This document shows, piece by piece, positions 1 through 64,000 of a stretch of DNA of 64,000 nt. Every line of letters begins with the position of its first letter. Position 1 is the stretch's first letter. A model generated the notes under the pieces. That model was not told the DNA's origin and did no database searches. It saw only the letters and a list, made by a program, of their open reading frames with translations. The translations under genes and the position numbers were made by a program. The DNA is taken from assembly GCF_030028105.1 (NCBI RefSeq), contig NC_092379.1, positions 19,569,309 through 19,633,308 of the forward strand. Reading direction: 5' to 3'. Origin of the DNA: Mobula birostris (lineage: Eukaryota).

Positions 1-1805
1 CTCCGAAACGACTATGTTCGCTCCGTTAAAAATATTGACCAGATATTCACTTAGCGTTCATTAAACATCATCCCAGTTTGTAATTTACTCTGGGAAGTGC
101 ATGTATGTTCAGCAGTCCCTCCAAGACAGTTTATCCAAAGACCTGCTGTTAGTTCCTGCGTATTCATTTCATTGATTATTATCTCTGCAGTTAAAGCCTT
201 TCAGACTGCTAACAGATCTGCCAGCCTTGTGTGAGTGGCAAAGTTTGTCATGTGTGTTTCTGCCCAATATCTAAACCATGAATAAATCTAGTGAATAGTG
301 TCAGCACTGAACACATTGCTGCAGGTCACAGGGCATCACTGTCTACATATTGTCCCTTCTTTCTGTAGCTCTCCACTTTCTGAATGAGATCACTAAATGT
401 CTTCACAAAGTTGATGAAATATCTTTCCCTGTCAATTACCTTTGTATATTTGAAACTGCGGACCAATCCAGAATGTTCTGTCATCTGTACAGTAGAAACT
501 AGAATACACATACACCTATAACCATTTGAATGTCTGTCTGCCTGTCTATATAATGAAGGACAGAACCAACCAGGCAACACTTCCAGCCCCTCATGTTTGA
601 GTCACACAGTTGTATCCCAAAACATACCGGCACGGAACACTGGCAGCCGAATGCTTTCCGTACCTTCTTTATTGAACTTTGATTGCACAAACACAGGCTG
701 ACATTCAACCTCTCATGTAGTCTACAGAAGTTTCCAACAGGATCAGACCTGACACTAGGAAGTTTTTAAAAAAAACTGCAGGATCTCAGACATGTTAGTA
801 ATTTATTTTGATGTATTTAATCATGGAAATATATATTTCCATTTTGAGCTAATGAGAAAGAACTTGCAGGTAACCTTGCTTGTTTCAGGGAGATAAACCA
901 CATTGTTGTAGGATCAGCCACCAACTGGAGGTTGACCAGTGGGGTAGCTGGCCACGGGAATCTCTGCTGCAAAGAACTCAGTGACCTGACACTTGTCCTT
1001 TTATCTGATGAGGAAGTGTAGCTTTAGAGGGTTCCTACTGGGAATGGACTTTTTTATTCATCTGAAGTTTTCCTGGAATATTCTGCTCTTACACCATTCA
1101 GGCTAATATTTACACCAGGAGTGATCTCTCCACATCTAAAATGTAAAGGCTTTTTACTTTTGGAAATGAAAGAGAAATTGTGGAAAGTGTTCAGTGGGTT
1201 AGAAAACACTTGTGAACAGAGAAAGGGATAACATTGAGAGAGCATCACAAGTGTACTCTGTACCATTGCTTCAGCACTAGTTCTGTGCCTGGCTGAGTAC
1301 TGTGCATCTCTCTGGTTTACTGGAACTCAACAACTGTCTGGTGTCCAGTTACATTCCACGATGCCTGCTCCAGTGAAACTCAGTTCCTCCAGTTCTGCTG
1401 ACAGATAGACTTGCTTCATGTTTCTGAGATGCTGGTGTGAGAACATTGACCCTGCAGTCATTATTTCATCATTCCCTCACTGACAAGGCCGGCATTCCTT
1501 GCTCTGCTCCAGCAGGTCCGTCACAGAGCAGTGAAGAGTTTGGTGTGGGAATTATGGATACAGGTAAACAGGGTAGGAAGGGCAGTGTCCTTCACCAAAG
1601 AACATCAGTGAAATAGTTTGTAATCTAAAACTGGCTTGAAGCATTGAATGAACTCTGATTCTTTCCCACTCTCTGCCTCTGCATTATTAATCCACTCACA
1701 CAACTACAACAATGCCAGACTTGCCGTTACCTATTGACCTTGCTTGTCCCTGGGTTGTGGCTGTGGCAGAGGATGTCAACAGTACAGTGAATCTCAGAAT
1801 CATAC

Positions 1806-2129
1806 CTTGAATGTTTTTCACATCCTGCCTGACACTGGTGTTGGAGGGGGGATGAGACACTGTGCATCTGAAAACTGAGCCTTCCTTCCACTCCTCTGTG
1901 CTCACGGTCAGGTCGTAGCTGGCAATGAAAGTCCCTGCCTGTTCCAGAGCAGTTGGTCTCACACTGGTGTTGGAAGAGATCAGAGAGTCCCCTTTCTCCC
2001 AGGTGGCGGTTATTTGGTCCGGGTAGAATCCAGAGGCAACACACTCGAGGGTGACCGTGTTCCCACTGTTGGTCTCTCCCTCTGGCGGTGGCAGCAGTCT
2101 GACTTTGGGACTTTTTGTCTCCAGTGGAA
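1806..2129 (-). CDS. IGHW: Constant exon C4'' (paralogue of C4')
   Basis: Open exon, ccatcag|TT...CAAG|gtatg. 9 nt differences from C4' over the shared 318 nt by hand count. Acceptor is shifted 6 nt upstream. Confidence 0.88.
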
Positions 2130-2212
2130 CTGATGGGCAAACAATGGAAATGTCAAACATTTTTACTGAGGTAACCAACGTTGTCCATTTTAATCGCTGA
2201 CCTCTTGCCCAC

Positions 2213-2515
2213 CTTTGGTACTTTTTGTCCGTGCTGATACTGGTGAGGTTGCAGAAGGTTGTTGGGCAGAGCAAGTGTACTCCACCCCACTGGTCCACTC
2301 CTCCACACTGGTCTGGAGTTGGCTGATCACTGTATCTTGGGTTCCTTCCTCTCTTGGTTTTTTGGTCACATTTGCTTTAACTTTCTCCCTCTCGTTCACC
2401 TTCCAGTGGATTTGGACCTGGCTCAGATCAGCACCCACAATCATACACACCAGAGTAGCGGTCTGGTTGATCCACATCTCTTCAATGGAGGGATTTTGGA
2501 TAAAGACGGACAACT
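2213..2515 (-). CDS. IGHW: Constant exon C3'' (paralogue of C3')
   Basis: 303-nt open exon with AG/GT sites. 6 nt differences from C3' by hand count. Confidence 0.9.
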
Positions 2516-3389
2516 CTGTAGATGAGTAATAGAAAACTTACAAACTGGACGATATCTATTGTCAGCTGGCTTGACAACTTCAGCTCAGACTTATCCTGAA
2601 GCTCAACTTGTACATAATTGTACAATGGGGTGAAATCAGGTTTGTCTGCAGAGTGGGTTTGCTCATCTCTGTTTACAACCTTTGAATGAGAAAACAAAAT
2701 CAAACATCAAGGAGCTTCTTTCCTTGGGACCCAGTTGGGTCACAACAGGGACTACAGGACAGTTGCCCAGCTACGTGACATTTAGCTGCTGCAATGCCAA
2801 TCAAATGCACTATCAGAGCTGTCAATTGCAATGAGAGATGCAGTTTCTCATGAAAGATGACATTTCCTGAAATCTTCTTGTCTTGGAGCATGTGAGAGCC
2901 TGTAGATCCATTTGTGACATTGAGCTGAATCAATGAGCTGCCTCATATCTGTTAGGACTGAGCCTGAGATTCCTCCAGAATGAAAATTCTGATGCTGACT
3001 TTCGAATCTCCCATGAAAAATCTCTCTTTTCATTTCTGTAACTTGCCTGCCCTAGTCAATGATCTCACTTTGTTCCAGTTGTCCTATTCACTTCATCTAT
3101 TTCCATCTCTACACTTTAAACCTCCCTGCCATTCTATTTCCTGTGGAGTCTGCTTTTCACTTGCTGGACACTCATAGACATGGCTTTGTGTCCCATCATC
3201 CACATCATTAGTAATATCAGTGAATAGTTGCAGGGCGGACAAAGATCATTGCAGGGCACTGCTCACGATTAAATCCTGCTGGGTTCAGTCCCCTGTCACA
3301 TGACACAGTGATAATGGAGTTGTTGATGAATGATTGCAAACAATTTCAGTCCATTAGTCTACAGCAGATCCAGGCATGGTGTGGGGCAG

Positions 3390-4985
3390 CCACCTCAGGC
3401 CAACATCGGGCAGTCACTGGAAGAGCTGAGCGCCGTGATCAGTAAACACGAAATAGCACACCCGGATATGAACCAGGACATCTTGAGGAAGTCTCTGAAC
3501 AATGACCACTCACATATCTCCTGTGGAACCAGAGGAGCCAACACTTGACCACTGTGATACCACCATCAACCACGGTTACCGTGCCAGCACATGGCCACAC
3601 TTTGGTAAGGCTGATCACCTGGATGTACTTCAACTCCCAGCATATAGGCAGAGACTAAAGACCACAGTGTTGGTAGCAAGGACCAAGAAGATATCGTCAA
3701 GGAAGGCAGAAGTGCGCCGACAGGACTTTTGAGTTGGTGAACTGGATAATATTACTGCACAACAATTTTTTCAAAAATGTTGCTTCCTCAGAGTTTTTTT
3801 TGTTTATGATAGACTGCTTGAAGTTGAACACAAATATAATTTCAGACTACTTGGATCACGTAGGAATTTGGAGAAACAACAAATTAACTTTTATTGAATA
3901 TAATGTGTTTAATTGCATAATGGTGCTGATGCTTTGCAATAGTTCAACTAAGATGAAAATATTTTGTTAATGATTTTCATTTGTGCTCAATGTCTGCGGC
4001 TTCTTGCTTAACTGTCCAACAATAATCCACCAGCATTGATGGATTCCAGTTGCCCTGATATCTTTTCTCCATGACCGCAACGTCCTGGTGAAACCTCTCA
4101 CCATGCTCGTCACTAACAGCACCAAAATTTGCAAGAAGTCTAAATGGGAGTGGAGAAAATGAATCTTTAGTGACATGTTGCATTTCAAGGTTTTGTATGC
4201 TTGAAGCATGCTTTCAACCAGCTGCATGTAGTTTGGTGCTCTATAGATACCGAGAAAAGTTTCAACAACTTCCTTGAATGACTTGTGATTTTCTCCGGTC
4301 CCACTAGAAATTCTTCAAATTGCCTGTCATTGATGACCTGTTTGATTTGTGGACCAACAAAAATGCTTTCCTTAATCTTGGCATCAGTTATTCTGGGAAG
4401 CATCTGTCTCAAATATCAAAATCCTTCATAGAAATGTTTGTGCCTGGTGATAACAAATTCCATCCTTACAGTCCTGAACCCAAAAATTATTACTAAAAAC
4501 TGTCCTGCCATGCAGCAGCCGCGCCGCCTAAGCATGCCTGGACAAGATAGGAATCTTTCCAGCTTACATTGTAGGCAACATTTTAATTGACTTGAATTAT
4601 GAATTGAAATAATAAACATAGGTGACTTCAAAAATGGTGCGTGATAGGGAAATTTCATGATGATTTTCATGATCGGTAGCCCAAAATTCAAAAGATACAG
4701 CTAAAGGTATTCAGGAAGCAAGATCTTTGTTGTCCAGTGTATTCAGAGACTTATCTTCAAATCGGAATGAATATGCCACAGTTGTCACCAACTTTGTCAA
4801 ACCCTGTGTGGATAAGTGTGTGCCTTCAAGAACATACCGGACATACCCAAAGCAAAAGCTGTGGATGGACCAGGAGATTTGTAGTCTGCTGAGGGCTCGA
4901 TTTATGGCAGTCCAGGCTGGTGATCTAGCATTAGACAAGAAGCCCAGGTACGACCTGCGGAAGGCTATTTTAAGAGTGAATAAAC
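3390..4985 (+). mobile_element. Rex1/Babar-clade LINE fragment (endonuclease region), split by a DNA transposon
   Basis: Degenerate frames read TLDHCDTTI...HFGKADH... and, after 4740, EYATVVTNF...CVPSRTYRTYP.QK.WM. Confidence 0.75.
3753..4739 (-). mobile_element. Internally deleted DNA transposon, probably Chapaev3-like (CMC superfamily)
   Basis: Transposase C-terminus MSLKIHFLHSHLDF...GAVSDEHGERFHQD...RYQG.W...DYCW. Termini (T)ACTGCACAACAA / TTGTTGTCCAGTG with a 3-bp TAT duplication that restores the Rex1 sequence. Family name is from memory of the motif and TSD length. Confidence 0.75.
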
Positions 4986-5295
4986 TCATCTTGGTCAAGA
5001 TGATGCCAGAATGCAATCCTCGCTCGGTCAACCTCTTCCAGATAGCTCATGAAGATATCCTTTTTTGGTCTTTTATGTCTGTTTTTCTCCTTAAATATGT
5101 TTCTGGGACTGTTAGAGTTAGAGACTGCGATTTTGATTGGAGATTGTTTCAGTGATCCAGTACCTTGCTGACTCTGAGAAGATCCTGAGCATGTACTCAG
5201 ATCACCTCGATGCAATGAAACTTCAAGACAGGGTGCGAGCCGACGATTGACTCCATTTCGCCATTTAAAGCATTCATTAAGCGAGTGAACGTCTT

Positions 5296-5828
5296 GGCGC
5301 CGATGCCTGTCTTTTGATCGCTGCTGGAGATGGATTCTGTGAGCGGCCTTTTGCTTTGTGTCTTGCTGTGACAGGCGGGTCGGCCTCTCTGCCTCGTGTG
5401 GTGTCCCTCTCCTGTCTTTCAATGAATGTCGGTGATATCGGAGATGGTATTGTGGTTCTGTATTTGTGGATTCGACTGTTGTGTTTATGGACTGTGGACA
5501 TTTTCAGACTTATATTCTGTGTTTTTTATCGCCCGTTCCTTTTCTGTTTTGTAGTGTGAGGGGAGGGTGTTTGGGGGTCGGTGTTCTGTTAGCTTTTTGT
5601 GTGGGGGAGGGGTTGTTTTGTGGGGTCGGTGTTACTGTTCTGTTTTGTGAAGGGGGGTATCGGGGGGGGATTGATGATTGGGATGCCATTTTTGTCAGTG
5701 GGGGGATGGGGTGAGTTTCATGTTTCTCTCTGAACGACTTTCATGTTCTTTCTTGTTTTCGTGGCTATCTGGAGAACACAAATTTTAAGTTGTATGTGGA
5801 TACAGGCTTTGATAATAATGAACCTTTG
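5296..5828 (+). mobile_element. Non-autonomous retroelement or LINE 3' end (second copy at 48666-49222)
   Basis: Two similar copies with a G/T-rich body, ATAATAA and a CTTTGA-type tail. Confidence 0.7.
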
Positions 5829-5924
5829 TACAATTCCAATTGAACTTAGTGAAGGAATCAGATGCCCTTCAGCTCTGTCAGACTTTTCAGGCCATTACTT
5901 CCTACAAGGTGAAACCTAACAACA

Positions 5925-7420
5925 TCACTGTGATGTTGTTAAACATGTTTTTTGCAGGTTTCTCAGTTATGTCCCATATCAGCACTGTCTTGATGTTCAG
6001 CAGTCACTTGGAAATGTTCCCCTTATTGCTGAATGCTGGTGTTATTCCACAAGAAGTATAGAATTCTGTCAATGCTTGAGTAATTCTAACAAAACATTCT
6101 TCTTTCTGGTATTCCTTGGGATCACTGAGTTGCCCTCTTGGACTGAATTCAGTGTCCGGCACGTGGACCAATGTAACTTTAGCAATTTGTCTGATCCAGG
6201 ATTTAAACACAAAGCATAACAGATTGGACAGGAGACTGGTTAGACCCCTGTGTCTTGTCTCACCGATTTGTCTTGTGCCCAACATTATCAAAGGGTCATC
6301 CGTCCTTTGACAGAGTCAATTTAGAATTTCAGCCCCGTTCACCTTCATCACCTCATGCCTCACAGCCATTGGGTGAAAAACAGGTTCCAGTTCTTGCTGA
6401 CTGGAGTTAGACAACAGGGAATCTGGCCAAAGAAACTGGAATTGGGATCTGAGTCACACTGAAGCAACAATGTACACAAATGAATGAGTGTATGGACAAC
6501 CAGAAACACAGGAGATTCTACAGATGCTGGAAATCTTGAACAACACACACAAAGTGCTGGAGGAACTCGGCAAGTCAGGCAGCATCTATGGATGGAAATA
6601 AACAGTCGATATTTTGGGCTGAGAGATTTCACTGGTACAGGAAAGGAAGTGGGCAGAAGCCAGAATAAGAAGGTGGGAGGAGTAGAGAGGAATACATTCT
6701 GTCAGATGAGAGGTGAGACCAGGTGAGGGGGAAAGTGTGTGGATGGGGGAGGCAGTATGAAGTAAGAAGCTGGTAGGGCATAAGTGGAAGAGATAAATGG
6801 CTGAAACAGAAGGAATCTGAGAGGACAGTGGACCATGGAGGGAAGTGCAGGAGAAGGGGAACCAAATGGAAATGATGGGAAGGTGAGGAGAAACGAAGGG
6901 ATGAGGGTGTATCTAGTATGAGGAATAGAATAAAAGGGAGAATAAAGGAGTGGGGGATCATTACTGGAAGTTAAAAAATAAGTATTCATGGAATCAGTTT
7001 GGCAGGTACCTGGATGGAATATGAGGTGTTGCTACTCCAACCTGACTTTGGCCTCACCATGGCAGTAGAGGAGCCCATGGACAGACATGACAGAATGGGA
7101 ATGGAAAGTCAAATTGAAATAGGTGGCCACGAGGATAATAGAAATGTGATTGGAGAGGTAGTCAGTTTCAATCGTGTTTTATTCTCTCTCTGTTAAACTT
7201 CAATCCCAATGGATACCAGAGGCAGGTCTAGAATCCAGTAAGTGGATAGCAATAAAATTCATTGATGAATTGTATACACAGCCAATCACTTTATTTCACA
7301 CTTTCCTGCTGAACAATGATACTGTTGGGTAGAACCATCGGAGAATGTTGCATTGAGATTACTCTGGTAAAAGAACTTTGGCACAGGCTCCGAAAAACAG
7401 CTGGGACATTTTCCACCTGG
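5925..7420. repeat. Segmental duplication, homologous to ~62400-63920
   Basis: Colinear match (e.g. cactgtgatgttgttaa...aaacagctgggacattttc), including a shared Penelope-derived fragment. Confidence 0.93.
6500..7130. mobile_element. Penelope-derived fragment shared by both clusters (also ~63010-63650)
   Basis: Contains the common elasmobranch repeat caaaatgctggaggaactc...gcagcatct and purine-rich sequence I associate with Penelope termini. Confidence 0.55.
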
Positions 7421-7657
7421 AAATGGAAGATTCATAGATTTAAGTGTTAGATATTTTTACCTCTTTTCCCATGCTTGGAAAAAAGGAAGCCCCACATATT
7501 CCCACTCTGTATCCTTTGTATATCACATCCTATCAGGATGAGGTTTTGTCAGCCATGATAAATGAATGTGCTCTCTGAACCTGGTCGAGGATCTGAGGAC
7601 ACAAGGTCACAACATTCACTTGAGGATTGGGCATCAATTCAAAATTAATCCCGCCAC

Positions 7658-7725
7658 CTACATTTCAGTGAGTGGACAATCGACAGAAGAGTCTGTCAGG
7701 AAACACTGGAAATAGACTCTGGAGA
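7658..7725 (-). CDS. Putative short-form secretory tail exon (VSRVYFQCFLTDSSVDCPLTEM*)
   Basis: ttgtatttgtttcag| acceptor, phase-1 reading gives two Cys and a stop. Position lies between the C1/C2 region and C3-type exons, where IgW has its short-form secretory exon. AATAAA on the minus strand at 7290-7295. Identification rests on position and composition, not an alignment. Confidence 0.6.
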
Positions 7726-7892
7726 CTGAAACAAATACAAAATTGCAGAGATATTTTTTTGAGGAACTAACACTGAGAAGACAGTGAAAAGGGAACAGGG
7801 AGATTTTCTCTAGAAGGTAAAACATGGGACGTGAGCTTTGCTCACTAAATTATTTTCATTATAACTACAAACATAGACAACTAAAATTATTG

Positions 7893-8349
7893 CACCAACA
7901 CCGCCGGGTATTTCTTATTTTTTTTTAGCATGTCATACCAGACATTCAGCCATTCTTGTCTGGCACGTGGTGTCAGGATTAACCGGGTCACGTTATGAAC
8001 GTTCCTGACTCGACCCTTATATATTTCTTACGAGGCCAAGTGGCTATCTCGACACTCAACCGGGCACGGATGGACAGCGTGCTCGGGAGTGGGGAAAGCG
8101 TGCTAGGGAGTGGCCTAACCAGGATTTGAACTCGGGAACATTCGCTCCAGAATCTGGTGCTGATCTCACTGCGCCACCAGCCGGCCTGGAATTTCTTAAT
8201 TCCAGTGGTGATGTCCCCACTGTTAGTGGACCATGTCTGACTGATGCTCTCAGGCTAATAGTCCTTGACCAGACAGAGGAGGCTGATGCCTTGGTCAGAT
8301 TCTGTGTTGCAGGAAGGAGTGATGTAGACTGATGGTGCGGACTTGACCT
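7893..8349 (-). pseudogene. IGHW: Truncated IgW C1 exon (EVKSAPSVYITPSCNTESDQGISLLCLVKDY*PESISQTWSTNSGDITTGIKK[SINE]YPAVL)
   Basis: ttccatttcag|AG acceptor, light-chain-binding-type Cys (PSC), CLVKDY motif and Trp. In-frame TAG at 8255-8257. Ig similarity stops after PAVL. Confidence 0.88.
7918..8183 (-). mobile_element. tRNA-derived SINE inserted in C1
   Basis: A box TGGCGCAGTGAG, B box GAGTTCAAATCC, A-rich tail, and a degenerate 15-bp target-site duplication (TAAGAAATTCCAGGC / TAAGAAATACCCGGC). Confidence 0.85.
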
Positions 8350-11300
8350 CTGAAATGGAAAGAAATTCACAGGCGGTTCTCTGAATAAATGCATTACTGG
8401 CAGAGAAAGGAGACGTTTTATAAAGCAGTAATTTTCAAAATTATTCACCTCATGAAACAAAGCTGATATCACTTTAACACTCAGCTGTGAGTCTGTGTCG
8501 CTGAGGTAGGAGGGTGTGGATCAATCCCACAGTGGCAACTTGGACTCACAATCCAGGCCAACACTTCAGTGCAGGACTGAGGCAGTGACCCAATGTCCGA
8601 TTGGTGGAATTTCAGCCAAAATACCAAAGTGACAATCTGTCTCTCCTCCAAATACAATTCCTGATTCGGAAAAGTCTGTTAGCACTTGATCAATGAAGTT
8701 TACAAAAAAAGTAAGATTTAGAAGTAACTTATTGGAATAATTCTGATGTGTTCAGTGTTGCTGTTGATGAGAGGAGTGATTGGTGTGGATATAGTGGTAC
8801 CGAGTCTCCAGCACCATGTGTGCAGTATAGTGGAGGTTGGGAAATGGACTCTGCTTCTGAAATTCAACTCAACAGACTACATGATGCAGCTGACACTGCC
8901 TCACATATTTACCGTGTGTGACTGAGCAAGAATTCCAACCCCACTGAGTCTGTGGAAACTACTGGCTAACTGGGAGGGAATGGTAACTTGCATCAGAAAG
9001 GACAGAGGAACTGTGGAAATACATTAGCCCAGACTCTGTGGAGAAGTGTCGGCCAACACAACCGACAGTGACGATGAGATTCCTGGGGAGATGGAGAATT
9101 CTCAAAGTGTTGTTAGATGTAGGTGATATTCTCACTGAACGACCAGCCCAGAGAGGAAATGCAGGTTGTAGCAATTCCCAACCACTTAAGGTGTGAAATA
9201 CACTTGAAAGCACTGTTTCTTAATTCATTTCACAGGAAAAGGAGACGTGTTGACTTACTAAGGTAGGTAAAGGTGTGAAGATCAATTAGCTAATTGACCA
9301 ATTGACAGCTTTGACAGGTGGATATGTGGTTTGACCAGTTGTCAGAGTTACCTTGAACAGTGTTGTGGACGGGGTTTGTTCTGACCCACTGACGTGACAT
9401 CATTCACCTCATGATTGACACTGTCAATGACAGATTGTTGCTGGTGGATGAGGTTAAAATCACCCAAAAAGACTGTGTGGACACAGCAGGAGCTCTGGGA
9501 GTAGGAGACTAGCGGGAGGGTATGTGTCAGACAGTGTGAATTGCAGTAGATGAGGGCTTTGTTGCCCAACAGTAAGATGGTCAACAGACACACACAGGCT
9601 TCAGATCGATTCTGCTATTGGAAGGGCAGCAAATTCAACATTTGGAGTGGAAGTGGAGTGGTGGGAAGGTCACAATTTCATTCAGGGGCAAAATAATGAA
9701 ATATTCACTTCACAGTCATCACTCTGGGACAAAAGGCATAAAATATTGAAATCTGGGTTTCAAATAGAATGAATATAAATCAATAACTATCTCAAGTAGA
9801 TAGGAATCGATATAATGTAACTGGTCAGTAATGACAGCTGCATTGTTTTGAACCATTTCAAGGTGACACTGGGGACTGTGAACTCAGAATATTTGCCTTC
9901 CTGAGCAAACACAGGTGATTCAGGTTGACAGGACAGGCAGAGCAGAGAAATGGTCCCTTTCTCATTCCTTTCAGACTGGGCCTGAAACAACCAGTGAAAT
10001 GCTGACGTCAGACTCCCCATCGGGGACACAACTTCTGTCAAACAGTGGGACAAGCTGACCTGTGCTGTGATTGAAGTGTCACAGGAGAGAAAGCACAGGG
10101 CACGGTGCCAGCCGGACCATGTCCACACAGACCGGGCTGAATGGTGCTGGTTCAAACCTACTGGGACTCTCCCCACACTCCTACACTGGGAAAGGTGGGA
10201 CCTCACTGGGTTTCTGGATGCTGGCGGCTTGTGTTGAGGTGTATCAGGGCCTCAGCATTAAATAGCCTCAGACAACACCCTGCTGGGACTCTGGGTCCAG
10301 AACACCCTGATGGGAGGGGTTTGTCTTGTGTTAATGCTGTCATGTAATTAACAGGTTCAAAATGACTTGGAAACATTAAAGTTAATGTAAATTCCTGTGG
10401 CAACAATTAATTTTGCATATTTTGTTTAAAATAATAAATCTGAAATGCATTAAAACATAATAATCAGACAGAAATCATTCCTGGATAAATCCCTTCCCAA
10501 GGCCCGGAATCCCCAGTCAGATGAATGGAAAATGTGATCCTTTGTCAGGTCCGGCCTGTGAGGGAAACGTGGAGGTGGATTTCCCAGTGTTACCCTGGGA
10601 ATTCCAGCAGGACCTGGTGCCATGTGGTAGTGTGTGGTCACTGCTCTGGAGGCATATGTCACTCAGTAAATCCTGGGTTACAGTGGTCTGTGGAACTGTG
10701 AGATTGACTCCAGTGTAAGTGACTGAACACTAGTTGTCTCCTTCAGACTGCCAGGCACAACCAGCACCATTTCACCCACACTATCCTCAGCTTCCCAGGT
10801 AGACAGTACCTCAGGAAAGGGCTGGTCAGCTGTAGTCTGAGGAGCCTTACTGCTCTTTATCAGTGTCAACCCCTGACAGCAGGGGAATTGCTGGCCCAAA
10901 GACTAGGGACCATATGGATGGCCTATAACTAACTAGTGTTTGTCTATTCATCTACTGCATAGTCAGAATTCAGCTGAGGACTTCTCAGTGGTGGGGAACT
11001 TTAGGAATTGTAGGCCGAAAGTGACCATTCCCTTCCAACATCACCCAAGCGGACTAGATTGTCATGTCGTAGTTCAGTTTGTGGGAACAAGATGCAGACA
11101 AGTTGGAGGTTTAGTCCCCCACATGAAGTGACACACTGCAGAAGTACTTGCTGGGTTGGAAAAGGCTCTGGGATGTTCTGGGGTTGTAGAAGTCAATGAA
11201 AAACAGATTGTTTTCTTGAAAATAAATTCTGTAAAATAACACTGGAAACAGCGTAGTTGCCAGAAATCAGACTGACGGAGTCTGGTGAAAGGTCACTGAT

Positions 11301-11500
11301 GTGAAACATTCACTCTGCTTCTCACCCACAGATGTTCCCTGAGCTGCTCAGTGTCGGCAGTGCAGGAGGCACAATAATGTCAGTCGGTGAGATTTGCAGC
11401 TGAGGATCTTTTACATCCCGGGACCAGCAGGTGGTAAGTACAGTTCTGTCTGGATCAGTGATCCTCTGGGTCTTTGTAAAAACACCCAACAAACTGACTG

Positions 11501-11844
11501 CAGGGTGCTGGGGTGAAGAGAGGAACTGGATCTGGGTGGGTCACAGGGTGCTGGGGTGAAGAGAGGAACTGGATCTGGGTGGGTCACAGGGTGCGGGGGT
11601 GAAGAGGGGAACTGGATCTGAGTGGGTCACAGGGTGCTGGGGTGAAGAGGGGAACTGGATCTGGGTGTGTCACAGGGTGCTGGGGTGAAGAGGGGAACTG
11701 GATCTGGGTGGATCACAGGGTACTGGGGTGAAGAGGGGAACTGGATCTGGATGGGTCACAGGGTGCTGGGGTGAAGAGGAGAACTGGATCTGGGTGGATC
11801 ACAGGGTGCTGGGGTGAAGAGGGGAACTGGATCTGGGTGGATCA
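11501..11844. repeat. G-rich minisatellite, 8 copies of a 43-bp unit
   Basis: Unit CAGGGTGCTGGGGTGAAGAGGGGAACTGGATCTGGGTGGGTCA starts at 11501, 11544, 11587 ... 11802. Confidence 0.97.
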
Positions 11845-14298
11845 GCTCAGAAGAAATTTGCAATGAAATAACACTTGGGAATTTGTACGAAATGATTGCC
11901 CAGAATCAGCAGATTGGGGGAGACTCAGTCTGATTTTAGTCTGTATTGTACTAAGTGGATAGAATATCGGGTAGTATGAACGAAAGATGGGCAGTTTTAT
12001 TTATTCATCCTTTGGGATCTGGGCTTTGCCGGTAAAGTCTGAATGAATTACGCATCTGAGCTGCTATTCAGAGGGCATTTGGAGACAAACACATTGATGG
12101 ATCAGGAGTCATAAATAGGCTCGAAGGGTCAGGATGACAGATCTCCTTCCCTGAGGGACATCAGTAAAACTGAAGGGTCATCATTACCAATGATTGGATT
12201 TAAAAACAATACCAATTATTAAAATCTTGGAAATCCGACCACAGATCCAAATCTGTATTATGAACTGAGTATAAATTTGTCAATTTTGTTATGGTGGTAT
12301 CCGTGGACTGTTCATCCATCCCTCTGCACTACTCATTTGCTTTGATGTACTGTCCTGTTTCCAATCACTCCAAATCCAACCTTGTGCCTGTCCATTGGAT
12401 CACTGTGTCCACGGTGTCCTGGACAATATTTCTCCTTCAATAACATCACCAGAACAGACTGTCTGATCGTTCTCGCCTTGCCGTTTGTGGATTCTGCTGT
12501 ATGCAGAGTGGCTCCACATTCCCGACTCTACAACAGGGCTGTACTTTGAAACAACTTCATTGCCTGTGAAGACCTCGGGGGCACCATGAAAGGTGCTCTG
12601 TAAATGTCAGCACTTTATCTCACAACCACTTTTACTGAATCACCAGCAACACTGGTTAACGTAGGAAAACACTTGTTAAACAAACCCAGTCGGGGGATGG
12701 AGGAGGACAAGAAATTAGATGAGTTGCTCTGTCTGTGAACTAAGAATAAACAGTTCATTTGAACAGTAAAGTTCAACTCGTGTCCCGTGAGTGTGTGATG
12801 GGACAGGTTGGGGGAAGCTTCACTCTGTGTCTAATCTCTGCTGCCCCTGTCCTGGGAGGGATGGGACAGTGCAGAAGGATCTTTGTATCTAATCCGTGGC
12901 TGCCAGGACAGGACATGGGAGCTGTGATCTGCATTTAACTCATGCTCTGTGTACTCTGGGGTGCTTGTTGGAATCCCTTTGAGGAAGAATTTCCCAGATT
13001 TACAAGATAAATACTGATTCCATTGAATGATAGAGCAGAGAGTGAGGCCGTTCATCCTATTGTTTCTGTGCTTCATTTAGCTGAGCAAACCCAATAGACC
13101 CATTGGTCTCTCTGCTCTTCCCTGTATCCCTACAAAAGGCGGATCTCATCCTGTTCCCTCTCCACACTCACTATTGGCCATCACCATCATTCAGGCAGTG
13201 TGTCCCAGATCACAAACCTTCATCAACAAACCTTCCCTTAAATGCTCCCCTATTACACATTATTGAATTGAACGCTTCCCTCCCCACCCCACCTGCACCA
13301 CTCCCCACTCCCCCACCCAACAATGCAAGGCTGCCCGGAACGTGTGAAGGAATTGAGATTTCAGTTCCCCGCCTTACCTTTCCTGCACCACTTCCCCACT
13401 GCCTTCCCAACTCCAAAAATCTTCCCCACAGTACCCCACCTCCTCGCCCATCAGGGAATAAAACTAAAACCTCAATTCCATCAATTAATCCTGGGATATC
13501 GCCGATACTTTTGCTGTATCCCAGGACGGACCTCATGCCGGACATTACATGATGGGACTGACACCCACCTGTACCCTGGGGATATTGAGACATCAACCAG
13601 ATCATACATGTGTACACCGTTCCCTCAGATTATGTCTGAATCCCATTACCTTCAACATGAAAGCAGCCGACAGTAAAACCCAATCCCAGTAATTTGACAC
13701 CGAACAGATCCATTGTTGTCACTGACAGGGAACAAGTTCAACTGCACTGAAACGCTCAGCCCCTGAACGTGGCTTCAGTCGGTGCTGAGGATCAGAAGCC
13801 AGACTTGAACCAAACACTGAGCTCACTCAGCACAATCGGCCGGTGTCAAGGCACAGTCTGGTGACAAGATCCGACCCCATTCCCCTGAGCCTGTTCCCGG
13901 TCTGTGGACAGTGCACTGGTGGGTGGGGTGTGTACCCTTGTACTGTTACTGTGCTCTAGAGAAACCCGCCGGTTCGGGGAGATTCATGTACTTTCTCTAA
14001 ATATCAACATGATCCCTGTCCGGACCGGGAGCAGCCGCTTCCAGGATTTCCATCCCAAACTCTGTCCTTGTCTCTTGTTGGCGTGTGAGTAAAGGCATTT
14101 TCACAATTTCCCTGTCTGCGGACACCGGCTCCCGCCATCCCCCAGAATCAGAGTCAAATCCTTTTGGGCTTTTAATTGTCCAGAAATGGGCATTTGCGCC
14201 CAGCAGTCCGAGTAAGGCTTCAGGGATTTGACTCTGGGAAGCAGCAATGCGGAATCCGTGGAGACAGACTGCGCTGCAGACGCTCCTTTGTCGGGACC

Positions 14299-14326
14299 AA
14301 TTTCTGTTCAGCTCCCCATCACCGTG
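14299..14326 (-). promoter_or_regulatory. Recombination signal sequence, 12-bp spacer (CACGGTG-12-ACAGAAATT)
   Basis: Heptamer matches CACAGTG at 6/7 and nonamer matches ACAAAAACC at 6/9 at exactly 12 nt. At a 23-nt spacer the nonamer would be TCCCGACAA, a poor match. Confidence 0.75.
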
Positions 14327-14631
14327 CTCCCACCCTCTCGCACAGTAATAGGTGGCAGTGTCGTCCAGTCTCAGGTTGTTCATTTGCAGATAGACGGTGC
14401 TGCTGTCCTTGGAAACAGTGAACCGGCTCTGGACTCCAGGCGCGTTGTACTTGTTACCACCACTCGATATGTCTGCCAGCCACTCCAGCCCTTTCCCGGA
14501 GACCTGTCTCACCCAGTCCATGCTATAGCTGCCGAGGCTGAACCCACTGACCGCACAGTCAGTCTGTGAGAATGTCCGGGCTTTACCACAAGCTGACTCG
14601 GGCTGTGTCAGCACGACGGCGGACCGCACGC
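14327..14631 (-). CDS. IGHV: VH exon with appended D-like bases (AVVLTQPES...[28 protein letters not shown]...RFTVSKD...[12 protein letters not shown])
   Basis: ttgacag|GC acceptor, conserved Cys, WVRQ, GLEW and YYCAR. Full CDR2 region, so a conventional VH rather than VNAR. FR1 is partly frameshifted (see findings). Confidence 0.93.
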
Positions 14632-14740
14632 CTGTCAATAAAAAAGAGCAGAAATTAATAAAATGTTCTACGGTCAGGGGTTCACAAAGCCTCTGAGAAA
14701 CAGCCGGTCCCGGTTGAGCGACAAGCGGCGGGACACCCAC

Positions 14741-14786
14741 CTGCCAGACAAGACAAGGGAAGACAGAAATAAGGCACGACCCCCAT
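14741..14786 (-). CDS. IGHV: VH leader exon ([16 protein letters not shown])
   Basis: ATG at 14786, 46 nt, CAG|gtgggt donor, phase 1. Joins in frame to GVRS at the start of the V exon across a 109-nt intron. Confidence 0.85.
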
Positions 14787-16199
14787 CGCCCTGAACACTG
14801 AGCCGGACTTGGACACTTTGAGATCGGCGGCTTCAGCTCAGGCCGGCTTTGTCCGGAGTCGCAGTGAGCGCTGTTTAGATAGGGACGTGGGCTGTGAGTG
14901 AGAGAGGGAGCCGCGGTTTGAACAGGCTCTCACACACTGAAACCAGAGGCGCAGCTTCCTGTCCCCACCCACAGCAGCGATTTCAATTCCCCAAAAGATG
15001 TTTGTCTCTGCAACAGGCGGCAGGTCAGCGGCAGTGACCAGATCCGGATTAAAGATCGGTCACTCTCTGTTCGATTCATCAATTTCAGCGATGAACAGTT
15101 TGTTTAAACTGAAACACACAGAATCCCAGCGAGAGAGAATGAGAGACACCAGTCAGTGGACAGATATCCCCCGGGAGACAGGGACTGAGAGACCAGTCAA
15201 TGGACAGATATTCTCCTTAGAGACATAGGCTGAGACTGTCTTTGCAGGAAAATGTATGAAGCAACAAAAAGAGTTACCACACAATCTTCTCACTGCTCCC
15301 ACACCACAAGAATCAATGCTAAACAGCGATTCCTGGTGGAAATGGGTGGAATTTACACTTATAAGGTATTTTCTCTTTCAGGGACTTGGCACCATGAATT
15401 TCAGTGCCAAGCCCTCAGCAGTTCTCCCCACAAAATCTTTTTAACCTGTTTCAGTGTGATACTGGTTGAGGGATCAATGTCGGAACAGATAGTGGAGAAC
15501 TTTCCAAACCTTTTATGTCCACCTGACACAACAACCCCACCATGGCACCAGTCAAAATAGTGAAACTTCTTTTTACCCCCAAGAGGACCACAATCTTGTC
15601 AAAGAGTATCGTGGCTTGTGTGCCTCAGTGAACCAGAGATCTATGTTGGCTTACATCGGGGTCTTGTGCTTTAACTCTAGGTAGGGTCACCCATGCCAAA
15701 CATGTGAAAGGATAGAGACTGAACAAAGAACGGTTCACCGTTCCTCCAGGTTTGGAGTTTCAGGTCAGGGTTAGTGAACCTGACTTATTATAAAGAAAAT
15801 TGTAATTGTTACGAGATGCTCCCAACTGTGCCAGCTTCCAGGATTTAGACTCTCCAACTCTCTGGAGCACAGATAGCCGGTAGCAGCCCCTTTAAGGTTC
15901 AGGATGATCCCGCTAATTGATAATCATGTTTTGGGCACCAAGAATTGAGTATGAAAGAACACCTGAACTGATGTTCAGTGCTCAATGGTAAACCCTACTA
16001 GTGATATTGTCTAGCATTCGTTTTGTGCTCAGACCTGGATCCAGTTTGATACCGTGTCTCGATCTTTGTTTCGGATACTCCAGCATTTGGGTCCAAAGCA
16101 TCTTCATCAAAGACTCTTGTCGCAATTATGGAAACAGCAATGAAGAATCCTTCTACATCTGAGTGTGATAGTGTTCCCTAGTCACCACCCGGGACTTGC

Positions 16200-17700
16200 A
16201 TGGCTGACAGGAGTGAAAACAGAGAGGAAACTATGGGTATGGTGAAGGGAGCCATGAACTTTGCCAAGACCAAGACCAAAAATGTTTTTTGGAATTGTCG
16301 AACCATGTACAACACTGTCAAGCTAGCACAAATAACTACGGTAATGTGTCATTACAGCCAACGTACACTGGCATCAGTGAAAGCAGATGGTCAGGGTCTG
16401 GCAGACTAAAGGCAGCAGCTGGTGCAGCAGTTTTATATTCAGGAAGGGAAGATGGTCAACGTCATGATGGATTAGCTGTCATTTTGAAGAAAGGCATTGA
16501 GAAGTGCCCAGTGGAATGAAAACCAATCAACAGTCGGCTGGTGAGAGTCAGGCTGAGAGTGAAGCAAGTGAACATGACTGTGATCCAGTGTTATGCTCCA
16601 AATAACAATAGTGACATTGAAGAATAGGATATCTTCTACAAATGGTGGAGTTAGAGTTAACACCACGCCGTGACATAATCATCATCATTGGAGATCTAAA
16701 TGGCAAAGTGGGAAATAACAACTCACACTTCATTAGGGCCATGGATACGCAAGGATATAGGATGATCAATAACAATGGTGTTAAGTCTGGTGGAATTCTG
16801 TGCCATGAACAATCTGGTCACAGGAGAGACCCTCTTTCCACACCATGAAATAAACAAACTGACATGGAGCTTACCCAATGGATGTGACAAGATCCAGATT
16901 GACCATTTGATGATAAATGGTATGTGGAGACGATCCTTGCAGGGTGTAAAGGTGAAGAGAGGAGCAGATACAGGAAGTAATCATCACCTTGCTGTAGCAG
17001 TGATGAAACTCATGCTGAGAAGCACTGGGACCACAGCACATGTACAAAGATGTTTTGATGTTGAGAAACTTAAGAACATCAGTGTGAGATCTGCCGTCAC
17101 CATTCAGCTTAAGGAGGGCTTTCAGACATTGGCGGGGATGTGTCAGTGGACAAGATCAACACGATGTAGAAACAGATTGCATCAGTGTTCAACAAGAGCA
17201 GCGAGGCTTGTCTACATTACAGCGCTGGAAAAAATAACAAAGCATGGATACAGCAGGAAACATGGACAGACTTAGAAGAAAGATGGAAAATTAGGAAGAA
17301 AATGTTCAATGCAAAGTCAACACGAATTAAGGTGAAACTTTAATTGGCATTCACTGAAGCTAGCAAGAAAGTGAAGAGCTTCTAAGAGTGGATAAGAGAG
17401 TCTACATAGAAGACCTTGCACTGGCGGCCACAAGAGCGCCAGTCGATGTGATCAGGAAAATATATACAAGATTTCAAAACTGGTATGTGGAATGTTCCAA
17501 GCCAGATCCAGTAGCCCCATGAGAGGCAAGAAGGGTCTGCTTTTGACAAGAGAATGGAGCACGATGGACAGGGTATTTCAGAAATTTACTGAGTAGACGC
17601 AGAGGACCTCTGGAAGGCCCCCTGTTCAGATTAAGTCAAGCCACATCTCCGACAGGAAGCTGAGAAGGAAATATCCCAATATCACTGTCCAGTTTCACCC
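16200..17700 (+). mobile_element. RTE-clade LINE remnant (AP endonuclease)
   Basis: Broken frames IQCYAPNN, IIIGDLNGKVG, KLTWSLPNG...QIDHLMI, GADTGSNHHL. Confidence 0.85.
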
Positions 17701-18224
17701 ACCTGTCAAGAATGAGAATATGAAATGTGTTTCTAGTAAATCAACAGCTGCACACAGAGATCCTGTTCAAATTTATCCCGTGCACTGAGTGTCAGAAGGA
17801 GGTTGTTCAGCCCTTCCGTCTATTCCCTCCAAAGCTGACCTATGTCCGATCTCCATTTACCCTCCTTGGCTCATATTTTAATAATTGAACTCAAACAAAA
17901 TTCTATTAATTTTGAAATTTCAACTGACACCTCCTCCCACCGCCCCTCACCCCAGTCTTGACCAGTTCCCAGGAAGAGATCCAGATTTCCAGTGCCCTGT
18001 ATATCCTGAAGTAACAGATTCTTTGTGTTATTCTTCTGCACCATTCTTGAAAGTTTTTAAACTCCCCAATTACACTGGCCTTCAATTTTCCACACTTCGG
18101 GGAACAAGAGACCAGACCTAATATTCTATCCTAGTCCCACTAGCACTTCACTGGCCCTGGTCCACACAACCCCTTCTCCAAGGGGTGATGCCAAGAATCA
18201 CAGCCAGTGCTTCAGATGTGGTCT

Positions 18225-19460
18225 AATTAGAACATAGAATACAGCACATTACAGGCCCTTCAGCCCACAATGTTGTGCCAACCCTTAAACCCTGCCTCCT
18301 ATATAGCCCCCCACCTTAAATTCCACCACGCACCTGTCTAGTAGTCTCTTAAACTTCACGAATGTGCCTGCCTCCACCACTGACTCAGGCAGTGCATTCC
18401 ACGCACCAACCACTCTCTGAGTAAAAAGCCTTCCCCCTTGAACTTCTCACCCCTTACCTTAAAGCCATGTCCTCTTGTATTGAGCAGTGGTGCCCTGGGG
18501 AAGAGGCGCTGGCTATCCACTCTATCTATTCCTCTTATTATCTTGTACACCTCTATCATGTCTCCTCTCATCCTCCTTCTCTCCAAAGAGTAAAGCCCTA
18601 GCTCCCTTAATCTCTGATCATATTGCATACTCTGTAAACCAGGCAGAATCCTGGTAAATCTCCTCTGTACCCTTTCCAATGCTCCCACATCCTTCCTATA
18701 GTGAGGTGACCAGAACTCCAATTGTGGCCTAACCAGAGTTTTATAGAGCTGCATCATTACATCGCGACTCTTAAACTCTATCCCTCGACTTATGAAAGCT
18801 AACATCCTATAAGCTTTCTTAACAACCCTATCTACCTGTGAGGCGACTTTCAGGGATCTGTGGACATGTACCCCCAGATCCCTCTGCTCCTCCACACTAC
18901 CAAGTATCCTGCCATTTACTTTGTACTCTGCCTTGGAGTTCGTCCTTCCAAAGTATACCACCTCACACTTCCCCGGGTTGAACTCCATCTGCCACTTCTC
19001 AGCCCACTTCTGCATCCTATCAATGTCTGTCTGCAATCTTTGACAACCCTCTACACTATCTACAACACCACCAACCTTTCTGTCATTTGCAAACTTGCCA
19101 ACCCACCCCTCCACCCCCACATCCAGGTCGTTAATAAAAACCACGAAAAGTAGAGGTCCCAGAGCAGATCCTTGTCGGACACCACTAGTCACAATCCTCC
19201 AATCTGAATGTACTCCCTCCACCACAACCCTCTGCCTTCTGCAGGCAAGCCAATTCTGAATCCACCTGGCCAAACTTCCCTGGATCCCATGCCTTCTGAC
19301 TTCCTGTACAAGCCTACCATGTGGAACCTTATCAAATGCCTTCCTAAAATCCATATAGATCACATCCCCTGCATTACCCTCATGTATATGCCTGGTCACC
19401 TCCCCAAAGAACTCCATCAGGACTGTTGGACATGATCTGCCCTTCACAAAGCCATGAAAT
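18225..19460 (-). mobile_element. CR1 LINE, reverse transcriptase 3' part
   Basis: 363-aa ORF with DFRKAFDKVPH, GVRQGSALGPLLF and LERVQRRFTR, plus the CR1 3' end. Confidence 0.95.
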
Positions 19461-20379
19461 CTCTACTCCACAGTAGTGTAATTTCCACCCCTCTGTATCC
19501 CTGTTTTCCCCATTAACTGCAGCACATTGAGACCTTTAGCTTAAATTCATCCTTAGGATTAATTAGAACCCAAACCTGCCAGTGGTCTCTCATCTTTCAC
19601 ATTCCCTCTCTGTCCGCTGGGATTGGTCATTCCCTTATGGAATCTGAGTCAGTCAGCTGACACAGCAGAAACAAGACCTGTCCAAACAACAACCTCTGTG
19701 ACTGTGGGCAGTTTACCTCCTTATGTTTCTCACCACCCCTGAGTATTTTCATACGTACCTGCCTCGACCTAAAGAGAGTGGGAGAAGAACATGGTGAAGG
19801 AAAGGAAACTCAATAGATTTTGTTTCTCTCCCGTGACTCTGGTAATACACAGAGTTAAATGAAACGTACAGCACAGCAGCAGATTCAGACCAATTATTTC
19901 ATGCCATTGTTTATTTTCTGCAGGAACCTCCAGTCACTCCATCTTTGTGCATCTGGGTTAACTTCCTCTTCTGTTCCCTTTCACAACATTCACTTCTGTG
20001 GGAGAGATCTATATTCTCCCATCCTCTGGATGAATAATCCAAGTTGGATGATTAGTGATTATTTACAATAGTTTTAATCCCCCTGAAGACTTTCTCCTCC
20101 ACCCTATCAGGTATTTTTCTCATCTGTGAGGTGGAAATATGCTTTACCCTTCAACCTTCTCATGACCCGCCTCTCACATATTACTAATGAGTCCAACAAT
20201 GTCCCCCTTTTTTCACAGGAAAGAGCCCAAAAGTCAAATCCAGTACATTCCAGCATCAAGGAGGCAGTGTCCCTGCTGGGAGAATTCCATGGGACTGGGT
20301 AAGAGGAGAGTACAGATTGCTTTTTGTCCAAGTTGAAACATAGGTTTCATGCCTGCATTAATCTGGGTGAAACTTCATG

Positions 20380-20900
20380 AACCCTCAGTTCTGGTTGCTC
20401 CATTGTAAAGATGTGGAGGATTTGGAGAGGATGTAAAAGATGTTCACGAGCATGTTGCCTGGATTAGAGAATATTAGCTGTAAGGAGAGGTTGAACAGTC
20501 TTTGACTGTATACTCTGGAGTGTAGGCTGAGAAGCAACCTGATAGAGGCTGATAAAAGCATGAGACTCATCGATAGGGTCGACAGTCAGAGTCATTTTCC
20601 CAGAATAAAATGTCATTTCCAAAAGAGATTTAAGATGAGGGGTATAACATTCAAAGGAGATTTGTGGGTTGTATTTTTACACGCAGTGATAGGTGCCTGG
20701 AATGCACTGGCAGGAGTGGTGGTGAATCAGCATGATAGGACAGTGGAGATACATTTGAAAAAGCACATGACCATTCAGGATATGGAGGGATATGGATTCT
20801 GTGCAGATAGTTCGGTTTAGATTAATTTGGCGTTGTGGTTGTCATAGTCATCATGGGCTGAAGGGCCTGTTCCTGTGCTCTGCTGTTCTGTGTTGTAGGT
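20380..20900 (+). mobile_element. CR1 LINE 3' fragment
   Basis: Degenerate RT C-terminal sequence ending in gaagggcctgttcctgtgctc. Confidence 0.8.
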
Positions 20901-21959
20901 TTACTTGAAGGTCAGTAACATTTGTGATTAATAGCTGACAGATGTCTGAAACTCTGCGATAACATTAACACTCAGTCCTTACACTTCCTCTCAGGTTTCA
21001 CAGGCAGGTTTAATTTGAGCAGGGGGCCCTCCCAGTGGAGCTGTGTTACTAAAAAGAATAAACACACTGCTTTACATATGGAAATACAATTCTAACGTTG
21101 TGCTTTGCACCAGCCTACGTTTATCACACAGAATGAGACAAAATGAATCGAAGCCGAAGGGCAAAATATGCAGAGACAGCAAGACCCTCTCTTCATTACA
21201 GAGCATTTGTCTCGTGTCAGAAACAGGCTCACTGTAATGATGATTGACTGTTACTGATTGATTTATTGATTATGTTATGGGAATGAGCAGTTCAAATGTA
21301 GGTATACCTGCACTTTATGTTCTGAAGCAGTTGGGAAACTCCCACCAACAACTGAAAGTGTGTTTGCTCAGACTGAGCACAGAAGCTCATCCTGATGACT
21401 GTAGTTCAGGTGATCAGATGATTGTGAATTGGCAGCAATAAAGTGGAAAATAAGGAGAAACTAAAAGATGCCACGGACTGCCTTGTCAATGTTCCATCGA
21501 TGGGCAGAATCCCGGTGTGACATGCTGGAGCTCACGTTTGTTGATGAGAATGAAGGCTGCCCGGTGAATCAACTTTAGACTGAAACAGCAACACAGACAA
21601 CAATCTCTGTGGGAGCTGTGGGGGGGGGGGGGCGAGGTTATCAGTGGCCTGGAAACTCTCAGGCCCTGAAGATCAGGGATAATCAACTTGCGTATTCAGA
21701 GAGAATCGATGATCTGTCATTGCAACATTGTCAGATAATGAGGTCTGCAAGTATAGGTATCTATTAAACCTTTCTTTCTGACATCTGGACAATAAAATGT
21801 GTAGTTTTATTCCTATAAGAGCCTTGGGCCAGTAGATTGCTATTTGATTTTTGTGATTACCTTGAATAAAATAACATCACCTGAATTGGATTTGTGTCTC
21901 TTTAAACTCTGATTGATAGATCTCACAATACCTGCAAATAACTGTCCTGAGGAGGGTAG

Positions 21960-22811
21960 TGTGATGGTACTACCTTATTATTTGGGGAATTTTGACCTTT
22001 CAGGTGTTGGATTGGACTGTATAATTGTTATTTGGCTTGTAGTTTAACTTTCTTATGTTTGTTTGTTTTTAAATAATTACCTACATAGATGTAACAGAGG
22101 GTTGCCATTCCATGCATCTCCTGGAAACTCCCAATTTCAGTAGCAGGTATCACATTGCTCGAATAGGGACTATCTCACTGATTAATTTAAGCAGTGGGAT
22201 TTGAATGGAATGTCTGCTACCAGTTTTCAACAGTCATAAGCAATGGGTTTTAATGCCCCTTCTTGACCTCTGAAGAACTCTTCATCAGGACATCAGGACC
22301 CAACACAAGTTTAAGTTTTGATCAACAAATCCATCAGACAGGCTGGGGAACCCAGCATTTGGGGTGGCATGGTAGTGGTGAAGTATATAAGGGGTTAACA
22401 TGGTCAGTTAAGCATAGCAGGCTGTTTTCTCTGAAAGAAACCATTGATGATCGACAGATGTGCTATTCAATGCTGATAAGTATTTCTTCTTGAAGTTAGC
22501 CAGCTGGTGTTTCAGGGTCCTTGTCCTTGTGCAATTATTTGCAGAGATAAGACCAGCCTGTTCTGTGTATGAGACCTTATGCCTATTCTGTAATTTGTCT
22601 TTCGGGAATGTCATGGAGTAGATAAGTTTGGCTCCAGCCTGTCTTGTGTGGGGGTATCTGAATGAATATACTCATGTTGTAAGGGGAATTGTGAGTTAGT
22701 TGGTGGACTGTTCCTGTTTGGGCGACTAACTGAGTAAGCCCCGGGTGCTTTGAATAAAGAATTTGTACTTATACGGTCTCTGAGTGACTTTATGCAGATT
22801 CCACTTCCACA
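21960..22811 (+). mobile_element. Solo LTR
   Basis: TG...CA ends, 4-bp GTAG target duplication, TATA-like TATATAA (~22383) and AATAAA (~22754). Inserted in the head of a SINE. Confidence 0.8.
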
Positions 22812-23090
22812 GTAGTGTAGTGGTTAGCAGAATGCTTTCCAGTGCAGGTGACCTGGGGTTCAATTCCTGTCACTGCCTGTAAGGAATTTGTAATTTCTCC
22901 CCGAGAATGTGTGGGTTTCCACCGGGTACTCCAGTTTCCTCTCACAGTCCAAAGACAAACCGGTTGGTACTTTAATTAGTCATTGTAAATTGTCCTGTGA
23001 TTAGACTAGGATTAAATCAGGATTCCTGGGCAGTGTGGCTCGAAGGGCCAGAAGGGCCTATTCCATGCTTTATGTCAGTAAATAAATGAA
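22812..23090 (+). mobile_element. HE1/V-SINE-type tRNA-derived SINE
   Basis: tRNA-like head (gtagtgtagtggttagc...gggttcaattcc), V-domain-like core (tgtgtgggtttcc...cagtccaaagac) and CR1-like tail. Confidence 0.85.
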
Positions 23091-23719
23091 TTAAATAATT
23101 TACATGGACTTTACTGACCTCTTGTCAGGAATTCATTCTGAAATGATTCGTGAGTTTCCTCTCACTCTCCTCCATATGGGAGTCCACTCTACTGTCAATT
23201 ACTCTATCTGAGGAGCTTCCTTAACGAAGTCCACAGATTCATTCTAATGAATTTAAACCTGCAGTACTGTCTTTCTCTTCCTCTTTAATTTAAATCTATC
23301 TTATGGATGTCATTTCCATTCCCTTCACTCCTCCATCTCTCTATGTCTGATGTCTCATTGAGCCAGGAAATTGTGGTGCAAACCATTTCAGCACATCATC
23401 CCGTTGGACTGAGGCATTGCTTCCAGATTCCTCCTCTGACCAGACATTTCCTTACCTGCCATTCCCTCTCCTTCTATGATCTGACATCTGATTTATGCCC
23501 TGATGGGTCATCCCACACAGCAGTATCCAAAGAGGTGTACTTGTTGCTGAGGAGAATGGCTACAGCGGAACCTTGCAATGACTGCTGAATCCCCTTACCT
23601 CTTCTGTTGGTCACCCATCTACTGTGTGAAGCCCATACTCTGGGTGTGACCACCTCTTCAATAGTCTCATCTATAATGTCTTCAGCCTCCTGGATGATCC
23701 TGAGTACATCCAACTCCAG

Positions 23720-26460
23720 CTCCAGTGGAGTATTACACTGGGGTAAAGGAAATTACAGAGTCATGAGAGAGGAGTTAGCCAACGTTGAATGGAAGGGGAC
23801 ACTAACAGAGATGATGGCAGAGGAGCAATGACAAGTATTCTGGAGGCAGGATGACATTCCATGGCTGACAAGGGAAGTCAAAGACAAAGTATAAACAAAA
23901 GAAAGGGCCTATAATAGAGCAACAACTAGTGGGGAGTTAGAGGATTGGGATGCTTTTCAAAACCAACAGAAGGCAACTAAAAAAGCTGTAGGGAGAGAAG
24001 AGATGAAATATGAAGGTAAGCTAGCCAATAATATCAAAGGGGATACCAAAAGGTTTTTCAGATATATGAAGTGTAAAAGTGAGGCGAGAGTAGATATCGG
24101 ACTGCTGGAAAATAACACTGGAGAGGTAGTAATGGGGGAACAAGGAAATGGTGGATGAATTGAATAGATATTTTCCATCAGTCTTCACTGTGGAACACGC
24201 TCACAGTTTGCCGGAGGTTTGAGAGTGTCACGGGGCATAAGGGAGAAGGTGCTTGGGAAGCTGAAAGGTCTGAAGGTAAATCAGCCACCTGGACTAGATG
24301 GACTACACCCTAGATTTCTGAAGAGGCAGCTGAAGAGATTGTGGAGATATTAAGAATAATTTTTCGAGAATCACTAGATTCTGACATGGTTCTAGAGGAC
24401 TGGAAAGCTGAAAATGTCATTCCACTCTTCAACAAGGGAAAGAGGCAGAAGAAAGCATATTATAGATCAGTTAGGCTGACCTGAGTGACTGGGAAGCTGT
24501 TGGAGATGATTGTTGAGAATGAAGTTTCAAGGTCCTTGGAGTCACATGAGAATTAAACGGGAGGAGCAGATGGCAGCCCAGCGCAGCGCGCGCAGCTGTC
24601 TGGTGAAATGATATCGTAATTGTAAGTAGGATGCCGTGCACAATCCTGATTTGTTGGAGACAGACGTTGGAAGGCACAGAGGAACATATGGAGAAATTTC
24701 TGAAATGCTCGGTTCGCTGCCGCTGCTACTGTGCGGTCGAGGATCTCTGGAGGGAAGGCCCCAAAATCCCGGCTTTGCCTGCTGCTGGCAACCGTGGCTG
24801 GGGTCGAAGCGTTCGGCAGAGGTGGTGCTCGGTACTCGGTGTTGGAGGGCTGATCGGAGCTCGAAGTTTTCGGATGACTCAGAGTTGGACTGTGGTCAGG
24901 CATGGCAGGGAGAGTTTTCTTCCTTTTCCCGTCTGCGTGAGATGTGGGACTTTCGAGAGACTTTGAACTTTTTTACTGTGGCATGGCCTGTTCTTCATCA
25001 AGTTATGGTCTTGTTGCACTGTTGTAACTATATGTTAAAATTATGTGGTTTTTGTTAGTTTTTCAGTCTTGGTCTGTCCTGTGTTTCTGTGCTATCACAC
25101 TGGAGGAATATTGTATCATTTCTTAATGCATGCATTACTAAATGACAATAAAAGAAGATTGCGTGTCCTCATGATCTAATCTAATCTAAATGGCCAAGTC
25201 AACATGGTTTCCTTCAGGGGAAATCTTGTCTGACAAACCCATTGGAATTCTTTGAGGAAATAACAAGCAGGATAGACAAAGGAGAGCTGGTGGATATTAT
25301 GTGCTTGGATTTTTAAAAAGCCTTTGACAAGATGCCACACATGAGGATGCTTAACAAGATAAGAGCCCATGGTATTACAGGAAAGATACCAGCATGGATA
25401 GAGCATTGGCTGAATGGCAGGAGGGAAAGAGCAGGAATAAAGGGAACCTTTTCTGATTGGCTGCCGGTGACTAATGGTGTTCCACAGGGGTCAGTATTGG
25501 GACCGCTTCTTTTCACATTTGGATGACAGAATTGATGGCTTTTTGGTCAAGTTTGCGGACAATATGAAGAAAGGTGAAGGGGCAGGTGTTGTTGAGGAAG
25601 CAGGTAGGCTGCAGAAGGACTTAGATTAGTGAATGGACAAACAAATGTCAGATGGAATATACTGTTGGGAAGTGTATAGTCATGCACCTTGGTAGAAGGA
25701 ATAAAAGCGTAAACTATTTTTAAACGGGGAGAATACCCAAAAATCCAAGATGCAAAGGGACTTAGGAGTTCTCGTGCAGAATTCCCTGAAGTTTAAATTG
25801 TAGCTCAGTGGTGAGGAAAACAAATGCAATGTTACCATTCATTTCAGAGGACTAGAATATAAAAACAAGGATGTAATTCTGGGTTTTTATAAGGCATTGG
25901 TGTAGTCTCACTCGGAGAGTTGAGAGCAGCTTTGGGCCCCTTATCTAAGTAAGGATGTGTTGACATTGGGCAGAGTTCAAAGGAGGTTCATGAAAATGAC
26001 TCTGGGATTGAAAGGCTAATCATATTTGGAGCATTTGATCGCTCTGGGCCTGTACTTGCTGGAATTTAGAAGAATGAGGGGGATCTCATTGAAACCTATC
26101 AAATGTTGAAAGGCCTAGATAAGGATGCATGTGCAGAGAATGTTCCCCACGGTGGGGGAGTCTAGGACCAAAGGGCACAACTTCAGAATAGAGGGACGCC
26201 CTTTTAAAACAGAGATGAGGAACAATTTGTTTAGCCTAAGGGTGGTGAATCTGTAGAATTAGTTTTCACATGCAGTTATGGAGGCCAGGTCACTGAGTGT
26301 ATTTAAAATGGTGGTTGATAAATTCTTGATAAGTCAGGGTGTAAAAGATTATGGGGAGAAGGTAAGAGAATGGGGTTGAGAGGGAAATGGATCAGCCATG
26401 ATCAAGTAGCGGAACAGACCCAATCAGCTGAATGGCCAAGTTCTGCTCCAATATCTTATG
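23720..26460 (+). mobile_element. Degenerate CR1 LINE ORF2, interrupted at 24559-25189
   Basis: KAFDKMPH and GVPQGSVLGPLLF motifs with many stops and frameshifts. Confidence 0.9.
24559..25189 (+). mobile_element. ~630-bp non-autonomous retroelement (second copy 41269-41931)
   Basis: GC-rich start (ggaggag.agatggcagc...gcgcgc), conserved end tgtcctcat and an (ATCTA)n tail. Interrupts a CR1. Confidence 0.75.
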
Positions 26461-28019
26461 GTCTATATGGTCACTGAAAGTGGAGTCACATGTAGACAGG
26501 GTGGTGAAGAAGACTGTTGGTATTGTGTGTAAAAATTGGGAGCACATGGTGGGATTGTACAAGGTGCTGGTGAGATTGCATATGGGGTATTGTGTTCAGT
26601 TTTTATTCGTCCTGCTGGTGAAAAGATGTTATTAATCTGGAAAGAGTGCAGAAAAGATTTACAGGGATGTTGCCATGACTGAGTTAAAGGGAGAAGCTGT
26701 CTAAACTAAGACTTTCCTTGGGGTGAATATACAGATTGCAGAACATATAATTTATTTACAGTTACTGAGGGGAGTCAAAATAACAGTGAGATGGATGTCT
26801 TTCTGCTACTGTACTTGGTTATTAAATCTCTAGCAACCTCCAGCTTAGATCTGGTGAAAAGCTCTGGCTTGCAGGAGACCGAGTGGAGATTTTATAGAGA
26901 TGCAAAAAATGAAGAGGGCAATGGATAGGAAAAGTTCCCACAAAATGCTGTCAATGTGACGAGCTTGGATGGGCATCTTGGTCAGCATGGACGAGTTGGG
27001 CCGAAGGGCCTGTTTCCATGCTCCTTGACTCTCTGACTCTCCAAATGCAAGTGCAATTTACCGTGGGCAATTAACCTACCAACAATCCTGTAGGATGTGG
27101 AAGAAAGACATATTTCAATGTGACATATTCATCTGAAAAGCTCCGGCAGACTCAGGAACTCCCGATGGTCTGGAATCCTCCTGTGCACTGTTTTACCCAC
27201 ATCCTCCACACTCTCAGTCTGACTGATACACTGACACCCAGTGGCTGTCGGTTGGTATTACAACAATCAGTTTGTTGTAATATTTGGAGGTGTTCCTCTG
27301 ACCCCAGTGGTTACAGTTTATCACTGCAAGGTAACAAATGCTTCGTCAAATTGTCTTCCATCCAGACACAAGAGTCTGTAAATGCTGGGATCTGGAGCTA
27401 CACACAATCTACTGGAGGAACTCAGCGGGTTGAGCAGCATCGGTGGACAGAAGCTGTCAAATCCCTGAATGAGGACAGTCCGTGAGCATCTGGTTTACAA
27501 CAGACAGAATGAAATTACCGGAGTAAAGAAAACCTGCTGATGTTGAAAATCAGAAGGAAAAACTCTTGGAAGCACTGGACAGACAATATAGATTGTACAT
27601 CAGTGGTAGCGGGAAAGAAACGGAGTGTCGGTGAGTAGACCAGATACATCTCCAAATATGCCAACTTATCTATGTCAACGATCGTCAAAACAACTAAAAT
27701 AGCAAAAGCAGAGTCCAATGAACAAGAGCTCAAATCAAGCTCTATTGAAGACATCGGATAAATGCAAATTATTGCAAGGTAATGATATATTGACAGAAAA
27801 AGCCAACGAGGGAAAGCAGGGATTGTATAAAATGTCCCATCAGTGAGAAACTACTGAATGAAAACCCTGTCCTTTCCCTGTCTGTCACTTTCAATGTGAC
27901 AAATTCATCTGAAGAGCTCCTGTAGTCTCAGGACCTTCTGGCACAATGGAATCCTCCTGTGCACTGTTTCACCCACACCGTCCAGCAGTGTCTCTGTGCC
28001 TGACTGGACGCAGTATATC

Positions 28020-29180
28020 ACCCCAGCCGACTCACAGGTGAAGTGTTGCCTTACCTGGAAGGACTGTCTGGGGCCCTGAATGGTGGTAAGGGAGGAAGTG
28101 TAAGGGCACGTGTAGCACTTGTCCCGCTTACAAGGATAAGTGCCGGAGGGAGATCGGTAGGGAGGGAGGGGGGGGTGGCAAATGGACAAGGGAGTCATGT
28201 AGGGAGCGATCCCTGTGGAAAGCAGAGCAAGGGGGGTAGGGAAAGATGTGCTTAGTGGTGGGATCCCGTTGGAGGTGGCGGAAGTTACGGAGAATAATAT
28301 GTTGGACCCGGAGGCTGGTGGGGTGGTAGGTGAGGACAAGGGGAACCCTATTCCTAGTGGGGTGGCGGGAGGATGGAGTGAGAGCAGATGTGCGTGAAAT
28401 GGGGAAGATGCGTTTGAGAGAAGAGTTGATGGTGGAGGAAGGGAAGCCCTTTTCTTTAAAAAAGGAGTACATCTCCCTCGTCCTGGAATGAAAAGCCTCA
28501 TCTTGAGAGCAGATGCGGCGGAGACGGAGGAATTGTGAGAAGAGGATGGCATTTTTGCAAGAGACAGGGTGAGAAGAGGAATAGTCCAGATAGCTGTGAG
28601 AGTCAGTAGGCTTATAGTAGACATCAGTAGATAAGCTGTCTCCAGAGATAGAGATAGAAAGATCTAGAAAGGGGAGGGAGGTGTCCAACATGGACCAGGT
28701 AAACTTGAGGGCAGGAGGAAAGTTGGAGGCAAAGTTAATGAAGTCAATGAGCTCAGCATGCCTGCAGGAAACAGTGCCAATGCAGTCGTCGATGTAGCGA
28801 AGAAAAAGTGGGAGACAGATACCAGAATAGGTTTGGAACATAGATTGTTCCAAAGCCAACAAAAAGGCAGGCATAGCTAGGACCCATACGGGTGCACATA
28901 GCTACACTTTAGTTTGGAGGAAGTGGGAGGAGCAAAAGGAGAAATTATTAAGAGTAAGGACTAATTCCGCTAGATGGAGCAGAGTGGTGGTAGAGGGGAA
29001 CTGGTTAGGTCTGGAATCCAAAAAGAAGCGGAGAGCTTTAAGACCTTCCTGATGGGGGATGGAAGTATATAGGGACTGGACATCCATGGTGAAAATAAAG
29101 TGGTGGGGGCCAGGGAACTTAAAGTCATTGAAAAGTTTCAGAGGGTGAGAAGTGTCACGAACATAGGTAGGAAGGGATTG
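28020..29180 (-). mobile_element. Penelope-like element (RT and start of GIY-YIG)
   Basis: MDVQSLYTSIPH, FLRYIDD, LPFLD, DVYYKPTDSHSYLDYSSSHP, and CKRDKCYTC...FTCES.GVIYC. Confidence 0.93.
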
Positions 29181-29249
29181 AACTTCTCACCCTCTGATAC
29201 TTTTCGATGATTTTAAGTTCCCTGGCCCCCACCGCTTTATTTTCACCAT

Positions 29250-30030
29250 GGATGGAGTTCAAACCAGAGAAGTGTGAGGTGGTACACTTTGGAAGGACAA
29301 ACTCCAAGGCAGAGTACAAAGTAAATGGCAGGATACTTGGAAGTGTGGAGGAGCAGAGGGATCTGGGGGTACATGTCCAAAGATCCCTGAAAGTTGCCTC
29401 ACAGGTAGATAGGGTAGTTAAGAAAGCTTATGGAGTGTTAGCTTTCATAAGTTGAGGGATAGAGTTTAAGAGTCGTAGGGTAATGATGCAGATCTATAAA
29501 ACTCTGGTTAGGCCACACTTGAAGTACTGTGTCTAGTTCTGGTCGCCTCACTATAGGAAGGATGTGGAAGCATTGGAAAGGGTACAGAGGAGATTTACCA
29601 GGATTCTGCCTGGTTTACAGAGTATGCATTATGATCAGAGATTAAGGGAGCTAGGGCTTTACTCTCTGGAGAGAAGGAGGATGAGAGGAGACATGATAGA
29701 GGTATACAAGATATTAAGAGGAATAGATAGAGTGGACAGCCAGCGCCTCTTCCCCAGGGCACCACTGCTCAATACAAGGGGACATGGCTTTAAGGTAAGG
29801 GGTGGAAAGTTCAAGGGGGATATTAGAGGAAGGTTTTTTACTCAGAGTGTGGTCGGTGCGTGGAATGTACTGCCTGAGTCAGTGGTGGAGGCAGATACAC
29901 TAGTGAAATTTAAGAGACTACTAGACAGGTATATGGAGGAATTTAAGGAGGGGGGTTATATGGAAGGCAGGGTTTAAGGGTCAGCATAACATTGTGGGCC
30001 GAAGGGCCTGTACTGTGCTGTGCTGTATTG
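29250..30030 (+). mobile_element. CR1 LINE 3' fragment, same subfamily as 18225-19460
   Basis: Near-identical peptide LERVQRRFTRILPGLQSM.YDQRLRELGLYSLERRR. Confidence 0.92.
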
Positions 30031-30199
30031 TTCTATTGTTTGTCCATATATCTGTGATTCCACTTTCAAGGAATTATGGATCTGTATTCCTAGATCCCTT
30101 TGTTCTGCACATCTCAGTTCCCTATTGAATTGCATTGACTTTATTCTTTCATCCTTCACATACGTGAGGAGTAAAAATCTTTACATTACATCTCCATCT

Positions 30200-30760
30200 G
30201 AATGTGCAAATTATAGTAATTTGTAAAAAGTAGCATGTTCAGTATGATATACAACAGAACAGTCAATATAGCTTAGAAATACAATTGTGTCAGTGTGAAT
30301 TAATCAGTCTGGTGGCCTTGTGGAAGAAGCTGTCCTGGAGCCTGTTGTCCTGGCTTTAATGCTGCGGTACTGTTTCCCGGATGGCAGCAGCTGGAGCAGT
30401 TTGTAGTTGGGGTGACTCGGGTCCCCAATGATCCTTTGGGCCCTTTTTGTAAATGTCCTGAATAGTGGGAAGTTCACAACTGCAGATGTGCTGGGCTGTC
30501 CGCACCACCTGTGCCCTGTGATTGAGGGAAGTACAGTTCCCATACCAGGTAGTGATACAGCCAGTCAGGATGCTCTCACTTGTACCCCATGGAAAGTCCT
30601 TAGGATTTGGGGACTGATGCCAAAGTTCTTCAACCATCTAAGGTGAAAGAGGTGCTGTTGTGCTTTTTTCACCACGCAGCTGGTATGTACAGACCAAGTG
30701 AGATCCTCGGTGATGTGTATACTGAGGAACTTGAAGCTGTTCACCCTCTCAATCCTACCA
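30200..30760 (-). mobile_element. Rex1/Babar LINE 3' fragment
   Basis: NSFKFLSIHITEDLTWS...KKAQQHLFHLR and ESILTGCITTWYGNC. Confidence 0.85.
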
Positions 30761-31257
30761 TTCACTGTGTTCTTGTCCTGGATTGTCCTGCCAAAGTGCA
30801 ACACTGTACACCCATTGGCATTATTCCCCTCTGCCGTTATTCAGTCCATCTTCCCACTGGTTCAGACCATGCTGCAATCTTGCTGCATTGGTTTATTTTG
30901 ATCGTACTGATGCTTACCAGAAGCTCCCAAATAATTCTTATCAGTGCTCCGTTATCCTTCCAGAACTCTGAGATCTATCAGGTCCCCAGTGAATTGTTTT
31001 GAGCAACCTGTCATCTTTCTTTCCAGACCAGATGAAGGGTCTCAGCCCAAAATGTTGACTGTTTACTCTTTTCCATAGATGCTGCCTGACCTGCTGGGTT
31101 CCTCCAGCATTTTGTCTGTGTTGCTTTGGATTTCCAGCATCTGCTGTATTTCTCTTGTCTGTGATGCTGCGATCTTTGTTAGCCTCCCCTACTACTTTCC
31201 CGTACTTGATCTCTTCTTCAAATTTGCTGATGCAGTTTCTAAACAGATGATGATCAA

Positions 31258-32095
31258 TGTCACGTGATCGGCAACAATGAATATATCGAGTCAGGATTTA
31301 TAAACAAACAAGCATTTATTAAACCCTGATAAACAATGAAAAAAACCGAAAACCCTAACTGGAAGTAAACGGCTATACAGCCATTCAGTAAACCGCTACT
31401 CAGTACTAGTTCTTAAAGCAATAAATGCCAAACCAGTTCTTAAAGCGATACATTCAAACACAGTTCCTCGAATGGTAAATTTTAAAGTCCAAGAGATTTA
31501 TATAGTCAATTAGGAGAGACTTTCATGAAGTAACGAATTCCTCGAAGACACGACGTCACTGCCACTCCCAGTCGGATCCTGCCTTGTCTACAGGATTCAC
31601 GACGACGGAAATAAAATGGTTTTAAAGGCACTGACATTCCTCCGTAGAATAGATCCTGCTCAGCCTTTTCTACCACTTTTGGCAAAGGCTATCTCATGCA
31701 GATCACTCTTTCTTGAATGAATTCAATAATGGTTGATCCTTTCCAAACCCGTCGAACGTCTCCTTCAGGGTCCCGTCTTCACTGTCCAATGTTACTGAAA
31801 AGATACATTAACAAACCTGGCAGCGATTGATCAAACTACCGGTCCAGACTTCTGTACCTTACAATAGAACATAAAACTCCGTTTAAAATCAAAACTGCGT
31901 CATAATGCAAATACGCAGCGGAGCTGAGTATCTCATTGACGTTCTAACTGGAAAAACTAACTGCGTCACCAGGGGTCTTCCCTTTTATACCCGTGGTGAA
32001 CTCACATCGGCAGGAAAATTACATCAGGTGACCTTCAAAAGACCATTACATCATCCTCACAAGACAGTCACAAGATCTCCATGAGGTATGTAACA
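31258..32095 (-). mobile_element. Solo LTR
   Basis: TGTCAC...GTAACA termini with a perfect 5-bp ATCAA target duplication. AATAAA lies on the minus strand near 31316. Confidence 0.88.
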
Positions 32096-32712
32096 ATCAA
32101 CAACAGATCCAACGCTGACCCCTGCTGCACACCCCTAGTCACAGCCCTCCAGTCAGAGAGACTTGTGTACTTCCACTCTGTCTTCTCCCGCTAAGACAAT
32201 TTACTACTGCAACTTCAACACCAAGTGACTTAATCTTCAGGACGAGCCCCCTATGTGGTACTCTGTCAAAGGCCTTGCTAGAGTCCATGTAAACAAGGTT
32301 TTCCCTTCATCAACCTGCTCGGTTCTACAGACTTACCATGGGGAACATCCTGACAGGCTGCACCACTGTCTGATATGGGTGGCGGCAGGGGCACGACTGC
32401 ACAGAAGTTACAGTAAGTTGTAAAATTAGTCAGCGCCATCTCGGGTACCACCCTCCATAGTATCCAAGACATCTTCAAGGAATGGTGCCTCAGAAAGGAG
32501 CCAACATTAAGGATATCACTCAGGACATGCCCCCTTCTCATTGTTACCGTCAGGAACGAGGTACAGAAACCTGAAGGCACACACACAGTGATTCAGGAAC
32601 AATTTCTTTCCCTGTCATCTGATTTCTGAATGGACATTGAACCCATGAACATTACTTCACTACTTTTTTATATTATTTCTGTTTTGCACTTTTAAAATCT
32701 ATTTAATACACA

Positions 32713-33284
32713 TGAAACACTCCGGTTCCGTCGGCTGTGTAAGCCTAGGGAAGACAATCTCCGGCCCCGCTAAACGTGTGAGATTGAAGCGCAAACCCCT
32801 CAAATCCCTCTGTTTGTGTGGATGCTGTGTGATTCGTACCCCGTTACAAATAAGTACCAGAAAATAACAGACAGTACACCCCATACAATTAAATGATTTA
32901 GCTTTATAATTCTTAATTTGACTAAAGGGTTAGTAAAGAAAAAGCAAAAGAAAAAGAAAAGGGCCCATTTTAATGAAATAGCCTAATGTGCACAAGTTGG
33001 AGCTCATGGTTTCCCCTTCGCTGATCCTCTTTTGATCTTCCTGGGCTTTGTCAGATCATGGCCCCGCTCCGGGTCGAGTCCTACGACCTCTTCTCTCCGG
33101 CGTCTTCTCCCTTCATCTCCCACTGAACAAAAGACCCAGCTCACACCGGTGTCAGGCACACAACACGAAAAACACACTCCCTTCATTGGACATCTCACAT
33201 TCCAAAGCACCCGTTATCTCTAATCATAACCCAAACACTGCTTCTACAGAAAGACCATTATGAAACATTTCCCAGGGTGTTACA
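32713..33284 (-). mobile_element. Solo LTR inserted in a Rex1 tail; related to 54316-55010
   Basis: TGAAACAC...GTGTTACA termini and imperfect CACA/CATA duplication. Shares the tttgtgtggatgctgtgtga...caattaaatgattta block with the 54-kb element. Confidence 0.7.
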
Positions 33285-33394
33285 CATATGTATACTTTAA
33301 TTGATTTACTTATTTATTTTTTTCTTTCTATATCATCATGTATTGCATTGTACTGCTGCTGCTAAGTTAACAAATTTCACGACACATGCCAATA

Positions 33395-35200
33395 GACAAT
33401 AGACAATAGGTGCAGGAGTAGGCCATTCAGCCCTTTGAGCCAGTGCCCCCATTCACTGTGATCATGGCTGATCATCCACAATCAGTACCCTTTTCCTGCC
33501 TTCTCCCCATATCCCTTGACTCCTCTATTTTTAAGAGCTCCATCTAACTCTTTCTTGAAAGAATCCAGAGAATTGGCCTCCACTGCCTTCTGAGGCAGAG
33601 CAATCCACAGAACCACAACCCTCTGTGTGAAAAAGTTTTTCCTCAAATCCATTCTAAATGGTCTACCCTTTATTCTTAAACTGTGGCCTCTGGTTCTGGA
33701 CTCCCCCAACATCGGGAACATGTTTCCTGCCTCTAGCGTGTCCAATCCCTTAATATTCTTATATGTTTCAATCAGATACTAAACCAATGATAATAAACCT
33801 GATTCTAATTCTGATTCTGGTAATGTCCTCAAAAAACTCTTTTAAGATCGGTTCAACACAATGTACCACGCACAATGCATGTTGACTGTCCCTAACCAGG
33901 CCCTGACTATCCGGATGCTTATACATCCTGTTCAGTAGAATACCTTCCAATAATTTACCCACAATTAATATCAGACTCACTGGCCCCTAGTTGCCTGGCT
34001 TGTTCTCAGAGCCTGTCTTGAACAATGGAACAGCATTCGGTATCCTCCAGTCCTCCGGCACATTGCCCGTGGTTAAGAATGTTTTAAGTAACTCTGTCAC
34101 GGCTGCTGTGGTTTCTGAACTTGTCTCCCGTGAGGACCAAAGGGACACCTTGTCAAGCTCTGGGGATTTTTCCACCCTAACTTCCCTCAAGTAAACACCC
34201 CCTCATCTGTTATCTGGATACAGTCCATGGCCCCACTATTGTTTTTCCTCAGTTCTATGGAGTTTGTGTCTGTCTGCTGAGAAAGTACAGATGCAGAGAA
34301 TTCATTTGAGATCTCATCCATCTTTTCCTGTTCCACACACAGATGACCATGCTGATCTTCAAGAGAAGCAATTCTGCCCATTACTATCCTTTTGCTCTTA
34401 ACATATTGATGAAATCCCCTGGGATTTTCTTTCACCTTGTCTGTCAGAGCAACATCATGTCTCGTTTTAGTTCTCCTGATTTCTGTCTTACATGTTCTTT
34501 TGCATTTCTCATACTGAAGTGCCTCATTTGATCCTAACTCCCCATGTGTAATCTTCACCTCCTCCTTCTTCACAAGTGCCCCAATACCCTGAAAAACTAA
34601 GCTTCCCTAAATCTTTTAGCTGTGCCTTTATTCCTAGCAGGAACATACAGATCCTGGACATTCAATCTTTTTCTTTTGAAGACCTTCCACTAACCAAGTA
34701 TCCCTTTGCAGGAAACCAACCTATCCCAGTCCATGTCTGCCTGATCTCTTCTGATGCCATCAAAATTGGCCTTCCTCCTGTTTTCAATGTCCACCTGAGG
34801 ACCAATCCTGTCCTTCTCCATAATTATCCTGAAAACGATCAGTAGAGCAAAACAGTTTTCGCCTGCACACACGTCTGTCACCTGCCCTGTCTCGTTCCCT
34901 GAGGAGATCCACTATCCTGACCTCTGCATTTTGATTAAAGAATCTTTTAAGAACACATCTGACAAACTCTATCACATGCATCGCATTTAGAGTAGGCACA
35001 GTGTCTGTATTCCTTCCACATCCGTCCCCACTCCATGGCAGCATATTACCTTCCTCCCGTACCCCCTTCAGGCCCTGCCCCTCCTCAGAATAACGACAAA
35101 CCATGCAGATGGTAAAAACTATCATGGGGAATCTGATCAGGTTACGCTGTGCTCTTTTGCTAGGGTTGCTTGAGCTGTTGGGGAGCATCTAAAATAACTT
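33395..35200 (-). mobile_element. Patchwork of CR1 fragments
   Basis: Peptides ESRTRGHSLRIKGRPF, KSPELDKV, VPEDWRIPNAVPLFK and NFDGIRRD. Confidence 0.85.
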
Positions 35201-38200
35201 GCCAGGGAGATGGGAACTAGAGTGACAGGGCCGAGGATGGGGTAGTTGGTGTCCAACTAGATCCCGTGTGTGATGAGACTGTGAGGAAGGACAGGCAGAT
35301 AGCAGGGCAAAATTGCATTCAGAATCAGGTTTATTATCACCAGCGGGTGTCGTGACATTGGTTAATTTAACAGCAGCAATTCAATGCAATACGTGATAAT
35401 ACAGAAAAAAATAAGCAGATCAATCAAAGTAAATATATATATAAAATAGTGCAAAACAAAAATGCTATTAAAATAGTGAGGTATTGTTCATGAGTTCAAT
35501 ACCAATTTTAAAATCGGTTGTCAGAGGAGAAGAAGCTGATCCTGAATCACTGAGTGTGTGCCTTCTGACTTCTGTACCTCCTTCCCAACGGTAACAGTGA
35601 GAAGTGAGATGGGTTAAAGTGAAACGGGGCAAAATCGAAAAGGGTGATGAATACAGGAGTGAAGGTGTTATATTTGAATGCACTCACAGTTTACAGAATA
35701 AAGGCTGATGGTCTTGTAGGACAATTAGAGATTGGCAGATACACTGTTGTGGGCATCGCTGAGTCATGGCTGGAAGGTGATAATAGTTGGGAGCTTAGCA
35801 TCCAAGGATACACATGGTATTGAAAGGACAGGCAGGTAGGCAGAGGGTTGGAGTGGCTTTGTCGGTAAAAAAATGAAATCAAATCCCTAGAAAGAGGTCA
35901 TGTGGGACTGGAAGATAAGACCATAAGACACAGGAGCATAATTAGGCTATTTAGCCCATTGACTCTTCTCTGCCATTTCATCATGGCTGATTTATTTTCC
36001 ATCTCAGCCCCAATCTCCTGCCTTCTCTTCATATCCCTTCATGCCCTAATGAATCAAGAATTTATCAAACTCTTCCTTAAGTATACCCAAGGACTTACAC
36101 ATACACTCCAGGATATGGGCATGGGGAGCCTCCACAGGACCTGGCCCCAAGTCATCACCTGTTCCTGGATCATTTCCCCAGTATCTGATTCAGTGCCATG
36201 CCCCCTCACGACCTGCTCTGCACTCCAGGTTATGGGCACAGGGAATCTCCTCCAATACGTGATCTTGGGTACAGTCTCTAAAATCTGCTCCATATATATT
36301 TTCCCAAATGTCTGAACGTGGTGCATTTCTGAGATGTGGGGTTGGGAATCTCATTCTCTGATTCTTCCAAATAACTGATTTTAAATTGTTTCCCTAAGAT
36401 CAGTCGTACATTCCCAAGCTCTGTCGTATTCCCTTATGAATGAGGTTGAGAATTAACCACAATTTCTGGTTCTGTGGAGGGGTATTTTTCCCATTGTCTG
36501 GTCTTTCATAGTTTTCCTCAATGGCTATTCCTAGGGTATATTCTTTCAATATCTGGTCCTGTGTCTACCTCCAATGTTCGTCCCTTGGACTTACTCTGCT
36601 CAAATTAGGTGCTGGCTGTTGTATTCTATTCCCTTCTTGGTTTGTATTAATCTAGTACCTGTTTATGTTTTCTACTCCTGGTGTGTTTTCCTCAGTATCT
36701 GTTGTATTTTCCTGCATTGGCATATTTTCTCAAAATGTTCTCATGAAAACTGTAATGGTCGATCTCCAGTTCTGAGTCACCTGTACTTGTACCAACAGCT
36801 CCACACTCTCTGATGGGGGATGCTGCAGGATGCACAGAGTTTCCTTCAGCTAAACACCGAGCAGGCCAAAAGCTTTGGTCCCTGCAGTGAGTTCTGTTCC
36901 AGAGCACTGATGCTGTTGTCCCTTTTCACTGACCTGAGAACAAAAATTCTGGCTGGTGTTGCTGTTCACGGTAGCAGACTCCCCATTAGCACTTATTGTG
37001 GGGTCCTTGTGTTTCAATAATGATTCGTCTCGTAGTGTCACTCAGCCAAGACATTGATGTTCTGTTGGAATTCCTATGGATAAACACTTGTTTCTGTCTC
37101 TGCGTGAGATTCACTCGTTCTTCCGCTCCTGATTCAGTCGTCTGTCAGTGCATACTGTGTCAGTAGGACCCGAACATAAGTGGACCCAGCAGAGGTTCAA
37201 CAGCAGCTTGGACATCGGTCGGTCAGAGACAAGGGTGCCTGCTATTCTCATTGATTGTCCAGAGGCTATGTTCCAAGTTTCTCACTGCAATGTTCTGAGT
37301 TTCTCTAGTGTATGTTCTGAGCTTCTCTGGTCTATGTTCAAGGTCTCCCATGGCCCTTCAGGTTTCCGAGGACTATTCCAGGTTTCTGAGTTTGATTCCA
37401 TATTCCTGAGTTTACCATCCCTGTCTCGGGTTCTCCACAGCTCCCTGGCTGCCTTCGGGATGGAGGTACTGTCATGTCCCCTGTGGGCCTGTGCAACATA
37501 TTTGTTAATTGCGAAGTTCTTGTGCATTCTGTTTAGTCTTGTCAAGTGTATTTTGACTGGCACTGATTTTCCTCATACTGTGATTATTTAAAGCAGACTC
37601 CCAATTACTGGTTATCATGGGATCCTTGTGCTTCAAGAATGATTTATCTCACTGTGTTGCTTAGTCAAATCACTGATGTTCTGTTGGGATTCCTAGGAAT
37701 AAACTCTTATTTCTGTCTTTGCATGGGGTTCAGTCAGTCATCTGCACTGGGTTCAGTCATCTGTCAGCGCACCCTCGTAACTCCTCTGTTAACTTCCTTC
37801 CATAGATATTGGGTTTACTGTGTCCATAGTTCCCAACATTTTATTTGTAGCCCTTCTCAAATAAAGGAACAGATCACAGATCTCCCAGAACGTATCTGAA
37901 ATGTCGACAGAACTGAATTCTTGCTCCTAGTGCAAGGTTTCAGCAATGCATTAATCTACAACGTCCTCCAATTTTTAACCTCACCAGCACATGGCATTGG
38001 GAATAATCCAGAGATTACCACTGTTGGGGTCTTACATTTTAACCTCTTTTCTAACTCCCTATTTTCACTCCACAGCAGCACATCCATTTTTCTGCCAATC
38101 GTCATTTGAGCCAATGTGTGCAACCACTTCTGTCTGCTCACCCTCCCCACTGAGAATGTTCTGCAATCGCTCTGAGACATCCTCATCTGAATAATACTCT

Positions 38201-38659
38201 ATCTGCAATTGCTCAGCCCACCCACCCAGCTGATCAAGATCCCACTGTAATTGTTGCTAACCTTCTTCTCTCCCCACAATACCATCTGTTTTAGTGTCAC
38301 TTGTCATCTAATACTCAGGAATATGGGAAAAATTCCCATCAATGAGAGGACTCCTTCATCCAGGTATCAGCAGTCATTTGGACCAGAATAACATTCAAAG
38401 GAACAATTCTCAGTCCGTCTCCAGGGAAATGCTCCCTAATTCAGTGTTGTGTGAAAACATACTTGGATCAGATTTTGGAGACACATAGTGGGGGAAATAA
38501 CACAGGGTGCAGAGCAGGAAGTGAAGAGCATGGCCCGGATTTGGATATTGGTCCAGTAACCTGGCCTTAGAGGTGGCAGAGACTCCTTCCTTTCTCCTTC
38601 TCTCCCTCTTACTCTACGATCTCCATGTGATGTATTTGCATGGATAAAGAATTGGTTAA

Positions 38660-39720
38660 TTAGTAGAAAACAGAGTCGGGATACGTGGATGTTACTCTGG
38701 TTGGCAATCAGTAGTGAGCGATGTGCCACAGGGGTCGGTGCTGGGCCTGCAACTGTTCACGATATACATTAACGATCTGGAAGAGGGGACAGAGTGTAGT
38801 GTATCTAAGTTTGCTGATGACACTAAATTGAGTGGAAAAGCAAATTGTGCAGAAGTTACAGAGTCTGCAGAGAGATATAGATAGGTTAAGTGAGTGGGCC
38901 AGAGTCTGGCAGATGGAGTACAATGTTGGTAAATGTGAGGTCATCCACTTTGGAAGGAAAAATGAAAGAGCAGATTATTACTTAAGTGGTGAAAATTGCA
39001 TCATGCTGCTGTGCAGAGGGACTTGGAAGTGCTTGTTTGTGAATCACAAAAGGTTGGTTTGCAGGTGCAGCAGGCTATCAAGAAGGCAAATGGATTGTTG
39101 GCCTTCATTGCTAGAGGGATTGAATTTAAGAACAGGGAGGTTATGCTGCAACTATACAGGGCACTGGTGAGGCCGCACCTGGAGTACTGCGTGCAGTTCT
39201 TGTCTCCTTACTTGAGGAAGGATATACTGGCTTTGGAGGTGGTGCAGAGGAGGTTCACCTAGTTAATTCCACTGTTGAGGAGAGATTGAGTCGCCTGGGA
39301 CTGTACTCACTGGAATTCATAAGAATGACAGGAGATGCTATAGAAACATTTAAAATTATGAAAGGGATAGGTAGAGGCAGGAAAGTTGTTTCCACTGGTG
39401 GGTGAGACTAGAACGAGGGGACGTAGCCTCTAGATTCAGGGGAGTAGATTTAGGACGGAGATGAGGAGGAACTGTTTTTCCCAGAGAGTGGTGAATCCGT
39501 GGAATTCTCTGCCCAGTGAAGCAGTGGAGGCTACCTCAGTAAATATACTTAACACAAGGTTGGATAGGTGTTTGCATAGTAGGGGAATTAAGGGTTCTGG
39601 GGAAAAGGCAGGTAGGTGGTGGTGAGTCCATGGCCAGATCAGCCATGATCTTATCAAATGGTGGAGCAGGCTCGATGGGCTGGATGGCCGACTCCTGCTC
39701 CTATTTCTTGTGTTCTTATC
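38660..39720 (+). mobile_element. CR1 LINE RT 3' part
   Basis: gtgccacaggggtcggtgctggg, FADDTK-type motif and ALVRPHLEYCVQF. Confidence 0.92.
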
Positions 39721-39909
39721 TCTCCCTCCTTGACCTTCCTCGCTTCTCTCTTTCTCTCTATCTGTCCACCCCCCTCTCTTTCTGCCTTCTCTAAGCTCAT
39801 TTCAGACCTTCAAATCTCCAATTTGCTCCCTTATTTCTCTCTCCTACCCCACAGAACATGGGGTCAGAAGCTGGCTCTGACAAGCTGCCTGCACTTTGTA
39901 CAATCAGAC

Positions 39910-40060
39910 NNNNNNNNNNNNNNNNNNNNNNNNNNNNNNNNNNNNNNNNNNNNNNNNNNNNNNNNNNNNNNNNNNNNNNNNNNNNNNNNNNNNNNNNNNN
40001 NNNNNNNNNNNNNNNNNNNNNNNNNNNNNNNNNNNNNNNNNNNNNNNNNNNNNNNNNNNN
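39910..40060. other. Assembly gap (151 N)
   Basis: Run of n characters. Confidence 1.
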
Positions 40061-41268
40061 AGAAAATAAAAAGAATATTGTGAGCAGTGAAGAGTATAAA
40101 ATATACCGGAGGACTGGCAGCACGTGCTCACTGAGGGAAAGAAGGAGGGAGCAAGCCAGTGTCGAGAGCTGACATTCCCAGAGGGGAGCAGAGGCCAGTG
40201 GCAGGGTAAGGTCCTCAGTTGTTGCACATCCTTGATTTGTAGTTGGCTGAAATGCAAGAGTGAGAGTTAGTTTGGCTGCTGAGCAACAGGTATTGTTTAT
40301 TGGCACAAAGGAAGTTGCCATGGTGGGGTGGAGGGAGGGGGAGTGGGGTGGGGGGGGCGGAGAGGAGAGGGGGAGAAGCTGCATTGACAAACTGGAAAGA
40401 AGGAATAAAGCTACTGAAGGAGGAATGGTGTTAAAATGTCAAGGGCAGAGGAATCAAATGAAAGTTGTGTGTACAAGCTGGGGAAAGAGGTTTCACGAGG
40501 GGGTAGATTGAATGAATGTGTTGGAGAATGGCAGAGTGTGTGAGTGAGATGGGTACTGTGGCTGGAAATAAACACTGGACTGTCATTGTTGATCTCTCTG
40601 TAATATGAAGCAGTACGGGCACATACAGACACAGTTTATGTTACTGAGAGTTTAATTGAGAAGCTGGGTTCGTGACATAGATACGTGAGTTCAGATCACA
40701 TCACGGCAGCAGGGATATGTAACTGAAGTCCTGTGTCAGTGACCGTGACTGAGAGAAATGGATTGGTGTCTAAATGCATGACTGACGTGTTTCAGGGAAG
40801 GGAATCTGCTGACTTTACCTGGTCTGGCCTGTATATATCTCCAGGCCCTCAGTAAAGTAACTGACCTTTAACTGCACTGTGAAATGGCCCAGTAAACCAC
40901 CCAGTTCAAGAGCAGTTGGGATGGTAAAGAAATGTTGTTCTACTCACATCCTGCGAATGAATAACTAAAAGTTATCCACAGTTATGTTGTATCATGACTG
41001 ATCTATCATTGTTTTGTTTTTAGATCTATCTACATGATTGGGATTGATTTTTAATTACTTCGCAATGTAATTAATTCATTATTAAGAATATTTGCCCTCC
41101 CCTTGGACAACATTGGTGTCGTGGAGAGGGGGGACTTGCAGCATGGGCAACTGCTGGTCTTCCATACAACCTTGCCCAGGCCTGCACCCTGGAGAATGAA
41201 GACTTTCCAGGCGCAGGTCCATGATCTCGCAAGACTAACGGATGCCTTTACTTTAATAATATTTAGAA

Positions 41269-41931
41269 GGGGGAGGAGAAGATGGCAGCGCGACGCAGCG
41301 CGCGCGGCCGCTACAGAATGATATCTGTATTTGTTAAGTAGGGTACCATGCACAATTCTGATTTGATGGAGGCAGACGTGAGCAGCATGGAGGAACATCT
41401 GGAGAAACTTCTGAAATGCCTGCTTCGCTGCCGCTGCTACTGTGCGATTGAGAATCTCCGGAGGGGAAGGCCCCAAATCCTCGGCTTTGCCTGTTGCTTG
41501 GCGGCCGGGGCCGGGGTCGAAGCACTCGGCAGAGATGGTGCTTGGTGCTCGGTGTTGGAGGCTTGAAGTTTTCGGACGGACCCAAGAGTCGGCTATGGTC
41601 AGGTGCCTCCAGGGTGCTGCATCGGCAAGTTTGCGGCGCTGGAGGTTCATGGCAGGGAGAGTTTTTCTTCCTTCTACCGTCTGCGTGAGATGATGGGACC
41701 TTTGAGAGACTTTGAGACTTTTTTTTACCATGCCCATAGTCTGTTCTTTATCAAATTGCGGTATTGCCTTGCACTGTTGTAACTATATGTTATAATTATG
41801 TGGTTTCTGTCAGTTTTTCAGTCTTGGTCTGTCTTGTGTTTCTGTGATATCATACTGGAGGAACATTGTATCATTTCTTAATGCATGCATTACTAAATGA
41901 TAATAAAAGAGGACTGCGTGTCCTCATAATC
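41269..41931 (+). mobile_element. Second copy of the ~630-bp non-autonomous retroelement
   Basis: Colinear with 24559-25189. Confidence 0.75.
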
Positions 41932-42544
41932 ATATTTCATGCCTGATTACTCTTTATTATTTTAGATTGTTATATCATGATAATGTAGTGAATTGTTTCC
42001 ATGGAAATTCCATGGATAAGTTGTTTCTTTTTATAAAACTGTGTGTGGTAGAATTCCCTCAGAGACGGCACTGGGAATGACTCTGCCAAAATTCTATTGG
42101 TCAGACTTGCCATTACATGTGACAGGTAATCTCCATAGAATCTGGTCACAGTTATCACCGGTTCCTGCAATTACATTCCCCAGTACCTGAGTCAGTGCCA
42201 TGTCCCTCACAACCTGCTCTACATTCCAGATTATGGGTGCAGGAGTTTCTTCCACTACGTGATTTTGGTTCCAGTCTCCAAGCACAGTTCCATATATATT
42301 TTCCAAATTGACTGAAGGTGGAGCATTCCCTGAGAATCTAATCCTCAAATCCTTACAAATAAGAGAATTTCTTGTATAAATTGTTTCTCATACATGGGAA
42401 TCACAACCTTCCCGAAGATCAATTGTGCATTCCCAAGCTCTGTTGTATTCCCTCAGGAACAATGTTGAGAATTAATCACAATTTCTGGTCCTGAGAAGGG
42501 GTATTGTCTGGTCTTTCATAGTTTTCCCCAATGTCTCTTTCCAT

Positions 42545-43215
42545 ATAACCATATAACAATTACAGCACGGAAACAGTCTATCTCGGCCCTTCTAGTCCAT
42601 GCGGAACTCTTACTCTCACCTAGTCCCACTGACCTGCACTCAGTCCATAACCCTCCATTCCTTTCCTGTCCATATAGCTGTCCAATTTAACTTTAAACGA
42701 CGACTTCGTACCTGCCTCAACCACTTCTGCTGGAAGCTCATTCCACACAGCTACCACTCTCTGAGTAGAGAAGTTCCCCCTCATGTTATCCCTAAACTTT
42801 TGTCCTTTAACTCTCAACTCATGTCCTCTTGTTTGAATCTTCCCCTCTCTCAATGGAAAAAGCCTATCCACGTCAACTCTATCAATCCCCCTCATAATTT
42901 TAAACACTTCTATCAAGTCCCCCCTCAACCTTCTACGCTCCAAAGAATAAACCTAACTTGTTCAACCTTTCTCTGTAACTTAGGAGATGAAACCCAGGCA
43001 ACGTTTTAGTAAACCTCCTCTGTACTCTCTCAATTTTATTGACATCTTTCCTATAATTTGGTGACCAGAACTGTACACAATACTCCAAATTTGGCCTTAC
43101 CAATGCCTTATACAATTTCAACATTACATCCCAACTCCTATCCTCAATGCTCTGATTAATAAAGGCCAGCAAACCGAAAGCTTTCTTCACCACCCTATCC
43201 ACAGGAGATTCCATT
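42545..43215 (-). mobile_element. CR1 LINE 3' fragment
   Basis: ALVRPNLEYCVQFWSP and ERRRLRGDLIEVFKIM. Confidence 0.92.
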
Positions 43216-43389
43216 GTAATGGAATTGCACATCAAGCATTTTTATGATTTATAATGGACATAAATAATCATCACAAACATCAGTAACAACTGCTTACAAG
43301 TGGCTTAAGTTCCAATAGCCAGAACTCAGCTTTCACAGGTGCTGAACTCAATCAAATTAATATATTAAAGGACCACTTCTGATGGCTTC

Positions 43390-43730
43390 ATTCAGTGGCC
43401 ACTTTATTAGGTACACTTGCTCTTTTCTGTAAATATCAAATCAGCCAATCATGTGGCATCAACTCAATGCATAAAAGCATTCAGACATGTTTGTTGTTCA
43501 GACCAAACATCAGAATGATGAAGAAGTGTGATCCAAGTGAGTTTGACTGTAGAAAGGTTATTGAGGCCAGATGGGGTGGTTTGAATATCTCAGAAACTGC
43601 TGGCCTACTGGGATTTTCACACACAACAGTCTCTAGAGTTCATGGAGAATGGAGCAAAAAACAAAAAAAAAATCAATGGACGTCAGTTTTGTGGGTGAAA
43701 ATGCCCTGTTAACGAGAGAGGTCAGAGGCT
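43390..43730 (+). mobile_element. Tc1/mariner transposon 5' fragment
   Basis: cagtggccactttattaggtacac terminus and HTH-like DPSEFDCRKVIEARWGGLNISETAGLLGFSHTTVSRVHGEW. Confidence 0.85.
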
Positions 43731-45479
43731 GATGGCCAATATATACCCATTTCAGGGGTATATTCCTTCAATATCTGGTCCTGTGTGCATTCTTCCAATG
43801 TCTGTCCCTTGGAGTTACTCTGCTCAAATCAGGTGCTGTTGTCCATCAATGTATTCTATTCAATTCTTGATTTGCATTAATCTAGTACCTGTTTATGTTT
43901 TCTACTCCTGGTGTGTTTTACCCCAGTATCTGGCATGTTTTCCTGCACTGGTATATTTTCTTAAAAATGCTTTCTCTTGCTGACATCACATTAAAACATG
44001 TACATGGTCGATAGCCAGTTCTGAGTCACCTGTACTTGTACCAACAGCTCCACACTCTCTGATGGGGGATGCTGCAGGATGCACAAAGTTTCCTTCAGCT
44101 AAACACCGAGCAGGCCAAAAGCTTTGGTCCCCACAGTGAGTTCTGTTCCAGGGCACTGATGCTGTTCAGTCGATTTTCAGTGACCTGAGAACAAAAATTC
44201 AGACTGACTTGGCTGTTCACTGTAGTACAGAGGGACAGAGGTGCTGCCTTTCAGCTGAGACATTGAAGGGAGGTTGTGTGTGCAATGGTGAAGCTCCTGT
44301 ACCCACGGTTTTATAGGACATGGAGTGTGGAGATTAGGATAATGTGTTGAAATATGGATTGAGACACTCATTATGAAACATTCCATCAATATCTGGCTCT
44401 GGGATGTATAACAAGGTTCTGAGAAACTCCCCCAGTGAGCCTCTGTGCTTTCCTGAATATCTTTCTCGGGGTGCAGCACCCCAGTGTTCCCACTGTGAGA
44501 AATCCTTTATGAACATGAGCAGTACGTGTGGGGCTACACTCATATAGTACTGGCTGGGAATCACTCCGATATTTGTCCCGGGATGCATTACCCACTGGTA
44601 TGTGGAGGCAGATGGAATCTCTGCAGTGATGAGGGAACTAAGATGGGCTGAATGGCTTCCCTCAGTTTTATCAACTCCAGTCACTTCATGTTCTCCTTTT
44701 CTTTGTTTTTAATGAATAAAATTTCAAATCATGACATGACATAAACTCCAGCAGAAAACTGGAAGAAAAGTTATAGGCAATGATTTCCACAACATCTGAT
44801 TTACAAAATTTGACAGAGCAAGATCCCAAACCCACTTTCCACCACATCCCCCTCCCCACGTCACCTTCTTGCTCCATAACAATAATAACCACTTCCTCAC
44901 CTCCCCACTCTCCATCACAAACTACACCTCCATCCCCTGCTCCCCATTCCCAAGCCTTAATCCTGCCTTCCTCTCCCCTCCTGTATACCCCCTCCAGTGT
45001 CACATATCCTGCCATTTTCCCAATGTATCATCCACTGCTGTCCCTCTGCCCACTGAACCGGCTCTGTGCCCCCATTTCCCATCTGGCATCCCCGGTACAT
45101 TTAGAGGTTTATTTCCTGAAATGAGCAGTTGCAGTGCAGTAGCCTCGGATTGCCGAGTGAGTGAGATGGAGACTCCATTTCCAAACATTGCAGCCACAGG
45201 GGGATTTCTTCATTGAACGTGGGGCGTGTGTCTGCTGGTCACTGCTGAGCCTGAAATATAGACGGGAGAGTATGATATAGTACGTGACAAGGTGCAGCAC
45301 AGGGGTTAACCTGTGAGAACAGGTGAACTAAATAACAGACGGTCTGTCCTCATTTGAGGAGATGGAGCCCCATGAAGAGGTGTCTGTCAGTATTCCCCGA
45401 GGTCACCCCAAAACACGAATCTGAGTATCAGTTCAGACCTTTAGTGTGATCCATAGTTGGGCTAAAGTTTTATGTCCTG

Positions 45480-47410
45480 AGTAAGACCATAAGATAAGAT
45501 ATAGGAGCAGAACCCCCCCCATCTTTAACTATCGACTGCAACATCTTCCCAACCACCGAGGTCAGGCTAACTGGGCTAGAATTTCCTTTTGTCTGCCTCT
45601 CTCCCTTCTTGAAGAATGGCGTGACAATTACAATTTTCCAGTCCTTCAGAACTGTACCAGAATCTAGTGATTCTTGAAAGATCATTACTAACGCCTTCAT
45701 AATCTCTTCAGCCACCTCTTTCAGAATCCTGGAGTGTAGACCATCTGATCCAGGTGACTTATCTACCTTCAGACCTTTCAGTTTCCAAAGCACCTTTTCC
45801 CTGGTAATAACATCTTCACTCACTTCTTCCCCCTGACACTCTTGAACTTCCGTCATACTGCCAGTGCCTTCCCCAGTGTAGTCTGATGCAAAGTGCTTAT
45901 TCATTTCCTTGTCCCTTATTACTACCTCTCCAGCATCATTTTCCAGCACTCCAAAATCTCCTCTCACCTCTCTTTTACACTTTATGTATCTGAAGAAACT
46001 TTTGGTATCCTCTTTAATATTATTGGCTATCTTACCTTTGTATTCCTTCTTTTTCTTTCTGACTTTATTTAGTTGTCTTCTGTTGTTTTTTAAAAGCTTC
46101 CCAATCCTCTAACTTCCCACTAATTTTTGCTCTATTATATGCCCGTTGTTTGGATTTTATGTTGGCTTTGACTTCTCTTGTCAGCCACGGTGTCTCATCC
46201 TGCATTTTGAATACTTCTTCTTCTTTGGGATGTGCCTTCTGAATTACTCCCAGAAACTCCAGCCATTGCTGCTCTGCTGTTATCCCTGTCAGTGTCCCCT
46301 TCCAATCAATTTTGGGCAGTTCCTCTCTCATGCCTCTGCATTTCCCTTTATTCCACTGTAATACTGATACATCTGACTCTAGCTTCTCCTTCTCCATTTG
46401 CAGAGTGAGTTATATCATATTATGATCACTGGACCCTAAGGGTTCCTTTAGCTTAAGCTCCGTAATCAATTCCAGTTCATTGCACAACACCCAATCCAGA
46501 ATAGCTAATCCCCTGATGTGCTCGACCATGACCTGCTTTAAAAAGCCATCTTGTAGGCATTGTACGAATTTCCACTCTTGAGATCCAGCACCAACTTGAT
46601 ATTCCCAATCTACCTGCATATTGAGATTCTCCCATGACTATTGTAACATTGCCCTTTTGACATGCATTTTCTATCTCCTGTTGTAATTAGTAGACCAAGT
46701 ATTTGCCACTGTTCATTATAGGGTCTTTTTACCCTTGCAATTCCTTAATTCTACCCACAATGATTCTACACCTTCCGATCCTATGTCATCTCTTTCTATT
46801 GATTTGATTTCATTTTTTACCAACAGAGCTAATCCACCCCCTCTACCTACCTGCCTGTCCTTTTGATGCAATGGGCATCCTTGGACATTAAGCTCCCAGC
46901 TGTAATCTTCTTTCAGCCGTGATTCAGTGATGCCACAACATCATGCATTCCAATCTGTAGCTGTGCCACAAGTCCATCCACATTATTCCATATACTGTGT
47001 GCATTGAAATGTTACACCTTCACTTTTGTATTCATCACCCTCTCCTATTTTGTCCTCCTTTTACATTGCAACTCATCCTGTTGACTGCATTTTAGTCCAA
47101 TCATCAGTCTCTGCTTGCTAGCAACCTCGCTACATACTGCCTTTGTTAGTAAACCAATGACTAGATCCTCTGCCCTATCACTCCATTTCCTATCCCCCGT
47201 CAAATTAGTTTAAATGCACTCGAACGGCTCTAGCAAACCTGCCCACTTGATATTTGTCCCCCTAAGGTTCAGGTGTTATCTGTCCCTTTTATACAGGTCA
47301 CACCTTCCCCAGAGGTGATCACAGTGATTCAGAAATCTGCCCCCTGCCCCCTACACCAGTTCCTCAGCCACACATTCATCTGCCAAATCATCCTCTTCTG
47401 ACCCTTACCC
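45480..47410 (-). mobile_element. CR1 LINE ORF2 fragment (endonuclease/linker)
   Basis: AILDWVLCNE...PLGSSDHNMI and KSPGSDGLHSRILKEVAEEI. Confidence 0.9.
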
Positions 47411-47687
47411 TGCTGTTCTCTCAATACAACTCTTGCTTGATTTCCTTGTTTAAGTTCACAATTGTTGCTCTAAATACCCTTTCACATTCTGCCACCTTCT
47501 GCTTATCAAGGCCCAGAGGCTCGGAGTAAAGAGGAAAGGTGTAAAGTCCCAGGGGTTGTGAAGGCCTCAGACTGCGTTGTCTGTTGACTGTGCTGTCGTT
47601 GGGATTGCAGTGTCAGAGAATGCAATGTGAGATAAGGAAGCTGAAAGTTTGTGTTTCATGGGAGGCCTCTGTTAGTCAATTAGTTAC

Positions 47688-47830
47688 CTTGACAACGGTG
47701 ACGAAGGTGCTGTAGAGGAAACTGATGATAAACAGAACGGCAAAGGCAGCAACTGTAAGCACATTGTCATTTCCATCCACGTGTCCCTGTTCTTCCTTCC
47801 CCTCCTCTCCTGTCAAGTCTGTGCAGGTTT
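47688..47830 (-). CDS. IGHW: IgW transmembrane exon (ETCTDLTGEEGKEEQGHVDGNDNVLTVAAFAVLFIISFLYSTFVTVVK)
   Basis: Missed by the ORF track. attctttcag|AA...GTCAAG|gtaact, phase-1 entry. Acidic spacer followed by a hydrophobic span with the antigen-receptor LF..S..YST.VT pattern and terminal VK. Confidence 0.9.
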
Positions 47831-48665
47831 CTGAAAGAATTGAGAAAGTGAGATAGTTGATGTTTCCTGAAGATCAACAACATCTTAATCACATGAAGAC
47901 AACAGGAAGACAGGAAAACAGGAGGCCTGAGTCAGTTCCACCATTCAATGACATTGTAGTTGATCTTTGACCAACTGCATTGACCTGACTTTTGCCCAGA
48001 TCCATTAATCCCAGTGATTATCCAAGCCACTAAATCTCATGTTTAAAATGACCTTCAGACCTGACACTGTGGAAGACTGTACTGAACTTCCATGAACCTC
48101 TTCAAGTTGAATGTCTGTTTTTCTTTGCATTTCCGGCACTGTTTTTTTCTCTTCCTTGTCTTGCATGATTTATGTAAAATTAGGATGTAGCGCGTTGTCT
48201 GAAGCTACATGCCTGTGATGCTGCAAGCAAGTTTCTGATTTTACCTGCCCCTCAAGGTACTTGTGCACATGACAATAAACTCGACTTAACTTGTTTCCTT
48301 ACAGCATGTCATTTGTAACTTGGGAGCCCCTAGACAGAACTCAATGAACTAGTTTTTCCTCATCGACTATGTTCACTCCGCCGAAAATATTGACCAGATC
48401 TTCCATTAGTGTTCTTCATTACAGATGCTACACTCTCATTTAACATTATCCCAACTTGTAATTTGCACTGGGGAGTGCATGTTTGTTCATCACTCTCTTC
48501 AAGACAGTTTGTCCTTTCCTGGATGTGGTCCCAAAACCTTGAATTGGTTCTTGCCTATTCATTTCATCGATTATTATCTCTGCAGTTAAAACACTACAGA
48601 TTGCTGATAGATTTGTCAGCCTTGTGTGAGTGGCAAAGTTGTCACGTGGGTATCTGCCCAATATC

Positions 48666-60363: not shown

Positions 60364-62399
60364 CTGTGGGTTAGAAATGGAAATGCTCAGAATCGTACTG
60401 GAGATATTTCCATTGGTTGTGTTAGGTCCAGGCAGATCATCAGTACTTGACAGCTGCATTTAATGCAAACAGAATAACAGAAACACCCGGGGCTGAGTCA
60501 CGTGTCTCATATTCCTATAAGTTTGATTGAGAAAAGAAATTCAGAACAAAGGATATGCTAACGAGGTTTCGAATCCCTTTCTAATAACTGTACCAATCGG
60601 TTCACTGTGAGATGGAGCTCTGTGAGACAGAGAAGCATGCAGATTTCTCAGCAGAGACACAGCTCAGTATATTCTTTGCTTGGAGACTCAGTGCCATTGA
60701 TTAGTAACAATGAACACTGTGAATCAATGAGAATCCCTTTCTCCATCTGGGCTGAGCCTGGGATTCACTCAGTTTAATAACTTCACATCCCGACATTCCA
60801 GTCTCACTGTGACTGCACCTCTCCTCATCTCTGCAACCTTCACAGCTCATACAAACTTCAGACAGCATTGTATTCTTTCAACTCTGCTCACTCATACACC
60901 TGCACTACTCCTGCTGGTGCCTGTGGTTTTAGCATTCTTGCTGACAAACACTGAAGCCTCTGTCTCTCTTGAAATGAGCAGCCATGGTCAGAATGTATCC
61001 ATAAGTTAGGGACTGATGAACTGGCAACATGGGTTCAAATCCCAACCCGGTGGATGGGAGTTTAAATTCAATTCAGAAATGCCTTCTGGAGTAAAATGAA
61101 GACTCTGGAAGAATTTGTAGTGTTATTTGCTGTGGTAACTTCTGAAAAGAAATCTCATCTGGGCTGGCTGCTATGTGATTCCAGACCTGCAGCAATACAG
61201 CTGAACCTGAATCACCATCAGGAATGAGCCAGCAAGTCCCACTGTTCAAGAGCAATCAGTGATTGATAGGAAATGGTAAATTAAATAAATAGCCCTTTGT
61301 TCAGGTTACTGTCACTCTTGTGTGATTACACTCAAGTGAAGTTGTTGAGGTCGTCTCCCAATGCACTGTTGGCCAGAAAGAACTACCATCTATAGATCAG
61401 TGAATTTGGACCAGGGATCATTTCCAAATAAGAAGACACATGCGAGATGTTCTTTGGTTGGATATAACATGCAGGTCTGTGACTGTTGGGGTCTGTCTCT
61501 GCCTTGTGTGATCAAGCTGATTGCCGATTGAGAACAAAGAGCCATAGATTACTAGATGTCATTCCTCGATCAGAGCCAATAAGAAGGTGTTAGAGGTCAA
61601 TCAGGTGACTATAGCCAATATCACTGGAATGTAACATTTGAATTAGTAAGGAATGAACTTAAAAGCAGGTGCTTCAAGTGTGCTGGCAGCAGTGGCTCTG
61701 TAGGAGATTCACTTTCGTGGATATGAGGTGCCTCACGGATGTGGAGATTCAAAATGGGGCACCAAGGAACACGTGGCTAGCAGTAAAATCTCCTTTTTGA
61801 CTGGTATAATCTTTTTAATATTTGACTGTTCATGGAAGGTCAGGGAAACTCAGCAGGTGTGCACACAGGTATTGGTTGTGTAAGTTCACATGTTCTTGCA
61901 TTGAGACAATAAAGGTATTTGTCGGTAAATCCAATTCTCTCTGTGCCTCCCTGATCATTATTACAAGAGATGATATTTGTAACATCACTATTGTCTGTTG
62001 ACTTACATTGCAGCTCTCTGCACCTTGTGTACACCATTTACACACTCGGTCACCTTCAGGCAGGTGGGGTGTTTTTGCTCTTTGACATTTAGTGTGGAGG
62101 CTGATTGTGTTTGTGTCACAGTTGAGACCTTCAATGAGACTGTGAGTCAGTGTCTTTGTCTGAAGAAAGAGCAGATGTAACACACACGGTTCCAGTCTGA
62201 CTGGGACGGATCATCTGACAAAGTATGATATGTATTTCTCAACATTCCTCATTTCAGAAAGATTATGAGCGATTTTCTTTTAAAACAGAAAATCTGTGGG
62301 TGTAGTCTAGATGATCATTGTTGTCGTGTAATATCATAAATATGCAAACCTAGGTGTACACTGAAGGGTCACTGAATTATGAACCTCAGTTTAATCAGC

Positions 62400-63920
62400 A
62401 CTGTGATGTTGTTAAGCGTGTTTTCTGCAGTTTTCTCAGTTGTGTCCGATATCAGCACAGTCTTGAGGTTCAGCAGTCCCTGGGAAATGTGATCCCCACA
62501 TAAAACCTGACAGAGTCAGGATCGCTCCCCTTATTGCTGAATGCTGGCATTATTCCACAAGAAGCATATAATTCTATCAATGCTTGGGTAGTTCTAACAA
62601 AACATTCTCCTTTCTGACATTCCTTGGGATCACTGAGTTTTCCTCTTGGACTGAATTCGGTGCCCGGCACGTGGATCAATGTAACTTCAGCAATTTGTCT
62701 GGTCCAGGATTTACACACAGAGCATGCCAGATTGGACAGGAGACTGGTTGGACCCCAGTGTCTTGTCTCACCAATTTATCTTGTGCACAACATTTTCAAA
62801 GGGTCATGGTCCTTTGACTGAGCAAATTTGGAATTTCAGCCCTGTTCACCTTCATCACCTCGTGCCTCACAGCCATCGGGTGAAAAACAGGTTCCAGTTC
62901 TTGCTGACTGGAGTCAGACAGGAGGGAATCTGGCCAAGGAAACTGGAATTGGGATCTGAGTCACACTGAAGCAACAATGTATACAAATGAATGAGTGTAT
63001 GGACAACCAGAAACACAAGAGATTCTACAGATGCTGGAAATCTTGAACAACACACACAAAATGCTGGAGGAACTCGGTAAGTCAGGCAGCATCTGTGGAT
63101 GGAAATAAACAGTCAATATTTTGGGCCGAGAGATTCCACTGGTACTGGAAAGGAAGTGGGCAGAAGCCAGAGTAAGAAGGTGGGTGGAGCAGAGAGGAAT
63201 ACATTCTGTCAGATGAGAGGTGAGACCAGGTGAGGGGGAAAGTGTGTGGACGGGGGAGGCAGTATGAAGTAAGAAGCTGGTAGGGATAAGTGGAAGAGAT
63301 AAATGACTGAAACAGAAGGAGTCTGACAGGATAGTGGACCATGGAGGAAAGTGCAGGAGGAAGGGAACCAAATGGAGATGATGGGCAGGTGAGAAGTGTA
63401 GGGATGAGGGTGTATCTAGTATGGGGAATAGAACAAAAGGGAGAATAAAAGAGTTGGGGGGGGGTGTTACTGGAAGTTGCAGAAATCTGTATTCGTGCCA
63501 TCAGGTAGGCAGGTATCTGGATGGAATATGAGGTCCTGACTTTGGCCTCCCCCTGGCAGTAGAGAAGGAAATGGACAGACATGTCAGAATGGGAATGGGA
63601 AGTCAAATTGAAATAGCAGGACACAAGGATATTGAAAAGTCAAATTGAAATGTGGAGGGGAGAGGTAGTCATTTTAAATAACGTATTTTCATCACTGTCT
63701 GTGAAACTTCCATCCCAATGGATACCAGAGACAGGTCTGGAATCCAGTAAGTGGATTGTAAAAGAATTCATTGATGAATTGTACACAGCCAATCACCTTA
63801 TTTCACACTTTCCTGCTGAACAATGATACTGTTGGGTAGAACCATCGGAGAATGTTGCATTGAGATTACTCTGGTAAAAGAACATTGGCACAGGCTCCGA
63901 AAAACAGCTGGGACATTTTC
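62400..63920. repeat. Segmental duplication, homologous to 5925-7420
   Basis: Reciprocal of the match above. 63920-64000 begins a further tandem copy of ~63545-63630. Confidence 0.93.
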
Positions 63921-64000
63921 TCACCATGTCAGCAGAGGAGGCCATGGACAGACATGTCAGAATGGGACTGGGAAGCCAAATTGAAATAGATGGCCATGAG

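Follow-up and report, generated by a model that had tools for sequence, protein, structure and literature searches.

Concerted evolution by non-allelic gene conversion is a feature of tandem multigene families such as the globin and MHC genes and the arrays of Ig V and C segments. Among cluster-type antibody genes, Zhang, Du Pasquier and Hsu reportedly judged all eight nurse shark clusters to be functional. The background on IgW isoforms and on switching between clusters is given in a review (PMC4279169), where alternative secretory exons and inter-cluster switching are cited for nurse shark IgW (Zhang, Du Pasquier and Hsu 2013). The locus analyzed here, from Mobula birostris, is like nurse shark IgW in having cluster-type genes and a Cys-rich short-form secretory exon.

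The window is a stretch of 64 kb, and all of the genes of interest are on its minus strand. It contains the 3' part of a large IgW (IgD-type) heavy-chain cluster and, downstream of this, a second cluster. The large cluster has a Cys-rich Sec exon near 63.9 kb, C3 at 60361-60062, C4 at 59976-59656, C5 at 58320-58027 and C6 with a classical secretory tailpiece from 57353. The label '' is used for the decayed cluster with C3''-C4'', and the label ' for the compared cassette C3'-C4' (50945-51654) of the neighboring intact cluster, in which the C3' exon spans 51654-51352, the C4 acceptor is 6 bases further in, and the TM1' exon is at 47688-47830. In the decayed cluster, C3'' (2213-2515) and C4'' (1806-2129, without a secretory tail) are separated by an intron of 83 bases (2130-2212) and are flanked by the upstream intron (2516-2869) and by the first part of the C4-to-TM1 intron, the 3' flank of C4'' (1639-1805). 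The same cluster has an open, Cys-rich short-form secretory exon, Sec'' (7286-7416, stop at 7288-7286), the remnant of a C1'' exon (7903-8349), and a leader (14786-14741), VH exon (14631-14327) and 12-spacer RSS (14326-14299) that together span 14299-14786. C3'' and C4'' are IgW (IgD-type) heavy-chain constant exons of the C1-set, and their IgW context is provided by Sec'' in their own cluster and by C3-C6, the tailpiece exon and TM1 in the neighboring one. No TM exon of cluster '' was found in the window, where only TM1' (47830-47688) is present; by collinearity, TM1'' should be about 525-670 bases left of the window.

The two exons are intact. Neither contains a stop or an indel, both are phase 1, and their splice borders are canonical (AG at 2517-2516 and GT at 2212-2211 for C3''; AG at 2131-2130 and GT at 1805-1804 for C4''). 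Both translations matched the C1-set family (Pfam PF07654; 1.9e-11 for C3'' and 2.6e-17 for C4''), each over profile positions 1-84 of 86, and the Cys pair and Trp of the Cys-Trp-Cys core were seen in each. No disabling lesion was found within C3'' or C4'' themselves; the lesions of the cluster are in C1'', together with the absent C2 and J.

The 5' half of the cluster is broken. The sequence-only reading had listed a stop in C1'', a SINE-like insertion with diverged repeats and an absent C2, and all three were found. The C1'' exon begins at 8349 and reaches a TAG at 8257-8255, where CLVKDY-W/F-PE was expected. An insertion of approximately 267 bases (8183-7917) has a tRNA-like head and an A-rich tail and lies between direct repeats of 14 bases (8197-8184 and 7916-7903) with mismatches at 2 of 14 positions, and it is from the head, the tail and the repeats that the SINE label was assigned. 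ARAGORN called no tRNA in the insert, Rfam gave no match in it or in 1-9000, and no second copy was present in the window. A point new relative to the earlier reading is that the C1'' frame is lost after '...PAVLVQ', leaving the exon without its 3' part and its donor. A profile constructed from the eight C domains of the window found no further C-type domain on either strand between 2537 and 14000; the cluster lacks both C2 and the C3-C6 of the main array. The VH is germline-joined to D, with an open frame and a Pfam V-set match of 1.7e-10, and its RSS is composed of CACGGTG, a 12-base spacer and ACAGAAATT. No J was found within 6 kb after this RSS, and neither a J segment nor a J-type RSS was found between V and C1''. 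The interval from V to C1'' also holds a tandem repeat of approximately 86 bases in about four copies with 94% identity (11501-11844).

Sec'' differs from the copy near 63.9 kb (about 63800-63925) at 5 of 131 positions. It is part of a block, 5923-7417, that matches 62396-63925 at 87%, with homology resuming only at the cassette. The Sec'' homology was observed to stop exactly at its 5' border, and the sequences differ between the copies at the position where the acceptor is expected.

The divergence between the '' and ' cassettes was determined by global alignment against 51654-50945. The C3 exon differed from C3' at 6 of 303 positions (2.0%) and the C4 exon from C4' at 10 of 324 (3.1%) with the '' acceptor or at 9 of 318 with the bounds used earlier, so that the exons combined gave 16/627 or 15/621 according to the choice of C4 acceptor. 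The latter recount is identical to the earlier figure of 15/621 with no stops or indels. For the adjacent intron (2516-2710), previously put at about 11%, 21 of 194 positions differed together with one gap (10.8%), and the contrast with the exons was strong (Fisher p = 5.7e-6). The whole upstream intron, to 2869 where homology to the ' cluster ends, was at the old level of divergence (45/353 = 12.7%). The C3-C4 intron differed at 6/83 (7.2%) and the 3' flank at 9/167 (5.4%), which makes the latter low-divergence non-coding DNA. Beyond the flank, the divergence was 4.4% over 1135-1634, falling to 1.5% over 1186-1385, and 11.0% over 286-1134. A second low-divergence non-coding island in the C4-to-TM1 intron (1186-1485; 8/300, 2.7%) has stops in all frames and is beside stretches at 14-19%, while an island of 4.2% in the Sec'' block (6350-6799) is among stretches of 10-17%; both islands are candidates for additional conversion patches or for conserved non-coding elements. 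Non-coding divergence was patchy in general, with 1-20 differences per 100 sites, and over-dispersed (chi-square p = 4e-5). A scan with windows of 627 sites found no non-coding window as close to ' as the exons (minimum of 29 versus 16 differences).

These exon data count in favor of the proposal that C3''-C4'' is a working membrane module under purifying selection, to which the VDJ-C1-C2 of a different cluster would be joined in trans. The joining could occur by read-through splicing, with the cluster 45 kb upstream as the source, or by AID-linked inter-cluster switching as in nurse shark. The two open exons, with their canonical splice sites, encode full C1-set domains, no other 627 sites in the paralogous block are as little diverged, and the pairwise dN/dS is 0.34-0.49. 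The last value derives from a Nei-Gojobori estimate for '' versus ' of dN = 0.021 and dS = 0.043 (omega of 0.49, falling to 0.34 when the first six C4 codons are omitted), and it includes the constrained ' lineage. Moreover, the synonymous divergence was itself low (6/143 = 4.2%) relative to the 11-13% of the outer introns. Since the synonymous sites, the C3-C4 intron and the 3' flank were all below that level, selection at the protein level does not by itself explain the identity. The low divergence of the cassette extends beyond the exons into the adjacent non-coding DNA, and the pairwise contrast between exon and intron mixes constraint on the working ' neighbor with recent exchange on the relic ''. 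For these reasons, and from the transcript data described below, trans use was considered unlikely.

Changes were assigned to individual branches with the aid of three Logan genomic contigs of approximately 1 kb each (L001-L003), which carry sibling cassettes. They were found by a protein search with the C4'' reading frame, which matched one Logan cluster of genomic read-through ORFs; the corresponding search with the C3'' ORF gave no match. The contigs come from other samples of uncertain species and are possibly chimeric between paralogues, and L003 alone covers the upstream intron. The adjacent non-coding DNA was counted as the C3-C4 intron plus the 3' flank at 1663-1805 (226 sites). Changes private to '' numbered 7/627 in the exons, 2/226 in the adjacent non-coding DNA and 12/213 in the upstream intron, and those private to ' numbered 6/627, 8/226 and 9/213, respectively. 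On the '' branch, therefore, exons and adjacent non-coding DNA were alike (p = 1.0), and the upstream intron differed from the adjacent non-coding DNA (p = 0.005) and from the exons (p = 5e-4). The ' branch gave the opposite partition, with the exons differing from the adjacent non-coding DNA (p = 0.014) and the latter resembling the upstream intron (p = 0.8). No change private to '' was found in the C3''-C4'' intron, which showed 0/82 differences from L002 and 1/83 from L003, and 2/143 were found in the 3' flank.

The three-point branch lengths gave the same picture. For the upstream intron they were 6.1% for '', 4.2% for ' and 2.8% for L003; for the C3-C4 intron plus 3' flank, 1.3%, 4.0% and 0.9%; and for the exons, 1.3%, 1.3% and 1.6%, respectively. 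The closest pair in the upstream intron was ' and L003 (7.0%, versus 8.9% and 10.3%), as judged from three sequences of which L003 is a short contig, and in the C3-C4 intron and flank it was '' and L003 (2.2%, versus 4.9% and 5.3%), again from three sequences only. Because the branch lengths drop in '' and L003 and not in ', it was deduced that '' and the L003 type share a younger ancestor inside the tract only. The ' copy thus appears to show the signature of exon-specific constraint, and the '' copy that of one uniformly young block running through intron and 3' flank, with apparently recent ancestry in common with an L002/L003-type cassette. The earlier reading had proposed purifying selection or gene conversion; the conversion half of the proposal was supported, and selection on the '' copy was not (7/627 versus 2/226, p = 1.0).

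The exon changes themselves point the same way. With L001-L003 as references, the exons have eight changes found in '' alone, of which five alter the amino acid and three are silent. In C3'' they are the silent changes at 2508, 2379 and 2334 and Q>K at 2402; in C4'' they are V>L at 2124, K>N at 2068, V>A at 2006 and V>D at 1913, the last being the residue in strand E of C4'' that is read in SYDLT. The private letters on the plus strand are 1913T, 2006G, 2068G, 2334A, 2379A, 2402T and 2508G. This proportion of replacements, and the equality of exons and adjacent non-coding DNA on the '' branch, argue against trans use. The omega of the '' branch was approximately 0.5, a value from small counts that is inseparable from 1 and fits drift and mild constraint alike. 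The probability that eight random substitutions would leave no stop is 0.72, and the intact '' frames are therefore unsurprising. When the main-array C3-C4 pair (60361-59656) was tried as an outgroup, 7 replacements and 2 silent changes fell on the '' branch; this pair was set aside because it is 25% diverged and conflicts with the closer L001-L003 at several sites.

Some observations on the siblings may be added. L002 and L003 differ at 8/324 in the C4 exon and at 1/225 in the adjacent intron and flank, and exons that diverge faster than non-coding DNA point to mosaic exchange or diversifying change among cassettes. Expressed siblings were also found to have two C4 acceptors 6 bases apart (window 2123-2131 and 51262-51270). 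The change at 2124 in '' also deletes the second AG, which is the acceptor used by the ' copy, so that '' lacks the downstream AG, ' lacks the upstream AG, and L002 and L003 have both. The choice of acceptor, which varies by cluster, adds two residues to the start of the membrane C4 domain or leaves them out. Read-through past the C4 donor (1699-1805) would add a tail of 36 residues, GMILRFT...GIVVVV, before a stop; this frame is open in '', ', L002 and L003, with a Cys near the end of the tail in L002 and L003 and a Ser there in '' and '. The tail might be an alternative secreted end, or merely young flank. In the sibling copies, the depth in the RNA-like runs described below is still raised approximately 600 bases past the C4 donor.

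The borders of the young block were placed as follows. On the 3' side, the block ends at an indel site (1634-1639), where '' lacks 204 bases found in ' (50570-50773), L001, L002 and a contig of one RNA-like run (X3, with a loose end at 1639). The 5' end is within approximately 20 bases of the C3'' border, as the last private exon change is at 2508 and the first change outside is at 2527. A conversion tract ignoring exon borders, which the sequence-only reading had named as the finding that would speak against its own proposal, thus largely describes the block, which continues through the intron and into the 3' flank; its 5' end is the part that does not fit this description.

From these data, C3''-C4'' is probably, although by no means certainly, a relic cassette refreshed by gene conversion, whose intact frames do not come from use. 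What was directly observed is a tract-like pattern on the '' branch, a broken 5' half and siblings that are expressed; from this we infer that conversion was the mechanism, that it came after C1'' had died, and that the cassette lacks function. The proposed history is the following. Because the outer non-coding DNA is 11-13% diverged, cluster '' would have arisen by duplication of the neighboring cluster, and its 5' half would then have died. Later, approximately 0.9 kb (roughly 1639-2520), from C3'' through the intron of 83 bases and C4'' to some 170 bases of the 3' flank, would have been homogenized with a sibling cassette, whether by non-allelic gene conversion or by patch recombination of an equivalent kind. 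The partner would have been of the sibling kind seen in L002, in L003 and in the abundant transcripts, and the transfer may have been in either direction. The tract presumably halted at the 204-base indel on one side and near the C3'' border, where homology between copies falls off, on the other, as would be expected if extension of the heteroduplex was stopped by heterology. After the exchange, '' would have drifted, with a change of approximately 1.1-1.3% both in the exons and in the adjacent non-coding DNA. The short time since the exchange would account for the intact '' frames, and no evidence was obtained that '' is in use. That C1'' broke before the exchange is marginally indicated by the 2/14 differences between the direct repeats on a rough clock. 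Several features count against conversion. A 5' tract end at the exon border is also predicted by exon-directed selection; the counts are small; and all of the '' splice sites and frames are intact, with the exons being the least diverged 627 sites.

The mosaic could instead be an assembly artefact, in which reads of different IgW paralogues were merged in a repetitive locus. The '' exon letters at 1913, 2334 and 2379 indeed had no independent confirmation in the four RNA-like runs or in L001-L003. Independent contigs, however, match both '' flanks with 0-1 differences, and the eight private changes occur across the two exons without switching to another known haplotype. The 204-base deletion and the outer flanks also fit a single diverged locus. 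An artefact was accordingly regarded as very unlikely.

The transcript data were obtained from four small runs flagged 'RNA?' that match the stretch, the contigs of which were compared with 1-6000; no run recorded as RNA contains the stretch. The four runs behave as RNA, with depth 10-50 times higher over the exons. The 83-base intron was spliced out in all four (joint 2129>2213), with run X1 also having the '-type joint 2123>2213, and in all four the C4 donor at 1806 was joined to 26-30 bases identical to the start of TM1'. Sibling cassettes spliced C3-C4-TM1 are thus expressed, at a depth of 150-6600. The dominant contig, of 629 bases and from X3, has 15 differences from '' and matches L003 at 1913, 2334, 2355, 2379 and 2381, from which it was deduced that the abundant messages come from sibling cassettes. 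The '' letters at 1913, 2334 and 2379 were absent from all contigs of the four runs, which can drop rare variants, and no joint or loose end onto 2515 with '' letters was present among the contig ends listed. Of the diagnostic residues proposed in the sequence-only reading (HWKV, NVTKKP and SYDLT), the scoring covered SYDLT, at 1913. An unspliced X5 contig over 2102-2240 was considered as '' pre-mRNA and rejected, as its two differences match the L003 type.

The non-coding flanks of '' gave a different result. Those at 829-1176, 2688-2953, 3173-3386 and 4630-4958 were present with 0-1 differences at a depth of 11-185, and a contig over 2688-2953 with one difference had a depth of 7-61 in the RNA-like runs. 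About half of 9001-19000 (shares of 0.45-0.52) was likewise present in runs of the same organism, shares that do not tell which half is covered and do not separate an own promoter from upstream read-through. This suggests low-level transcription of the '' locus. In the siblings, the ratio of intron to exon depth is approximately 5-7%, and if the same ratio held for '', its exons should have assembled. The missing '' exon contigs suggest sterile or unstable transcripts, as far as can be judged from contigs, which drop rare variants. Two further observations were made in this region: the X1 and X3 contigs join 3668 to 5884, skipping 2215 bases (3669-5883), and bins 3801-4800 had very high depth in all runs. 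The segment 3669-5883 is probably a transposable-element insertion absent from another copy or allele.

Trans use gains some support from the '' flanks and the half of 9001-19000 in the RNA-like runs, and from the switching between clusters reported for nurse shark IgW and IgM (PMC4279169). It is opposed by the absence of '' letters at 1913, 2334 and 2379 from contigs in which siblings reach a depth of 150-6600, and on this evidence, from contigs that can drop rare variants, the earlier suggestion that the VDJ of another cluster uses the module found no support. In addition, the only place for a switch would be between C3'' and the dead C1'', and the resulting chain would lack C1 and C2.

The same transcripts bear on a further explanation, a membrane protein without V and C1 encoded by leader-C3''-C4''-TM, in which selection on the product and on its splicing signals would keep exons, intron and flank together. 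The leader donor and the C3'' acceptor are both phase 1, C1'' without a donor would be skipped, V-less IgW transcripts have been reported in sharks (PMC4279169), and the locus region is present in the RNA-like runs. No joint onto 2515 from 2516-6000 was found among those listed, however, and no '' exon letters. The working ' copy has 8 changes in intron and flank versus 2 in '', the reverse of the prediction. This explanation is wholly speculative and was considered extremely improbable. Taking the two routes together, that the orphan cassette is still used, whether through the VDJ-C1-C2 of another IgW cluster or through its own leader spliced to C3'', is very unlikely; if true, a non-rearranging cluster would still be supplying a distinct B-cell-receptor stalk.

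Refreshment by conversion, the favored interpretation, is an ordinary process for a multi-copy locus and involves no new mechanism. The data indicate that IgW membrane cassettes of this ray evolve in concert and that decayed clusters join the exchange, which bears on counts of functional IgW genes and on dN/dS tests of membrane-only domains. The case may also serve as a guide for cluster-type antibody loci in which a dead gene retains conserved exons.

Relative to known systems, the locus is like concerted multigene families in its patchy divergence and in a tract of younger ancestry that covers exon and intron and ends at a large heterology. It would also resemble refreshed pseudogenes, in which a recent overwriting or exchange makes a dead copy appear intact. 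Unlike textbook cases of conversion, the tract was deduced from two reference copies and three short public contigs. Compared with the expressed sibling cassettes, which are spliced C3-C4-TM1, the '' cluster is without a working C1, C2, C3-C6 or J. As in nurse shark, the VDJ of one cluster could in principle join the C exons of another; unlike in nurse shark, the 5' half of '' is broken, and the contigs of the four RNA-like runs contained no chimeric transcript onto '', the abundant messages in them being those of its siblings.

What the first reader, a model, noticed from the sequence alone, without database searches (positions are those of the whole stretch)
14299..14344. Apparent germline-joined V-D with a 12-RSS directly after the VH
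Seen: TGT GCG AGA is followed by 9 nt (GGGTGGGAG) and CACGGTG-12-ACAGAAATT, with no good 23-spacer nonamer. Known: unrearranged elasmobranch VH carry a 23-RSS almost immediately after CAR, the J-proximal D has a 3' 12-RSS, and germline-joined VD-J clusters occur in sharks and skates. Inference: this is a fossil RAG-mediated V-to-D joint fixed in the germline, here in an IgW cluster.
Basis: partly seen in the sequence, partly recalled or inferred. Interest (0 to 1): 0.7.

Follow-up and report, generated by a model that had tools for sequence, protein, structure and literature searches.

The report
Germline VD-joined dead manta IgW gene
In this manta ray antibody (IgW) gene the V piece is already fused to D-segment remnants in the inherited DNA; this state has long been known in sharks and rays, and this copy is a decaying pseudogene that has also lost its J piece.

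Summary
On the minus strand, the only VH in the window ends TGT GCG AGA (14344-14336). It is followed by GGGTGGGAG (14335-27), then CACGGTG-12-ACAGAAATT (14326-14299). No 23-spaced nonamer is present.

An unrearranged sawfish IgW cluster (V-23RSS, D1, D2, J) settles the question. Manta homology runs through the V to CAR+G. It resumes exactly at the first base of the 3' heptamer of D2, the last D, and continues through the D2-J spacer (82% over 325 nt). The 858 bp in between are replaced by 8-9 nt. Canonical ray VH paralogs end CAR+GA and carry a 23-RSS. Unrearranged mobulid copies show D2 = ATATGGAG, which supplies the joint's last 4 nt.

Words spanning the joint occur in runs of two organism labels from three studies, so the joint is inherited.

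The gene is dead:
- FR1 has two compensating frameshifts.
- A 214-bp non-RAG deletion removed the J.
- CH1 has a stop codon and is truncated.
- CH2 to CH6 are missing.

This is a new member of a known kind (VD-J / VDD-J germline-joined clusters). The scan had already noted sister cases elsewhere on this chromosome (s1-145298, s1-145675, s1-145442).

The parts
14741..14786 (-). Leader exon (ATG at 14786-14784; [16 protein letters not shown]), splice donor gt at 14740
   Evidence: Sequence read. 81.7% collinear with the Pristis L001 leader and V. It matches the N-terminus of NCBI model P0042.
14336..14631 (-). VH exon ending in CAR (TGT GCG AGA, 14344-14336). FR1 carries a 1-nt insertion (a T at 14591/14590) and a 1-nt deletion (between 14558 and 14557). 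Together these scramble 12 codons: [12 protein letters not shown] instead of the canonical [12 protein letters not shown].
   Evidence: Translations in three frames. Pfam V-set hit. Comparison with the Pristis V and with the second V inside P0047. Every other copy in three other organisms lacks the insertion, while organism A's contigs carry both indels (table 4).
14327..14335 (-). Coding joint GGGTGGGAG. The first G may still be V (canonical V ends ...AGAGA). The last 4 nt, GGAG, are the 3' end of D2. The middle GGTG is of uncertain origin (D1 remnant or N/P nucleotides).
   Evidence: V homology ends at 14335 and D2-RSS homology starts at 14326 (alignment A1). Unrearranged copies in organisms B and E read CACCGTG-ATAT|GGAG-heptamer. 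The D1 remnant of Pristis L002 ends in GGGTGG.
14299..14326 (-). Retained 3' 12-RSS of D2: CACGGTG - ATGGGGAGCTGA - ACAGAAATT. It is now an orphan, with no J partner in cis.
   Evidence: Aligns to the Pristis D2 3' RSS CACGGCG-GTGGGGAGCTGA-ACACAAACT: heptamer 6/7, spacer 11/12, nonamer 6/9. It is the only such pattern in the window.
14005..14298 (-). D2-to-J intergenic DNA
   Evidence: blastn: manta 14326-14004 matches L001 11318-11642 at 82.5%, E = 7e-91.
14003..14006 (-). Breakpoint of a deletion (214 bp in Pristis coordinates) that removed the J 23-RSS, the J coding segment, its splice donor and about 90 bp of intron. The ends share a GA/TGA microhomology and do not lie at RSS borders.
   Evidence: L001 11643-11856 has no counterpart in manta. 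J-bearing copies in organisms B and E run on at 13999/14005 into sequence that matches the Pristis J flanks.
12789..14004 (-). J-C intron homolog. It includes a J-like mimic at about 13460-13380 (AGTTTTATT-23-TACTGTG, then 49 nt, then gtaagg) that is conserved intron, not a J.
   Evidence: 77.7% to L001 11857-13075. The mimic corresponds to L001 12430-12530, about 700 bp downstream of the real Pristis J.
8156..8353 (-). CH1 remnant with an in-frame stop (KDY*PESIS); its 3' half is lost
   Evidence: tblastn: 89% to Hemitrygon P0054 CH1 over 57 aa. Frame translation. No Pfam hit for the ORF.
7289..7417 (-). CH2-tail or hinge-like exon remnant; the body of CH2 is absent
   Evidence: tblastn: 77% to P0048 residues 325-367. 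There is no hit to the Pristis CH2 exon in cluster A.
1699..2537 (-). C3''-C4'' exon pair, the only intact-looking constant exons of this cluster (context only; the subject of another finding)
   Evidence: Pfam C1-set hit. Cys-Trp-Cys ORF scan. 90-94% to the C3'-C4' pair of cluster B at 50.8-51.7 kb.

Best explanation
This is a partly rearranged, germline-joined IgW heavy-chain cluster of the giant manta ray in the VD(D)- configuration.

In an ancestral germ cell, RAG-type V(D)J recombination joined the VH (23-RSS) to the cluster's D elements. Two routes obey the 12/23 rule: V to D1 and then D1 to D2, or V directly to the 12-RSS on the 5' side of D2. Either route deleted about 0.86 kb: the V 23-RSS, the V-D1 spacer, D1, the D1-D2 spacer and the D2 5' RSS. 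What remains is a 9-nt coding joint and the untouched 3' 12-RSS of D2.

The joined allele was inherited. The cluster then decayed:
- An ordinary 214-bp deletion removed the J.
- Two compensating frameshifts scrambled FR1.
- CH1 acquired a stop codon and lost its 3' half.
- CH2 to CH6 were lost.

It is therefore a fossil of germline RAG activity, not a working gene.

Shown here: the breakpoints, the homology on both sides, the lesions, and the presence of the joint in several data sets. Inferred: that RAG made the joint, and the order of events.
For: 1. Collinear blastn against the unrearranged Pristis IgW cluster L001 (V-23RSS, D1 12/23, D2 12/12, J). Manta 15000-14335 matches L001 9812-10459 (V through CAR+G). 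Manta 14326-14004 matches L001 11318-11642, starting at base 1 of the D2 3' heptamer. The 858 bp in between are replaced by 8-9 nt.
2. Both deletion ends lie within a few nt of heptamer/coding borders, which is the signature of RAG cleavage.
3. Canonical paralogs and orthologs carry CAR+GA+CACAGTG-23-ACAAAAACC.
4. Unrearranged mobulid copies read nonamer-12-CACCGTG-ATAT|GGAG-heptamer, so the joint ends with the 3' end of D2.
5. No V-D1-D2 spacer DNA and no J DNA occurs anywhere in the window.
6. All 4 sampled 31-mers of a 71-nt stretch across the joint are held by organism A's DNA runs, by four further organism-A runs, and by two runs labelled organism B from another study.
7. Organism A's contigs carry the FR1 indels, so these are not assembly slips.
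8. The same kind of event is seen in Pristis L002 (V-D1 joined, keeping the D1 3' 23-RSS) and in a different VD joint in organism C.
9. Germline partly joined H-chain clusters and their RAG origin are established knowledge (PMC2193156, PMC5192425, PMC4279169).
Against: - Manta's own unrearranged D1 and D2 could not be read directly, because Mobula assemblies are not held as DNA. The D2 assignment rests on 4 nt seen in contig loose ends from coded related organisms, and the origin of GGGT(G) is open.
- The three organism-A contigs that break at 14326 suggest D2 varies between copies (consensus agreement 0.72).
- The tissue source of the reads is unknown.
- Organism B's own DNA runs (X5-X8) did not hold the joint words, although two RNA-like runs with that label did.
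- No table-8 piece spanning the joint was listed for X4, because 555 pieces were not shown. Direct bridging evidence is therefore the word search, plus one contig that crosses 14335 with a 1-nt gap.
Confidence: 0.9

Rival explanations
1. A working VD-J gene: the pre-joined VD still uses its 12-RSS to rearrange to a J (23-RSS) and makes an IgW chain with restricted CDR3, like the early-life germline-joined genes of nurse shark.
For: The heptamer CACGGTG keeps CAC, and it is closer to consensus than the Pristis D2 heptamer CACGGCG. The reading frame stays open through the V. Small RNA-like runs hold the joint words, so it may be transcribed.
Against: The J, its RSS and its splice donor are deleted, and no J exists anywhere in the window. 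FR1 is scrambled over 12 codons and gains an extra Cys. CH1 has a stop codon and is truncated, and CH2 to CH6 are absent. The TATA-like box tatttaaa of Pristis reads tatctaaa here.
Confidence: 0.03
2. A non-RAG deletion (replication slippage or NHEJ) that happened to remove the DNA between the V end and D2.
For: The same cluster has a clearly non-RAG 214-bp deletion at the J. Pristis L003 has a deletion from the mid V-D1 spacer into D2. So ordinary deletions do occur in these clusters.
Against: Both ends fall within about 1-5 nt of heptamer/coding borders: the V is trimmed by 1 nt and D2 by about 4 nt. The partner RSSs are removed precisely, and the D2 3' RSS is untouched. For a random 0.86-kb deletion this is roughly a 1e-4 coincidence (my estimate). 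The 12/23 rule is also obeyed.
Confidence: 0.04
3. A somatic (lymphocyte) VD rearrangement or an assembly artefact captured in the reference.
For: The tissue of the sequenced sample is unknown to me. Sample S1 may be the source of the assembly.
Against: A somatic joint is private to one clone and would not become the assembly consensus. The identical joint words are in runs of a second organism label and of two further studies. The scan notes sister joined copies at other loci on this chromosome. The locus also carries several independent fixed lesions.
Confidence: 0.02
4. A native VH with an unusual 12-RSS of its own (inverted RSS logic) and a longer germline CDR3.
For: Nine extra nt after CAR is not impossible for a V segment.
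Against: The RSS and 300 bp of flank are homologous to the D2 3' RSS and the D2-J spacer, not to V-flanking DNA. All comparators have a 23-RSS two nt after CAR.
Confidence: 0.01

Closest known systems
Partly germline-joined IgH clusters of cartilaginous fish (VD-J, VD-DJ and VDD-J types, first found in horned shark IgM; reviewed in PMC5192425 and PMC4279169; RAG-in-germ-cell origin argued in PMC2193156)
   Same: The V is fused to D-derived nucleotides in inherited DNA. The V 23-RSS and the D 5' RSS are lost. The last D's 3' 12-RSS is retained. The cluster (minilocus) organisation is the same, and many such genes are unexpressed or are pseudogenes.
   Different: This one is in an IgW (IgD-orthologue) cluster of a myliobatiform ray. 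The reviews I could read describe the state mainly for IgM and for light chains. This copy has also lost its J, so it is 'VD-' rather than VD-J.
Pristis pectinata IgW cluster L002
   Same: A batoid IgW cluster that is germline-joined at the V end. Its D1 remnant ends in GGGTGG, the hexamer that begins the manta joint.
   Different: Only V-D1 is joined, so the retained signal is the D1 3' 23-RSS. D2 and J are still free, and the J is intact.
Nurse shark IgM1gj (fully germline-joined VDJ, expressed in neonates; PMC4279169)
   Same: A product of germline V(D)J joining in an elasmobranch H-chain cluster.
   Different: IgM1gj is fully joined, in frame, expressed and functional. The manta gene is half-joined, J-less and dead.
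Chicken pseudo-VH genes (germline-fused VD pseudogenes that serve as gene-conversion donors; discussed in PMC2193156)
   Same: VD fused in the germline, with no J and no usable constant region. Apparently multi-copy.
   Different: No evidence here for use as conversion donors. The FR1 frameshifts argue against selection on the V.

Membership tests
Germline-joined (partly rearranged) Ig heavy-chain cluster of cartilaginous fish | The V coding end is fused to D-derived nucleotides, with loss of the V 23-RSS, the intervening spacer(s) and the D 5' RSS | tested here: met
   858 bp of the Pristis V-to-D2 interval are replaced by 8-9 nt. V homology ends at 14335 and D2-RSS homology begins at 14326. 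None of the missing DNA is found elsewhere in the window.
Germline-joined (partly rearranged) Ig heavy-chain cluster of cartilaginous fish | The remaining signal is the 3' RSS of the last D (12-nt spacer), followed by D-J spacer DNA | tested here: met
   CACGGTG-12-ACAGAAATT aligns to the Pristis D2 3' RSS. The flank is 82.5% identical over 325 nt to the D2-J spacer.
Germline-joined (partly rearranged) Ig heavy-chain cluster of cartilaginous fish | The junction has the marks of V(D)J coding joints: ends at heptamer borders, small trimming, possible N/P nucleotides, 12/23 rule obeyed | tested here: met
   The V is trimmed by about 1 nt (canonical ...AGAGA|CACAGTG) and D2 by about 4 nt (ATAT of ATATGGAG). 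4-5 nt are unassigned. V(23) to D1/D2 5'(12) is a permitted pairing.
Germline-joined (partly rearranged) Ig heavy-chain cluster of cartilaginous fish | Present in germline or non-lymphoid DNA and inherited | tested here: inconclusive
   The joint words are held by runs of two organism labels from three studies, and the FR1 indels are seen in reads. Tissue and species names are coded, and no listed contig piece was shown bridging the joint.
Germline-joined (partly rearranged) Ig heavy-chain cluster of cartilaginous fish | For the VD-J subtype: a free J with a 23-RSS downstream | tested here: not met
   The J, its RSS and its donor are removed by a 214-bp deletion, and there is no J in the window. 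The J-like element at 13460-13380 is conserved intron.
IgW (IgD-orthologous) heavy-chain cluster | V followed by IgW-type constant exons on the same strand | tested here: met
   The locus is collinear over about 8 kb with Pristis L001, which NCBI names 'immunoglobulin delta heavy chain-like'. There is a CH1 remnant and a CH2 tail. C3''-C4'' are C1-set exons 90-94% identical to those of the neighbouring IgW gene.
Functional Ig heavy-chain gene | Intact V frame, a J, CH1 and downstream exons | tested here: not met
   Double frameshift in FR1, J deleted, CH1 stop and truncation, CH2 to CH6 absent.

The most novel reading that the evidence does not exclude
The joined, J-less cassette is not a lone fossil. 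It may belong to a recently amplified family of VD-joined IgW cassettes on this chromosome that is still transcribed.

Hints for this:
- Exact-match unitigs have roughly ten times the depth of single paralog contigs.
- One contig carries a 1-nt-shorter joint.
- The scan notes sister copies at -632 kb, +121 kb and +1.18 Mb.

Such cassettes could be retained as gene-conversion donors, like chicken pseudo-VH genes. Alternatively, their orphan 12-RSS could make them partners for trans-rearrangement.
Probability: 0.06. Interest if true: 0.6.

Novelty: new member of a known kind. Interest (0 to 1): 0.25.

Why it matters
This is a cleanly resolved example of RAG having acted in the germline, with both breakpoints mapped to the base against an unrearranged ortholog. 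It lies in IgW of a ray, a lineage and isotype for which such joints are little documented.

Together with the Pristis V-D1-joined cluster and the different joint seen in another mobulid, it shows that germline joining has recurred in batoid IgW clusters. It also shows that joined copies tend to decay. That is useful for annotating elasmobranch Ig loci: NCBI currently models this pseudogene as a 226-aa 'uncharacterized protein' that reads through the RSS. It is also useful for estimating how often germline RAG events occur.

It does not reveal a new mechanism.

Tried and rejected
- **Possible J at 13460-13380 (minus strand).** It looked like a J: AGTTTTATT-23-TACTGTG, then 49 nt, then gtaagg. 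I rejected it because it is conserved J-C intron, about 700 bp downstream of the real J in Pristis, where the 'heptamer' reads TTCAGTG.
- **Possible signal-joint-like CACTGTC|CACAGAC near 13900.** No nonamers lie at 12 or 23 nt on either side (read directly from the sequence). Rejected.
- **First protein search with the 98-aa V exon.** It returned only distant VH3-like proteins. Widening the length band with the 310-aa stop-free frame gave the ray comparators.
- **The look-up of encoding contigs for Mobula birostris, M. hypostoma and Hemitrygon models.** It returned no DNA because the files are too large. Manta's own unrearranged clusters could therefore not be aligned.
- **Plasmid BLAST.** This was pointless for this genome.
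- **Last protein search on the read-through tail of P0042.** It found no other gene model crossing the same joint.
- **The search of earlier findings by sequence.** It was blank.
- **Depth figures from Logan contigs.** I did not turn these into copy numbers, because the tool warns against it.

Full report
**Observation.**
The VH lies on the minus strand. Its parts are:
- leader exon at 14786-14741
- intron
- V exon at 14631-14336, ending TAT TAC TGT GCG AGA
- GGGTGGGAG at 14335-14327
- heptamer CACGGTG at 14326-14320
- a 12-nt spacer
- nonamer ACAGAAATT at 14307-14299

The 9-mers 22 to 28 nt after the heptamer match the nonamer consensus at only 2-5 of 9 positions, so there is no 23-RSS. The pattern CACNGTG-12-ACANAAA occurs once in the 64-kb window on both strands, at this place, against 0.06 expected. 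It abuts the only VH in the window.

**Context.**
The window's own NCBI model (P0042, Mobula birostris, a 148.7-Mb chromosome) is a 226-aa 'uncharacterized protein'. It simply reads from the V through the RSS into the flank.

Two IgW genes lie on the minus strand:
- Cluster B has C3 to C6 plus the secretory tail at 60.4-57.0 kb, and a C3'-C4' pair at 51.7-50.8 kb.
- Cluster A, the subject here, has the V at 14.7 kb and only a C3''-C4'' pair at 2.5-1.7 kb.

**Comparators.**
Gene models from M. hypostoma, Pristis pectinata and Hemitrygon akajei also read through their V ends. They translate as YYCAR-DTVRE.G.GPGQKP. That corresponds to CAR + GA + CACAGTG + 23 nt + ACAAAAACC, a normal 23-RSS two nt after CAR. 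The window reads [18 protein letters not shown] instead.

DNA for the Mobula and Hemitrygon assemblies is not held, but Pristis DNA is. L001 is an unrearranged 'immunoglobulin delta heavy chain-like' cluster with these elements:
- V ending tgtgcgagaga, followed by CACAGTG-23-ACAAAAACC
- D1 (actatatactggatgg), with a 3' CACAGTG-23-ACACAAACC
- D2: GGTTTGTGA-12-CACCGTG, coding atatggatatac, then CACGGCG-12-ACACAAACT
- J: YLYYWGKGTSLTVTS|gtaaga

This is the classical elasmobranch layout. V(23) can join the 12-RSS on the 5' side of either D, and the last D faces J(23) with a 12-RSS.

**The decisive alignment.**
blastn of the manta minus strand against L001 is collinear:
- Manta 15000-14335 matches L001 9812-10459 at 81.7%. 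This covers the promoter, leader and V through CAR+G.
- Manta 14326-14004 matches L001 11318-11642 at 82.5%, E = 7e-91. L001 11318 is the first base of the D2 3' heptamer.
- The 858 bp of L001 between these blocks are represented in manta by 8-9 nt (alignment A1). That interval holds the V 23-RSS, the V-D1 spacer, D1, the D1-D2 spacer, the D2 5' RSS and the D2 coding segment.
- None of that DNA occurs elsewhere in the window.

The alternative, a decayed 23-RSS with V-D1 spacer behind it, is excluded.

**Origin of the 9 nt.**
I laid Logan contigs of four organisms on 13800-14800 at 80% likeness or better and decoded the loose ends onto the minus strand.
- Canonical V paralogs break at 14335 and continue A-CACAGTG-agagag...ggaccgg, a 23-RSS. 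This is seen in organisms A, C and E.
- Unrearranged copies in organisms B and E break at 14330 and read ...TTTGTGG-cctgcggtgaag-CACCGTG-ATAT|GGAG-heptamer. Mobulid D2 is therefore about ATATGGAG, and the joint's last 4 nt are its 3' end.
- The remaining GGGT(G) is either added nucleotides or a D1 remnant. The D1 remnant of Pristis L002 ends in GGGTGG. The M. birostris model P0047 suggests a D1 ending ...TGGGATGG.
- I therefore cannot decide between V-D2 and V-D1-D2.

The V lost about 1 nt and D2 about 4 nt. Both breakpoints sit at heptamer/coding borders and the 12/23 rule is respected. That is the signature of RAG joining rather than of a random deletion.

**Is it germline?**
- All 4 sampled words of a 71-nt stretch across the joint are held by the DNA runs of organism A's sample S1. 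That sample may be the assembly's source.
- The same words are held by four small runs of organism A from another study, and by two runs labelled organism B from a third study.
- A somatic joint is private to one clone and would not recur across organisms.
- One X4 contig crosses 14335 with a 1-nt gap, which suggests a sister copy.
- The scan has independently flagged VD-joined IgW VH at -632 kb, +121 kb (also '9 extra nt and a 12-RSS') and +1.18 Mb. I could not read those sequences.
- Caveats: tissues and species are coded, organism B's own DNA runs did not hold the joint words, and I had no second read-laying run.

**State of the gene.**
- FR1 carries a 1-nt insertion (T at 14591/14590) and a 1-nt deletion (between 14558 and 14557). 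Frame 1 therefore reads [12 protein letters not shown] where frame 2 reads the canonical [12 protein letters not shown].
- Every contig of organisms B, C and E lacks the insertion, while organism A's contigs carry both indels. They are real, and specific to this copy or its close duplicates.
- L001 11643-11856 has no manta counterpart. That stretch holds the J RSS, the J, its donor and about 90 bp of intron. The breakpoint at about 14005/14004 shows GA/TGA microhomology and is not at an RSS border, so it is an ordinary deletion.
- J-bearing copies exist in organisms B and E.
- The CH1 remnant (8353-8156) has an in-frame stop and lacks its 3' half. Only a CH2 tail (7417-7289) remains, and C3 to C6 with the secretory exon are absent.
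- The cluster cannot make an antibody chain, and the 12-RSS is an orphan.

**Comparison with what is known.**
Partly (VD-J, VD-DJ) and fully joined clusters are a textbook peculiarity of cartilaginous fish, attributed to RAG activity in germ cells (PMC2193156, PMC5192425, PMC4279169). Joined H-chain genes of horned shark were not found to be expressed (PMC2193156).

- A V-D1-joined Pristis IgW cluster (L002).
- A Pristis cluster with a V-D1-spacer-to-D2 deletion (L003).
- A different VD joint in organism C: CAR + ACTGTGTGTGTCTGT + GGAG + heptamer.

The manta locus is therefore one more member of a known kind, here in IgW of a myliobatiform ray and in a terminally decayed state.

**Verdict.**
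Novelty is low (a new member of a known kind), and the scan has already met the same phenomenon on other DNA of this genome.

The only open and mildly interesting question concerns the joined cassettes as a group. They may form an amplified, transcribed family with some secondary use, but I found only hints of this in the depth figures and in the sister notes.

Noticed in passing
L002:6447-6520 (Pristis pectinata CM019866.1, 56083380-56108997 reversed): A germline V-D1-joined IgW cluster in sawfish: tgtgcgagt + ataactgggtgg + CACAGTG-22/23-ACACAAACC. The retained signal is the D1 3' RSS, and D2 and J are still free. NCBI's model P0058 nevertheless shows V-...-J-CH1-CH2 as a single protein.
   Followed up: partly
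L003:6444-6790: A Pristis IgW cluster whose V has a normal 23-RSS. The mid V-D1 spacer is fused directly to ggtgatgtgggatatac + CACGGTG-12-ACACAAACT, so D1 and the D2 5' RSS are missing. This deletion does not follow RSS borders on its left side.
   Followed up: no
window 14330 (loose end in run X17, organism C): Two contigs carry a different VD joint on the same D2 RSS: ACTGTGCGAGA + ACTGTGTGTGTCTGT + GGAG + heptamer. A second, independent germline VD join therefore seems to exist in a related organism.
   Followed up: no
window 13380-13460 (minus strand): A J-like mimic in the J-C intron: T-rich nonamer, 23 nt, TACTGTG, 49 nt containing WGSG/FGVG-like codons, then gtaagg. It is conserved with Pristis L001 12430-12530, about 700 bp downstream of the true J. 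It may be an ancient dead J, or a coincidence.
   Followed up: partly
window 11501-11844: A tandem array of 8 copies of a 43-bp unit (94% matches) in the J-C intron. Pristis L001 matches around it (17400-17448) with what appear to be fewer copies.
   Followed up: no
window 14363-14507 and 14644-14800 (run X4): Exact-match unitigs have depth of about 530-560, against 30-50 for individual paralog contigs. The summed depth at 14256 in the D2-J spacer is about 8000. This suggests that about ten near-identical copies of this V exist, and that the family sharing the spacer is very large. The tool warns that depth is not copy number.
   Followed up: no
window 8156-8353 (minus strand): The CH1 remnant of cluster A is 89% identical to Hemitrygon CH1 over 57 aa, but it has an in-frame stop (KDY*PESIS) and lacks its 3' half. 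Earlier scan notes report selectively destroyed CH1 exons in other manta IgW genes.
   Followed up: partly
window ~14875 (minus strand): The TATA-like box tatttaaa upstream of the Pristis V reads tatctaaa in the manta copy.
   Followed up: no
window 14000-14786 (P0042): NCBI annotates this pseudogene as a 226-aa 'uncharacterized protein' that reads through the joint, the 12-RSS and the D2-J spacer. Several other ray models (P0049, P0050, P0056, P0057 and others) likewise read through 23-RSSs into spacers.
   Followed up: yes
window 39910-40060: A run of 151 N (assembly gap or masked stretch). I left it untouched.
   Followed up: no
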